Assembly (NCBI GenBank): GCA_009103225.1
Contig: RHPI01001132.1
Span: 124,001-188,000 of the forward strand
Reading direction: 5' to 3'
Source of the DNA: Chlorokybus atmophyticus
Lineage: Eukaryota > Plantae > Mesostigma and Chlorokybus algae
DNA: 64,000 nt
Shown here: in pieces, positions 1-64,000 of the stretch
Layout of the letters: every line of letters begins with the position of its first letter
Position numbering within the stretch: position 1 is the stretch's first letter
Position numbers and translations under genes: made by a program
Notes under the pieces: model-generated
What the model saw: only the letters and a program-made list of their open reading frames with translations
Database searches by the model: none
Told to the model about the DNA's origin: nothing

Positions 1-850
1 TCGGTCTTCCTTCGCACACCGCTCCAAACCCCAGCACTCAGCCTACTAAAAGTAGAGCAAGGGGAAGGCCTCTTCAACAGCTACCGTCAAGCACCTTTCA
101 CACACTATACCAGTACGTATTGCGCATTATGAAGTCAACAGTTGTGATTGTCTGGGCTTCGCCAGCAACCTCCTTATATACTCAAATTTGCTGCCTTCCC
201 ACTTAGCCACGCATGGACCGAGTAGCACCTTATCAGCCAGCTGGCTAAGTGCCCTCCCATCTACACGTGCTGACCTTAGTCATGCTCCGCCACCTTGGGC
301 TGTAGAGTTAGCAATCAAACACATCAAGTTACAATTCACTATTTAATTGTCTTAATAGAGCATCCTTTCGCGGATGATACCAACACGGAGTGGTCCTCAT
401 ATGAGGCAGCAAAGCATGTGACATCACATCATGTGACTGTGTACTGCTTGGCCATGTGCTAGCTCCTCCTAATACTTGTACAATTTCTGGCATAAGGCGC
501 TTAGGCTGAGAGATTGGTTGCAAACATGTGTCCCACTGTGCATTAGATCAACACATGGGAAGAGCAGACATCTGCAACCAGCCGTCAAGCTATGCCATAG
601 TTTGCAGCACATGAGAAAGAGTAAAGTCCTGCCTCTTGAGCGTGGCACCCCTCCCCACTTGCATTGCAGCGCCCTCGCTGCAAATGGATGGACTTCATGT
701 CTGAACAAGTAAGCAAGACCAAGGTGGCCAACCTTGCGGCTCTCTATGCGTGAAATTGTGCAAGTCACGAAATTGCAAAACATAACCAATTGCGAGCGGG
801 TAAATGGCAACCAAGGAAAGAAACTGACAGCATGCGCACTTGCTTGCCAG
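1..850 (+). mobile_element. Highly degenerate non-LTR (RTE-like) retrotransposon 3' fragment
   Basis: Frameshifted pieces resemble RTE RT C-terminal motifs (KLQ/LFNCL..SIL ~325-375; RPRCKWMDF ~670-695). No intact ORF; weak by-eye match only. Confidence 0.3.
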
Positions 851-1005
851 CAGAGCTAACACACTTGTGTTGCTCTTAAATGGCCCTGTGGATCAAAGTT
901 TGCTCTCAAACTCCGCAACGATGTCCGCACATCTGATCATGTTAGCAATAAGCTGGGTGTTAAGTTCCTCACCATACACACCGCCTGACGTTCAAAAACC
1001 ATGAC

Positions 1006-1274
1006 TGGTTCGTGCCGCCGGACCGGGATTGTTCCCTACAGCATGAATTTGGTGGACCATACACGGTCCGTTTTTCATCGACCGTCGGACCATTCATGGT
1101 TCTAATATCACGTGAATGGTACCATGGTCCCTTGGTATGCACCAGCTAAGGTCCGACCAATTGCGGCTGCATAGGGACCAGTGTATGGTCCGGCCTGCGG
1201 ACCAAATACCAATATGTATTATTGAGGGCAATTGCAGTAAAACCTACATTATTTGTAGCCGGCGGCACCGGCCA
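1006..1274. repeat. Foldback / MITE-like element
   Basis: Inverted pairs: GTGCCGCCGG 1012-1021 / 1259-1268; GGACCATACAC 1054-1064 / 1181-1191; GTCGGACC ~1084 / ~1150. About nine GGWCC motifs. No TSD identified. Confidence 0.4.
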
Positions 1275-1333
1275 CGCTCGACCAAGGCTGCGGCGAACCC
1301 CGCGGCGTTAGGGGAATAATTTGTTAAGAAACA

Positions 1334-1395
1334 TGCATTCGATCGGATTCGAACACAGGACCTTTCGAACAAACAAAGACGACGTCATAACCACT
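1334..1395 (-). pseudogene. 3' portion of a degenerate tRNA-like sequence (TGT at the anticodon position; tRNA pseudogene or SINE head), split by YR element 1
   Basis: Minus strand reads AGTGGTTATGACGTCGTCTTTGTTTGTTCGAAAGGTCCTGTGTTCGAATCCGATCGAATGCA, with B-box GTTCGAATCC. The matching 5' portion GCGGTTATAGTTT lies at 7830-7818. Stems pair poorly. Confidence 0.55.
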
Positions 1396-1567
1396 ATTAT
1401 ACTACTTTGTACAAGATGAACGATTTGCATTCCATTTGTTTCAAACAATTATCCTACCTACACTCCAACTTTGGCAAGAACACCTAAGCCCTTACAATCA
1501 TGTGCGTTCATCGTTATCAGTATGGTTTACGTGATGAACAACTATGAATGCATTGGACATTCTACCT
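1396..1567. repeat. Split direct repeat B2 of YR element 1
   Basis: ~170-bp direct repeat of 1987-2156 (attatactactttgtac...cattctacct). Confidence 0.9.
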
Positions 1568-1800
1568 GTACCGACAGTGGCTAGCAATGATGCGAAATGC
1601 CGTCGATGTGACATCAATATCGCACAGTCAGCAGCATGCTGCCGATGTAACAAGGATCTTACTTAGATGAGACTTATGCATCCAGGTTCACGATCCACTT
1701 GTCTTGTTCATGAGCATGAGTATGCACTTCGAAGCGCAATCGAGATGAGGCGCATGATTCTTGTGAAGCGCGGCGGCGCATTTAAACTGGGCGAGAAAGG

Positions 1801-2156
1801 CGAACTTTCGGGCATCGCAAGCAACGCCGCCGCTGAGGTAACGGCCGTAACTGCCTCTGTCGCCTGACACGTGTGTGTCAAGCAACAGAGGCAAACCGTA
1901 AGTTAAACTATATATGCTAATCACTTCCTAATCAATTTGTTAAACGAAACTCGCCGGCCAATAGTTAAAGCCGACGAGGAATGCCCATTATACTACTTTG
2001 TACACGATGAACGATGTACAGTCCTTTTGTTTCAAACCATCATCCTACCACAGTCCAACTTTTGCAAGATCACCTAAGCCATACGATCATGCGCGTTCAT
2101 CGTTATAAGTATGATTTACGTGATGAACAAGTGTGAATGCATTAAACATTCTACCT
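1801..2156. repeat. Internal A2 (1801-1986) + B1 (1987-2156) junction of YR element 1
   Basis: A2 matches 7620-7817, including a 40-bp palindrome; B1 matches 1396-1567; the two abut at 1986/1987. Confidence 0.88.
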
Positions 2157-2287
2157 CCCCCTCCCAAGCATATATCAGTAGGGAAGAGTTGTAGGTGTAA
2201 CGCCTGGTGTATTTGTATTACCAAAGTTGCAAATCGAGATAGTTGTGTTTAATTATCTGATAGTATTTAATCCTTGCGCAGATTGTT

Positions 2288-3566
2288 GTGTGCAGTTGTC
2301 TGACCATGTGTGTGATTGCTGTGCGGATGGACTTTGCACAGCGCTTGCAACATACCGCTGATACCCAACGCACCGCACGCGCGCCTGTGCGTCCGCAGCA
2401 AGTCACCAGCTGTAATGTTCATGAGCAAGCAGCGGCAGCGCTTTTCATAATCGAGCGCATCAGCCGTGAAGCTGTATCTGATGGCACTCGCGACAGACGC
2501 GATCGCGTCTGGCAAGAGTTTGCCAACTACCTGCAACATCATACGCTCAACATTGCCGTCGCCAATGTCACCCTAGCTGTTGTCACAAGCTACCTTGCTC
2601 GACACCGGACCGACACACACATTGGCAAATCTCGCAGGCTCGACCTCCATGGTCATCGCATGATTGCCAGCACCACACTGGACAACGTAGTTTCACATCT
2701 CATATGCTCGTTTAGACTTCTAGGGCGCATCAGCCCTAGGGACAGCGACACATTCACAAGGAACCCGCTTCTGTCCATAGACATGCGCGAGTTTCGCCAA
2801 GGATATGCAAAAATTGCTGTTCGGCAAGGAGTTCAACCTATTCCTCCTGTGCCATTGGCCATTAATGACATGCGTACACTGATCCTCTACTTCCAACAGC
2901 AGCTGTCCACCATACCTTAGGAATTGACAGTCACAGCATGATAAGGCTGTGCTCTGGCATTACTATGCACTTTGCCTATACCTATGATGCACATGGCAAC
3001 GGGGTGGTGAAGGTGCGTGCGTACGGATGCACGAGATACAAGCGGCAGGTTCTGGGCTGACGGCCACTGTAATACACCTCAAGAATTATAGCACCGGAGG
3101 CGCACCCACCATACAAGTGCGCAGCAGTGGTCTGCCTGTGGAGTTCTCCAAAGCGCTCTATGCCTATCTAACCTACTGTTGCGGGAGCTCCTTCGCCATC
3201 ACCACTGGTCCTCTATTTCGGCCTGTTGCTAAGAACAGGTTGAAGTGGGAAGAACATGGCATGTCTGGTAACTGCGCATACCATGTAATTGTGCGCTGTT
3301 GCAAGGCGTGTGGCATATATAGGCCGCACCTGGGGTTGCACTCTTTCAGGCATGGTGCCGCTCAGAGCGCCTTCCAATGTGGTGTTACTCTGGAAGAAAT
3401 ACAAGCTCAAGGCACATGGAGAAGTGCTGTCATCGTGCACCGTTACCTACATGCAAGGTACGCTTACCCAATGCACAAAAGCGCAAATGTATGGGTAGCG
3501 ACCAGGGTTGATGCTGTCTTCAGGTACTCGGGCACCACATTTAAACCATTCGGGCCGTGGGCCTAA
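2288..3566 (+). pseudogene. Tyrosine recombinase of YR element 1 (stops and a frameshift around 2918-3025)
   Basis: RGGE after a frameshift (~3000), HLK, LHSFRHGAA, QGTWRS...HRYL: the R-K-H-R-W-Y catalytic set. N-terminal ORF 2288-2920. Confidence 0.85.
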
Positions 3567-3870
3567 TCTCTCATAATAAGTGAATTGCCAATCGCGAAGC
3601 ACTGGCCACCACACAGTAGAGTGCCATTTAGGCACCAACACCACAACTGGCAGCTGGTAATACTGCAATAATGTTGTGGCTTCATGCAGGAGAGCCAATG
3701 GCGAGTGACACCAAACAAAGCCGCCCCCCAAGCGTTAAAGAACATCGCACCAGCTTGTAGTTCGAGCATTTCCTAAACTTCCAGGCATGTGTATGTAACT
3801 TATGTAAGCAGGCGCTTTCCTGTTCCAATCAGCTGCAAAACAGTCCAATGTTGGGTGTCCAACATGCTGC
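3447..3870 (-). pseudogene. Dam-like (N6-adenine methyltransferase-like) domain of YR element 1
   Basis: LDCFAA (DRFA-like), VWCHSP, VVVLVPKWHSTVWWPVL downstream of RNase H, the usual DIRS position. Confidence 0.7.
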
Positions 3871-3948
3871 TATATATGCGCGGTTGCGTCTGCGGTTAGG
3901 GCCCCTCCTCTGTCAGTAAATATGGATAATGCATCCGCATCGCGCAGC

Positions 3949-5396
3949 TCATCGCGCGAGCGCTACACATATCAGGGCAATATCACGCTCCCAGCACAAA
4001 GACCACAACTGAGGTAAAGCTTGCAGCACATAAGGCTCAAAAGCAGACAACTTGTTCAGCATTTGAATTGCTTGTTGACAATCACCAGTAATGCGCACTG
4101 TACAGTGCTGGAGAGCATGCGTGCGCGCCACTTCAGTAAATGCTTGCACATAAGCGAGTGCCTCCTTGACAGCCGACGGCAGTGACATATGCTCAGGCTT
4201 AAAGTTGCCCGCCATGCGAGGCCAAGTGCCTGTCGCCCCCCAACCAATTGTACCCGAAGCGTCCACATGCAGCTCAAGCAATATGGGGGGCTTCCACCAA
4301 GCATTGCCATCGTAAGTTTGCAAGCCAGCAGCAGCCCAATCACAGAAGTGTCTCAAAGCGTTCATATCACCCGCATTATCGTCCCATGCATCCGTGCCAA
4401 TACCAGATGCATCAATTTGCGAGCATAAATGCTTGCAGGTGCAAAAGCTAGCTTCAGCGCAATCAATTTGCCAGCAATGCATGCTAGGTGGCGCTTGGTC
4501 GATACAGGAGCCTCTGCCAATTCTTTCATCAGCTGCAATAGCTTAGCCAACTTGCTTGAGGGGACGGCAAAAGAGCCGGTCACTGTGTCCACCAGCAGAC
4601 CCAACAACTGCACTACTTGTTCCGACCACAATTGGCTTTTCTTCACAAAAATTTAGAAGCCAAGGGTCTTGAATAGACGCAATACACGGCGAATGCGCCA
4701 GCACAAATGCCAATGATTGGAATGGCTGAAGTGCATGTTGTCAATATAAGCCAGGCAAGGAAAACTAATTGCCCGCAAAGGCGTGAAGACACTAGACATT
4801 AAGGTCGTAAACAACCAGCTTTCTTGATTTAGGCCAAATAGCACTACAATCCATCTGTATGTGACTCCAACATAGCGCAAAACCAAGTAAGGCTTACTGT
4901 CCTCATGAATGGGCACATGTTGATACCCCGAATTTAAATCTGCTGTCACTTGCCAAAAATGGCGCTTTGTGTACAACAATATATCGCGTAACCGATCATA
5001 ACTAAAGGGAATGTGGCGCAAAAAAAGGTTGATATACCTCAGATCCATAGTGAGCCTCAAACGTTTCTCCTGCTCAACTACACCTATTCCAGTAACCACT
5101 GCCACATCATGCGCACTCACAACAGAGATTGCTTCTGTTTTGCCAAAGTTGGCCAATTTAGTGAAAACGTAATTGCGATGCATGGAGGCGGACTTGCGAT
5201 TGCGAAACACAACTGGTGTTGGGAAAATGTGTGACAGAGTAGGTCTAATGTCATCAACACCAAAGCCTTCTGCCTTCATCAATGCATGTAATTCTTCCCA
5301 CTTGCGTCGATTTAAAGTTTGAGTGCCCACCCATTGCAAGCGACGCCTATAATGCAACCAGTCCAGCACAAATGTCTTCTTGCCTTGCATGGTCAA
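3949..5396 (-). pseudogene. RT and RNase H of YR element 1
   Basis: LRLTMDLRYIN, DLNSGYQHVPIH, FGL, YIDN (from YIDD); RNase H HVDAS...KEALA...TGDCQ. Several frameshifts. Confidence 0.88.
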
Positions 5397-6239
5397 TCAC
5401 AACCTTGTGGTCCATACTGTAAGCCGTTGCTGTAAAGTGGCTGCTACAAAGTTCTCCGCATCCCGAGTTTCAGTGCATAGCTGTTCTGCTCAATGGGTTG
5501 CAGAGTTGAGATACTCTTCAAGGTCATTTTACACATGTGACAACTCTGCATCTATAGAACGGATGTCTTCTTGCTGCTGTGTGGCAGGTACGCTCGCAAC
5601 AGTGTGTGGCACTTGTGTAATAACATTAACATGCTCCTCTACTGGAGGTATATGGTCCACTGCCAATGCTGGCATTGCAGGATCCCACTCTGCTTGGATG
5701 CAGTCATCCTCAAAAAAAGCACTAATAGCGACCCGTTCGTCAGGTGTGCTATGTCTGCACACATGTAAGTCGATTAAGCCATGCCAAAGTTGACTAGTAG
5801 TTTCAGCTATGCCAACTGTACTTGTCCAGCAACATACAGCTGTGCATCATGCACACATAATATCGTCAGCATTGAAGACCTGCACATGTAGTATACAACG
5901 GTACATGACCCAAACATGCATACATGCGCATTTACGCGCTGCTATGATACACCAGCACCTCCTGACATGCACTGCCACTGCACACGCGCACTCGCGCATT
6001 GCTGTAATACACACACCAGCATCTTTGACATGCATTGCCACTGCACTACTTAGCAGATGTATTGGCTGCACTACTCACTGCTGCAAGGCCAGGCGCTACT
6101 GCTCTTGCATGGGTACATAATATGCTTCTTACTGAACTGGCATAGCCTGCTGACTGTAATTGCGGCCTCCGCGACCATAATCACCACGACCACCACGGCC
6201 GTAACCATTATGGCCGCGACCACGCTGAAACGGGGTGCT

Positions 6240-7330
6240 CCCTTTTTATGTAACAGAGCGCCTGCAGGCGCACCATTGCAAGTATGTTATGATGTGTAAC
6301 AAACTTCCAATGAGACTCACAGGTATGACTGTGCTCAGTGCGACCAGTTGTGCTACTACTCTACCATACAAGTGATGTGCACCATCACATGAATAAGCGA
6401 CGTGCCCTGCTTGACAAACATGACAGGGACCCAAGCGTGCATTGCTCTATTAACATGGTGCTGCAGCTAGTGTTGACGAACGGGCGCACGTAGCACCATG
6501 TCTGACGGCAACTGTTGTGCACGCAATATGCACACATTGTGCGACTTGCTGAACAGGCGTGCATAGCACCATTACAAATGATAGCAGCTGCTAAACAGGC
6601 TGCATGCACACATTGTGCGTGTTTATGAGCAGGCGCATTGCACCATTACATTGATCAGCAGTGGCCAATCATACTGCATGCACACATAATGTGATTTATG
6701 CTTGAGCAGTGTGCACATGCCAGCGCTTTGCTTCTATGTTGTGAGACAACTCTCAGATCAACAACTTGTTGAACAGACTTATTGAGGAATAGAAGTCTTG
6801 GCCTTTTGCATGGCTGCCTTGCCCTGGAAGCTGTAGGCGAGCTGTATCAAGCGGCGCATGACCTTGGCCTCCTTGTGTTTGCAATTGATGCGAGCATCGT
6901 TGATGATACCCCGCACCCCACTCGCAAAGGCTGTTGCAAAGTCTACATTTCCGTGCACATGCGTGAGCAGCATCTGATACAGGAGTGCCACCAACTGCGC
7001 AACTGGCGGACCTGTGAAGAGAGCGCGGCCAATTGCCTCGAAGCAGCCTTGCACGCCAGCAGAGAGCTTGCGCGTGCAATGCTCCTCCCACAAAGCATAT
7101 GTCTCCAAGGGATTAAACAGGCGCTTGATGAAGCCTGTGCGCTTGATGTACTTGGTATGCTTGTCTCCAAAATCGGAGCTGTCCACATCAGAGGAGGAGG
7201 ATGACGAGGAGGACGTGTGCTTATCCTTCTTCCTTTTGTTCCTCTTGACTTTCTTCTTTTTGTTTACCTCTTCCTTCTCCCCTGAAGAGGATGATACCTC
7301 CCCTCTAATATGCCTACGCCGAGGCACCTT
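6240..7330 (-). pseudogene. gag-like ORF of YR element 1
   Basis: Basic/Ser-rich ORF 6779-7327 and zinc-knuckle-like CHVCQAGHVAYSC (~6390-6425), between A1 and RT. Confidence 0.55.
6455..6720. repeat. Degenerate 74-76-bp tandem repeat (3-4 units) inside YR element 1
   Basis: atgcacacat at 6528, 6604 and 6678; gaac.ggcg...tagcaccat at ~6477 and ~6551. Confidence 0.75.
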
Positions 7331-7619
7331 GAGGAGCGACCTCCAAGGGCTGTGCAGCGTCTCCCAGCGTCACGCCCTAAGCCAGCGTCACGACATAACG
7401 CCTTTTGGCATGACCAGTCTCCACACATGACTTTTGCGGCGGTGGCGAGGCTATTGGCTCAGCAGGCTGCGTAGCCTTGCGCAAATTGCGCGCACGCCTA
7501 TTCCCCTCATTGGTCGCTTGTTCACCTTCAGTGGCCGCTTTCTTCCGGCAACGCTGCCCGCCCGCAGCCGCAGCTCGTTTCTTCAGCGGCATTGGGCACT
7601 CTTCCCCCCAAACTATCAT

Positions 7620-7817
7620 CGAACTTTCGGCCATCGCCAGCAGTGTCGCCAGCAACGCCGTCGGTGAAGTGATGGCCGTAACTGCCTCTGTTGCTTGACA
7701 CACGTGTGTCAAGCAACAAAGGCAAACCCTACCTTAGACCATATATGTTAAGCACTTACTCATCAATTTATCAAACGAACCTCGCCGGCCCAAAGTTGGA
7801 GCCGACGAGTAATGCCC
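7620..7817. repeat. Terminal repeat A1 of YR element 1 with 40-bp palindrome (7684-7723)
   Basis: Matches 1801-1986; gcctctgttgcttgacacac|gtgtgtcaagcaacaaaggc (one mismatch, no loop). Confidence 0.88.
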
Positions 7818-7857
7818 AAACTATAACCGCAAGTACCACCGGTACGTGCGGTTAACC

Positions 7858-7925
7858 TGTTGAAAACTAGTAATGCGCCTATTGTATGTGTATGCGCCTC
7901 TTACATACAAGTGTGCACAGTGTAT
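7858..7925 (-). mobile_element. Fragment of the 3' end of a copia LTR (family LTR1)
   Basis: tgttgaaaactagtaatgcgcc...tacaagtgtgcaca matches the LTR1 terminus; only GGTTA of the PBS remains. Confidence 0.6.
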
Positions 7926-10511
7926 GCTCATGCCTTATGGCGTAAGCTTACCCCTTGCGCCCAAGAGGTACCATGCGTGCGTACAGTATACGCATTAGTC
8001 CAAATGCACTTAGTCATGTCCCATTTTGCATGTGTCTTGGACGCTTTGCGCCTCATATGTGTTTTAAGTGGGCGTTAGGTGTGAGCAGCTACTAGCGAAA
8101 GTAGAAGAGAATCGGTAGATCTGTTTAAACGCTTCCTTTCGGGCCCCCACATTAATACCCATAGAGGACAGCACTTGCAACAGCACTACAATTGAAGAGA
8201 GGGTGGGGGGCATCGAAGTGGGAGTGACAGCAGTTAAGGAATCCATCTAGTGATGCGGACTGGCCGTCTCCTCCACCATGTCACACCAAGCCCGTGCCTG
8301 GCTGGTGGCAGGCTGCTGAAGCCACTTAGTGAGAGGAGGTTGTGGGGGGAAGGAACCACGTTGCACACCGTGAGCACCCATAGGTTGGGTCGGCTTGTGC
8401 TTGCAATGCACCTCGTGCCATCCAACCTCCAGCGCGCTTGCAAATATGGGAGGAGCAGGCTCTGATGGTGCTGGTGGTGAGGTTGTTGAGAATGGACGCG
8501 GAGCTGCTCCGGTGGAAGCATTGGCAGCTGGCGCTGGCATTATTAAGGGCGAGCCAGCAGCAGGGAGAGTGGATGAGGTGGGTGTGAGCAGGGGCCGTTC
8601 TGCTAGTTGCTCAGGCAATGCCTTTAGGCATTAAGCACGCGTGCGCCCAGTTTGTTTGCGAAGAAAGCCGGTAAAAGGGGAGAATGAGGTGACAATGGCC
8701 ACCGTGTAAGTCAGCCAAGCCTCCGCTTGACGAATATGAAGGGAGAGTTGTTTGGGGACAGTGATGTCAGGGAGAGTTGAAAAGCGGCATCTTGTCTTAG
8801 AATTTTTTAAGGGAGGGCGGGCAGCGTTTGAAGAAGGACGAAGAGCCGGGCCGATTTGTCAAAAGCGTTGCACTGCAGCATGAACGAATTAAAGCAACAC
8901 TTGACGCATTCTCGAAAGGGAGATTCAAGAGCGTGTGCTTCGCTGAGAGGATGCTCAGTCCTCTCAGCAAAGCACACGCTTTGGTGTGCCATTGCATGGG
9001 GGGAGCTTGTGCTTTTTTGCACGTGCGAAACTTGTTTTGCCCATGAGACGTAGGAAAAGGCACAATGTACAATTTGTGTGCCAGCTATTGGGTGCGCAAA
9101 AGACAGCAAACTACTTGTGCCACCGTCCGTGCACATTAACTGCAGCCAAGTGCTACGCAAACACGGATAGCAAAAACTAGTGCAGGTGTGAAAGGGAAAG
9201 AGAACACCGAGGTACGAGCGCTGAGCACACTCTGTCACTCCTTATAACTTGACTCAGTAATAGTGAAACCTAGACAGTCTAATTACTCCATCAAGACAGT
9301 AGAAAAAAGCTATAGGGGATGCACATACCAATACAACATTGGCTAGAGGCCCCACCAGGCGTGGTAGTGGTGCCTGAAGCGGAGCTGCCGGCCGGGTGCC
9401 AGGGGGCGCCCGCAGTTTAGGCCAAGCCGTTGACTGCCGGAGAGTTAACATCGTGCATCATGTTCTTCGTAGAGGCAACTTTTTTTCACTTTAAGCGTGG
9501 AAAAACGAAAAGCTTAAATAATCAGCGCCTACCACCGATCTTGGAAAGCCTTGATCAACTTCCATCATTAGGTAAGCAAAACCCTAAAAGAGCAAGTTGA
9601 GCGCAGGAGAGCAAATCTGACCAGAGTTACACACGCACTATTGCAGCCTCATAGCGCCTATTCAAAACAGCTGCACTCCGCAGCAAGTGCTGCAAGAACT
9701 ACACACAGTGCGGAGTGCAGCACTTGTTATCTCCCCCACCGCAGCCGCTTTTGCCCCAGGATTAGCGTCGCTTAATTGCCGCCACCACAACAACGGTCAA
9801 TTGCCACGGTTAAAACATCCGCTGCACTGCCCCGCCAGCGCGAAACCCCAACGACCGCAGGCGCACAGCGGGTGGGCGAGCGGCTAGCCTGGGCGGAGCC
9901 AAGCCCAGCCACCCTCCACAGGTTCACACCCCACTTAGCCCCCCCTCCCTACGCTGCTGCTGCTGCTGCCGCCGCCACCGCCCTCAAGCCTCTACCCTAT
10001 ACAAGCCTAGCAATAACTTTTGTGCAAAGTGTTAGAAGCATACGAGCACGGAGTTACTGACAAAGTCAAAGCCTCGTGCACTTAGCTTCCAAATTTCATA
10101 AACAATCAAGGTCATTAGGGTCAAATGTATTGTAATATGACATCGGCTATGATGCGAACCATGCTAAAATCGGATTCAATCGCGCTCCGCTTGAGGCTAT
10201 CCGCCTCATTATAATAGTCTCAACGAGTAATTTTCTTTTGGGGTCATTTGAGACCTCCAACAAATGGCGTTTTTGCCACCGCAAATCATTCAATTACCAA
10301 TTTTCATTCACAGAGAGGCCTAAATCGTCTAGTACAGTCCACATTATAATCATAATCAACGACAACTAGCCCCCACGCCCGACGCAAAGCTTACAAACGC
10401 CCCCATAAGCTTGCAATGTCATAAGCAAAATTACATCAAGGCTTGCAACAGCCTTGTCAGCAGCCCAACGCAAAGCTTACAAACGCCCCCATAAGCTTGC
10501 AATGTCATAGT

Positions 10512-10890
10512 CTAAAATACATAAAGGCATGCAACACCCTTACCAGCAGCCTCAAGATGCGCAGAAGCCCCTTCCCACATGTGGGCAACACTTTCCCACA
10601 GATCGGATGTCAGAAACGACACCGTTTTAACCTTAAGCAATACGTTAGCGATATGCAATACACGCTTACAACTAGAGAGCCGGTCACGCACCAAGCAATA
10701 CCAAGACCCGTGCCCTACCCAGTATGGGTACTCGAGAAGAACTCAAAGCGTGGCATCATCTTGCAGGTGTTTGCGGCTATCATCTTCGCGAGTTGCTGCT
10801 CGCGTTGCTCTTTCATGAAGGCATTGGCCGCGACCATGGTTTGCAGCTGGTTTTGTAGCTTTGTAACCTGGACCGCGAGTGCATTGACAA
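10512..10890 (-). pseudogene. Possible degenerate retrotransposon gag remnant
   Basis: Coiled-coil stretch (QVTKLQNQLQ..EQREQQL) followed by a gag-like VSFLTSDLWESVAHMWE in a shifted frame. Weak. Confidence 0.3.
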
Positions 10891-11029
10891 CTGATTAATT
10901 AGTGTTAAAGCAACATTTGCTCGCGCACAAGTACGCAACAAGTGTAATGTTGAACACACACACACACAAGGTCAGCTGTGCACGCAGCTGCACTCACAAA
11001 TGCACGCAAATAGTGTGCAAACTACTCTG

Positions 11030-12480
11030 CGAGCATGGTATCGTGCTCGATGTACACTATATGCAAGCGAGCAGTTTGCAACGATGATGACAAGCATTGG
11101 GAGCGAGCAGCTCGAGGATGGTGCTAGCATCATGTGGTGGGGCAAGGAGTTCCAGGTTAGCTTTAGGGCAGTATAGGCGTGGGAGCTTGTGCATGCTGAT
11201 GTGCATATGCGAACGACAAGTTGGCTGTGTGGGGGTATTGAAGGTTAAGCATACGAGGTTTGCTTGTATAGTAAGCTTATGGTACAATTAGCTTGTTAAT
11301 GTTATTTAGACCACGTGCGGCGGTTATGCCATGGGAGTTACAAGTGACAGGAGTTATGGGAGTTTAAGAGTTGACATTTATGGTCAACTTTGACTTTGTA
11401 CGTTGATTGGTGTTTGCTAGTGTTGACTTTCATTGCTGACTAGAGTTGACTTCACCACAAGTTAAGTAGGTCTTTTAGTGTTAACTAGCTTAGCATATAA
11501 GTCAATGTGCGTGGCGCATATAAGTGAAACTGCAATGAATTTCTCTTTGGTGTTGACCTGCTTGTATGTTGCACTTGCTGTTCCCCTAGTGTGAGCGTAT
11601 GCATGAGGTAGGGCGCATACATGCGTACCAGTCCTCAAGACTTGGTGGAGAAGGCATCCTTTGTACGTAGAAGCTTGGTGAGTTTTGCTTGGTGCCGAAT
11701 GCGAGCAGCACTTGGTGGAGGAGGCGTCCTTTGTACATGGGAGCTGGTGTATTCTAGCTTGGAGTGTTGCAGTGAGTGAAGTACTTGCATGGCGTGCTAA
11801 GAGTGCTTGGGAGCTACCTACTCAGCAGCATGGTGGTAAAGTGTGATGCTTGGATATGAATAGGAGAGGAGTAGCTAAGCTTGAGAAGCGTGGAGGTTAC
11901 ACTCTGCAAGCATGGTATGTGCTCAAGGTACACTATATGCAAGCAAGCAGCTCACAAAGATGATAACAAGCATAGGGAGCAGAAAGGTCGACATGGTGCT
12001 AGCATCATGGGGTGGGGCAAGAAGCTCCAGGTTAACTTTAAGACAACGACAGCGCGGGAGCTTGTGTGCACATTGATGTGCAGATACACATAACAAGTTG
12101 CCTGCATGGGAGTGTTGATGGTTAAACATATGAGGTTTGCTGGTATAATTTGCTGATAGAATAGTCAGCTTGTTTATGTTCCTTAGACCATGTGCGACGG
12201 TTATGCTATGGGAGTTACAGTCAACAGGAATTATGGGAGTCATGGGAGTTATAATAGTCAATTTTGGACTTTTACCGCTGACTAGTGTTGACTAGTATTG
12301 ACTTTGACCGTTGACCAATGTTGACTAGCTTAGTATTGAAGTCACTGTATGTGGCGCATACAGGTGGAACTGCAATGCATTTCTCTTTGGTGTTGACATG
12401 CTTGCACGTTACACTTGGTGTTCCCCTAGCGCGAGCGCATGTATGAGGTAGGGCGCATATATGCAGACTAGTTTTTAACA
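11030..12480 (+). mobile_element. Tandem pair of copia-type LTRs (family LTR2) with upstream internal segment; TRIM-like array
   Basis: LTRs 11236-11640 and 12113-12480, each preceded by a ~200-bp homologous segment (from ~11030 and ~11905) ending in a purine tract. Homologous to solo LTR 23979-24440. Confidence 0.6.
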
Positions 12481-12826
12481 GCCTACATTTTCGAGACAAC
12501 ATCACTATTATTGGCAGTGTTCAATAACATCCAATATACAAACCAAACACTTTCTCAAGCTATGCACAACTCTAGCATGGGCGTAGCCCATAACTTGTTA
12601 ATCAAAGCTATTGCATACACATTGTTCAACATTCACACGCATGGTCGAATTTGTGCAAGCTACACAATGGAGCCGTTGGGACTCAGTATAGTTCAAGCTG
12701 AGCCACAACACGATGTCTACAATGGTATCTACAGTGGTACCTACAATGGTACCCATCACGACCGGCATATTGCCCATGCTAATAGGAGGCGCTTATGCCC
12801 GGCTATATACATGCTCGAGGAGTTTT

Positions 12827-15100
12827 TGTTGAGAAATAGTGATGCGCCTAGTGTGTGTGTATTTGCCTCTTACATACAAGTGTGCACACACTAAGGACAA
12901 GTGCAGCAAGCATGCCAACCATAAAAACAATGTGCGACCCACTGTATTAAGCAGTATACAGTGTCTTATATACTATGCTACTAAGCACTAGTCAACACTA
13001 GTCAACTCTGGTCAACACTAGTCAACACTAGTCAATGGTTAAAGGCAACGGTCAAAGTCAAAGTTGATTATGGTTGACCGTAACTGCCGTAATTCCCGTA
13101 ACTCTCGTAACTCCCGTAACCATAAAGGTTAAGCTGATCATACCAACTACATGTAGGCGCCGCCTATACATGTACTTTCTACAACCCATAACATTTAACA
13201 CTCCCACGCGAGCAGCTTGACCTTGAACTCCAAGATCTTCTCGCAAGCTTACCCACATTAACTTACTTCATTGAACACTCCCACGGATGTTGCTCCCATG
13301 GACTTGATGCTTGTCTCCATGACACCATCCTTCTCCTCGTGCTACCAAAAGGACTATCAGGTTCCAATACTCCTCGTTTCCTCCTCATAGTTGTCGCATC
13401 AGGTTCCACCACGCCACGCCTGACCTTGCTCAGGTGGTTTCGAAGACTCCCTCAATGGCAAACTATGCCATAATCTACACTGAGTTCTCTACCTTAGCAA
13501 TGCTGTACCAGAATGTAGGCCGTGCAAGGGTTAATCAGACCCTTCTACCAAGGGAAGCACCCCTCCCATCTCCTGTTAGCTAGCAATACAACGCAGTCCT
13601 TGCATGTCAATCAAGTGAAGTGTTCTACCCAGTACCGCACACCTGTGTGCTACCATAAACAACAGCTATGCAACCTCTAGTGTATGCAGCTCAACACTAG
13701 CAACTACTCATAGGCTAGCAGTAACTCTCATAGACATTTGTGTCTGCGACCTCCGTCTACGCATGTCCTTCACGCGCCCTTGCAGTGGGAGGGGACGGAC
13801 GAACACCATCCGCTGCAACTCCTTGAGGTCCTCACCAATGCTAGAAAGCAATCGCCATCATGGCGTGCTTCTCCTTAGTGGCCTCATCGTGGATCCTCTT
13901 GTGGCACTCGCGAATGAAGTGGCGCTGCATCTTGCAGTAGTGACACTCTTGGTCACGCGATAGCTTCCCACCACCTGCTTTTCTCCTGCTTCGTGTGTGT
14001 TGAGAAGATAAGGCAGCAAGTGCGATAGGTTCTCCACCATTCTCCATCTCCTGAACATCCAACTTGCCTTCCACAGCTAGCAGCTTAGGCACTACATCAT
14101 CAAACTTCAAAACCACATCCGAGGACTCAAACACAGCTACTAGCGTGGCAAAGCTCTCTCCTAAGCCAGCTAAGACTGCCCACGTCACCTCCTCTTCCTT
14201 CACATCATGGCCCACTGCTGCAAGGTCTTGCCAAAGCTCCCTTGCACACGAGATGTACTTCTGGATTGGTTCTTTGTGCTCCATCTTCAGAAGTGTCAGC
14301 TTGCGTCTCAGCTGCAACTTGCGCAAGTTGTATTGGCCTTGAAGAGGGTGTCGAAGACCTCCCACGCCTCACGTCCAGTCTTGCAATCCGCAATAAGAGG
14401 GAGATGGAAGTCTTTGACGTGCAAGCCTATCAGCGTAAAAGCTGATTGTGAGTTCTCTGTCCAGGTACCAGCGTCACCTGTAATTGGCCGCAATGATGTG
14501 GAGGAGGTGGGGTCGACAAAACTCCACAGCGTCTTACGGATCAGCACCAACTTCATCGACCATGAAGCATAGTTGTGCAGATCAAGCGACTTGAAGGGAA
14601 TCCTACCTGTGTCAGCCATTACTTGCTACACAATTGTACAGCTCACCCTCTCCCTAAGAACACTTAGCTAGTGGCCTTTTATGCTCAACACTTTCTCTCA
14701 CTAGTACAAGCAATCACACAAGCGAGTGTGGGCCCATAACCTGTTGAGAACTAGCGATGCGCCTAATGTGTGTGTATGCGCGTCTCATACAAGTGTGCAC
14801 ACACCAAGGAGAAGCGCAGCAAGCACGCCAACTACAGAGACAATGTGCAACCCATTGAGTTAAGCAGTATACAATGCCTTATATACTATGCCACCAAGCA
14901 TTGTCAACGTTAGCTAAAGTTAACACTAATCGACGCTAGTTAACGATCGAAGTCAATAGCGAAAATCGAAGTTGACTATGGTTAATCATAACTGCCGTAA
15001 CTCTTGCACCACTCGCAACTCCCGCAACTCTTGAGGTTAAGCTGATTGTACCCACTACATTTAGGTGCCGCCTATATAAATGTAGCTATAACCGTTAACA
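12827..15100 (-). mobile_element. gag-only non-autonomous copia-derived LTR element, copy 1 (TR-GAG-like)
   Basis: 5' LTR 15100-14742, PBS GGTTATGGGCCCAC (14741-14728), gag ~14619-13841 with a zinc knuckle (CHYCKMQRHFIREC), ~640 bp noncoding, PPT, 3' LTR 13200-12827. LTRs divergent; no matching TSD. Confidence 0.85.
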
Positions 15101-15504
15101 GCCTTCCAACCGTTGGCGAAGCACTTCAATACAGTGACTACAATGAAGTGCTTTGCCAGCATTTGTTCTTCAAACCTCTTCTTTGCTCTCAAGACGGCAA
15201 GGTGCTTGACTCTGGTCCCACTAGACGCCTCTTTCGCCCTTGGGCTCGTAAGGGCTTTCGTAGGGTTACTAATAGGGTTGTAGGACAATGTGTTTCGCCG
15301 CCAAGATTCCGCAATGAAGCTCTACGATTGAGATCCAAAGCAAAATGAGCAACGCCTAGCTCAGCTTTTTGAGGCCATCGCCAAAGCATGGAACGATCCA
15401 TTTCTTGCTGGTCTTGGTGTCCCTCTTCCGGTAAAATGCTTGGCTGCTCTCGACCAGGCTGGCAGCATCACCTTGCTCTTGCTAATTGTCACTCAATTAG
15501 CTTT

Positions 15505-16173
15505 TGTTACGGTGCTCGTGCCTTGTCACCGATGAGTTGGTGTAATTAACAACCCTCTCACCAAGGCATGGTATTCGCAACGGAACCTTGCCCCCTCTGC
15601 CAAGCACACATGCGCGCCCCGCCACTCGCGTACGCACGCGTATGCGGTCGAAGCTACACACCAACTTGTGTAGCGCCTTGGATTGTCACACAAGCAAGCA
15701 CACACTAATGGACACACGTTAGCAACCCCTGCTAACCACCACCAGGCTTGCACACAAGAAATTACGAAGCTAAAGGTTGTATTGCACATTGCAATATGTC
15801 GCTTTTATACCTACCATCTGCACATACTATTGTCTAGACGATTCCCATGCTACATAAAACTAAGTGCTAAGTTGTTATTACAAAATCTTGCTGTATACTG
15901 CTAAACCTTGTGTATGCATCATAAATCTCATGATTAGGTGCTCATATGGTCAAGTTATATTACTTGGCGCCAGGCCTTTCAAAAAATCTGGTCGTCCCCT
16001 TCTCGATTGGCCCTCCTTTTTTTGGCACCTTCCGGACTGGTCTTGGGCCCCCGGTCGACATCCGCGGCAAATTCATAAGTCGCCAATATCTGCCACAAGT
16101 CATGAAAACGTGGCGCTCGACAAATGGGCCAAAAAAGGTCCTAAAGTCATGAAATTAGGCCTCAACAGTTATA
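15505..16173 (-). mobile_element. Solo LTR related to the gypsy LTRs at 38525 and 51537 (family LTR3)
   Basis: Reverse-complement homology along the whole length to 51537-52217; degenerate TSD GCTTT/GCTCC. Confidence 0.75.
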
Positions 16174-17799
16174 GCTCCTCTCGATGCTTCGGTGTTCTTT
16201 TCCCCCTTCTTGCTGGAAGGAAACCACTGTGCGATTGGGTGTGGAGTCTTCTGCTCTTCTCCTCAAGTCTCTTCATTACGTGCGTGTTCTACCTCCACCT
16301 TCCCACTGGTCTAATGGACCAGCGCTCTTCTCCTCGACCCAACTTGTGCTACTAGTCTTCTTTGATTACTCGGGCTGGCAGGCTGTAAGCCGGGCTGCTT
16401 TCTTCAACATTTGTTGTGACCTCAGCTCTGCTGGGATTTTGGTGTGGGCTCGAGGGTTGCAGCCCGCTCTCTATGGGATTACGCTTCCCGTGTAGGCTAT
16501 CACCTGCTTGCTCTTCGTGCGGCTCCACTTCTTTCTAGCCGTCTTCATTGGCCTTAGGTGTGGTGTGTGGTAAGCAACTCTCCAGCTGCTGGTAAACGCC
16601 GCACATCGCTTGAATTGATTGCACATAGTGCGCTCTTCACCAGAGAGCGCCTTTAGCACACGGGTGCTGTTTCGTCACGCATGACCTGCTTTGCCCTTGT
16701 TGTGGATTTTTTCCACATCTTTATTTTGTATGAGGCATCCTTTTTGGGGGAGGTTTTCTCCTCGGTCCTCTCCCACATGGGGGTCGCTCACACGCTCACG
16801 CCTATTGCTTTTTTGTTTGGCATTGACTTTGCTGTCTCCCCCTCTGCCCTTTCTTCTCTATGGGTGGCTCTTCGGCCCATTACTTTGTGGTGTTTGTGGT
16901 GCTACAGGAGCTCACACACATACGGTTCTCCTGCTCCCCTGACGGTCCTTCATTCCCGGTTCTTTTGCGCTCTTTCCATCAGGGCTCGAGAGGAGTAGCT
17001 TGCTGTCACTTCAGCTCCGGTCAAGGATGAACTTCGTGCTCAAGCTTTAAGAATCCTTGTCCTCTACTTGGGGTTAGGGGGCTATCCAGTGTGAGGTTCT
17101 CTCGTTCTCGCTCGTTCCCTCGATTACTTAAATGCAATAAGACATTTCAGTTTAGTTTCTCTTTCTTTTGTTTGGTCCTTTGGTCATTCTTTGCTTTGAA
17201 CTCTAGCTATTCTTTTGTTGGGCTACAAAATGATGACACACTAGTCACATGATGAGGCACGTACAACTCACACACGAGTTATTTGCAACACACAGCTCAT
17301 GCTGAGGGGTCGCTATAAGTCGATGGATTCTTATACCTGCTTCATGCACAATTAGCTTCGGTGTTGTGAACACAGACGTAACAATCCATGCGTGCCTTGT
17401 CCTAGCTGCAGATGTGTGTTGCATATTCTTTTTTGATAGACGGTTAGTGGTTGTGCTGCCGACGTCGAGGTTGAAGATTGAGAAGCTTGTACACCTGCAA
17501 TGTATACCACCCTCGCCAAGGATGGCGCCGCTGCGCAAGGATTTTAAACGACTAGATAAAGAGCTTGTGACTCACAACTCACATCTGGTGAGTGCTTGTG
17601 CCCCCAAGTGCCCAAGGCACTAGGGGCACAAGAGTCTCATAACTCATTAACGAGTTCTTGAGTTCATGGGCGCGCATGTCATGCGCTTCATGAACTCATA
17701 TAACTCACACACGAGTTATTTGTGACACACAGCTCATGCTGAGGGGTCGCTATGGGTCGATAGATGGATACAAACAGTGAGAGCACGTACCACCCAAAC

Positions 17800-19150
17800 C
17801 AGGGCTCCTCGTTAATGTGTGCAATTCAGGCAACGCTGCGCGCACATAGCCCTCAGCTGTAGTGGCAGACTTTCAACGCCCAAACTGCTGCCACAGGTGT
17901 TGAGGCACACCAGCTTTCATGGCTTGGGTCGCAGCTCTCGAACAAGCAGAGTGTGTGCCAAAACGCGAGGGGTCCTCCCCTGCCGCCTTAATGGCTTCCT
18001 TCCCAACCAAGGATAGTGCCATATGGCACCACAGTGTTGCGTATGATGCACGTCCCCCCCGCTCGGATGATGGAGCGCAGCAACTTGCTGGGTCCCGCGT
18101 GCCGATATCCCGAGGCCAATAATAACTTTTCGGTGTGCATCATCGGGCATAAGTCACCGCCCACAGCAGCTATGTGCACTGTGGTGCCCATACCGTGTTG
18201 ATCGGTTTTGCTGCGCGGGATGACGAGATCCATACGGCCTGAGCCAAAAACAATGTCCTGCGCGTTTACCTCCGCCAGGTCAGAATACCGCATCATACCT
18301 GCAAATCTCAGCAGCACCGTCACCGTTGGCAACCTGGCCACCAAGTCCCACCCTTCGCGAGCAAAGTGCAAGACCATGACTTGCAAGAGCTCGGGCGTGT
18401 AGGCGTCCTTCTTCCGTGTGTTCAAGGGCAGCAGCCTCATAAACCACCGCAACAAGTGCATGCGCAGTGGGAGAGGCCTGCCATGGCATACGCAGCATGT
18501 ATGGCCGAAGAGGCATGTTTTCACAGGTGCCGGGGTGGTTGAGTGCACCAACATTGGTCAAGAACAGGGCCTCTATGCCAGGGTTTGCTAGCAGGGTAGC
18601 CCTACCACGAGGCGTGCAGAACTCCACAAAGCGACGCCAGTAGCCCTCATGGCCCCGCAGGGTGCTAGTAGCACGTGACGCCGCTGTTGAGAATTAGTGA
18701 TGCGCCTAGTGTGTGTGTATTTCCCTTTTATATACAAGTGTGCACACATTAAAGACAAGTGCAGCAAGCACGCCAACTATAGAGACAATGTGCGACCCAC
18801 TGTATTTAGCAGTATATACAGTGTCTTATATACTATGCTACTAAGCACTAGTTAACTCTGATCAACTCTGGTCAAAGTCAACACTAGTCAATGGTCAAAG
18901 TCGACGGTCAAAGTTGAAGTTGATCATGGTTGACCATACTGCCGTTACTCCCGTAACTCTTGTAACTCCCATAACTATAGAGGTTAAGCTGATCGTACCA
19001 ACTACATGTAGGCGCCGCCTATACATGTACTGTTAACAAGCTATAACATTTAAAAGCCGCTGCCACTGCTCGGTATAAGGTGCGCAGGCGCTCAATCTCA
19101 TAGTCTCCTGGGACGTTGGGCATGAGCGACTGTAAGCTTCGCTCAATAGC
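17800..19150 (-). pseudogene. Tyrosine recombinase of YR element 2, interrupted by a solo LTR
   Basis: SRATSTLRGHEGYWRRFVEFC; FAGMMRYSDL; IPRSKTDQHG; GTHSACS (decayed HSxR); GR*KS...EGYV. Confidence 0.85.
18685..19055 (-). mobile_element. Solo copia LTR (LTR1) inserted in the YR gene
   Basis: Full LTR1 with 5-bp TSD GCCGC on both sides; the YR reading resumes across the empty site. Confidence 0.9.
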
Positions 19151-19211
19151 AGTTGCACACAGCATGTGTCAATGGCTAGGACGCAAGTCAATCCGCAATG
19201 CCCACATACAA

Positions 19212-19610
19212 CTATTTGGGCAAGCCCCCTTGAAGTTCCGTGACTTGCGGGCTGGGCCACAAGCAGGCTGGGCCTCCGGGCAGGCTCACAACGTCTGTGA
19301 TAAATGGTGCCCACACGCCGCCAGGGCACAGCACGGGCCACCAAGTTTGGGTTGTCCGTTCAGGTACAATAAGGCACATGCGAGCCTTGCATTTGCGGGC
19401 ATGATGCAAAACAGTGCTAACCCGGTGTGGTGGGAGATGGCACAAGTTGTTGCAACCACTCGTCTCACAGTGAAAGGCATTGCCGGATGAGCCCGGACAT
19501 GGTAACAACGAGTTGAAGGCCACACACACGGTGTTGGCATTCGTGGCAAAGCGGTCCACACCAAAGGTGCCCCACTTGCGAGCGAGCAAGCGAACCCATG
19601 GGGTTTGCAA
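19212..19610 (-). pseudogene. Dam-like domain of YR element 2
   Basis: FGVDRFAT.NT...FNS...PG..GNAF...LCHLPP...CLIVPE...WWPVL. Confidence 0.8.
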
Positions 19611-19622
19611 GGTCCAACCGTT

Positions 19623-21104
19623 CTATTCTGGTGCTTTGGAGAGCGCGTCCGCCTCCTTGTTGAGTTCACGTGGTAACCACTCCACATGCAAGCGAATGCC
19701 GGCGGCAATGTAAGAAAATACGGCATGCCACTTGCTGCAAGTGTCCGGCCTCACTGCCCCCTTTGCGCATAATGTAGTACACATTGCGGGCATTGCCATA
19801 GCGCAGCACCGTGCGACCATGTAGCTCCTCCTCGACAGTGAGCAAGGCACACTCAAGTCCCAATAACTCGCGATGTGTTGAGGAAGTCAAGCACTCATCA
19901 GGTGTGATTCACATGTGCCCTTCGCCACGGGGGTAGCTATGCCATGGTACACTAGTCCCCAACCAGTGCGGCTAGCATCCACAAATTGCACTATGTTCAG
20001 CTGTATAGTACGCCAAATGGGTGTCATGTTAAGCTCCTCAAAGTGGTCTCTCGGCCACGATAACTCCGTGGTCTCAGGTTGGCGTAGCACCATGTGAGAG
20101 CTCCATGAGCGGCGGGTCTCAATCAAGCGGCGTGTATGCCAAGTCATGAGTTTGACGGCAGGGCCCAACACCATGAACATGGTTTGCAGCTTGCCACAAA
20201 GGGAGGCCAGCAACTTCACTGGCACATGGTGCCTGTTACCAAATGCGCGTTGCAAGTCCCTAAGCAAACCATTGCGCTTCTTGCCGGGGATATGAACAGT
20301 GCCAGCGTGTGTATCCCGCACAAAGCCGAGGAAGATGATGACTCTGCTCAGCACGATCTGCGCCTTGGTGTTGATCACCAGCCCGCACCATGCTGAATGT
20401 GCTTGCACAATGGACACGGTGGAGGCATGCTCCACCCTGGAGCGAGCAGCAAATAAGAAGTCGTCAATGTATGGCAACACGCGAATGCCCTGCACACGCC
20501 AACCGCGCACCAATTGCTTCATAATCTTTGTGAACACGAGGCAAGCCGTGCTCAACCCACATGACAACGAGCAAAACACTTTGCCCGCAAACGAGAACCC
20601 CAAGTAGCCCAAAAAGGCGGGGTGGATGTCCACATGATGATAGCCGGATATTAAGTCCGTAGAGAACAATCAGTCTTCAGGTTGCAGCAAGTCCGTGATG
20701 CTGCGTACATCCTCATACTTAAGTGGCGTGTTTACCATATAGGAGTTGACACAGCGCAAGTCCATAATGAGGCGCAACTTGCGGCCAGCATCGACCACGT
20801 TGAGTGGGCTCACCACGAGGGGGATTGTCACACACTCTTATGCGGCCCCACCATGCACTAGGTTGGCAATGGAAGCCGCAGCGAAGTCCGCAAACTCATG
20901 CACACCCTTGTGGTTGGTGAATGCCCATTCGCGGGGTGGGTCAGCCGCCCATGGTAGCTTGTACCCGTCCTCCACCCATGAGAGCACCATAGTAGACTCA
21001 CAGAAGTCACGCCATGCTGGCAAGGCATCATGCAGTCGATGACGCATGTAAGGCCCTTTAACAATGAGGTTGGCAGGGACGCGAGCAAACTCATGGTGCT
21101 TCAT
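19623..21104 (-). pseudogene. RT and RNase H of YR element 2
   Basis: WVEDGYKLPW; DLISGYHHVDIHP; YIDDFLF; FVDASRTGWG; WLPRELNKEADALSK. Confidence 0.9.
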
Positions 21105-21691
21105 CCAGTCGTGAACAGTGTCCTCCTTTGTGCTAGTATAGGCTACTGCACACGACCACGAAGTGTCCTCAACAACGGAGCTCAGCTAGAGCCTCAACGG
21201 CATGACGACCGTAAAATGGCCGCAACTCGTGCAAATAGTGTCCGAATTGGGTTTTGTTTTGCTCAGCACGACGCTATTAGCCTCATTGTAATGGACATAA
21301 CGTGTCAATGAGACCCCAGCAAAAGTTATAAGGAAGATAGCGATTTTTAAGTAGTGGATCACAGATCCGACACTTTCATTCACTCAGCTCGCAAATGGAT
21401 TCACTAAAGCAGCAGTTGCGAACACGGAAAAGTGCCCCACCGGGCTATAGTACCAACAGTGCAAGTGTACAGCTACTAGGCTGTCACAACAGCTCCAGAG
21501 CTGCGCTACCAAACTAATGGCCGCCATGGCCTGTCGAGGGCTTACGGCAATAAACACGCAAGTGCCCCGGCTCCCCACCATTGTAACAGGTGCGGGCATC
21601 ATGCTGGCCCCCCGTAGATGCGGGCTGAGACTGCATAGGAACGGTCTTGTAACTGGTATGCCCAGCATCAGATGCATAAGATCCAGAGTAG

Positions 21692-21724
<33 letters not shown>

Positions 21725-22329
21725 CCCCAAGACTTGGTTAGCCAATGAACCAGAAGAATTGCGGCACAAAGGCACTCTTCTTCTGTGTAGCAGAAAGGGC
21801 TGAGACTGGAGAGTCTTGTCTGATTNGGGGGGGGGGGGGGGGGGGGGTAAATTGGCCCCGCCCTTTGTTGGGAGTGTAGGCCGCCTTTGGCTTGGGCTTG
21901 GGCTGCGCCGCAGCTGCCTCCTTGATTGCCTTCTCAAGGCGCTTTGCCTCTGCATTGTCCGCAGCTTGAGGGTCTCTCGTGAGCTCCTCCACCACTTTCC
22001 AACTATGCTTGTTGGCCACTTCCACATGGTGGAACTGCGTGCACACCTTGTCCAATGCTGGTGCACAGAGCACATGTGAGCAACACTGGTTGCGGGCATT
22101 TATGCATAGGCTCAGAGCCATTGGGTTTAACGCCAGGCGCACCCGCATTGACATCACCATCTCCGACATGCTAATGTGATTGCAAATCTGTTATGCCTGT
22201 TACCTTGCTATGAATAGTCATAACGTGAATACAGAGGTGGACATGCAAGGGTGTTAAGTGCGGGCCCTCCCCCCCCTGCCGGATACGGGGGGAGGAGGGA
22301 TGCGGAACAATGTATTTAAATGGATGCCT

Positions 22330-23205
22330 CTACGTAGATGACAGGCCCGTACCTTCATAAGGCCGATGATGCACGCATGTGCATGTTCGCATGAGAACAA
22401 TCCGCACCCTCATGCGCGTCCTACATGTGTGCTCGTGCAAATGGCCATGCTCAGCAAAGAATGAGCCCACCTTGCATGTTGTCTTTGCGGCCTTTGGCGA
22501 AGTGGGGATCCTTGGCGAGGTGAGAGGCACACGGACGAAGGAGGCCGCCGCCGAAGCAATGTAAGTCGCCACGTTGATGTGTTGCCGAGCCCGCTTTGTC
22601 ATGTTCTCCTTCCAAGGGACCGTGGGATCACTAAAGCGAATGGCCAATGCCTCCGCGCGAGCATTCGGTGTAGTGGAGTCGCCTTTGTCGCGGCGAAGGA
22701 TGCTCACGAGTAGCGGGTGGTTGGGCTCATCAACGAGCTCATTATGAGGGATGGCGGGCGCCTTCCCACGCTTAAGACGCATGTTTTCTGCCTCCAACTC
22801 CTCCAACCTCGTCGCAATGGCCTCCGTGGGTGTCATAGACGGGGTGGAAGCGACGGAGAGCGGGCTTGCCTCCCTCTTCTTACGCTTGTAAGTGACGACG
22901 GGTGGGTCCTCATCATCCTCGTCCTCGTCATCGTCACCAGCACCCTCCTTGTTCACCTCCTCTTCTCCCACTTCCACGGGGGGGGGCACCCTTGTCTCCT
23001 CACTCGCCGCTCTTCTCTCCTCCTCCGCACTCAAGGTGTGGCGACGCGGACTTGTAGCCCGCGCCAACCTATTGGCGGCAAGCCTAGCCGCCTTGGCCGT
23101 GGCTTCCACGTCATCTCCATTGCCACGTGCACTTTTTGACCGTGTGGTGGTCATGGAGGTCGACCGCCTATCCTTCCTCCAAACCACACTCGCCACCCTC
23201 GCCAA
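22330..23205 (-). CDS. ORF1 of YR element 2 (acidic and coiled-coil, gag N-terminal-like)
   Basis: 291-codon open frame starting inside A1; acidic tract, basic KRKKR, coiled coil RLEELEAENMRLK. Confidence 0.5.
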   Translation of the reverse strand: MARVASVVWRKDRRSTSMTTTRSKSARGNGDDVEATAKAARLAANRLARATSPRRHTLSAEEERRAASEETRVPPPVEVGEEEVNKEGAGDDDEDEDDEDPPVVTYKRKKREASPLSVASTPSMTPTEAIATRLEELEAENMRLKRGKAPAIPHNELVDEPNHPLLVSILRRDKGDSTTPNARAEALAIRFSDPTVPWKENMTKRARQHINVATYIASAAASFVRVPLTSPRIPTSPKAAKTTCKVGSFFAEHGHLHEHTCRTRMRVRIVLMRTCTCVHHRPYEGTGLSST

Positions 23206-23978
23206 GGATGGCGCCGCCGCGCAAGGGTTTCAAGCGACTAGATAAGGAGCTTATGACTCACAACTCACATCTGGTGAGTGCTTGTGCCCCCAAGTGCCCA
23301 AGGCACTAGGGGCATAAGAGTCTCATAAGTCAGTAACGAGTTCTTGAGTTCATGGACGCGCATTTTCATGCGCGTCTTGAACTCATATGACTTGTTGTGC
23401 ATGCATCATTGCGGATGACTAGTTGGTTACCAGACCAAGCGCTGCTACCAATTATTAGCTATGCAAGGTTGGGGCAACAATTAAGAGGGGTTAGCGAGCT
23501 AGTTGGTTGCACTACCAATACAGCAAACAAGCGAGAAGTTGACGCGCAGGTAAACAATGCGGCGCACACAATAGAACAATGCACCAAAGGCAAGACAAAC
23601 GCACCCACAATCACACATACCTTCCTCTCATGAAGTCTCTACACATCAGTACACTCGGAGACCCGCTTGCGCCAACAACCCGAGTCTCCTCCTCTTCCTC
23701 CTCCTTCCGTTCATTTTCACCCGATTGTCGCTAAGAGCGTGCGTTTTGCCCCGTTGAGCCCACCACGCACCCACCTCCACCTGCGCTTGCGCCGTCCACC
23801 TCTTATGTGCCAGCAATTAGTGCTTGCAACAACAAGGTTAAAGCACGCGGTGGGGCACAGCCCTTCCGACGTTGCGGGCTTAGTAAAAGTGACGGCTAGG
23901 GTTGGGCCACGGCGCGACGCTCGTGAACAACGATTCTAGCAATAGTATGAGGTAGGGTTACATTGGCTTCATATGGCC

Positions 23979-24440
23979 TGTTAAGAACTAGTGTGCATGT
24001 ATGCGCCCTACCTCATACATGCGCTCACACTAGGGGAACAACAAGTGCAATAGTATGTCAACAACTCAGAGAAGTATGTTCCTATTGCAGTTCCACCTGT
24101 ATGCGCCACATACAGTAAGTTATATACTAAGCTAGTCAACACTAGAAAACACTAGTCAACCCTAGTCAAAGTCAACTCTAGTCAACACTAATCAATGCTC
24201 AAAGTCAACCCTAGTCAACCCTAGTCAATGGTTAAAGTCAAAGTTGACCGTAACTCTCATAACTCCCGCAACTCCTGTTGACTGTAACTCCCGTTGCGTA
24301 ACCGCCGCACATGGTTCAAGTAACATCAACAAGCTGACTGTACTATAAGCATACTATACTAGCAAACCTCATATGCTTAACCTTCAACATGTACTATAAG
24401 CATACTATACTAGCAAACCTCATATGCTTAACCTTCAACA
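23979..24440 (-). mobile_element. Solo copia-type LTR (LTR2) with 51-bp tandem duplication
   Basis: TG...CA ends; TSD TGGCC on both sides; 24339-24389 identical to 24390-24440. Confidence 0.85.
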
Positions 24441-26295
24441 TGGCCCGATGTCACATTGGCATGTGTACCCTATGAGAGAAAAACAAATTTGATGCAATGT
24501 TCATGTGAGATCAATGCCACATATACATCGTGTATACATTAACCTCCACAAGCGCATACCATCAAAAATATGTATGCACCTACCACGTGTATGCATACTT
24601 GATGAGAGCATAATTATGCAACCGCTCTAAGAGCGTACTTTATGCACTTATGCCAGGTACAAGTGCATAACGTACGCATTCCATAAGTAATCATAGCCTC
24701 AAGTTACGTAGTTGAGCTTATCATTGGAATCAACATCTGAACCGCAATCCATCTGTAAACTTACCGCAATCTTCCTTGATGCATGCATTGTTATTAATGA
24801 CGTAACACATCACACAAAATAAACTCATCAATAAATGCATATCCACTTCATGCACAGATTTTACTGTTCATTGTTGAGAACTAGTGAAGCGCCTAGTGTG
24901 TGTGCATTTGCCTCTTATATACAAGTGTGCACACACCACGGACAAGTGCAGCAAGCACGCCAACTATAGAGACACTGTGCGACCCACTGTATTAAGCAGT
25001 ATACAGTGTCTTATATACCATGCTACTAAGCACTAGCTCACTCTGGTCAAAGTCAACACAAAACAACACTAGTCAATGGTCAAAGTCAATGGTCAAAGTC
25101 AAAGTTGACAATGGTTGACCATAGCTGTCGTAACTCTCGTAACTCTCATAACTCTTGTAACTCCCGTAACTATACAGGTTAAGCTGATTGTACCAACTAT
25201 ATGTAGGCGCCGCCTATACATGTACTTTGTACAACCCATAACATTTAACACTCCCACGCGAGCAGCTTGACCTTGAACTCCAAGTTCTTCTCGCAAGCTT
25301 ACCCACATTAACTTACTCCATTGAAAACTCCCACGGATGTGTTGCTCCCACGGAGTTGATGCTTTTCTCCATGACACCATCCTTCTCCTCGTGCTGCCAG
25401 CAAGACTACAACGTTCCAATACTCCTGGTTTCCTCCTCGTCGTTGTTGCATCAGGTTGCACCACGCCACGCCTGACCTTGCTCAGGTGGTTTTGAGGACT
25501 CCATTAACGGCAAACTATGCTATAAACTACACCGAGTTCTTTACCTTAGCAATGCTGTACCGGAGTGTAGGCCGTGCAAGGGTTGATCAGACCCTTCTAC
25601 CAAGGCAAGCACCCCTCCCATCTTCTATTAGCTAGCTATACAACTCAGTTCTTGTATGCCAATCAATTGACGTGTATGAACCAATACCGCACACCTGTAT
25701 GCTACCAAAAACAACTCCACAGCAATGCAGCCTCCAATGTATGCAGCTCAACACCAGCAACTACTTATTGGCTGGCAGTAACTGACACATACCTTTTTGT
25801 CTGCGACCTCTATCTCAACATGTCCTTCACGCGCCCTTGCAGTGGGAGAGGACGGACGAACACCATCCACTGCATCTCCTTGAGGTCCTCACCAATGCTA
25901 GAAAGCAATCGCCATCGTGGCGTGCTCCTCCTTGGTTGCCTCATCGTGGATCCTCTTGGGGCACTCGCGAAAGAAGTGGCCCTTCATCTTGCAATAGTGA
26001 CACTCTTTGTCACGCACCGCCTTCCCACCACCTGCTTTGCTCCTGCATCATGTGTGTTAAGAAGATGAGGCAGCAAGTGCAATAGGTTCTCCACCATTCT
26101 CTAACTTCTGAACATCCAACTGGCCTTCCACAGCTAGCAGCTTATGCACTACATCAGCAAACTTCAAAACCACATCTGAGGACTCCAATACAGTCACTAG
26201 CAAAGCTCTTTCCTAAGCCAGCTACAACTGCCCACATCACCTCCTCTTCCTTCACATCGTGGCCCACTGCTGCAAAGTCTTGCCAAAGCTCCCTT

Positions 26296-29200
26296 TGTAA
26301 GGAGAGGGGGTGCTACCTCCTCCCTTTAATCCCCTACCCCAACACCACCACCAGCCACGCCGACCACACCGCCGCCGCCAGGGGCAACTGCCGAAGCAGA
26401 AGATCCCCTGGCTATGGCGGCTGCTGCGTTAGCAGTGCCGCCATACAGCTGATATCGACATGAGACTCATGTCTCATGTCGATATCAATGTTACAGTTAA
26501 GTAACACTACATTAGGGCCTTAACACTAGGTTAACGGCCCTAATACGGCTTAATTGGCTGTATATACCCATTGGGACCCTTATTTAATCCTAAATAAGGG
26601 CGGGGAACCTCTATAGAGGTAGCACTCCGTTACATTCCCCCCCACTTAGGTTTCAATGTCCTCATTGAAGGGTTAGCAAAGCCCCACCATGAGCACCGAG
26701 AACCAAAGCAGTGAGAGAACCAGGGCGGAAGCGGTAAAGATGTCTGCCAGCACCCTTTTACCGTCCGCGTGTGGACACAGCACTCCACTACCCCCGAAGA
26801 ATCTCTTGGCACTTGGTAAGATTCCTTTCGGGCTCCCACGTGTTGTGCTCAACACCATACCCTTTCCATTTCACTAAGTAAGACGGCGCGCGTCCGCGTC
26901 GAGGCTTACGGTGACTCAGGATTGCTTCCACCTCATACTCGAAAGGATCGTCGCCATCCACTGCAACGGGGGGTGGAGGAGGTTGAACCCAACCGTCAGA
27001 ACGGTATGGTTTCAGTACACTCACGTGAAACACATTGTGAATGCGTATCGACTTTGGCAAGTTCAAACGATACGCGTGAGTGCCGACCCGATCAGTTATT
27101 TTGAAAGGGCCTATCCAGCAAGGGAAAAACTTGCGGGTACCCACTCCCTTGATGGATACGTTTTTGGTACTTAAAAGCACCGAACAGCCCACATCGTAGT
27201 TGGCCTCTCTACGATGCGCATCAGCTTGGGCTTTTTGTCTGTCTTGCGCTGCGCGCAGACAGTCTTTTGCCAACGCTAACCTATCTTGCATGGCCGAAGC
27301 CATCTCGCGCGCTGCAGGTACGCGAGTCACGTCAGTAGCGAGCAACTTAATGTTCGCAGGACTCAGTGGATGCACTCCGTAATTCAAGAAGAACGGAGTC
27401 TCCTGCACACTCTCTTGCCATGCATTATTGATCGCAAACTCAGCCATTGGGAGATAAATATCCCAATCATTCTGTTTCGGGCTCACATAATGCCGGATGG
27501 TTTCCTCAATTACTTGATTGGCGCGTTCTGTCTGACCATCCGTCTGTGGATGGTAAGCAGTGCTCATGTTCTGCTGAATGTGTAAGAGGCTGCATAGCGA
27601 CTTCCAAAACTGAGCCACAAATCGCGGATCGCGATCTGACACAAAGTTGCGGGGCAAGCCATGCAACTTGAACACAGACGCAACAAAAACCATCGCCAAC
27701 TCACGGGAGCCTATCTCCGTGCGACAAGGGACAATGTGGACCATTTTTGTCAAACGATCCACAAAAACTGCAACCGCAGTGTGACCTAATGATGTCTCTG
27801 GGAGCTCAGTAATTAAGTCCATACTCACACTTTCCCATTTGCCATCAGGAATAGGCAATGGTCGCAGCAAACCAGCGGGTTTCTGACGTAACGGCTTATC
27901 ACGCTGACATTTGTCACACGTGTCCACATACCGTTTTACGTCAACAGGCAACGATGGCCACCAATACAACTGCTGCGCTGCCTTAACAGTCTTGCGACTG
28001 CCAAAGTGCCCAGCGTACGGTGGATCGTGTACATCAGCTATGCATTTTGCACGCAATCCAGCATGGTCAGGTATTACCAAGCTGGTGCCCACATAATACA
28101 AGTTGTCTCGTTTGTTCAGCTTTTGCACGTTGTCCTCCGCCGAGAACCATGGGTCAAAAGCATACCCTTGCACAACAGCTTGCACAAACTCATCATCCGG
28201 TGGCATTGTACCGCGCGTCGCAAGCAATTGCGCACGCATAACTGCCAACAATAATGGACAACGACTCAGAGGATCAGCAACATTAGTTCTGCCTGGCCGG
28301 TATACCCACTCAAAGGTATACCGAGACAGAAACTCATTCCAGCGAGCTTGCCTTCGTGACAAGTTTTGCTGTGTTGAGAAATACACCAATAGATTATGAT
28401 CAGTCACCACTGTGAACTGAACCCCCTCCAAGTAACATCGCCATGTTTCCAAAGCATGTACTATACCAAGCAACTCTTGCTCGGTGGTAGTGTAATTTAC
28501 CTCTGCTGGAATGAACTTCCTACTCTCATAAGCACATGGTCTGCCATCTTGCAACAGTACTGCACCACACCCAAGGGTGGACGCATCGCTAACCACAGTG
28601 AAATGCTTGTCCCAGTTTGGCAATGCCAACACTGGAGCAGAAGTCAAAGCTAGCTTCACCTGTTGCATAGCAGCTTCTTGTTCAGCTGTCCATAAGAATG
28701 GAGCATCTTTTCGCAACAGTTTTGTCAAAGGCACCACTACTGTGGAGTACCCCATTATAAACTTGCGAAAGTAGTTTGCCAATCCCAAGAATGATCGCAG
28801 CTGATGGATATTCTTAGGTTGAGGCCAATCCTTTACAACTTGCACTTTGCGAGGGTCAGGTTTCACACCCGCACCGCTCACAATGTGCCCCAAGAATGGC
28901 AACTCCGTCTTGCAGAAGTCACACTTTGCAAGATTGGCAAACAAGCGATGTGTACGCAGCAAGGCGAACACCGCTTCCAAGTGCTGCTTATGCTCTTCCT
29001 TGGTTTTACTAAAGACAATGATGTCATCCAAGTAAACCATACCATACTTGCCAAGTATGCCACCAAAAATCTTATTCATTTCCTTCTGAAACACTGCCGG
29101 CGCATTAGTCAATCCAAAAGGTAACACTTTGTATTGATAATGGCCCGACGGTGTTCTGAATGCTGTTTTGTAAACATTAGAAGGATGAATCCGGATTTGA

Positions 29201-32200
29201 TGATACCCACTTGTCAAGTCCAACGTACTAAAGTACGCATTTCCCGACAGTTTATCAAACACATCATCAATCCGGGGCAACGGGTATCGATTCTTTACCG
29301 TGATCTTGTTCAAAGCACGGTAATCCACACACATGCGCAGCTTTTCATTCTTTTTCATCACAAACAAGATGGGCGCGCCAAAGGGTGAAGAACTCGGTTC
29401 AATAAATCCCTTTTCCAATAATTCTTTGATTTGAGTTTCCATTTCCCCCCTCTCTCGGGGGCTCAGCCTATATATAGGCCGAAGCGGAGGCTCACTGTCA
29501 GGAATGAGTGGTATTGTGTGTCCGACACCTCGATTAGGAGGTAAGCCTGGCAATTAATCTAAGAACACATCTTGATACTTCTCAATAATGTCTGCAACAC
29601 AATCTGTATTTCCCGGCACAAAGTCGTCCGACGACGTTAAGTGTACCACAAAAGCCGGTGTGTTTTTGCGCAACGCACGTTTCACTTGCAGTGCAGTGAG
29701 TAGCGCAGGGTCGGGCTGCTTGTGGTCCAAGCTATGTGACCCTTTCACAGACAATGTTACACGCTTACGACCTTTCTTTACCGTGCACAAACGTGCGCTA
29801 GTATCCAATGTCATTTTAACATTTTCCTGCCATTCCTGTCCTAATACCACATCAACACCTGATATGTCGATGGATACCACTATGAAAGTAAGAGTGGCAT
29901 GATAATTACCAATCTTTACTTTCATTTTTATTTCCCCTTTCACTGGCAACGCACCCCCCGCACCGGCAGCTGAAAATGCTGAGGGTTTGCACGCTATCTT
30001 GTTGCGCACAACCCATTGTTCCTCAACGAAGTTGTGTGTTGCACCAGTGTCAATCAAGAACGAACTGTTTACACCTTGCATTGTGCCACTAAATGTCCAC
30101 AACAGAGGTACCACCCGTCCTTGAAATGTAGCCAAGAGTCCATGACTAATGCGAGGGTTGATCAAGATGGCTGACAACCGTACTGTCCTTGTTTCACGCT
30201 TGCTGAATTGCTTCAACACAGACCCTCCGCGAGTATGTTTTAACCATGGGCCATGATACTTTGGCACCATCACCACCATACTCAAGGTTCTGTGCTTATT
30301 CTGCAACTCATTCAATGCATGCGACACATCGGTAAGCATGTTGAACTCCACAAGTACAAGCACACAAGCATTCTCTTCCACTTTTTCAACATCAAAGAGT
30401 GGCAACTTGTCATGTGCTTGCCATGCATGTGTCATTACATGCACTTGAGACAGATCATCAAACCAGTTTGCTACTTGCATCTCAAGCAACTGGCTATCAA
30501 TGGCATCTACATTAATCACGGCGTAATCCTATTCAACCTTCTTGGCCTTGCCCTTCTTGGCGGGGCAGTGTTTTGCAATGTGACCCGGCTGGTGACATAC
30601 GTAACAGGTGCGAGCCGCAGCGGGTGTAGCACCACCAGCAGATGTGCCACCGGTCGGAAGCGTGAATGTCTTTGCCTTCTTTGCCGTGTGCGCACTCGGC
30701 TGAGGGTAACGCTTTCCTCCCACCCCGTGCGGCTTGGCCGCAGCTGCCACATGTGCCTTTTCCTGCACCGCCGTGTCATCACTGTACAAATACACGCTCA
30801 GCTTCTGCAGCTGGGCCAAGTCCTCAGGAACCCAAGGAAGTCCCGTTGCCGTGTTGTACTGCAGCTAATCGCGCCCACGCGCATCCAAGCCGCGCTTATA
30901 CAACTCAAACTGCTCAGCCTTGTCCATGGGCATGAGGCCACTGTTCACGCGGCCCACCAACGCTTGGAACTCCTGCAGATAGACTGAAGCCGTCCTGCCA
31001 TTCTGTCGCAGCTTGTTGAGCTTGTTGCGAGCCTGAGTAGCTGGATCCATGCCACCATAGCGCTCCATAAGGAACTTAAATAGTGCCTCCACTGTCTTCG
31101 TTGCACCATCCTCTATCTGCCTCGCCCACTCGGCGAGAGCGTCAGATGGCATGAGCAACTCAGCAACAGCAATGTGCTCGCCAACTGGTCGCTTCAGTGC
31201 TGTCAAGTAGTGCTCAACAGTGACCACCCAATCATGGATGCTGACACTGCCGTTGGGCTTGAACTTCTCAGGCTTGTTCAGTGCTGTAACCGGCAGCCCC
31301 GCTGATGCTCCAGCTGCTGAAGTAGCACCCGCCACCTGTTGGCGCAGCGCCACCAACTCAGACTGCATAGCATCGAGGCGTGCCGTCAACTGCACTCGTC
31401 CAGTCAACTTGTCTTCCAAGTTAGGTCATAAGTACCAGAACACGTCCTTGCAACGCTGTGAGGTTTCCACTCCCAAGTTGACCAAAGCCTCAAACGCCAT
31501 TCGCTTGCCTTGGTAAGGGAGAGGCTTATCGTAAACAGCCATCAGAGCAGCCACCTTCGGATCACCGCGCACGAGTGGCGGAACATTGTTCGTCAACTCG
31601 TGCTCAATCATGCGGATCACCATCTCCTTGCTCGCGCGAGGGAGAGTGGCAAAATCTGTTGCATAGCTATCACGAACCTTTTGTGCCCATGCATCCCACA
31701 CTTCCTGACGAAGCTGTGGGTGAGCATCGATCAAGACTTTGCGCTCTCGCGCATACTTCTCAATAGCCCCACCAATGACAGACTGTGTGTCCATTGTAGC
31801 TGGCCCACTCTGAGTAGATTGATCGGGAGAAGCTTCGCTATCCTGCGCAGCTTCCTCTTTGTCACTCTCAGTGAGCTTGTAGCTCTCACTCGTGTCCGAG
31901 TCTCTCGCTTTGTCATCACTTGATGGTTCGTATGATGACGATGAGTCAGGGACGGTAAAGTACTTCTCACCTCCCTCTCCTTGGTCAGACATCTGCCCAA
32001 AGACAGCCGTTAGCAAGTGCACAAGTACTCAGATTGTGCACTGCAATACAGGCAAAATCCAATAATTTTGTCTCGTCAAGTTTTGAGGCGTTACGGTGGA
32101 GCTTACAGCCCCAAAAGAGCTCTCCACACACCTCTCAACTAGACACTCACTCTGCAACAAATCGTGCGCGAATCCACGCGACGGTTCACGAGTTATGATC

Positions 32201-32764
32201 TCTCAAAGTTTTCACTTTGTACAACCCAGCACAATTCACAACTGTGGTTGACACTTAGGGTGCCAAAATCTCGTCAAATCGACCTTACAGGCCGATATCG
32301 ACCAGTTGTGAATGGTGAGTTTGATATCGGCCGCTCAGAAAATTCTGGCGGCCTCACCGCACAAAATGGCGGCACTGAGACAGTCGATGTTGCCACCGAA
32401 CTGCCCCCCCCAAGGGAATTTCCAGTTTAATAGAAAAACGCTTACACCACCACGAATCCACGTGGTGGTACACACACAATATAATACAATCAATGTATGT
32501 TTACTATGTGTTGTGCTGCAATGCAATGCTTCAGGGACAGGCCTGAATGGCCGNGGCACTGCCAGTGCCGCCATACAGCTGATATCCACATGAGACTCAT
32601 GTCTCATGTCGATATCAGTGTTACAGTTAAGTAACACTACATTAGGGCCTTAACACTAGGTTAACGGCCTTAATACGGCTTAATTGGCTGTATATACCCG
32701 TTGGGACCCTTATTTAATCCTAAATAAGGGCGGGGAACCTCTATAGAGGTAGCACTTCGTTACA
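26296..32764 (-). mobile_element. Ty3/gypsy chromovirus 1
   Basis: TSD CCCTT; 3' LTR 26296-26634; PPT 26635-26650; 5' LTR cut at the N at 32554 (32555-32764 remain); order gag-PR-RT-RH-IN-chromodomain. Confidence 0.95.
26788..31992 (-). pseudogene. Single-frame gag-pol of chromovirus 1 with four internal in-frame stops
   Basis: Consecutive ORFs share one frame (stops at 31426, 30865, 30529, 29554). CYVCHQPGHIAKHC; FLIDTGATHNF; YLDD; SMDL...SDRD...ERANQ; GPF; YEVEAIL...YLVKWKGY...TWEP. Confidence 0.92.
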
Positions 32765-33849
32765 CCCTTGCACGCGAGATGTACTTCTGGATTGGCTCTT
32801 TGTGCTCCATCTTCAGAAGTGTCAGCTTGCGTCTCAGCTACAACTTGCGCGAGTCACTATTGGCCTTGAAGAGGGTGTTGAAGACCTCCCACGCCTCACG
32901 TCCAGTCTTGCAATCCGCAATAAAAGGGAGATGGAAGTCTTTGACGTGCAAGCCTATCAGCGCAAAAGCTGATAGTGAGTTCTCTGTCCAGGTACCAGCG
33001 TCACCTACTCTTGGCCGTAATAACGTGGAGGAGGTGGGGTCGACAAATCTCCAGAGTTTCTTGCGGATCAGCACCAACTTCATCTTCAGCGACCATGCAG
33101 CGTAGTTGTGCAGATCAAGAGACTCGATGGGCATCCTATCTGTGTCAGCTATTACTTGCTACACAATAGTACAACTCACCCTCTCCCCAAGAACACTCTA
33201 CTGGTAGGCCTATGCTCAACACATTCTCCCACTAGCACAAGCAATCACACAAGCGAGTGTGGGCCCATAACCTGTTGAGAACTAGTGATGCGCCTAGTAT
33301 GTGTGTATTTGCCTCTTACATACAAGTGTGCACACACCAAGGACAAGTGCAGCAAGCACGCCAACTAAAGAGACAATGTGCGAGCCATTGTATCAAGCAG
33401 TATACAGTGTTTTATATACTATACTATTAAGCACTAGTCGACTCTGGTCAACTCTGGTCAAAGTCAATGGTCAAAGTCAAAGTTAATTATGGTTGACCAT
33501 AACTGCCGTAACTCCCATAACTCTCGTAATTCCCGTAACTCCCGTACCTATAAAGGTTAAGCTAATCGTACCAACTACATGTAGGTGCCGCCTATACATG
33601 TACATGTACTTTCTACAACCTATAACATTTAACAGCATAACATTGTTATTGATGATGTTGATGGGCTTGCACCACTTCGCCGAGTGGCGCATGTGCCATC
33701 ACTTGTGCAGGTGACGACAAGCATGTTGTTTTACTGTGGTTATGTTGCATGGGAAGAACGGTTAAGTGGCACCCGACCAGGGCGACCCATGTCCGCTCTT
33801 GAGTTACTATAAATATGCTAATTGAGGCAACTTGACTATGCTAGTTAAG

Positions 33850-34968
<1,119 letters not shown>

Positions 34969-34969
34969 N

Positions 34970-36586
34970 TACGACAGCTCATAAAACAATTTAAGGGGAT
35001 TACGAAACATTTGGGCGACTTGCTCTAGGCTAAGCGTGGGTTTGCAACCCGCGCGCCAAGCTATTGTAACCTACGGCCGCATTAAAGCCCCGGACACAAT
35101 GGCAAGTCGTGTCGTAAGCCGGTGAGGGTGGCTGATGCCAGACGATCAATGGATGGGTTTTCAATTGATTGTGAACCGGTTGCACATCAATAGGCCGCAG
35201 GCGTGGACCGGTCGCGGGCGGTCGTGACTGCGGTGTCGTAAGCTGTGCAAGGGCGTGAGAGAAAGGGAATGTAGTATGAATTCCCTTTCTTGGCTGGTTG
35301 AATTGGGGAGGAATGCAACGAATTAGTATAGGTTGTCATAAACCTCCCTCATGATAGCGCTTTTGCTATGCTAGCCTAGTGCTCGGTACCCCCTTTGTTA
35401 CAATGGGTACAAATGGGTGGAAGCATTGCATTATCTAGCACCTCGTACATGATACGACCAGAACAATGCTTATGAGCATGGCATCGCTACAGCCGTGGGC
35501 GCTACCGCCATTGCAGGCCATTAAGCCATACTTTGCGACTGCCGCTTCGCGATAGGTGCCGAAAACAGCGCCGGGTGACATTGCGTGGTAATTAACGTAA
35601 CGCTGCATATCGCCGCACATAAATACCAAACCCCCTCATATAAAAGACCCGCCATTCAACACAACAAGCCTCTAAACTATAGAGGGGCTTTGTTTGTAAG
35701 GGGGGGTTGTATTCAATCAAAGCGGTACTTGTAGTGCGCAGCTGGTGACCAAGTGTGTTATATTAACATTTTCCGTTTTTTTGATGTGAGACTGAAATAT
35801 TATGTTTGCTTGTAATTGTTAATCAGCGAAAGAGAAAGGGGGGGCTGTGTTAGGTAATGGGAGCGTTGGTGTAAGATGATACATGTGTATACGTGGCATG
35901 CAGGTTGTGCATGGCGTGCAACCCACATGAATATGTGATATTGTTTAACTTTGTTAAACGTTTATCCACGATCAATGCAAGATCGATCGTTACCAATGTC
36001 ATGAATGTTAAATGTTATACGTTGTAGAAAGTACATGTATAGGCGGCGCCTACATGTAGTTGGTATGATTAGCTTAATATGTATAGTTACGGGAGTTACC
36101 AGAGTTACGAGAGTTACGGGAATTACGGCAGTTATGGTCAACTATGATCAACTTTGACTTTGACCGTTGACTTTGACCATTGACTAGTGTTGACTTTGAC
36201 CAGAATGAGGGAGGTTTATGACAACCTGTACTAATTCGTTGCATTCCTCCACAATTCAACCAGCCAAGAAAGGGAATTCATACTACATTCCTTTCTCTCA
36301 TGCCCTTGCACAGCTTACGACACCACAGTCACGACCGCCCGCGACCGGTCCACGCCTGCGGCCTATTGATGTGCAACCGGTTCACAATCAATTGGAAACC
36401 CATCAATTGACTGTCTGGCATCAGCCACCCTCACCGGCTTACGACACGACTTGCCATTATGTCCGGGGCTTTAATGCAGCCGTAGGGTACAATAGCTTGG
36501 CGCGCGGGTTGCAAACCCACGCTTAGCCTAGAGCAAGTCGCCCAAATGTTTCGCAATCCCCTTAAACTTTTTCATGAGCTGTCGTG
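34970..36586. repeat. ~380-bp inverted repeat pair (34970-35353 / 36205-36586) around a ~850-bp spacer
   Basis: Arms are high-identity but non-identical reverse complements. A more diverged partial copy of the arm end lies at ~36675-36730. Confidence 0.8.
36006..36203 (+). mobile_element. 5' half of an LTR1 copy, truncated by the inverted-repeat arm
   Basis: tgttaaatgttatacgttgtagaaagtacatg... matches the LTR1 start. Confidence 0.8.
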
Positions 36587-37030
36587 TTTTCTATCCCTCA
36601 ACGGGAGTCAAACCCACGACAATTAAAGCTTTAATACTAAAGTAAGAAAGGGGGTTCCGACGACTAGGGGATGATAGCAAAAGCGCTATTATGAGTGAGG
36701 TCTGCAACAATTGTACCAATTCGTTACATCGCCCTGCCTGGTGTGTGTGTGTTAGGGTTAGGGGGGTTCAATGACAAATTGAGCCCCCCCCGATTATGTT
36801 ATGGGAAAGGNGGGGCTTAACTAGCATAGTCAAGTTGCCTCAATTAGCATATTTATAGTAACTCAAGAGCGGACATGGGTCGCCCTGGTCGGGTGCCACT
36901 TAACCGTTCTTCCCATGCAACATAACCACAGTAAAACAACATGCTTGTCGTCACCTGCACAAGTGATGGCACATGCGCCACTCGGCGAAGTGGTGCAAGC
37001 CCATCAACATCATCAATAACAATGTTATGC

Positions 37031-37425
37031 TGTTAAATGTTATAGGTTGTAGAAAGTACATGTACATGTATAGGCGGCGCCTACATGTAGTTGGTACGAT
37101 CAGCTTAACCTTTATAGGTACGGGAGTTACGGGAATTACGAGAGTTATGGGAGTTACGGCAGTTATGGTCAACCATAATTAACTTTGACTTTAACCATTG
37201 ACTTTGACCATTGACTAGTGTTGACTAATGTTGACTTTTACCAGAGTTGACCAGAGTCAACTAGTGCTTAGTAGTATAGTATATAAAACACTGTATACTG
37301 CTTAATACAATGGCTCGCACATTGTCTCTTTAGTTGGCGTGCTTGCTGCACTTGTCCTTGGTGTGTGCACACTTGTATGTAAGAGGCAAATACACACATA
37401 CTAGGCGCATTACTAATTCTCAACA
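37031..37425 (+). mobile_element. Solo copia LTR (LTR1)
   Basis: TG...CA ends; TSD TATGC at 37026-37030 and 37426-37430. Confidence 0.9.
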
Positions 37426-40400
37426 TATGCTTGCTGTAAAAGCCACCCACAATGGTGCGCACCTATACAATATGACGAGATGTAACGCGGCTAGTATTCG
37501 TATTTCAAGTGTGTGGGTACACAGTCAATTAACATATATGTTTGATGGACATTCATGTTAAGCATATTATCAGTGTTAAATGTTGCGATAATCAAGCAAT
37601 ATTGATACTTCATTAATGGTGTTTAAAACACAGAGGTTCATGTTGACTACGTTATTGTGAATCGTTAGACAAGATCTTCTCACATATTAACGTTTTTAAT
37701 ACTTTTAATACTTATGTTAATTGTGTCAACAACGCAGTTGATTTAATGTATGTGTTAAATCTTCCAATGATGCGGTTACATTCAAGCTTATTTGAAAGCT
37801 ACAAACCATTGCAAGATTTTTGCAAGGTACGAATGTTGTTATCTTTGCAAGTGATGTTGATATTGCGTACTGTGTGATCAGGAGTGGCTGTGGCTCCACA
37901 CAGTGATGAAACTATGAGATAATGGTGCAATCTTCTTATTGGTTGCTTGCACCCAAGGGTAAGAATTATTAAAGGTTTGGTGTGAGCCTAGGATATGTAA
38001 GTACAAGGACACTTACCACAAGATGGTTGGCCGCGGCATGCCATAACCCGTCGCTACTTGATGACGTCGTCCATTAGCTCGTCATAGCCTCATGATGCTA
38101 CACCTTCTTCATCTGTACATGTTGTAGCTTCCTCCATGCATGTATGCTAGCTTAGAATCCTCAAGCTGCCCCATCAATGTACATACTGACACACATGATG
38201 CGACACTCGCAACAAGCGCGTCTTAGCCAACTGACTCGAGCATGGGCTTCTATACTAGCCAATTGGCATGTGATGCACGGGGAGATGAGGCTCAGTCCGT
38301 TCCCAAGATGTGCCATACGCTCATACACTTCGCACATGCATATTCAAGCACGTGCACACTCATGGTAAGCACACAACCAAGGCAACAACCATGTCTTAAA
38401 GCCTCTTCAAGTAGGTGTATGCTCCAAATACAACAAGGGATTTGCACTCAACTAGCTGCAACACAATTAAGGACACTTACATACCATCCTACCATGTCTC
38501 TACAACCGTCTTAACCATTTTGGCTATAACAGCCAAGGCCAAATTTCCTAATTTTCATGGCCATATTAGGCCTTATCTATGAGATACCATGTTTTCCATG
38601 AATTTTGACGGATATCAGCGAGTTGCGAGTTTGCCGCAGATATCGACCGGCCTAGTGCCAGTCTGGAAGACGCCAGAAAACGAATGGCCAGTCGACAAGG
38701 GCTCGACCATATTTCTGAAAGGGCCTGGCGCCAAGTAGTATAACTTGACCATATGAGCAGCAACTGAGGAGATCTTTAGTGCGTCGCAAAGGTCGAGAAG
38801 TGTACTACTAGATTCTGCAAGAATATCTTAGCTTTTAATTCCGTCTAGCACTAGAATCGTTTGGACAGTAGCATGTGCAGACTGGTAGGTATAAAAGTGA
38901 CTATCTACAATTTGCAATACAACCTTTAATTCCCTAATTTCTTGTGTGCAAGCTTGGTGGTGGTTAGTAGGGGTTGCTAGCGAGTGTCCACTGGTGTGTG
39001 CTTGCTGGTGTAACAATCCAAGGCGCTACACAAGCCGGTATGTAGCTTCGAGCGCATGCGCGTGCGTACGCGAGTGGCGGGGCGCGCGTGCGTGCTTGGC
39101 AGAGGGGGCAAGGTTCCGGTGTGAATGCTGTGGCTTGGTGAGAGGGTTGTTGATTGGACCAACTCACAGGTAGCAAGGCACGAATAACGTCACAACTAAT
39201 AGTGAAGCACGGTTTACGACGGTGAGACAGGAAGTGTGTGGGCGTTTACACTTTTGATTCGGAAGCGGTGTGTAGTGTGTTGGTGGAGATGGAGGATGCT
39301 CGCATGGAATAGCTTCAAGCTGCCATCTTAGCATCGAGGGAAGAGCTTCATCACACTCAAGCGGCGGCACAAGCACAACGCGAGGCGTATGAGCATGCAA
39401 TGACGCGTGTACAAGTTCCCATGGCATTAGCTAGCGCGTGCATATGAAGGTGCCAAAGCTCAAGCCATTGAAGGGTCAACGTGATGGAGATGCAGTAAAT
39501 GAATGAATTTTCCAAGTATCATTTTGGTTGAAGCTCACGGAGATGCCCACGCATGTGCACGTGTTGCAGCGACATTGCTTGAAGGTGCAGCACTTTTACA
39601 ATGGAGACATCGCTGTACGCGTGTTGCAAGTGGGTTGGCGCTACCATCGACCACCATGAAAGAGTTGGCAACGGAGGTCAGGCTTCACTTTATTCCCGTT
39701 GAGAGCGTGAAGGCCGCACGCGACAAACTTGCAGCCCTTGTGCAAATGGGGTCGGTGATGGCGTACACGGCTGCATTTCAGCGATTGGTGATGTCCATAC
39801 CCAATATGACCGAGGAGGAGCAGCTGGACAGGTATACACATGGTTTAAAACCTTTGGGGCGTAAAAAAGTGGAGCTACAAGACCCGAAGACACTTGCAGA
39901 GGCTATACGCATCGCGGAGCGCCTCGACGCGTTGTACTTCAAGTCCACCACAAGAAACACTGACTGAAGGCAAAGGCATGGTGATCAGCCCCGGGGAGGC
40001 TTCAACATGCATAGAGACGAGGATTCTAAGTTAGTGCTTGCCATTGGAGGTGGAGCTGACTCTGATCCTGCACCAATGGAGGTGGGTGCCATACACACGC
40101 GTAGAAGTGAGGCGGAGCATGGCGGACGTGGTGAAAGAGGTAAAGGTGTGCGCAAGTGTTATGTGTGTGGGTCGATTGAGCATTTGGCGTAAGGATGCCC
40201 CAACAAAGCACGAAAAAGCCAACACCGAATGGCAACCCTCGCCATGATTGTCGCGGTAACACCATGGAGCAAAACGGCGTGGAGCAGGAAAACGACTTCC
40301 CCCGATAGGTGAGGAGGCTACTGCTGCGGATGGGAAGGAGCCTCATGCACAAACGGATGCTGTGATATTTCCATCAAGGAAGCAAGCGAAGATGGCTATG

Positions 40401-40803
40401 AACGCGCCTACGGTGGTGAGTTATGCAGAAGAGGAGACAACAAAGTATTTCGGGCTTCGAGCACACATTTGCGATGACAAAGAAGGATGGAGAGAGTGTA
40501 AGCTCATGATTGATAGCGGTGCCAACAGCAACTTTATGAGTATTGGTATTGCGCCGCGTTACGGTTGACTTCCGTCATTAAGAGGAGTTGAAGTGACGCT
40601 CACTGATGGAAAGCCACCCTCTGGAGGTAATGGCGCTGCGTTTATGACCAAAGAGTTGTGCGTTCGCATTGAGAAGATGAAAGAGAACATGCGACTTTGC
40701 TGTATCACCCTACGGAACAGGTTTGACGGGATTTTGGGACTACCCAGGCTATGGCAACTTAATCCATCCATCAATTGGAGGAAGCGCATGCTCACCATCG
40801 AAT

Positions 40804-42156
40804 GAACAATAGCAAAAGTGCTTCTACAGGTGTGACCCCTTTCTTTCTCAACTACGGCCGTCACCAAAGCACTCCATTGCTTTAATCTCTGCCTGCTGCT
40901 GAGCCTGTTGATGCTGCTCACCACTTTTTGCGACAAAGAGCCGAAGTTTTGAAGCTTGAGCGCGACTCTGCATTGATAGCGCAAAACAGGCAGAAACAGT
41001 ACGCAGACACTCGTCGCCGAGAACTCTCCTTTGCAGTTGGTGATTAGGTGCTATTGACTGCTAAACATCTACCCTTGCTCACATCCGTATGAAAGCTTTC
41101 GGACAGGTGGATTGGTCCCTTTCAAGTCACGGCAGCGGTGTCTTCTGTTGCTTACAAGTTGGACTTGCCACCTACTATGCGCGCACATCCAGTCTTTCGT
41201 GTGAGCCTCTTGAAGCCTTATATCGGTGAGCCTCCTGCACGCCCTCTTGCTGTTGTTATTGACAACTCGCATGCGGAGTTCGAAGTGGAAGACATTTTAG
41301 ATGATGCTGTACGCAAGGGCGTAAGACAGTATTTGGTCAAGTGGGTTGGCTACCCTGTATACGAGTCGACTTGCGAACCCGCAGAGCATTTAGCAAATGC
41401 CCCTGCCATTCTTGAGGGATATCATGCACGCCGTAGTGCAGCTTCGAGGACGAAGGTTCTGTGAGCGGGGAGGAGTTGTAACAAAGTTGGTGTTACACTT
41501 TCCTTTAAGCTACGTTTCTAGCCCTTCTACCCCAAACCAGCCCTACTTAACAGGCCTGACGCGGTATGCTTATATAAGGTCCCGCGTCGCCGGGTTATTC
41601 TTGCATCGAGGGCGCACGTTCAAAAGGTCACGCGAGCGTTATGCGCTGACATTTGACCACCGCTGACAGTTTCTATGCGCCAACGCAGTTTTAAACAGCT
41701 AATACACATGTTTTCGGCATGTGTTGGCGGTGCAGTCAACATAGTTGACTTCTACAATGTTAGTATAGCCTCTCAGGGATATAAGTAGCTAGTAAATTGC
41801 TATTAGGGAGGTTGGACCAAGTAGAAATAGAAAAAGTTATTGATCTGATTGTAAACGGTGTGTGCGTGCTTGTGTAGTTTGCATCCACGGCGAGTGCAAA
41901 TGGGTTTGCTTTTGCTGCAGCTCTTGCACGGACCAGACTGCCCCCACAAGCTTTGAGGCGCCTACATTGCCCTCAAGGTGGTCAACCCCACGGTGCAAAC
42001 ACTGTTGTTGATTAATTGCGAGTAGGTGCACGTGTGATAGCGCCATTGGTGTGCTCAGTTGCATCCTAGCTCGTTCATCAGGCTGGTAGCTCTGGTAAGG
42101 TGTTCAATTAGCACGAGCATCGTTACATTTTGGTACTGGAGCGGAGACGATCGAAT
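40804..42156 (+). mobile_element. Circularly permuted gypsy fragment: IN C-terminus, chromodomain, PPT, single LTR (41477-42127), PBS-like site
   Basis: Flanked by ATCGAAT repeats (40797-40803, 42150-42156). LTR has TGTAAC/GTTACA ends and differs from the host LTR3. Host pol is in frame across the empty site apart from one TAG. Confidence 0.8.
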
Positions 42157-43301
42157 AGAACGGTGGAGAGTCCATTCAAGGTATGCGCGCATGCCCTGTT
42201 GAAAAGGAAGATCGCTTTGCGGAAAGCAAGAGAGATTTTGCAATAGCTGCGTCGGATGTCATCGAGGCGCGGCACGCACAATTAGGTGGTACAACAATTG
42301 ACCAAATCTCTTTGTGCAATCGAGGAAGTTATTGTCTCCACGGAAGGCGAAGGCTGCATGGTTGTGCGTGGTGCGCGAAAACACTGCAAAGTCAGCACCG
42401 GAGCTGAGTGATGATGTTAAGACGGCTACAATGGACTCCAAGGTGTGAAAACTTGTTAAAGAATATCAAGATATCATTGACGGACTTTCATCTGGTCTAC
42501 CACCGCTACGGAGCGTAGACCACCGTGTGGAGCTAATTGAGGGCGTGCACAAGCCACCGTATCGACCCGTATACAAGTTGTCACCTTTGGAGCTAGAAGA
42601 GGCCGAGAGGCACGTGGCGCACTTGCTGAAAAGAGGCTACATCGGGCCTAGTAAGTCCCCTTATGGTGCACCTATGTTGTTTGTACGAAAGAAGAACGGG
42701 AGCTTGCACATGTGCGTCGACTACCAAGCTCTCAACAACATCACCAAAAGGAGTTGCTTTCCACTCCCATGTATCAACGAGTTGCTGGAGCAATTGCGAG
42801 GTGCGCAGTACTTCACAACACTTGATCTTGCTGGAGGTTATCACCAAATTCGCATCGCGCCCAAGGATGTGGAGAGAAAACAGCTTTTAACGCACGTTAT
42901 GGGCACTACGAGTGGTTGGTCATGTCCTTCGAAATTACGAACGCGCCGGCAACATTTAAACGCTAATGAACACCGTTTTGGCTAGGTTGATTAGTAAGGG
43001 AGTCCTCGTGTACCTCGACGACATGTTGGTGTACGCGAAGACAAAAGAGGAGCACGTGGCACTTCTACGGCGCGTGTTACAGCGTTTGCGCGAACACATG
43101 TTGTACGCCCAGCTACAAAAGTGCAAATTTATGCTTCGGGAGGTGGAGTACCTAGGCCACATCGTGTCGCATGAAGGCATAAGCCGGACCCCAACAAAGT
43201 GCTGATGGTGCGCGAGTGGGCTTCCCCGACTAATGTAAAGGAGGTGATGTCCTTTTTCGGCCTTGCGGGGTATTATTGCAAGTTTAACATGGGGTTTTCT
43301 T

Positions 43302-45179
43302 TCTTAAATGTTATAGGTTGTAGAAAGTACATGTATAGGCGGCGCCTACATGTAGTTGGTATGATCAGCTTAACCTTTATAGGTACGAGAGTTATGGGGA
43401 GTTACGGCAGTTACGGTCAACCATGATCAACTTTGACTTTGACCGTTGACTTTGACCATTGACTAGTGTTGACTAGTGTTGACTTTTACCAGAGTTGACT
43501 ACAGTTAACTAGTGCTTAGTAGCATAGTATATAAGACACTGTAGACTGCTTAATTCAGTGGGTCGCACATTGTCTCTATAATTGGCGTGCTTGCTGCACT
43601 TGTCCTTAATGTGTGCACACTGGTATGTAAGAGGCAAATACACATACACTAGGCGCATCACTCGCGCAAGTTGCAGCTGAGACGCAAGCTGACACTTTTG
43701 AGGATGGAGCACAAAGAGCCAATCCAGAAGTACATCTCGCGTGCAAGGGAGCTTTGGCAAGACCTTGCAGCAGTGGGCCACGGTGTGAAGGCAGTGGAGG
43801 TGATGTGGGCAGTCTTAGCTGGCTTAAGAAAGAGCTTTGCTATGCTAGTGACTGTGTTTGAGTCCTCAGATGTGGTTTTGAAGTTTGCTGATGTAGTGTC
43901 TAAGCTGCTAGCTGTGGAAGGCAAGTTGGATGTTCATGAGATGGAGAATGATGGTGAACCTATTGCACTTGCTGCCTTATCTTCCCAACACACACGAAGC
44001 AGGAGCAAAGCAGGTGGTGGGAAGCCATTACGTGACAAAGAGTGTCACTATTGCAAGATAAAGGGCCACTTCATTCGCGAGTGCCAGAAGGATCCACGAC
44101 GAGGCAACCAAGGAGGAGCACGCAAAGATAGCGATTGCTTTCTAACATTGGTGAGGACCTTAAGGAGTTGCAGTGGATGGTGTTCGTCCGTCCTCTCCCA
44201 CTGTAAGGGCGCGTCAAGGACATGCGTAGACAAAGGTCGCAGACACAAAGGTCTGTCAGAGTTACTGCTAGCCTGAGTAGTTGCTGGTATTGAGCTGCAT
44301 ACACTAGAGGTTGCATTGCTATGGAGTTTTTTTAGTAGCACAAAGGTGTGCGGTACTGGTTAGGACACTTCACTCAATTGGCATGCAAGGACTGAGTCGT
44401 ATAGCTAGCTAACAGGAGATGGGAGGGGTGCTTTCCTTGGTAGAAGGGTCTGATCAACCCTTGCACGGCCTACACTGTGGTACAGCATTGCTAAGGTAGA
44501 GAACTCAGTGTAGTTTATATAGCATAGTTTGCCATTGAGGGAGTCTTCGAAACCACCTGAGCAAGGTCAGGCGTGGCGTGGTGGAACCTGATGCGACAAC
44601 TATGAGGAGGAAACAAGGAGTATTGGAACCTTGTAGTCCTGTTGGCAGCACGAGGAGAAGGATGGTGTCATGGAGACAAGCATCAAGTCCGTGGGAGCAA
44701 CACGTTTGTGGGAGTGTTCAATGGAGTAAGTTAATGTGGGTAAGCTTGCGAGAAGAACTTGGAGTTCAAGGTCAAGCTGCTCGCGTGGGAGTGTTAAATG
44801 TTATAGGTTGTAGAAAGTACATGTATAGGCGGCGCCTACATGTAGTTGGTACGATCAGCTTAACCTTTAGTTACGGGAGTTACGAGAGTTACGAGAGTTA
44901 CGGGAATTACGGCAATTACGGTCAACCATGATCAACTTTGACTTTGACCATTGACTTTGACCATTGACTAGTGTTGACTAGTGTTGACTTCAACCAGAGG
45001 TAAACTAGAGTTATCTAGTGCTTAGTAGCATAGTATATAAGACACTGTATACTGCTTAATACAGTGGGTTGCACATTGTCTCTATAGTTGGCGTGCTTGC
45101 TGCACTTGTCCTTGATGTGTGCACACTTGTATGTAAGAGGCAAATACACACACACTAGGCGCATCACTAGTTCTCAACA
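43302..45179 (+). mobile_element. gag-only copia-derived element, copy 3 (PBS and 5' gag deleted), inserted at the RT/RH boundary of chromovirus 2
   Basis: 5' LTR 43302-43662 fused to gag at ACT microhomology; gag ORF 43671-44276; PPT; 3' LTR 44792-45179; imperfect TTTTC-like TSD. Confidence 0.85.
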
Positions 45180-46267
45180 TTTTCGCATAGCTGCTCTATT
45201 GACTGCCCTACTCATGAAGGGAAAGCGTTGGAGCTGGTCAGCAACAGAGGAACATGCATTTGATGCGTTGAAGAAGGCGCTGGTGGAGGTACCAGTCCTG
45301 GCTCACCGCGACATGGAAAAGACATTTATTTTGGCTTGCGACGCGTCCGACACAGCTGTAGGAGCTGTTTTGCAGCAAGACCATGGCAACGGCCTTCAAC
45401 CAATAGCATTTTTCAGCAAGAAGATGAGTGGTGCGGAGCTGAATTACCCCGTGCACGAGAGGGATCTTTTGGCGCAAGTAATGGCGCTACGACAATGGCG
45501 TTGTTTTCTGAAAGGCAAAAAGATTGTGCTTGAGACGGATCACTCTCCACTAAGGTACTTACAAACACAACCTCATCTACGTCGTAACGAGCACGATGGT
45601 TGGAGTTCTTTCACCTTTTTTACTTCGATATCAAGTACAAGCCCGGTATGACAAATGGTGTTGCTGATGCGCTGAGCCGGCTTAATGCAATTGAGGCACT
45701 CGCTCAAGTGCAGCCCGAGTGGACCGATCAGATTTGGCAAGTGCTTCGTGAAGACACGGAGGGTATGAAAGTGTTGCAAAAGCTGAAAAGTGCAGCTACG
45801 GACATAAGTGGGCATTGGTCAATGCGCGACGGGCTGTTATGGCACCACGGGCGCTTGTACATCCCCAATGTCGCACATATCCGTGCTGAAGGAAGCTCAT
45901 GACGTGCCCATTGCTGGTCACCAAGGGTTGGAGAGGACTTTGGCAAGCTTGAAACAGCGTTTTTACTGGCGAGAGATGCATCGTGATGTGCGCGATTATG
46001 TGGCGTTGTGCATGCCAAAGGGTGAAGGCAAGCAACTCAATGCCAGGTGGGTTGCTGTAACCTCTCCATGTGCCATTGTCCAAGTGGGAGCAAGCTACCG
46101 TGGACTTTATCATGGGGCTACCAAACACAAAAGAAGGGTGTGTTCGTTAAAACCAGTAAATTGATACGCTTGGCGCCGTGTGGTAAATCTTGCACGGCAC
46201 CGGAGTCAGCACGCTTATTTGTGAAGCATGTGTTTCGTTTTCACAAATTACCATAAAGCATCGTGAG

Positions 46268-49200
46268 TGTTTATCGTACCTATGTAGGTGGCGCCTTAGC
46301 TAAACTTCTACGATCAACTTATCTTTGGGAGTTACGGGAGTTATAATCAACGGCCGTTACGGGAGTTACAGTTAATCTTAGTAAATGTTGGCTTTGACTT
46401 TGACTTTAACCATTGACTTTGACTTTGACTTTGACTAGTGTTAACTAGTGTTGACTTTGACTAGAGTTGACTAGTGTTGACTAGCACTCGCTAGTGTACT
46501 ATATAAGACACTGTCTGTTGTGTAATACAGTAAGATCCACTCTGCACTACTCTACTATAGTCAGCGCCACACTTGTGCTTGTCATTGTTGCTACTGTGCA
46601 ATCTCAATAGTTTATGGGCCCACACTATCGCTAGCATAGCACACACAAGTTGGTATAGCTTGGGGAGGCGCCGTCTTCATTGCAGGCTAGCAAAGGAAGC
46701 AGGGGGACCAGCTACGACAAGATGATTGTCGAACCACTAGACCTGGATACCTATGGGACATGGAGCATCCGAATGCAGATGCTACTCATGCACAAAGATC
46801 TATGGTTGGTGGTGGATCCCATGGAGCGCCCTCTCGGCTTAGAGGACGCACCCACAAAGAAAGTGACCAATCAGGCACTTGCATTGATAAGATTGAATGT
46901 GGTACAACATCACTTAGCGCTTGTTGCACGTTGCAAGTGTGCTAGAATTGTGGCATAAGTTTTTTGAGGTTACAAGGCTGAGAACAATGTTAAGAAGTTG
47001 CAGTTGAGGAAGCAGTTGAATGCTTTGAGAAAGGATGCTGCTGAATCTGTCATGAAGTTCATCTCACAAACTCGGCACCTGTGGGACGACTTGCTTGCCA
47101 TTGGACATGAAGTAAAAGAGGTGGAGGTGGTCTGGGTTATTCTTGCTGGCTTACCCAAGGAGTTCGAGATGACCGTCACCATTATGGAGTCAACCAGTGA
47201 GGAGCTCACCCTCGAGACCATCACCCCACGCCTACTTCAAGTCAAGCAATGCGCATCCACTTCACGCCAGGATGAGGCTGAAGCTGCAGCATTCGCGGCA
47301 CAATCCAATCCACGTTTCAACAACAACAATGGTGGTGGGAAAAAGGAGATGCGTAACTGCCAATACTGTGACATGAAGGGACACCTAAAAAAGGACTACC
47401 GAAAGTTGAAGCGCGATCAGCAACAGAAACAAGGTTCTAATAGGCATGCTGTAGCACTTGCTGCTAGCACTACTGCTAACGAGAGCGCTTGGTTGTTGGA
47501 TTCTGCGTGCACCCAGCATATGACTCCACACAGACATGAGTTCCAGGTATATCCTGCTCTGAGCGATGCTGCTGCTGTGAAAGTGAGATTTGGCAACAAG
47601 CAGCACTTGCAAGCTGTGGGAGTGGGCACCGTCATTCTACACACAAAAGTGGCGGGCGCTACATAAAAAGTGGCCCTGAAGGAGGTAATTTACGTGCCGG
47701 GACTAGCCTCCAGCATGTTCTCTATCCAAAGAGCTACAAGCGCGGACGCCAAAGTTGACTTCACTGCTGCGAAGTGTCAAGTTAAGGTGAAAAACATCAT
47801 TGTTGTGGAGGGCACACTGCTAGGAAGTCTGTATTGCATCAAACTGGACCGGCAGCATGCGATGTCTGCGGCAGTCACTGCATCAGCAACAGCACTTCTA
47901 TGGCATCGGCGATTCGCACATCTTGAGTGGGACAACATGGCAAGATTGGTGGCTGAAGGCATGGTGAATGGGATCAACATACAAGTGGAGGACATGAAAG
48001 CAGCAAAAGGTGATCTGTGTGAAACGTATGTGTTGAGCAAGATGCCTAGACAACCCTTTCCCACTTCTTCCCGCATCAATATAGCACCCTTGCAGCTCGT
48101 ACACATGGATGTGTGCGGACCCATGCCAGTTACATCCGTAGGAGGAAGTTGGTACGTTGCCACTTTCTTATATGACTTCAGCAATCTATCTGCCATTGTA
48201 CATGTTGCTGCGAAATCAGATGTTGCTGCTATAGTCAAGAGGACTCTTATTCTATTGGCTACACAAGCAACGACAAAAGTGTTGGCGTTGAGAAGTGATC
48301 GGGGCGCTGAATACCTCAATTACACTCTAAAGAGCTACCTGAAAGAGCACGGTATCAAGCATGAGACCACTGCACCTTACACCCCCGAGCACAACGGTGC
48401 TGCTGAGCATCTCAACCGCACAGTTGTGGAGCGTGTGGGTGCCATGCTTACAGATGCAAAGCTGAAGAAATCTTTAAGGGCTGAGGCATTTGTCACGGCC
48501 AACTACATCCGTAACAGGTCAGCTATGAGCAACAAAGCCAAGACCCCGTGGGAGTTGTTGCATGGTGAGAAGCCCGATGTTACGCACATGTGTGTGTTTG
48601 GAGCCAAGGCATATCCGCACATCCCTAAGCACTTGAGGAGGGAGCTGGAGAATGTGAGGGAGACAGGCGTCTTTATAGGATATAAGCCCAACTCCAAGGC
48701 GTACAGGATCTTGCATGAGGACGGCAAGATTATGGTTCGAAGGGATGTTGTCTTCGACGAGAAGATGGTGGCAACAATATTGATAACACTTTTACCAATT
48801 ATGGACGTTGACATTATCGATGAGCTGGAGGTTGTCGTCGCACCACTTGTCAATATGAAGGTCCCTGGCAATGCGCCACACCTCGAGGAGGAAGTGATTG
48901 CACCTGTTGAGGAGCAGGAGAGGCGCTACCCTCTACGAACAAGAGCGCCACCACACTTCACCCAAAGATTTCAGGCTATGAGCGCTGATATCATTGAGGA
49001 GAAAGAGCGAAGCATCTACCACGAGGCCATCACAGCTCCGGATGCAGAGTTGTGGCGTAAGGCCATGGATGAGGAAATTGCTTCGCTTCACGCCAATAAG
49101 ACTTTTGCACTTGAGCAGGTTCCACAAGGTGTGAAGCCTATACCTGTTAAGTGGGTGTTCAAGATCAAGCGTGGCGGCAAGGGCAACATTGAGCGCTACA

Positions 49201-50641
49201 AGGCGCGACTTGTGGCAAAGGGATTCCTTCAACAGGAGGGAGTTGACTACAAGGAGTATTTGCACCTGCCAGCAAGCACACAACTTTTAGAGCATTGCTC
49301 GCCAAGGTTGCTGTGGAGGACTTGGAGCTGCATCACCTAGATGTGAAGCCTGCCTTCCTCTATGGAGAGTTGGAGGAACAAATCTTCGTGCAGCAACCTC
49401 AAGGGTACGAAGAGGGAGACACAGGCAAGGCATGCTTGTTACATAAGGCTTTGTATGGGCTTAGACAGGCACCACGTGTCTAGCACATTCGACTCAGCAA
49501 AGAGCTAGAGAAGATGGGCATACAGCAGTCTGCAGCAGACCCCGGGCTCTTCATCAGTGAAGACGGAAGTCTGGCTACTGGTGTACGTTGACGACATTAT
49601 CCTGGCATCTGCGGGTATTGCTGCAATGACCCGAATCAAGGTGACACTGCAATCTGCGTTCGAGATTCACGATGTTGGAGATGCACACTTGTTCCTCGAT
49701 ATTGTGATCAACAGGATCACAGATGCGAAGACCATCAAGATCACACAGAAGCAGATGGTGCTGGACTTATCCAAGAAGTTCAAGGTACAGGATGCAAAGG
49801 GCAAGGCAACACCACTGAGCGTGGGAGTACAGCTACTTAAGGCACGGGACACTGCTTTTGTACTCGACAAGACTGTCTACCCCTACGGTGAGCTAGTAGG
49901 AAGTCTCATCTACTTGTCCATTGCTACAAGACCTGACATCGCGCAAGCCGTGGGAGTCTTGGCGAGGTACATGTCAGCACCCATCATAGAGCACTAGAAG
50001 GCGGCAAAAGGAGTTCTTCGCTACCTTGGCAGCACTGCAAACATGGGTATCATCTTTAGAAAGACGAAAGACATCACACTACATGGCTATCGTGATGCGG
50101 ATTATGCAAGAGACCTCGACACGAGGAGGTCTACCACAGGTTACACTTTCTTGATGGGAGGAGGCGTCGTTAGCTGGAAGAGTCGACTACACCCAACTGT
50201 TGCTGCGTCCACTACCAAGGCCGAGTACATGCGGCTTCATCTGCGGTGAACGAAGCACTGTGGCTTCGCAAGTTGATCATCGACCTTGGGCATGCAGCGA
50301 GCTGTGTCACCATTTTATGTGACAACCAAGGAGCACTCAAGCTGAGCATGCACCCCATCACATCCGCCAGGTCATAGCATATTGACATTATGCACCATTT
50401 GGTGAGAGAGAGAGTTGCACGTGGGGAAGTGGAGTTCAAGTACTGCAGCACTGAGGATATGCTCGCTGACTGCATGACAAAACCACTACCACCAACCAAG
50501 TTCCATACATGCTGCATGGAGCTAGGAGTTGAAGGTTAAGTTGCTCGCGTGGGAGTGTTAAAGGTACCTATGTAGGTGGCGCCTTATCTAAACTTTTATG
50601 ATCAACTTATCTTCGGGAGGTACTACTGTGCAAACTCAATA
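46268..50641 (+). mobile_element. Ty1/copia element (full domain set, decayed), inserted in the IN of chromovirus 2
   Basis: TSD GTGAG/GTAAG; the host SIVS|DCDPRF motif rejoins; 5' LTR 46268-46609; PBS GTTTATGGGCCCAC; internally deleted 3' LTR ~50555-50641. Confidence 0.92.
46722..50540 (+). pseudogene. Copia gag-pol (gag, PR, GAG-pre-IN, IN, RT, RNase H)
   Basis: CQYCDMKGHLKKDY; WLLDSAC; LWHRRFAH; HMDVCGP...RSDRGAEY...NGAAE; ARLVAKGF; YVDD; DADYARDLDTRRSTTGY. Stops and frameshifts present. Confidence 0.9.
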
Positions 50642-53600
50642 GTAAGTGATTGCGACCCGCGCTTTACAAGTAGGTTTTAAGAGGCGCTGCATAGTGCACT
50701 GGGTACCACATTGAAGTTTAGCACGGCATTCCACCCACAAACCGATGGGCACACGGAGCGGGCCAACCGTGTGATCGAGGACATGCTGCGTTGCTACATT
50801 AATGCGCGACAAGACAATTGGGCGGAGCTGCTTGAGTTGGTGGAGTTTGCGATCAACCACCACCACAATGCAAGCACAAGTGTCACAACCTTCCTTATGA
50901 ACTACGAGCAACATTCATTGACACCGTTGACGGCATGGACACCGCAATGACATGACGTGCGTATGGAGGCAGCTAATGACTTCCTCACAAAGTGCGCGGA
51001 CATTAATAAGGCAGCTAGGGAGGCGCTATTAGTGGCACAAAATAGGCAGAAGCAGTACGCGGACGCGCATCGCCGACACCTCACATTGCAGGAAGGCGAC
51101 ATTGTGTTACTCTTCGCGAAGCATGTACATGTGCGTACGGGAGTTCGCAAGCTGAATGAACGCTGGTTGGGACCATTTAAGGTCAGCAAAGTTATCTTGG
51201 ACGTGGCGTACAAGCTGGAGCTACCCGACACCATGCGTGTGCACCCTGTTCTTCACGTCTCCCTTCTTAGGGCATATCGAGGACAACCGCCAGAAAGGCC
51301 GCCCTCCGAAGTTTGCATGAATGGTGAACCAAAGTGGGGGGCAGAAGACATCCTTGGTGAGAAGTTTGTGCATGGCGTGCGCAAGTTCTTAGTGAAATGG
51401 AAGGGCTATCCATTGCATGAAGCATCCTGAGAGCCAGAGGCACACTTGGCTAATGCTCGAGACGTCGTGCGTGACTATCTTGCTCGACGACAACCTCGCG
51501 AGCTTCGACAACGAAGCTCACTTAGGGGGGGAGGAGTGCAATAGTCAAGGCCAAATCTCGTGATTTTCATGGCCATTTCAGGCCTTATCTGAGATACCGT
51601 GTTTTTCATGACTTGTGGCCGATATCGGCGAATTGCGAGTTTGCCGCAGAGCTGCCGCAGAGATATCGATCGGCCCAGGGCCAGTCGAGAAGACGCCAAA
51701 AAACGGAGGGCCAGTCGAGAAGGGCTTGACCAGATTTCTGGAAGGGCCTGGCGCCAAGTAGTATAACTTGACTATATGAGCAGCAACTGAGGAGATCTTT
51801 AGTGCGTCGGAAAGGTCTATAAGTGTACTACAAGATTCTGCAAGAATACTTTAGCTTTTAATTCCGTTTAGCGCTAGAATCGTCAAGGCAGTAGCATGTG
51901 CAGACTGGTAGGTATAATAGTGACATTCTACAATTTGCAATACAACTTTTAGCTCACTAGTTTCTTGTATGCAAGCTTGGTGGTGGTTAGCAGGGGTTGC
52001 TAGCGAGTGTCCACTGGTGTGTGCTTGCTTGTGTGACGATCCAAGGCGCTACACAAGTTGGTGTGTAGCTTCGAGCGCATGCGCGTGCGTACGCGAGTGG
52101 CGGGGCGCGCGTGCGTGCTTGGCAGAGGGGGCAAGGTTCCGGTGTGAATACTGTGCCTTGGTGAGAGGGTTGTTAATTGGACCAACTCACAGGTAGCAAG
52201 GCACAAGCACCGTCACATTGGCTGCCATAACCACTCTACAACTCCCAACTCAGTCACAACTAGCGATTTTCAGTGACATGTGAGTCCTACCAGCGTAATT
52301 GAGTTACACCTCGATGTGCTGACCGTAACTCAGCTCCAATTTATAAAACATGACCACAAAAGCCTTCATATCCGATGCGTTGCGCCACTGACACCCACGC
52401 GCAGACTGACAGCTGCCTTAAATTACACTAGGGTCCGAACGAGGTACCGTTTATGAAGTCACCCACTACTTTTATATGACTTGATAAGGTACCAGGGGTA
52501 TATAATTGAGCATGTTCAGTAGGCAAGGCATTTAAGACTTGGGTCTACCTTGCCTTTGCGTGCTCGCTTGTGGGACTTCACATGGGGTGTTCAGGTGAGA
52601 GGCCGCGAAAGGGTGCTCAAGCTCTTTAACCTGAAGGTGTGGACGCTTGTCCTTGTGTAGCACTTGTGTGTGAGTGTGTACACTTAGAGGTTGTGCTTAC
52701 ACTCGCATGTGTGAGTGTACGTACGGTGTGAGACTGCTTGCACTTGTATATGAGTGCTGCTTGCATGAAGTAGAGTGCATAACCCATTTATGTAAGAGTT
52801 AAGTGCTCAAGCCTAGGGTGGCGTTATAAGAGAGGTGACCGGCGCTAGCTCGGCCGCTGCCGTGACTTTCTCGTCCTCCGCCGTCGCCTGCAGCACTGAT
52901 AGGCGGCTGCAAATACTTGTGTTTACTCCCGTTAAAATTTGTGCAAGACGCAGCAAACTCCGAGCTAAACAATCACTGCCTGTAGTTTAGCAACAGTAGA
53001 GCGCGCTAATTCTTGATACGAACCAATTGCGGTCGTTAACTCCCGGTGCGCAATCCGACTGATAGGCATTTTTGAAGTGGGTCCGATATGACGGCATCTA
53101 TCCACGTCGTTTACTCCTAATGCAAAACACCCGTTGCAGGTGACCCTTACGTGGCAGCAGGAGACAGCCTTTGCGTGGTTGCCGTGCAATTGGCGCACAA
53201 CGAATACGGCGGCTGAGTGCGAGCATTGCCAAGGCTAGCCGGCGATAGCGGCTAACCATGCCGCTATGAGAGGACCTAATGCTGCCGCATGCACCAACTA
53301 CGCTGTTGCCGCCGAGAAGAGGCGCCTTGAGACGATGATTGCCGCTGCTGAACAGGAGACGCTTGCACGCTGAGATTAAACTTGCCCACCCAATCCAATT
53401 TAAAACTGCGATTGGCACAACGCTAAGACCGTGTCTGCAAGCCATCCGCTAAAAATGCTCATTGTGCGGTCGCGCGCATAAACGACGAGGGTCGTGCAAT
53501 ATTGCGATTAAGTGCGAACACGGCCAAAGTGTTCAATGCTTGCGAACATGCAAAGCATGCAGAGCATGCATTGATGCCGATGCACTCCATTGCGCTTTAT

Positions 53601-55144
53601 AGTGAGCCAGCTGCGAGCGTGCTGTGCTGATATATGGCACAGCCTAGCAAAGTTTGATAACACGATACGACTGTGGCACAACTTCTCTTAAGATACTACG
53701 GTAGTGAAGTGCTTTATATCAGCCACGTCATGCACTAAAGTTGCATTTTGGCAGCCATGCAGGCGAAGTCGTAACAGCAGGCGGCAGCGGTGTCGCGTCT
53801 CGGGTTGATGTCAGTGCCGGACGTGGCATTCCTGCCACGGTCGCAGAGCCGCCCTGTCCAATGGCACTGCACAAGCTGATGTTCAATGATCACCCTTTCT
53901 GCTCAGTGGGTGGCTGCGCCAACTGGCGCTTCCCTCACGCCGGGCAGCGCATCGCACCATCTCATTCATTGAGGCACAAACGAACTGCTCAACATCAGTT
54001 GACATGAGGAGGCGGTTCGCACTTGATGATTTAAATGATTGGGGAACTGCACCACGCAGCGACAAAAGATATTTAGGCATGCCCCCCGGCGTACCGTACG
54101 GCATGCGCGAGAGAAAGCTCGAAAGGCATGGTGATGATGAAGATGAGGCAGCTGGAAGCGGGAAGGGCGAGAATTGCCGCCGCGCGTCTGACAGGGCGGC
54201 AACGGTGGTTAACTGCAGCCGCACGCAGCGCAGCGTCCAACCAACACGCAAAATATCAAAAGCTGAGCAGCGGAGCGGCAGACACCTCCATTGAGAATAA
54301 TATCTCTTACTACTGCCGCTGAGAGATCCTCGGAGAGCCTCACATGCGCCCGCCCAGGGAGCCGCTACTCACCTGTACTGTCCGGCGCAGGACGGCGCAG
54401 AACTAGTAGGAGACCGGTAATCGAGTGGTTGAGATGCGGCAATGTCCGATCTGCTAGGTCTGGTAGATGTGGCTATCCTCCGGCCAGTGGTCGCGGCTGT
54501 GGTGTGGAGGCAAGCGCGCAGGCGCAGGCGCAGGTGCTGGTGCTGGCGGCGGCGGCGGCGGCGGCGGTGGGTGTGGTGGTGGAGTCCGGGGCGAGCAGCG
54601 TGGCTGTCCTTTTGCTCAAGGTGAGGCCGCTTGCCCTTTGTGTGTCGTGGGTGAGGGCGTTGTGGGGGACGACAGGCCAGGGCAGGGGCTGTGCACATGT
54701 TGCTGTTGAACATGCTTCCCGTGGTTGGACGGGGTTGTCTTAGTGTGTCGCTGTGCTGCCATCCACCAAGCTTCCGTGTTCTTATTGTCGCTAACGCTGG
54801 ACAGGCAGGCAGGTCATGATAGCCACAGTGCTTGCCCTTAGTCAATACTAGCTGAAAAACCCTAGTGACAAACCCACCACATGCCATGACATTATGCACC
54901 TGCACGCAGGTTTCATAAGTACCCAACTTGCATAAGTGAAGGGTGACGAGCACATTTCGCCGGGAGACGTGTCGGGCGTTGACTTGTCTGGCAAGGCCAG
55001 TTGTAGTCACAGCGGAGTTCAGTCAGGACAACAAGGGCGTGGGGTCTACATAATTGGAAAGATTCGTTGTGATCAACCTTGGCGTGCGCATCGTGGTCGT
55101 TGGCAGCTACAAGAAAACTACAAGGACAGCCACAATCCATCACA

Positions 55145-56179
55145 ATGCGCATGCTTTGTGATGTCTGCGAGGGTGCAGCTGCGAGGGTTTTCTGCGCAGC
55201 AGATGAGGCTGCACTCTGCCATGCCTGCGATGTAAAGGTGCGCTGTTGTACCGTTTTACTTCTTGGTTTTCTTGTTTGCGTGTGGTCACATGTGTGCGCG
55301 CGCGTTAGCAACCAGAGTGAAGCCACATCTTGTGTGCCATGTGTTGAACCTCTCCCTCCCATGGCCAGGTGCACGGGTGCAATAAGCTGGCGAGCCGACA
55401 CACGCGAGTGGAGTTGGCCGAAGCACGGGCCGCACCCAATTGCGACATTTGCGAGGACGCGCCTGGTCAGTAATGACTCTCTGCGCAGCTGCGAATCCAC
55501 AATGCAAGGTTATTGCCATTTACTCATCCAAATGTTGCGCAATGCAGCTTTCTTCTTCTGCGCAATCGATGGCACGTCGCTGTGCCTGCAGTGCGACATG
55601 GACGTCCATGTAGGGGGCAAGAGCTCGCACGACAGATATCTGCTGTTGGGCCAGCGAGTTGAGGTCAGTCGCATCCACTTCACGCACCTGCGTCCTCTCT
55701 TTGTCAAGTGGATGCAACACATGAGCATGCACGTGCGTATGTGCTCCTGCGTGCACATATAATGCCAGATGGATCACAACACTTCTTGGCCATGTGTCTC
55801 ACGCTATGTTCCATCAACTGCGCAGGCTCCGTCAACTGATGTGAGAGATGCACAAAACCTGGCAGTGTCTCCCGTGTCGAGTTCAGGGAAGGAGGCTGCC
55901 GACGGCGGCGATACCAACCACGGCGCAAGCAACAACCACACCCACACTCATAACCACAGCCATCATCACAACGGCAGCAGCGGTGGCAGCAACCGTCCCC
56001 CTCGCAAGCGCCGCGTCACGGACTGGACCTCCGATTTTGACGATACCAACCTGGCCGTCGTGCCCGAGATGGGGCCCAAGGCTCTGGCGGCGCTGAGGGA
56101 AGAACAACACAACCACCATCACCACGACAACAGCAACGGCAATGTAAGCAGTGGTGGCAATGGCACCAACAGCAGCAGC

Positions 56180-56212
<33 letters not shown>

Positions 56213-56290
56213 TCCTCCTCACACTCGCGGCCACCCCCTTCTCCGTGGAGCTCCAATGACAGGAAATCCAACCTCGGGAAGACGCATTGA
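55145..56290 (+). CDS. BBX19: Double B-box zinc-finger protein, BBX18/BBX19 (DBB1)-like; exons 55145-55237, 55369-55465, 55548-55663, then 55769 (or 55827)-56290
   Basis: Spliced with GT-AG introns in consistent phase: [102 protein letters not shown], close to the Arabidopsis BBX18/19 N-terminus as I recall it. The last exon acceptor is uncertain. Confidence 0.88.
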
Positions 56291-56875
56291 AGGAAGCACA
56301 CAACATTCATTGCGGGCATCGATGGCGACATCAGAGTCTGCAAATCTGACCTGAAATGCAGGAACTGGTCATCTGAGGAGTTGCGGGGAGGCCTGAAGGC
56401 GAGGGGTTGTTGCGCTCGGGGTCAGGCGTTGCGGGGATTGTTAGGAGTAGTATAGGAAAGTGGAATGCGTACTGTGTAGATATGAGAGTGTGCATGCGGA
56501 TAGTAGTAGCAATATATGTAAATTGTGTACAACATGTGCCAGTGCAGTCCTCAACAAGGTAGATTCTTTGTCCATTAATGCCTGCATTGGTATGTATTTT
56601 CGTGTTCTTCATGGTGAAACCCCAACCAGGCGCTGCACATTCAGTACTTGTATCACACAGTACGGCGCTGTAGCTGGTGTCTTTATCGTTGCAAGCAAAT
56701 TTCCCAGATGACAACAGCAAGATGCATTCACATGTGACACAGCTTGCTAAATATGTACACAGCTTGCTCACAGCGCCATCAGCTAATCTGAAGTTGTATG
56801 GCTGGAAAATACAGCTCAATCTAAACATGACAGCAACACACTGTCCTTGCACTGGTCCACCGCATGTGGAACTCA

Positions 56876-58563
56876 TCAAGACATCGCCATCTGCTGCCGC
56901 CTTGAAGCACGCCTCTTGACCTTTCTTCTTCTCCATTGCTGCAATCGTGCCGGCTCAACTCGACCCATAGAAAACTCGAACAACCCTTCGGGCGGTCTGA
57001 ACTCGAAGGCAGACTCATCCTCCCCAGCGGCAGGCTGTTCATGCGTTAAGCTGGCAGAATAGTCTTGCATGTTCCCGCCGTCCTCAGAGAGACCACGCGC
57101 AAGTGTGTCTAACAGCAATCCGCTGCCTTGTGGCACGCTCGTGGCAGAAGAGTATGCAAGCGCTTGCAGCCGCACTTTCAACGAGCCAGTCAAACAAAGC
57201 TTGCGCCGCATGTCTCCATGCAATGCCAATCTGCGCAGCAGCCGTAACGCCGCCTCATGGATATCGCCGTCGTGCTCGGGACGCAGCAGCTCCACGCAGG
57301 CGCTGGCGACATCCGTGTGGTTGACCTCAGCGAGGCAAATGCGGCAGATATCGCTGCCAGCAAGGTTGCTCATCACACGTGCGGCTGCCAGCTGGCTCTC
57401 GGGCACGCGCAGCAACCGAGCGAGTTCGGTCAGCAAACCGCTGACAGAAATGGATACCTTGGCCTCGTTGTTGTCGAATGTCAGCTGCGTGAGGAGTTCC
57501 AGTACGCGGGAGCGAAGCTCTGCGGAGGTGGGCATCTGCAAGATGTCCACAATGGTCGGGAGCGTGTTGGGAGCTTCGGTAATGTGCTGCTGCCAGCCAG
57601 AGTCGAGAGAAAACCACATCAACGCTTCAGCCGCTGATATCTGCACGGCAACCTGAGACTGGGGTCAGCCACTTGCCAAACTCAAGGCAGGATGAACTGT
57701 TGTACAGGAACATGCGTGCGTGTACACATGTGCACACACGCATGCACAGAGAAACACATAAACACGCGATCGCAACCACACACACAACCGCACCCAGATG
57801 CACGCACGCACGCACACAAGGCAAGGTGTGCAGGGTGTAAATGCCAACCTGTGAAGCGCGCAGCAGTGATGTGAGCCTTGGCACCAGCCTCTCTCTCTGC
57901 GACACCAGTGCATTGCGCCCATCCTGGCTTCGAGCGCGCGATATCACCTCCTCAATAAACCTGCACACACGGACGGTCACTTCTCCTTCCCCATAACAGT
58001 CCAGTACGACTGAAACAGTACACAACACCAGCAAGAAACAACATGATGTGTCACCTGCATTCGGCGCGGGCTGCAGCGGCAGCGGACTCGCGCACGAGCT
58101 GCTCTCTTTGCGTGCGGCTGCGAGGAGGAGCAGCAGCCGCATCATCAACATCCTCATCACCCTCATCCTCATCACCGTCCTCCCTTGCACGTCCCTTGCG
58201 ACTCTTCCGTGCGAGCCACTCCTCGATGGCGTGGCGCAGGCCGTAGTTTGGTATGAGTTCGAGTGACGCGAGCGGCGCCCCCGTGACGGGGCAGCTGCGG
58301 TGGCCGCGATCAAACCACGCGCGCGCACTGGAACGATCAACCGTCTGGTGGGTCGCCGCCACGATCACGGGGTCGCTCATCACCTGGAGAGACACCGGAC
58401 ACACGAAGCTAGAGTACAGAGGCTCCTGGTCCTGACCCTCCCTCTCCCTCTCCTTCTCCCTCTCCATCTGCCTGTCCAGCTCTGCTCTCTCATTCGGGCA
58501 TGTGCTTCTCCTCCCTTGCTGCGAGCGCGCTTTCTCAACCCGGCTTTGTCCTTGAACTCGCAA
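56876..58563 (-). CDS. U-box / ARM-repeat E3 ubiquitin ligase (PUB-like); exons ~58467-58055, 57960-57849, 57652-56876
   Basis: U-box FVCPVSLQVMSDPV...CPVTGAPL...LIPNYGLRHAIEEW; ARM-like helices downstream; phase-consistent GT-AG introns. 5' start uncertain (ATG 58467 or an upstream exon). Confidence 0.82.
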
Positions 58564-61332
58564 GTTCCTGTCGGTCAGTGCAAGCAGTCAGCATGCATGC
58601 TTTGGCTTTGGGATAGACTCAGCATGCGTGTTTGGGTCTGGGAAGGAGAACTGTAGTCAAGGTGTGTTGCATGCGTCGTGGTGGTGGGTCATGGCAGGTT
58701 TGTCCACACAAACAGCAATCACTACAACAGAGCTCAGTCTGGGCAAAATCCACGTCAGATGTGACTGGCCACTGGCTGTCAGCATGCACACGCATGACTG
58801 AAGAGATCGTTCACATGCGATAGAAGTTTTCGCCGTAATTCTGTGTGTGGTTGCTGCGGCATATATGCACATACGGCACAAGCACGAGCCGTCACCGCAA
58901 TAACGCACGTGTGGATGCTCTGGAGCAACTACTACGCCGCCTTTTCGTTACGTATGTAAGCAGCTGACATACAACAGCTTACACTAAGCTGACGTGCAGA
59001 ATCAAGACCTTCTGAAGGAAAGCAGCAAGCTAGCTTCACCACCTTGGATTGGTTTGGTTTATGCGCGCAGAGCAGCAGCTGTCAGGGCGCAGAATCTTGG
59101 GGACTTGCTTATTGAAGACCGTTTGTCAAACCGAGTCTGGATGACAGGGAACGTCTTGTTAAACCGCACACCGGCACCGGCACCGGCAGCGACAGCGCCA
59201 GCGCCGCCGCCGTCGCCGTCGCCCTCGTCGCTGCACACAACAGCGTCTTGCTTGCGCAAGCGTCATGCCATCGCTCAAAGGTGACGCTCGCGTGATCAAG
59301 TTGGGAGAATGCCGCCGCACTGGTTCATTGGATGGGGCGCCTTGATCATTCATCTAAAGATCACCCAGTGTAACACCAGTGGTGTTGTCCTTGGCCCATG
59401 CCTAGATACCAACATCGATGCAAGAGCAAGCAAAGCGTAACAACAACATGCGTATGTAAAGCAATATAGATGCAAGTGTGGTGCAAAAGCAGTGTCAAGG
59501 CAGGCACACACACAGTATTATGAGAGGGGGAGGGGGAGGGGGGGGGGACCAGCGCTTGCAAATGTATATTGAGTCCATGTTTTCACTAGCAAGATTATAA
59601 AAGGAGGCGCGATGATAAATATGAAGGGCAGTGTAATATATTCATTTGCTTACACGGATGGTGACGACATGCACGAAGTGTTGCAATTAGTCACGCAAAA
59701 GAGCTAATGCGGCTCTTTTTTGCTTACATAACTTGATCTGGGCTGTGAACAACGAGATCCCCCCCCCCCCCCCCCNGCTGAGCGCCCACATGTTTATTTG
59801 TATTGCATAATGACATTGCCTTAACTATAATGACAACATAATGGTATGCCCCTTTGATATGGATCGTATTATTATACAGCTTACGTGTTACATATCATGG
59901 CGCTTTGTCAATGATCATTACAATTGTGTTGCAGTTGTCACGGAGGCTTCGTGACAAAGACAATGCAAAATGTTTAGCAAAAGCTACAACATGACAACAT
60001 GAATATATAATACAGAGTTCTTTAAAGGTCAATAAGGTTCTGAGAGACAAGGGCATGTACAAGTTAAGAATTGACCGACATACCATCCATTAATGCTTCA
60101 TACATTATATTATCAGCTTACTTGTAGAATATTGTTTCATGAGTAAATAGAGCAAACCTATTGCATTAATACTTTATGCACACCTTGTTTATCATGCGTG
60201 ACGCTACCTTGTAATCAGGGAGCGTTAATGTACATCTCGTGAAGACATGGCTTGATTGACCACCGGTAATTGCTATGCACGGATGGCTGTTCATCAACGC
60301 TTTGTAATAACTTACTGCAAGATTGTATGTAGGTTTTTTGTGTTTGCTTGAATCCATTCCACAATTTTTCAAGTAACCGTTACAATGTGTTAGTGGATAA
60401 AGGTGGGTCTTTTCATCAAAAATAATGGTGCATCATGAACGGAAGGAGGCACCTGATAATACGAGCATAGCCAGCATTGCCAACTTGTATGAGCATAAGT
60501 TACTTAGTTAACAAGTGTGTTCAAATGTGAATTGCACGCAATGCTACATGTGAGTAATCTCTACCTCTACTCTTTCATAACTACCTACAAAGCATGGCCC
60601 CCACAATTGCTGACCGTTGGCAACCAACCCTACACTACCGCACTGCAACATGTGACTGTGGGCGCGCGCATACATGTGCATGTGAATAGTTGGGCATGGC
60701 TGTGCATGTGTGTGCTCAAGAACACTATCGTTACTAGTACATGCATACTCATCGTGCCAAGATGTGTGCATGATGTGCATGCAGGCAATGGCTGCGACAG
60801 TGATGTACCACTCCATCGAGACTTCTGCCATTAATGGTGTAACAAATGTGGACATGGTACTCAGCCAACAAGTTCATATGGGAGTTGTATGTGAACGTAG
60901 TGGACTCAATTGCTTGATGCAAGTACAGTACGGGCGTGGACTACAAGTTCAGGCAATCTAGGTTGTAAGCTATTATACATAGAGGTACGATGAGTGTACA
61001 GTCTCCGACTTCTGCTAACTTGGCGGATGCTTCCCAAGAGCGGCCTGCAAGCAATGCTGTTGGTACCAGCCCGCAGAGACACATACAGGAAAGGCCTGCT
61101 AGCAAAGGACCAAAACACACACAACCATACCATTAACGCTTCTACCCCCCACTGCACGGGTATGCCTGTTGCAATGCACGTTTGCGCTTAGCAGAGTGTG
61201 GTAAGCAGCTACGCACGCACACTCAAACTCGACTGCTCTGCTTACACACACACTGTACCATTCTGTACATACACACCCCCACCCACCCACCCACCCACCA
61301 GTCCCTTAGCCTCCAGGTGCTTCGCCTGGGCG

Positions 61333-61530
61333 TACCTGTTCAGGGCTGCGTTCCAGCGACAGGGAGCCGCCGCTTGTCATAGGTGACGCCGAGGCAATGG
61401 CGGCTGTGGAGGCGGCCGGGGCATTGTGAGGCGTTGATGTCGTTGACGACGCTGACGACGAGGTGGACGCCCTAGCTGAGGATTTGCTCCAGGGCAGGTA
61501 GGCCGCCGTTACCACACAGGGGATCGGCAT
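61333..61530 (-). CDS. Possible first exon of an unidentified gene
   Basis: GC-rich Ser/Ala-rich ORF from ATG 61530 ending at a good donor (CAG|GTACGC). No recognisable domain; downstream exons not established. Confidence 0.2.
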
Positions 61531-61794
61531 TGGGCCTGAGCTTTGGCTCGCTACGGCGATGGGGCTCAGCTGGCCGAGAGTGCGCCTGCTCCCTCAGCCT
61601 GGCCTGGTCCGGCCTGGGTAAACGCCCGTTTGCCAGCCAAACGTATTGGCACATTGATGGCGTTTTCAGCGTCATGCGTGACGTGGGGCGTGTGCCCGCC
61701 GCGTGCTCACCAGATAAAGCCAGCAAGAGTGCGTATAACTAGGTCTAGGGCACCCTTGCTATAAGTTGCATCGCCGCAGTCTGGTTGTTATGAA

Positions 61795-62086
<292 letters not shown>

Positions 62087-62917
62087 NTCTTACCACTTGT
62101 GGCCTATTGTATACCTAGATTGTAGATAATGACACAAGTTGATCAAAATTATTTATAATATGTTTAAGCCTATTTTAGGTGTCAACATTGAGTTTGTGTG
62201 GCGTATGTTTAAAAAAAACCTCGTTTCTGTGGTTGGTGCAACACGCATATAATGCACCACTGTCGTATACAACCTAAATTTGGTTCATGTACAACAGTGC
62301 CCAATGCGCTTCAATATGCAAATACCAATGAAAGGTTGCATACCGTATTTACCTCACAGTGCCCCTTCGATTATATTTACGCCCTTCAATTTCCCAAGGG
62401 GGCACGCTGTTGGGCTGTACTATGCCCCCTGCTCGTATACCATGCATAAACCCCATAGCTATGAGTTTACCCATAAGTATCAGTACATTATAACTGAGTT
62501 ACGGTTGTGTTACGTACTTAACCATGCTGGGTTACAAATAAACACAATCAAATACGGTGCGTCAACGTAATCTTGATCTGCAATGCCCCTTCCTTATAGA
62601 GTGCCCGCCAAAATATAATTACCCCTTCATACATTTTGGGGGGGCACTATGTTAGAAGGGGGGCGCTATGAACGAATAAATATGGTAAGCTAACGGATTT
62701 GTCTCTCGACCATTACTATCCACACTCAATCAACGAGGCATGATCTTCTGCTCAATAGCTGCTCGCTAATGATTACACACGTAAATATCGAGTTGGTATC
62801 ACTTCATTGAATGCAATGCATTTTTCAACTTTGCAAATGGCATGTCATGTGTATGTACATATGTGGCTCTTGGGCAAACATGAACTCTACTTGTACACAA
62901 GCATTGACGACGGAAAT

Positions 62918-63906
62918 CTAACACCCTTTGACACCCAACACGAACACACGCGACCGTCTTTGATACCCATCGCTCTCAGGCACACCACCACCTCCCTTCG
63001 CATCAAACTCAGCTGCACCCTCCTGATTAGCAACAAGGCCCATCACACCCGCAAACCTCTCGCTCTCGTGCAATACGCGCAGACCGGCGCTGTCAGCCAT
63101 GCGGCGCAAATCCTCATGAGTGATGCTGCGCAGAGACCAGCCTTCTCTCGCAGACCATTCGATCGTAGCTTCTTCCTGACTTGTTGCTTTGAGTTTGATG
63201 AGTCGGTACTCGTCGAGGATGATGATGTCTGCCGGCAGCATGCTGTCGGTAGCATGCTCGCGAACTCGCCTGACGTGCACGCGCTCGTACTCACCGGTCG
63301 TTAGCACCGCAGACGCCTCCTGCATGCACATGCAATCATGTGCACATTCGCACACTGCATCAACTTACCATCCAAGCCTTGCAATGGATGTGTTACTCAG
63401 CTGCAGCTTGCAATTTAACTTCCTTGTCCTTGAATCAAACCCGTGTGGCAACATGACACTGACAGTTGCACCTTGTTGAGCTCTTCATACGACGTGAACT
63501 CCTCTATGCCAAACAGGTTCAAAACGGCGCGCGAGTCCGGGTGCGGGAGCATATGCCAATGTAAATTATCCATCAGCTGCTGCTGCGATGCTCGCGCCAA
63601 CAAGTGATGGATGGACCCCGCGCACAGGAACGCCACATCAACCGCCTGCTTGATGCTCTCATCCCTCATCTGAGACATGTCCCCTTCGACCCATCTGATA
63701 GAGTAGGAGTCTTTCCGCTCATGCGCGATGATGGATTGATGAACTTGCTGGAGTTTGTGTCTGGCTTCTGCGATCATCAGCGGCGAGGAGTCGTTAGCGA
63801 TTATCCGCAGAGTGAATGGCTGCACCAGCTCGCGCGCGGCTTCGGAAAACCACCAATGCAACAGAGCCAGGATCACGCGGCCCGTACCCGACGCCAAGTC
63901 CAGCAC
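62918..63906 (-). CDS. Class I SAM-dependent methyltransferase, last two exons (63906-63472, 63319-62918); 5' part not identified, probably outside the window
   Basis: Motif I VLDLASGTGR, IIANDSSPLMI, WVEGDM, GSIHHL; phase-0 GT-AG intron; ends SRVFVLGVKGC-TAG. Confidence 0.85.
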
Positions 63907-64000
63907 CTGCAACACAATCAACATCGGATTCGTGCAGTCGCTTATATGTCATAATTGACTATTCGTGAAGCCTGCGCAGTGCTTGCTGCTTGTATTGTTG

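Follow-up and report, generated by a model that had tools for sequence, protein, structure and literature searches.

Retrotransposons of the PAT type, including Kangaroo of Volvox carteri, combine a reverse transcriptase (RT) with a tyrosine recombinase (YR), carry repeats in the order A1...B1A2...B2 and produce no TSD. In Kangaroo the YR is inverted relative to gag/pol, the Kangaroo subgroup has its internal repeats between MT and YR, and a "novel" PAT form is described for Daphnia pulex (PMC4157794). According to the integration model for DIRS-1 of Dictyostelium, the YR recombines a circle with the chromosome where both have a very short sequence in common; about 3 bp of identity suffices in this standard DIRS model, and no TSD is made (PMC3266345). 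DIRS-1 prefers insertion into other DIRS-1 copies (PMC5006619). The retrotransposons Ty1, Ty3, Dictyostelium TRE, DGLT-A and Skipper-2 depend on a DDE integrase or on target-primed reverse transcription; tRNA-targeting retrotransposons of this kind integrate either upstream of tRNA genes or downstream of them, and many copies prove the targeting (PMC5006619).

A retroelement inserted in a tRNA-like sequence was analysed within a 64,000-nt stretch of Chlorokybus atmophyticus DNA, which we refer to as the window. Table 1 gives an overview of its features. On the basis of its RT, its antisense YR and its split direct repeats, the element can be assigned as a PAT/kangaroo-like member of the DIRS order. 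It resembles Kangaroo and the PAT type in the presence of RT and YR, in the repeat order A1...B1A2-spacer-B2 and in the lack of a TSD. The YR is encoded on the plus strand, gag and RT on the minus strand, and this inversion is the one that characterises the Kangaroo subgroup. Unlike in Kangaroo, the B1A2 unit (1801-2156) is found beyond the YR (2288-3566), just before the 3′ terminal repeat, a placement like that in the "novel" Daphnia form. The same RT/YR/split-repeat layout is known (PMC4157794), but the RT of the Chlorokybus element is 35% or less identical to anything retrievable. The DIRS-1 model matches the proposed route of integration (YR, circle, short identity, no TSD), whereas DIRS-1 itself has inverted terminal repeats and the Chlorokybus element has direct split repeats and a tRNA relic as target. 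With Ty1, Ty3, TRE, DGLT-A and Skipper-2 it has in common only that a retroelement is physically tied to a Pol III-type sequence; it differs from them as a YR element that lies inside the tRNA-like sequence and is represented by one copy.

Table 1 Features of the Chlorokybus locus (positions within the window)
Feature	Position	Strand	Remark
Fragment resembling a chromovirus LTR end, 62 bp	7858-7919	-	27 nt separate its end from the tRNA-like sequence
tRNA-Val-like 5′ 13 nt	7818-7830	-	acceptor 5′ strand, nt 8-9, D-stem 5′ strand
DIRS/PAT-type (kangaroo-like) YR retrotransposon	1396-7817	-	6,422 bp; aged, inactivated copy
Terminal repeat A1	7620-7817	-	pairs with A2
Palindrome in A1, 42 nt	7683-7724		
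gag-position ORF, 182 aa	6779-7327	-	lysine/serine-rich; function assigned from position alone
Tandem-repeat array	6478-6687	not assigned	within element; unit roughly 74-76 bp
Reverse transcriptase	4362-5396	-	two ORF pieces (4653-5396 + 4362-4646)
Post-RT region	3949-4482	-	conserved with relative L002
Pol-side ORF tail	3447-3731	-	tail-to-tail overlap with recombinase gene
Tyrosine recombinase	2288-3566	+	antisense to gag/RT; frameshift-split (2288-2920 + 3027-3566)
Internal repeat B1	1987-2156	-	pairs with B2; end abuts A2
Internal repeat A2	1801-1986	-	pairs with A1
Unique spacer A2-B2, 233 bp	1568-1800	-	
Terminal repeat B2	1396-1567	-	pairs with B1
tRNA-Val-like 3′ 62 nt	1334-1395	-	D-loop to discriminator; 41/60 identical to tRNA-Val-AAC counterpart
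B-box TGTTCGAATCC	1345-1355	-	in the 3′ 62 nt

The RT matched Pfam RVT_1 with E=1.5e-6 and 28.5 bits, marginally below the cut-off of 29.6. Its homologues carry PF00078, and it is collinear with the RT of L002 and L003, two relatives from metagenomes described below. The active-site motif, expected to be YIDD, reads YIDN (4737-4748), and Y217, I218 and D219 are invariant across five aligned RT relatives. The region following the RT, which we take to be the place where DIRS elements carry RNase H, is conserved in position with L002 (10852-11298; tblastn E=3e-13). Pfam gave no match for this region, for the gag-position ORF or for the pol-side ORF tail; no methyltransferase was thus detected by Pfam in the post-RT region or in the tail, where a methyltransferase-like domain might conceivably lie. 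The YR matched Pfam Phage_integrase with E=5.8e-6 (26.6 bits against a cut-off of 27.1), shows the HSFR...Y motifs (HxxR + Y) in its translation and is homologous to minus-strand ORFs of L002 and L003. Since the A repeats are 84% and the B repeats 88% identical to each other, the ORFs are broken and the RT reads YIDN, the element was judged to be old.

On the minus strand the element is delimited by GCGGTTATAGTTT/GGGCATT at 7818/7817 (the slash marks the junction) and by ...GTAGTATAAT/AGTGGTTATGACG at 1396/1395, and the internal B1/A2 junction reads ...GTAGTATAAT/GGGCATT at 1987/1986. All three junctions are located where the earlier note had placed them. The B1/A2 abutment presumably represents the junction of the circle. 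After removal of the element a tRNA-like D-arm runs uninterrupted from one flank into the other, with zero bases repeated or missing, in agreement with the proposed absence of a TSD, and the crossover precisely separates nt 13 from nt 14 of the tRNA-derived sequence, within the A-box, as had also been proposed.

The 75-mer obtained by joining the flanks has exactly the sequence quoted in the earlier note. For comparison we used human tRNA-Val-AAC as printed in PMC4928997, by local pairwise alignment only, and found 47/73 identical positions (z about 8). The global alignment score was 17, compared to -21 ± 4.6 for shuffled sequences and a top score of 1 over 20,000 genomic 75-mers. Across the join the D-arm reads TAGTTT/AGTGGTTATGACGT versus TAGTGTAGTGGTTATCACGT in tRNA-Val, with 18/20 identical positions over A-box and D-arm, and the region of variable loop and B-box is conserved as well. 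ARAGORN at 85% stringency called the full joined 75-mer [1,75], whereas 2,923 75-mers drawn at random from the genome gave no call at all. This likeness is far beyond chance and shows the tRNA-Val ancestry of the target.

The A-box TAGTTTAGTGG, which spans the join, and the B-box were found at tRNA spacing as claimed; a B-box with ≤1 mismatch occurs just twice in 128 kb (both strands). Thus the description as a tRNA-like gene stands with regard to tRNA derivation and box spacing, but by the usual criteria the sequence is not a tRNA. With default settings ARAGORN called neither a tRNA on the joined 75-mer nor any tRNA gene in the 64-kb window; Rfam at gathering scores gave no match in the window, and at E≤10 no match on the 3′ 62 nt alone. 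The poor stem pairing, already pointed out as a caveat, was confirmed by a hand count, in which 11/21 pairs form. The acceptor stem (5/7) and the D-stem (3/4) form their pairs across the insertion, the T-stem has 2/5 pairs, and the anticodon arm shows no pairing and has two extra nt compared to tRNA-Val. No T-run terminator is present, the 75-mer being followed by tgtttcttaac, which contains no four-T run. The target is a dead, decayed tRNA relic. It may descend from a tRNA-Val gene, from a tRNA-Val pseudogene or from a tRNA-like module that an LTR-type element carried.

The locus probably goes back to a single old integration of a PAT/kangaroo-like DIRS element into a tRNA-Val-derived sequence, an opportunistic event that is not proof of a targeting family. 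A circular DNA intermediate would have formed, carrying the junction of B end and A start, and the YR of the element would have recombined this junction with the chromosome within the A-box of the tRNA-like sequence (nt 13/14), leaving no duplication and no deletion. Only very short identity would have been needed for insertion, here one common T. tRNA-like DNA is rare, with one instance in 64 kb and one other near-B-box. A random hit exactly in such DNA is a priori unlikely (about 1e-3 per insertion), which speaks against an opportunistic event.

No further copy of the element was found in the window by blastn and tblastn. Other RT matches in the window belong to a chromovirus and to a retroelement at 20448-20936 without YR match. 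A protein homologue search revealed no close relatives of the RT (best identity 31-35%), and in a library of 1.84 billion representatives the YR had 64 YR-like matches, none of them close (best 34% identity, E=4.5e-9). Scanning metagenomes with the single RT query gave no match, whereas an RT alignment as query yielded 30 loci with 28-39% identity, mostly short. Among these only L002 and L003/L004 (JGI 3300060284/5) have complete repeats. They resemble the Chlorokybus element in gene order, inverted YR, repeat plan and lack of a TSD, and in L002 and L003 the A2-B2 spacer of about 230 bp is similar in length to that of the element. They differ in being young copies, with repeats 94-98% identical, and in their RT (about 31% identity). 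L002 and L003 are inserted without TSD in non-tRNA sites, with which their own junctions share CAG and AG (2-3 nt) as well as loose in-register similarity. They fit the standard DIRS model, since 2-3 nt are common to junction and site and no TSD was made. As their RT is only about 30-31% identical to that of the Chlorokybus element, they tell little about the specificity of the Chlorokybus family.

An ordinary nested insertion is also conceivable, in which the target would be a tRNA-like module that came with a different retroelement (an LTR/TRIM leader, for instance, or a SINE of tRNA origin), but we regard this as rather unlikely. In the window, a chromovirus LTR family ends in 62 bp that are 84-90% identical to a fragment lying 27 nt ahead of the tRNA-like piece, which may therefore be retroelement-borne. 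This fragment is followed by 5 nt (ggtta) that agree with the primer-binding-site side in two 5′ LTRs from this family. The missing T-run terminator fits such a module as well. Against it, the A-box is located 35-45 nt beyond the LTR-like end, no second LTR or any repeat pairing the two flanks was found, and an uninterrupted copy of the 75-mer, which the earlier note had suggested searching for, was absent from the window, as was any other copy of its flank. An intact TRIM or LTR element as host was rejected because no repeat pairs both flanks. An origin by read-through into a primer tRNA beside the LTR-like end was likewise dismissed, since the tRNA-like sequence is in sense and not in antisense orientation. 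A literature search for Pol III-driven TRIMs gave nothing useful.

Alternatively, tRNA-type (Pol III) genes could be the specific integration sites of a DIRS-order family, which would recombine in or close to the A-box, guided either by sequence recognition through the YR or by tethering to a Pol III factor; we consider this improbable. It is supported by the precision with which a tRNA-derived sequence is split at nt 13/14, in a window where such DNA is rare, and by the frequent use of tRNA genes as sites for YR integrases of prokaryotic elements. The earlier note had added that the junction of the element mimics an A-box. The match of 9/11 positions between the B/A junction and the A-box is literally correct, yet no better than chance, since 12-14% of random genomic 40-mers do equally well (P about 0.13). 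Furthermore, it cannot be the recombination core because it is shifted by 3 nt from the crossover. In register, junction and target are identical at 13/40 positions and share a single T at the crossover, so that an att-like core, i.e. in-register identity of junction and target at the crossover, is lacking and the microhomology amounts to 1 nt. A block of 9/10 identical positions was found at 1-nt offset (CGTCGGCTTT in the A start, CGTCGTCTTT in the target; P=0.006 when offsets are limited to ±1). This near-register block could hint at some sequence preference and counts in favour of targeting, but it lies outside the A-box, in the D-stem/anticodon-stem region, a part specific to the tRNA type. 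Targeting is further weakened by the single copy, by the non-tRNA-like sites of the two relatives with the same layout (L002 and L003) and by the literature searched, in which no tRNA-targeting DIRS-order element was found. In its narrower form, with the YR of the Chlorokybus family integrating preferentially into the D-arm of tRNA-Val-type Pol III genes, which would make it the first eukaryotic YR retrotransposon to target tRNA genes, the idea is quite improbable.

That the 13-nt and 62-nt flanks are part of the element, or their join artefactual, so that there would be no tRNA-like target, is suggested by the hexamer GGTTAT in both flanks near the ends but is largely refuted and highly improbable, because these nucleotides do not occur at the internal B1/A2 junction, the joined flanks rebuild the tRNA-Val D-arm (18/20) together with D-stem and acceptor stem, and the two GGTTAT copies correspond to acceptor strand and D-loop of the tRNA-like sequence. 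A target duplication of GGTTAT with longer element ends was rejected, as the internal junction has no extra bases and the D-arm is rebuilt exactly.

The Chlorokybus locus is a lead on tRNA targeting and not a demonstration of it. It is a clean, nucleotide-precise case of TSD-less DIRS/PAT integration, which can be read to the nucleotide because the tRNA scaffold allows the empty site to be rebuilt. tRNA-gene targeting arose repeatedly, both among retrotransposons with DDE integrases or TPRT and among prokaryotic YR integrases. If true, tRNA targeting by the Chlorokybus family would link the worlds of retrotransposons and prokaryotic YR integrases, and the YR of this family would be a site-specific recombinase of eukaryotic origin whose safe-harbour target is defined and multicopy.

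The three junctions of the 6,422-bp element lie where an earlier note had placed them, as inspection of the minus-strand sequence confirmed. On that strand they read (slash at the junction) GCGGTTATAGTTT/GGGCATT on the left (7818/7817), ...GTAGTATAAT/GGGCATT internally between B1 and A2 (1987/1986) and ...GTAGTATAAT/AGTGGTTATGACG on the right (1396/1395). Similarity between the repeats ends abruptly, GGGCATT being the start of A and TATAAT the end of B, and the ambiguity at the left junction amounts to a single T. The table gives an overview of the features of the element, its surroundings and its relatives.

Features of the element, a neighbouring retroelement family and two related elements (window positions; for L002 and L003, contig positions)
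Feature	Position	Strand	Remarks
Repeat A	A1 7620-7817; A2 1801-1986		84% identity; repeat finding and pairwise alignment
Repeat B	B1 1987-2156; B2 1396-1567		88% identity; repeat finding and pairwise alignment
Unique spacer	between A2 and B2		233 bp
gag-position ORF	6779-7327	-	between repeats
Reverse transcriptase (RT), in pieces	4362-5396	-	Pfam RVT_1, E=1.5e-6
Conserved region downstream of RT	3949-4482	-	
Tyrosine recombinase (YR), two frames	2288-2920 and 3027-3566	+	Pfam Phage_integrase, E=5.8e-6
pol of chromovirus family	26788-29553	-	
Young related element, L002	6103-14021		long eukaryotic JGI metagenome contig (3300060284/5)
Young related element, L003	6351-14465		long eukaryotic JGI metagenome contig (3300060284/5)

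The element is a DIRS-order, PAT-type retroelement with inverted recombinase. It has the inverted YR in common with Kangaroo of Volvox and, like the "novel" form of Daphnia (PMC4157794), carries internal repeats beyond the YR. An MT domain could not be demonstrated in it with Pfam. This is an old, dead copy: its ORFs are broken, its RT active-site motif is YIDN (4737-4748; Y-I-D is invariant in five aligned relatives) and the two copies of each repeat differ by 12-16%. The interval between the gag-position ORF and the RT contains about three tandem units of 74-76 bp (6478-6687). A near-perfect 42-nt palindrome, TGCCTCTGTTGCTTGACAC...GTGTCAAGCAACAGAGGCA, is kept in both A repeats (7683-7724 and 1852-1893), where it may form a hairpin or bind a protein.

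Joining 7830-7818 with 1395-1334 indeed yields the 75-mer quoted in the earlier note for the locus without the element. By ordinary criteria this is not a tRNA gene, since default ARAGORN found no tRNA in the window or the joined 75-mer and Rfam, applied with gathering scores to the window and at E<=10 to the 3′ 62 nt alone, gave no match. Nevertheless, several lines of evidence together indicate that the 75-mer is clearly tRNA-derived and tRNA-Val-like. The two strands of the window together contain only two B-boxes within one mismatch, so that one at the correct spacing from the insertion point is very unlikely by chance (estimated at ~2e-4). Human tRNA-Val-AAC (PMC4928997) matches at 47 of 73 aligned positions, with a score of 17. 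Shuffled sequences score -21 +/- 4.6, the highest value among 20,000 genomic 75-mers is 1, and a tRNA-Ala from the same source reaches only 5. The likeness continues across the join, where the D-arm TAGTTT/AGTGGTTATGACGT faces TAGTGTAGTGGTTATCACGT of tRNA-Val and where, counted by hand, three of four D-stem and five of seven acceptor-stem pairs form. At a relaxed stringency of 85%, ARAGORN called positions 1-75 of the joined sequence a tRNA; even at 80% it called none of 2,923 random genomic 75-mers. The claimed insertion within the A-box of a tRNA-like sequence is thus supported: the element split the tRNA-Val-like sequence exactly between nucleotides 13 and 14, with no base duplicated or lost.

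The relic is decayed. Its anticodon arm retains one of five pairs and has two extra nucleotides, its T-stem retains two of five, and no T-run follows downstream. These roughly 10 or more defects compare with about 5-6 changes expected since insertion, as derived from repeat divergence. The target may have been a retroelement-borne module, which would make the structure an ordinary nested insertion. A 62-bp fragment (7858-7919), 84-90% identical to the final 62 bp of a chromovirus-family LTR whose remainder is absent there, ends 27 nt before the tRNA-like sequence starts, and the five bases after it, ggtta, agree with those on the primer-binding side of two 5′ LTRs. However, the window contains neither a second LTR pairing the flanks of the tRNA-like sequence nor a further copy of the 75-mer. 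The LTR family has eight other window copies, near 12827, 14737, 18684, 24872, 33268, 37364, 43612 and 45118. A second RT-like stretch between two LTR copies (20448-20936, minus strand; 27% identical to the RT of the DIRS element) has no recombinase match nearby and so probably belongs to a different retroelement, perhaps an LTR element. Elsewhere, C runs of 1,119 (33850-34968) and 289 nt (61798-62086), each followed by an N, look like masking or assembly artefacts rather than biology; four further single Ns are scattered across the window.

The proposed mimicry of the A-box by the element junction is not supported. The literal match, TAGTATAATGG against TAGTTTAGTGG, covers 9 of 11 positions; the crossover follows position 9 of the 11-mer in the element, position 6 in the target. 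Recombination cores keep register, so that with this match as core the observed junctions would imply that one side lost 3 nt and the other gained 3 nt. Being out of register and at chance level (12-14% of random genomic 40-mers match junction or target equally well without gaps), it fails as a mechanism. In register, junction and target agree at 13 of 40 positions and, at the crossover, have only one T in common. Close to register, the best similarity is a block of 9/10 at 1-nt offset between the A start (CGTCGGCTTT) and the target (CGTCGTCTTT). It lies in the D-stem/anticodon-stem part, outside the A-box; with P of 0.006 for offsets of +/-1 and 0.12 for any offset, it is a post hoc hint only.

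The window holds a single copy of the element, relatives in protein collections reach 31-35% identity at best, and two metagenome scans yielded no close relative. The best YR relative (34% identical; L001 107-2080, a 2-kb contig of Logan SRR23617307) lies tail-to-tail with a convergent ORF, which suggests the inverted-YR layout in its source organism too. The distantly related L002 and L003/L004 elements share with the Chlorokybus element the gene order, inverted recombinase and A1...B1A2-spacer-B2 plan with a spacer of ~230 bp; their repeats are 94-98% identical. Their junctions lack duplications, and target and junction have 2-3 nt in common (CAG; AG), as predicted by the published DIRS model of recombination at a 3-bp identity without target-site duplication (PMC3266345). 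In-register similarity between target and own junction is loose (21/53 and 23/52), with short blocks CTGCTC and GAACT just inside the A start of the L002/L003 elements. The empty sites of these relatives, once rebuilt, do not resemble tRNAs. Retroelements known to target tRNA genes rely on other enzymes, and their insertions lie beside the genes, not within them; DIRS-1 targets DIRS-1 itself (PMC5006619). That the family recombines site-specifically into tRNA-type sites, as proposed from this one old copy, seems quite unlikely. A random single insertion into tRNA-like DNA is improbable (~1e-3 per insertion), but one such event across the many DIRS copies of the genome is not surprising.
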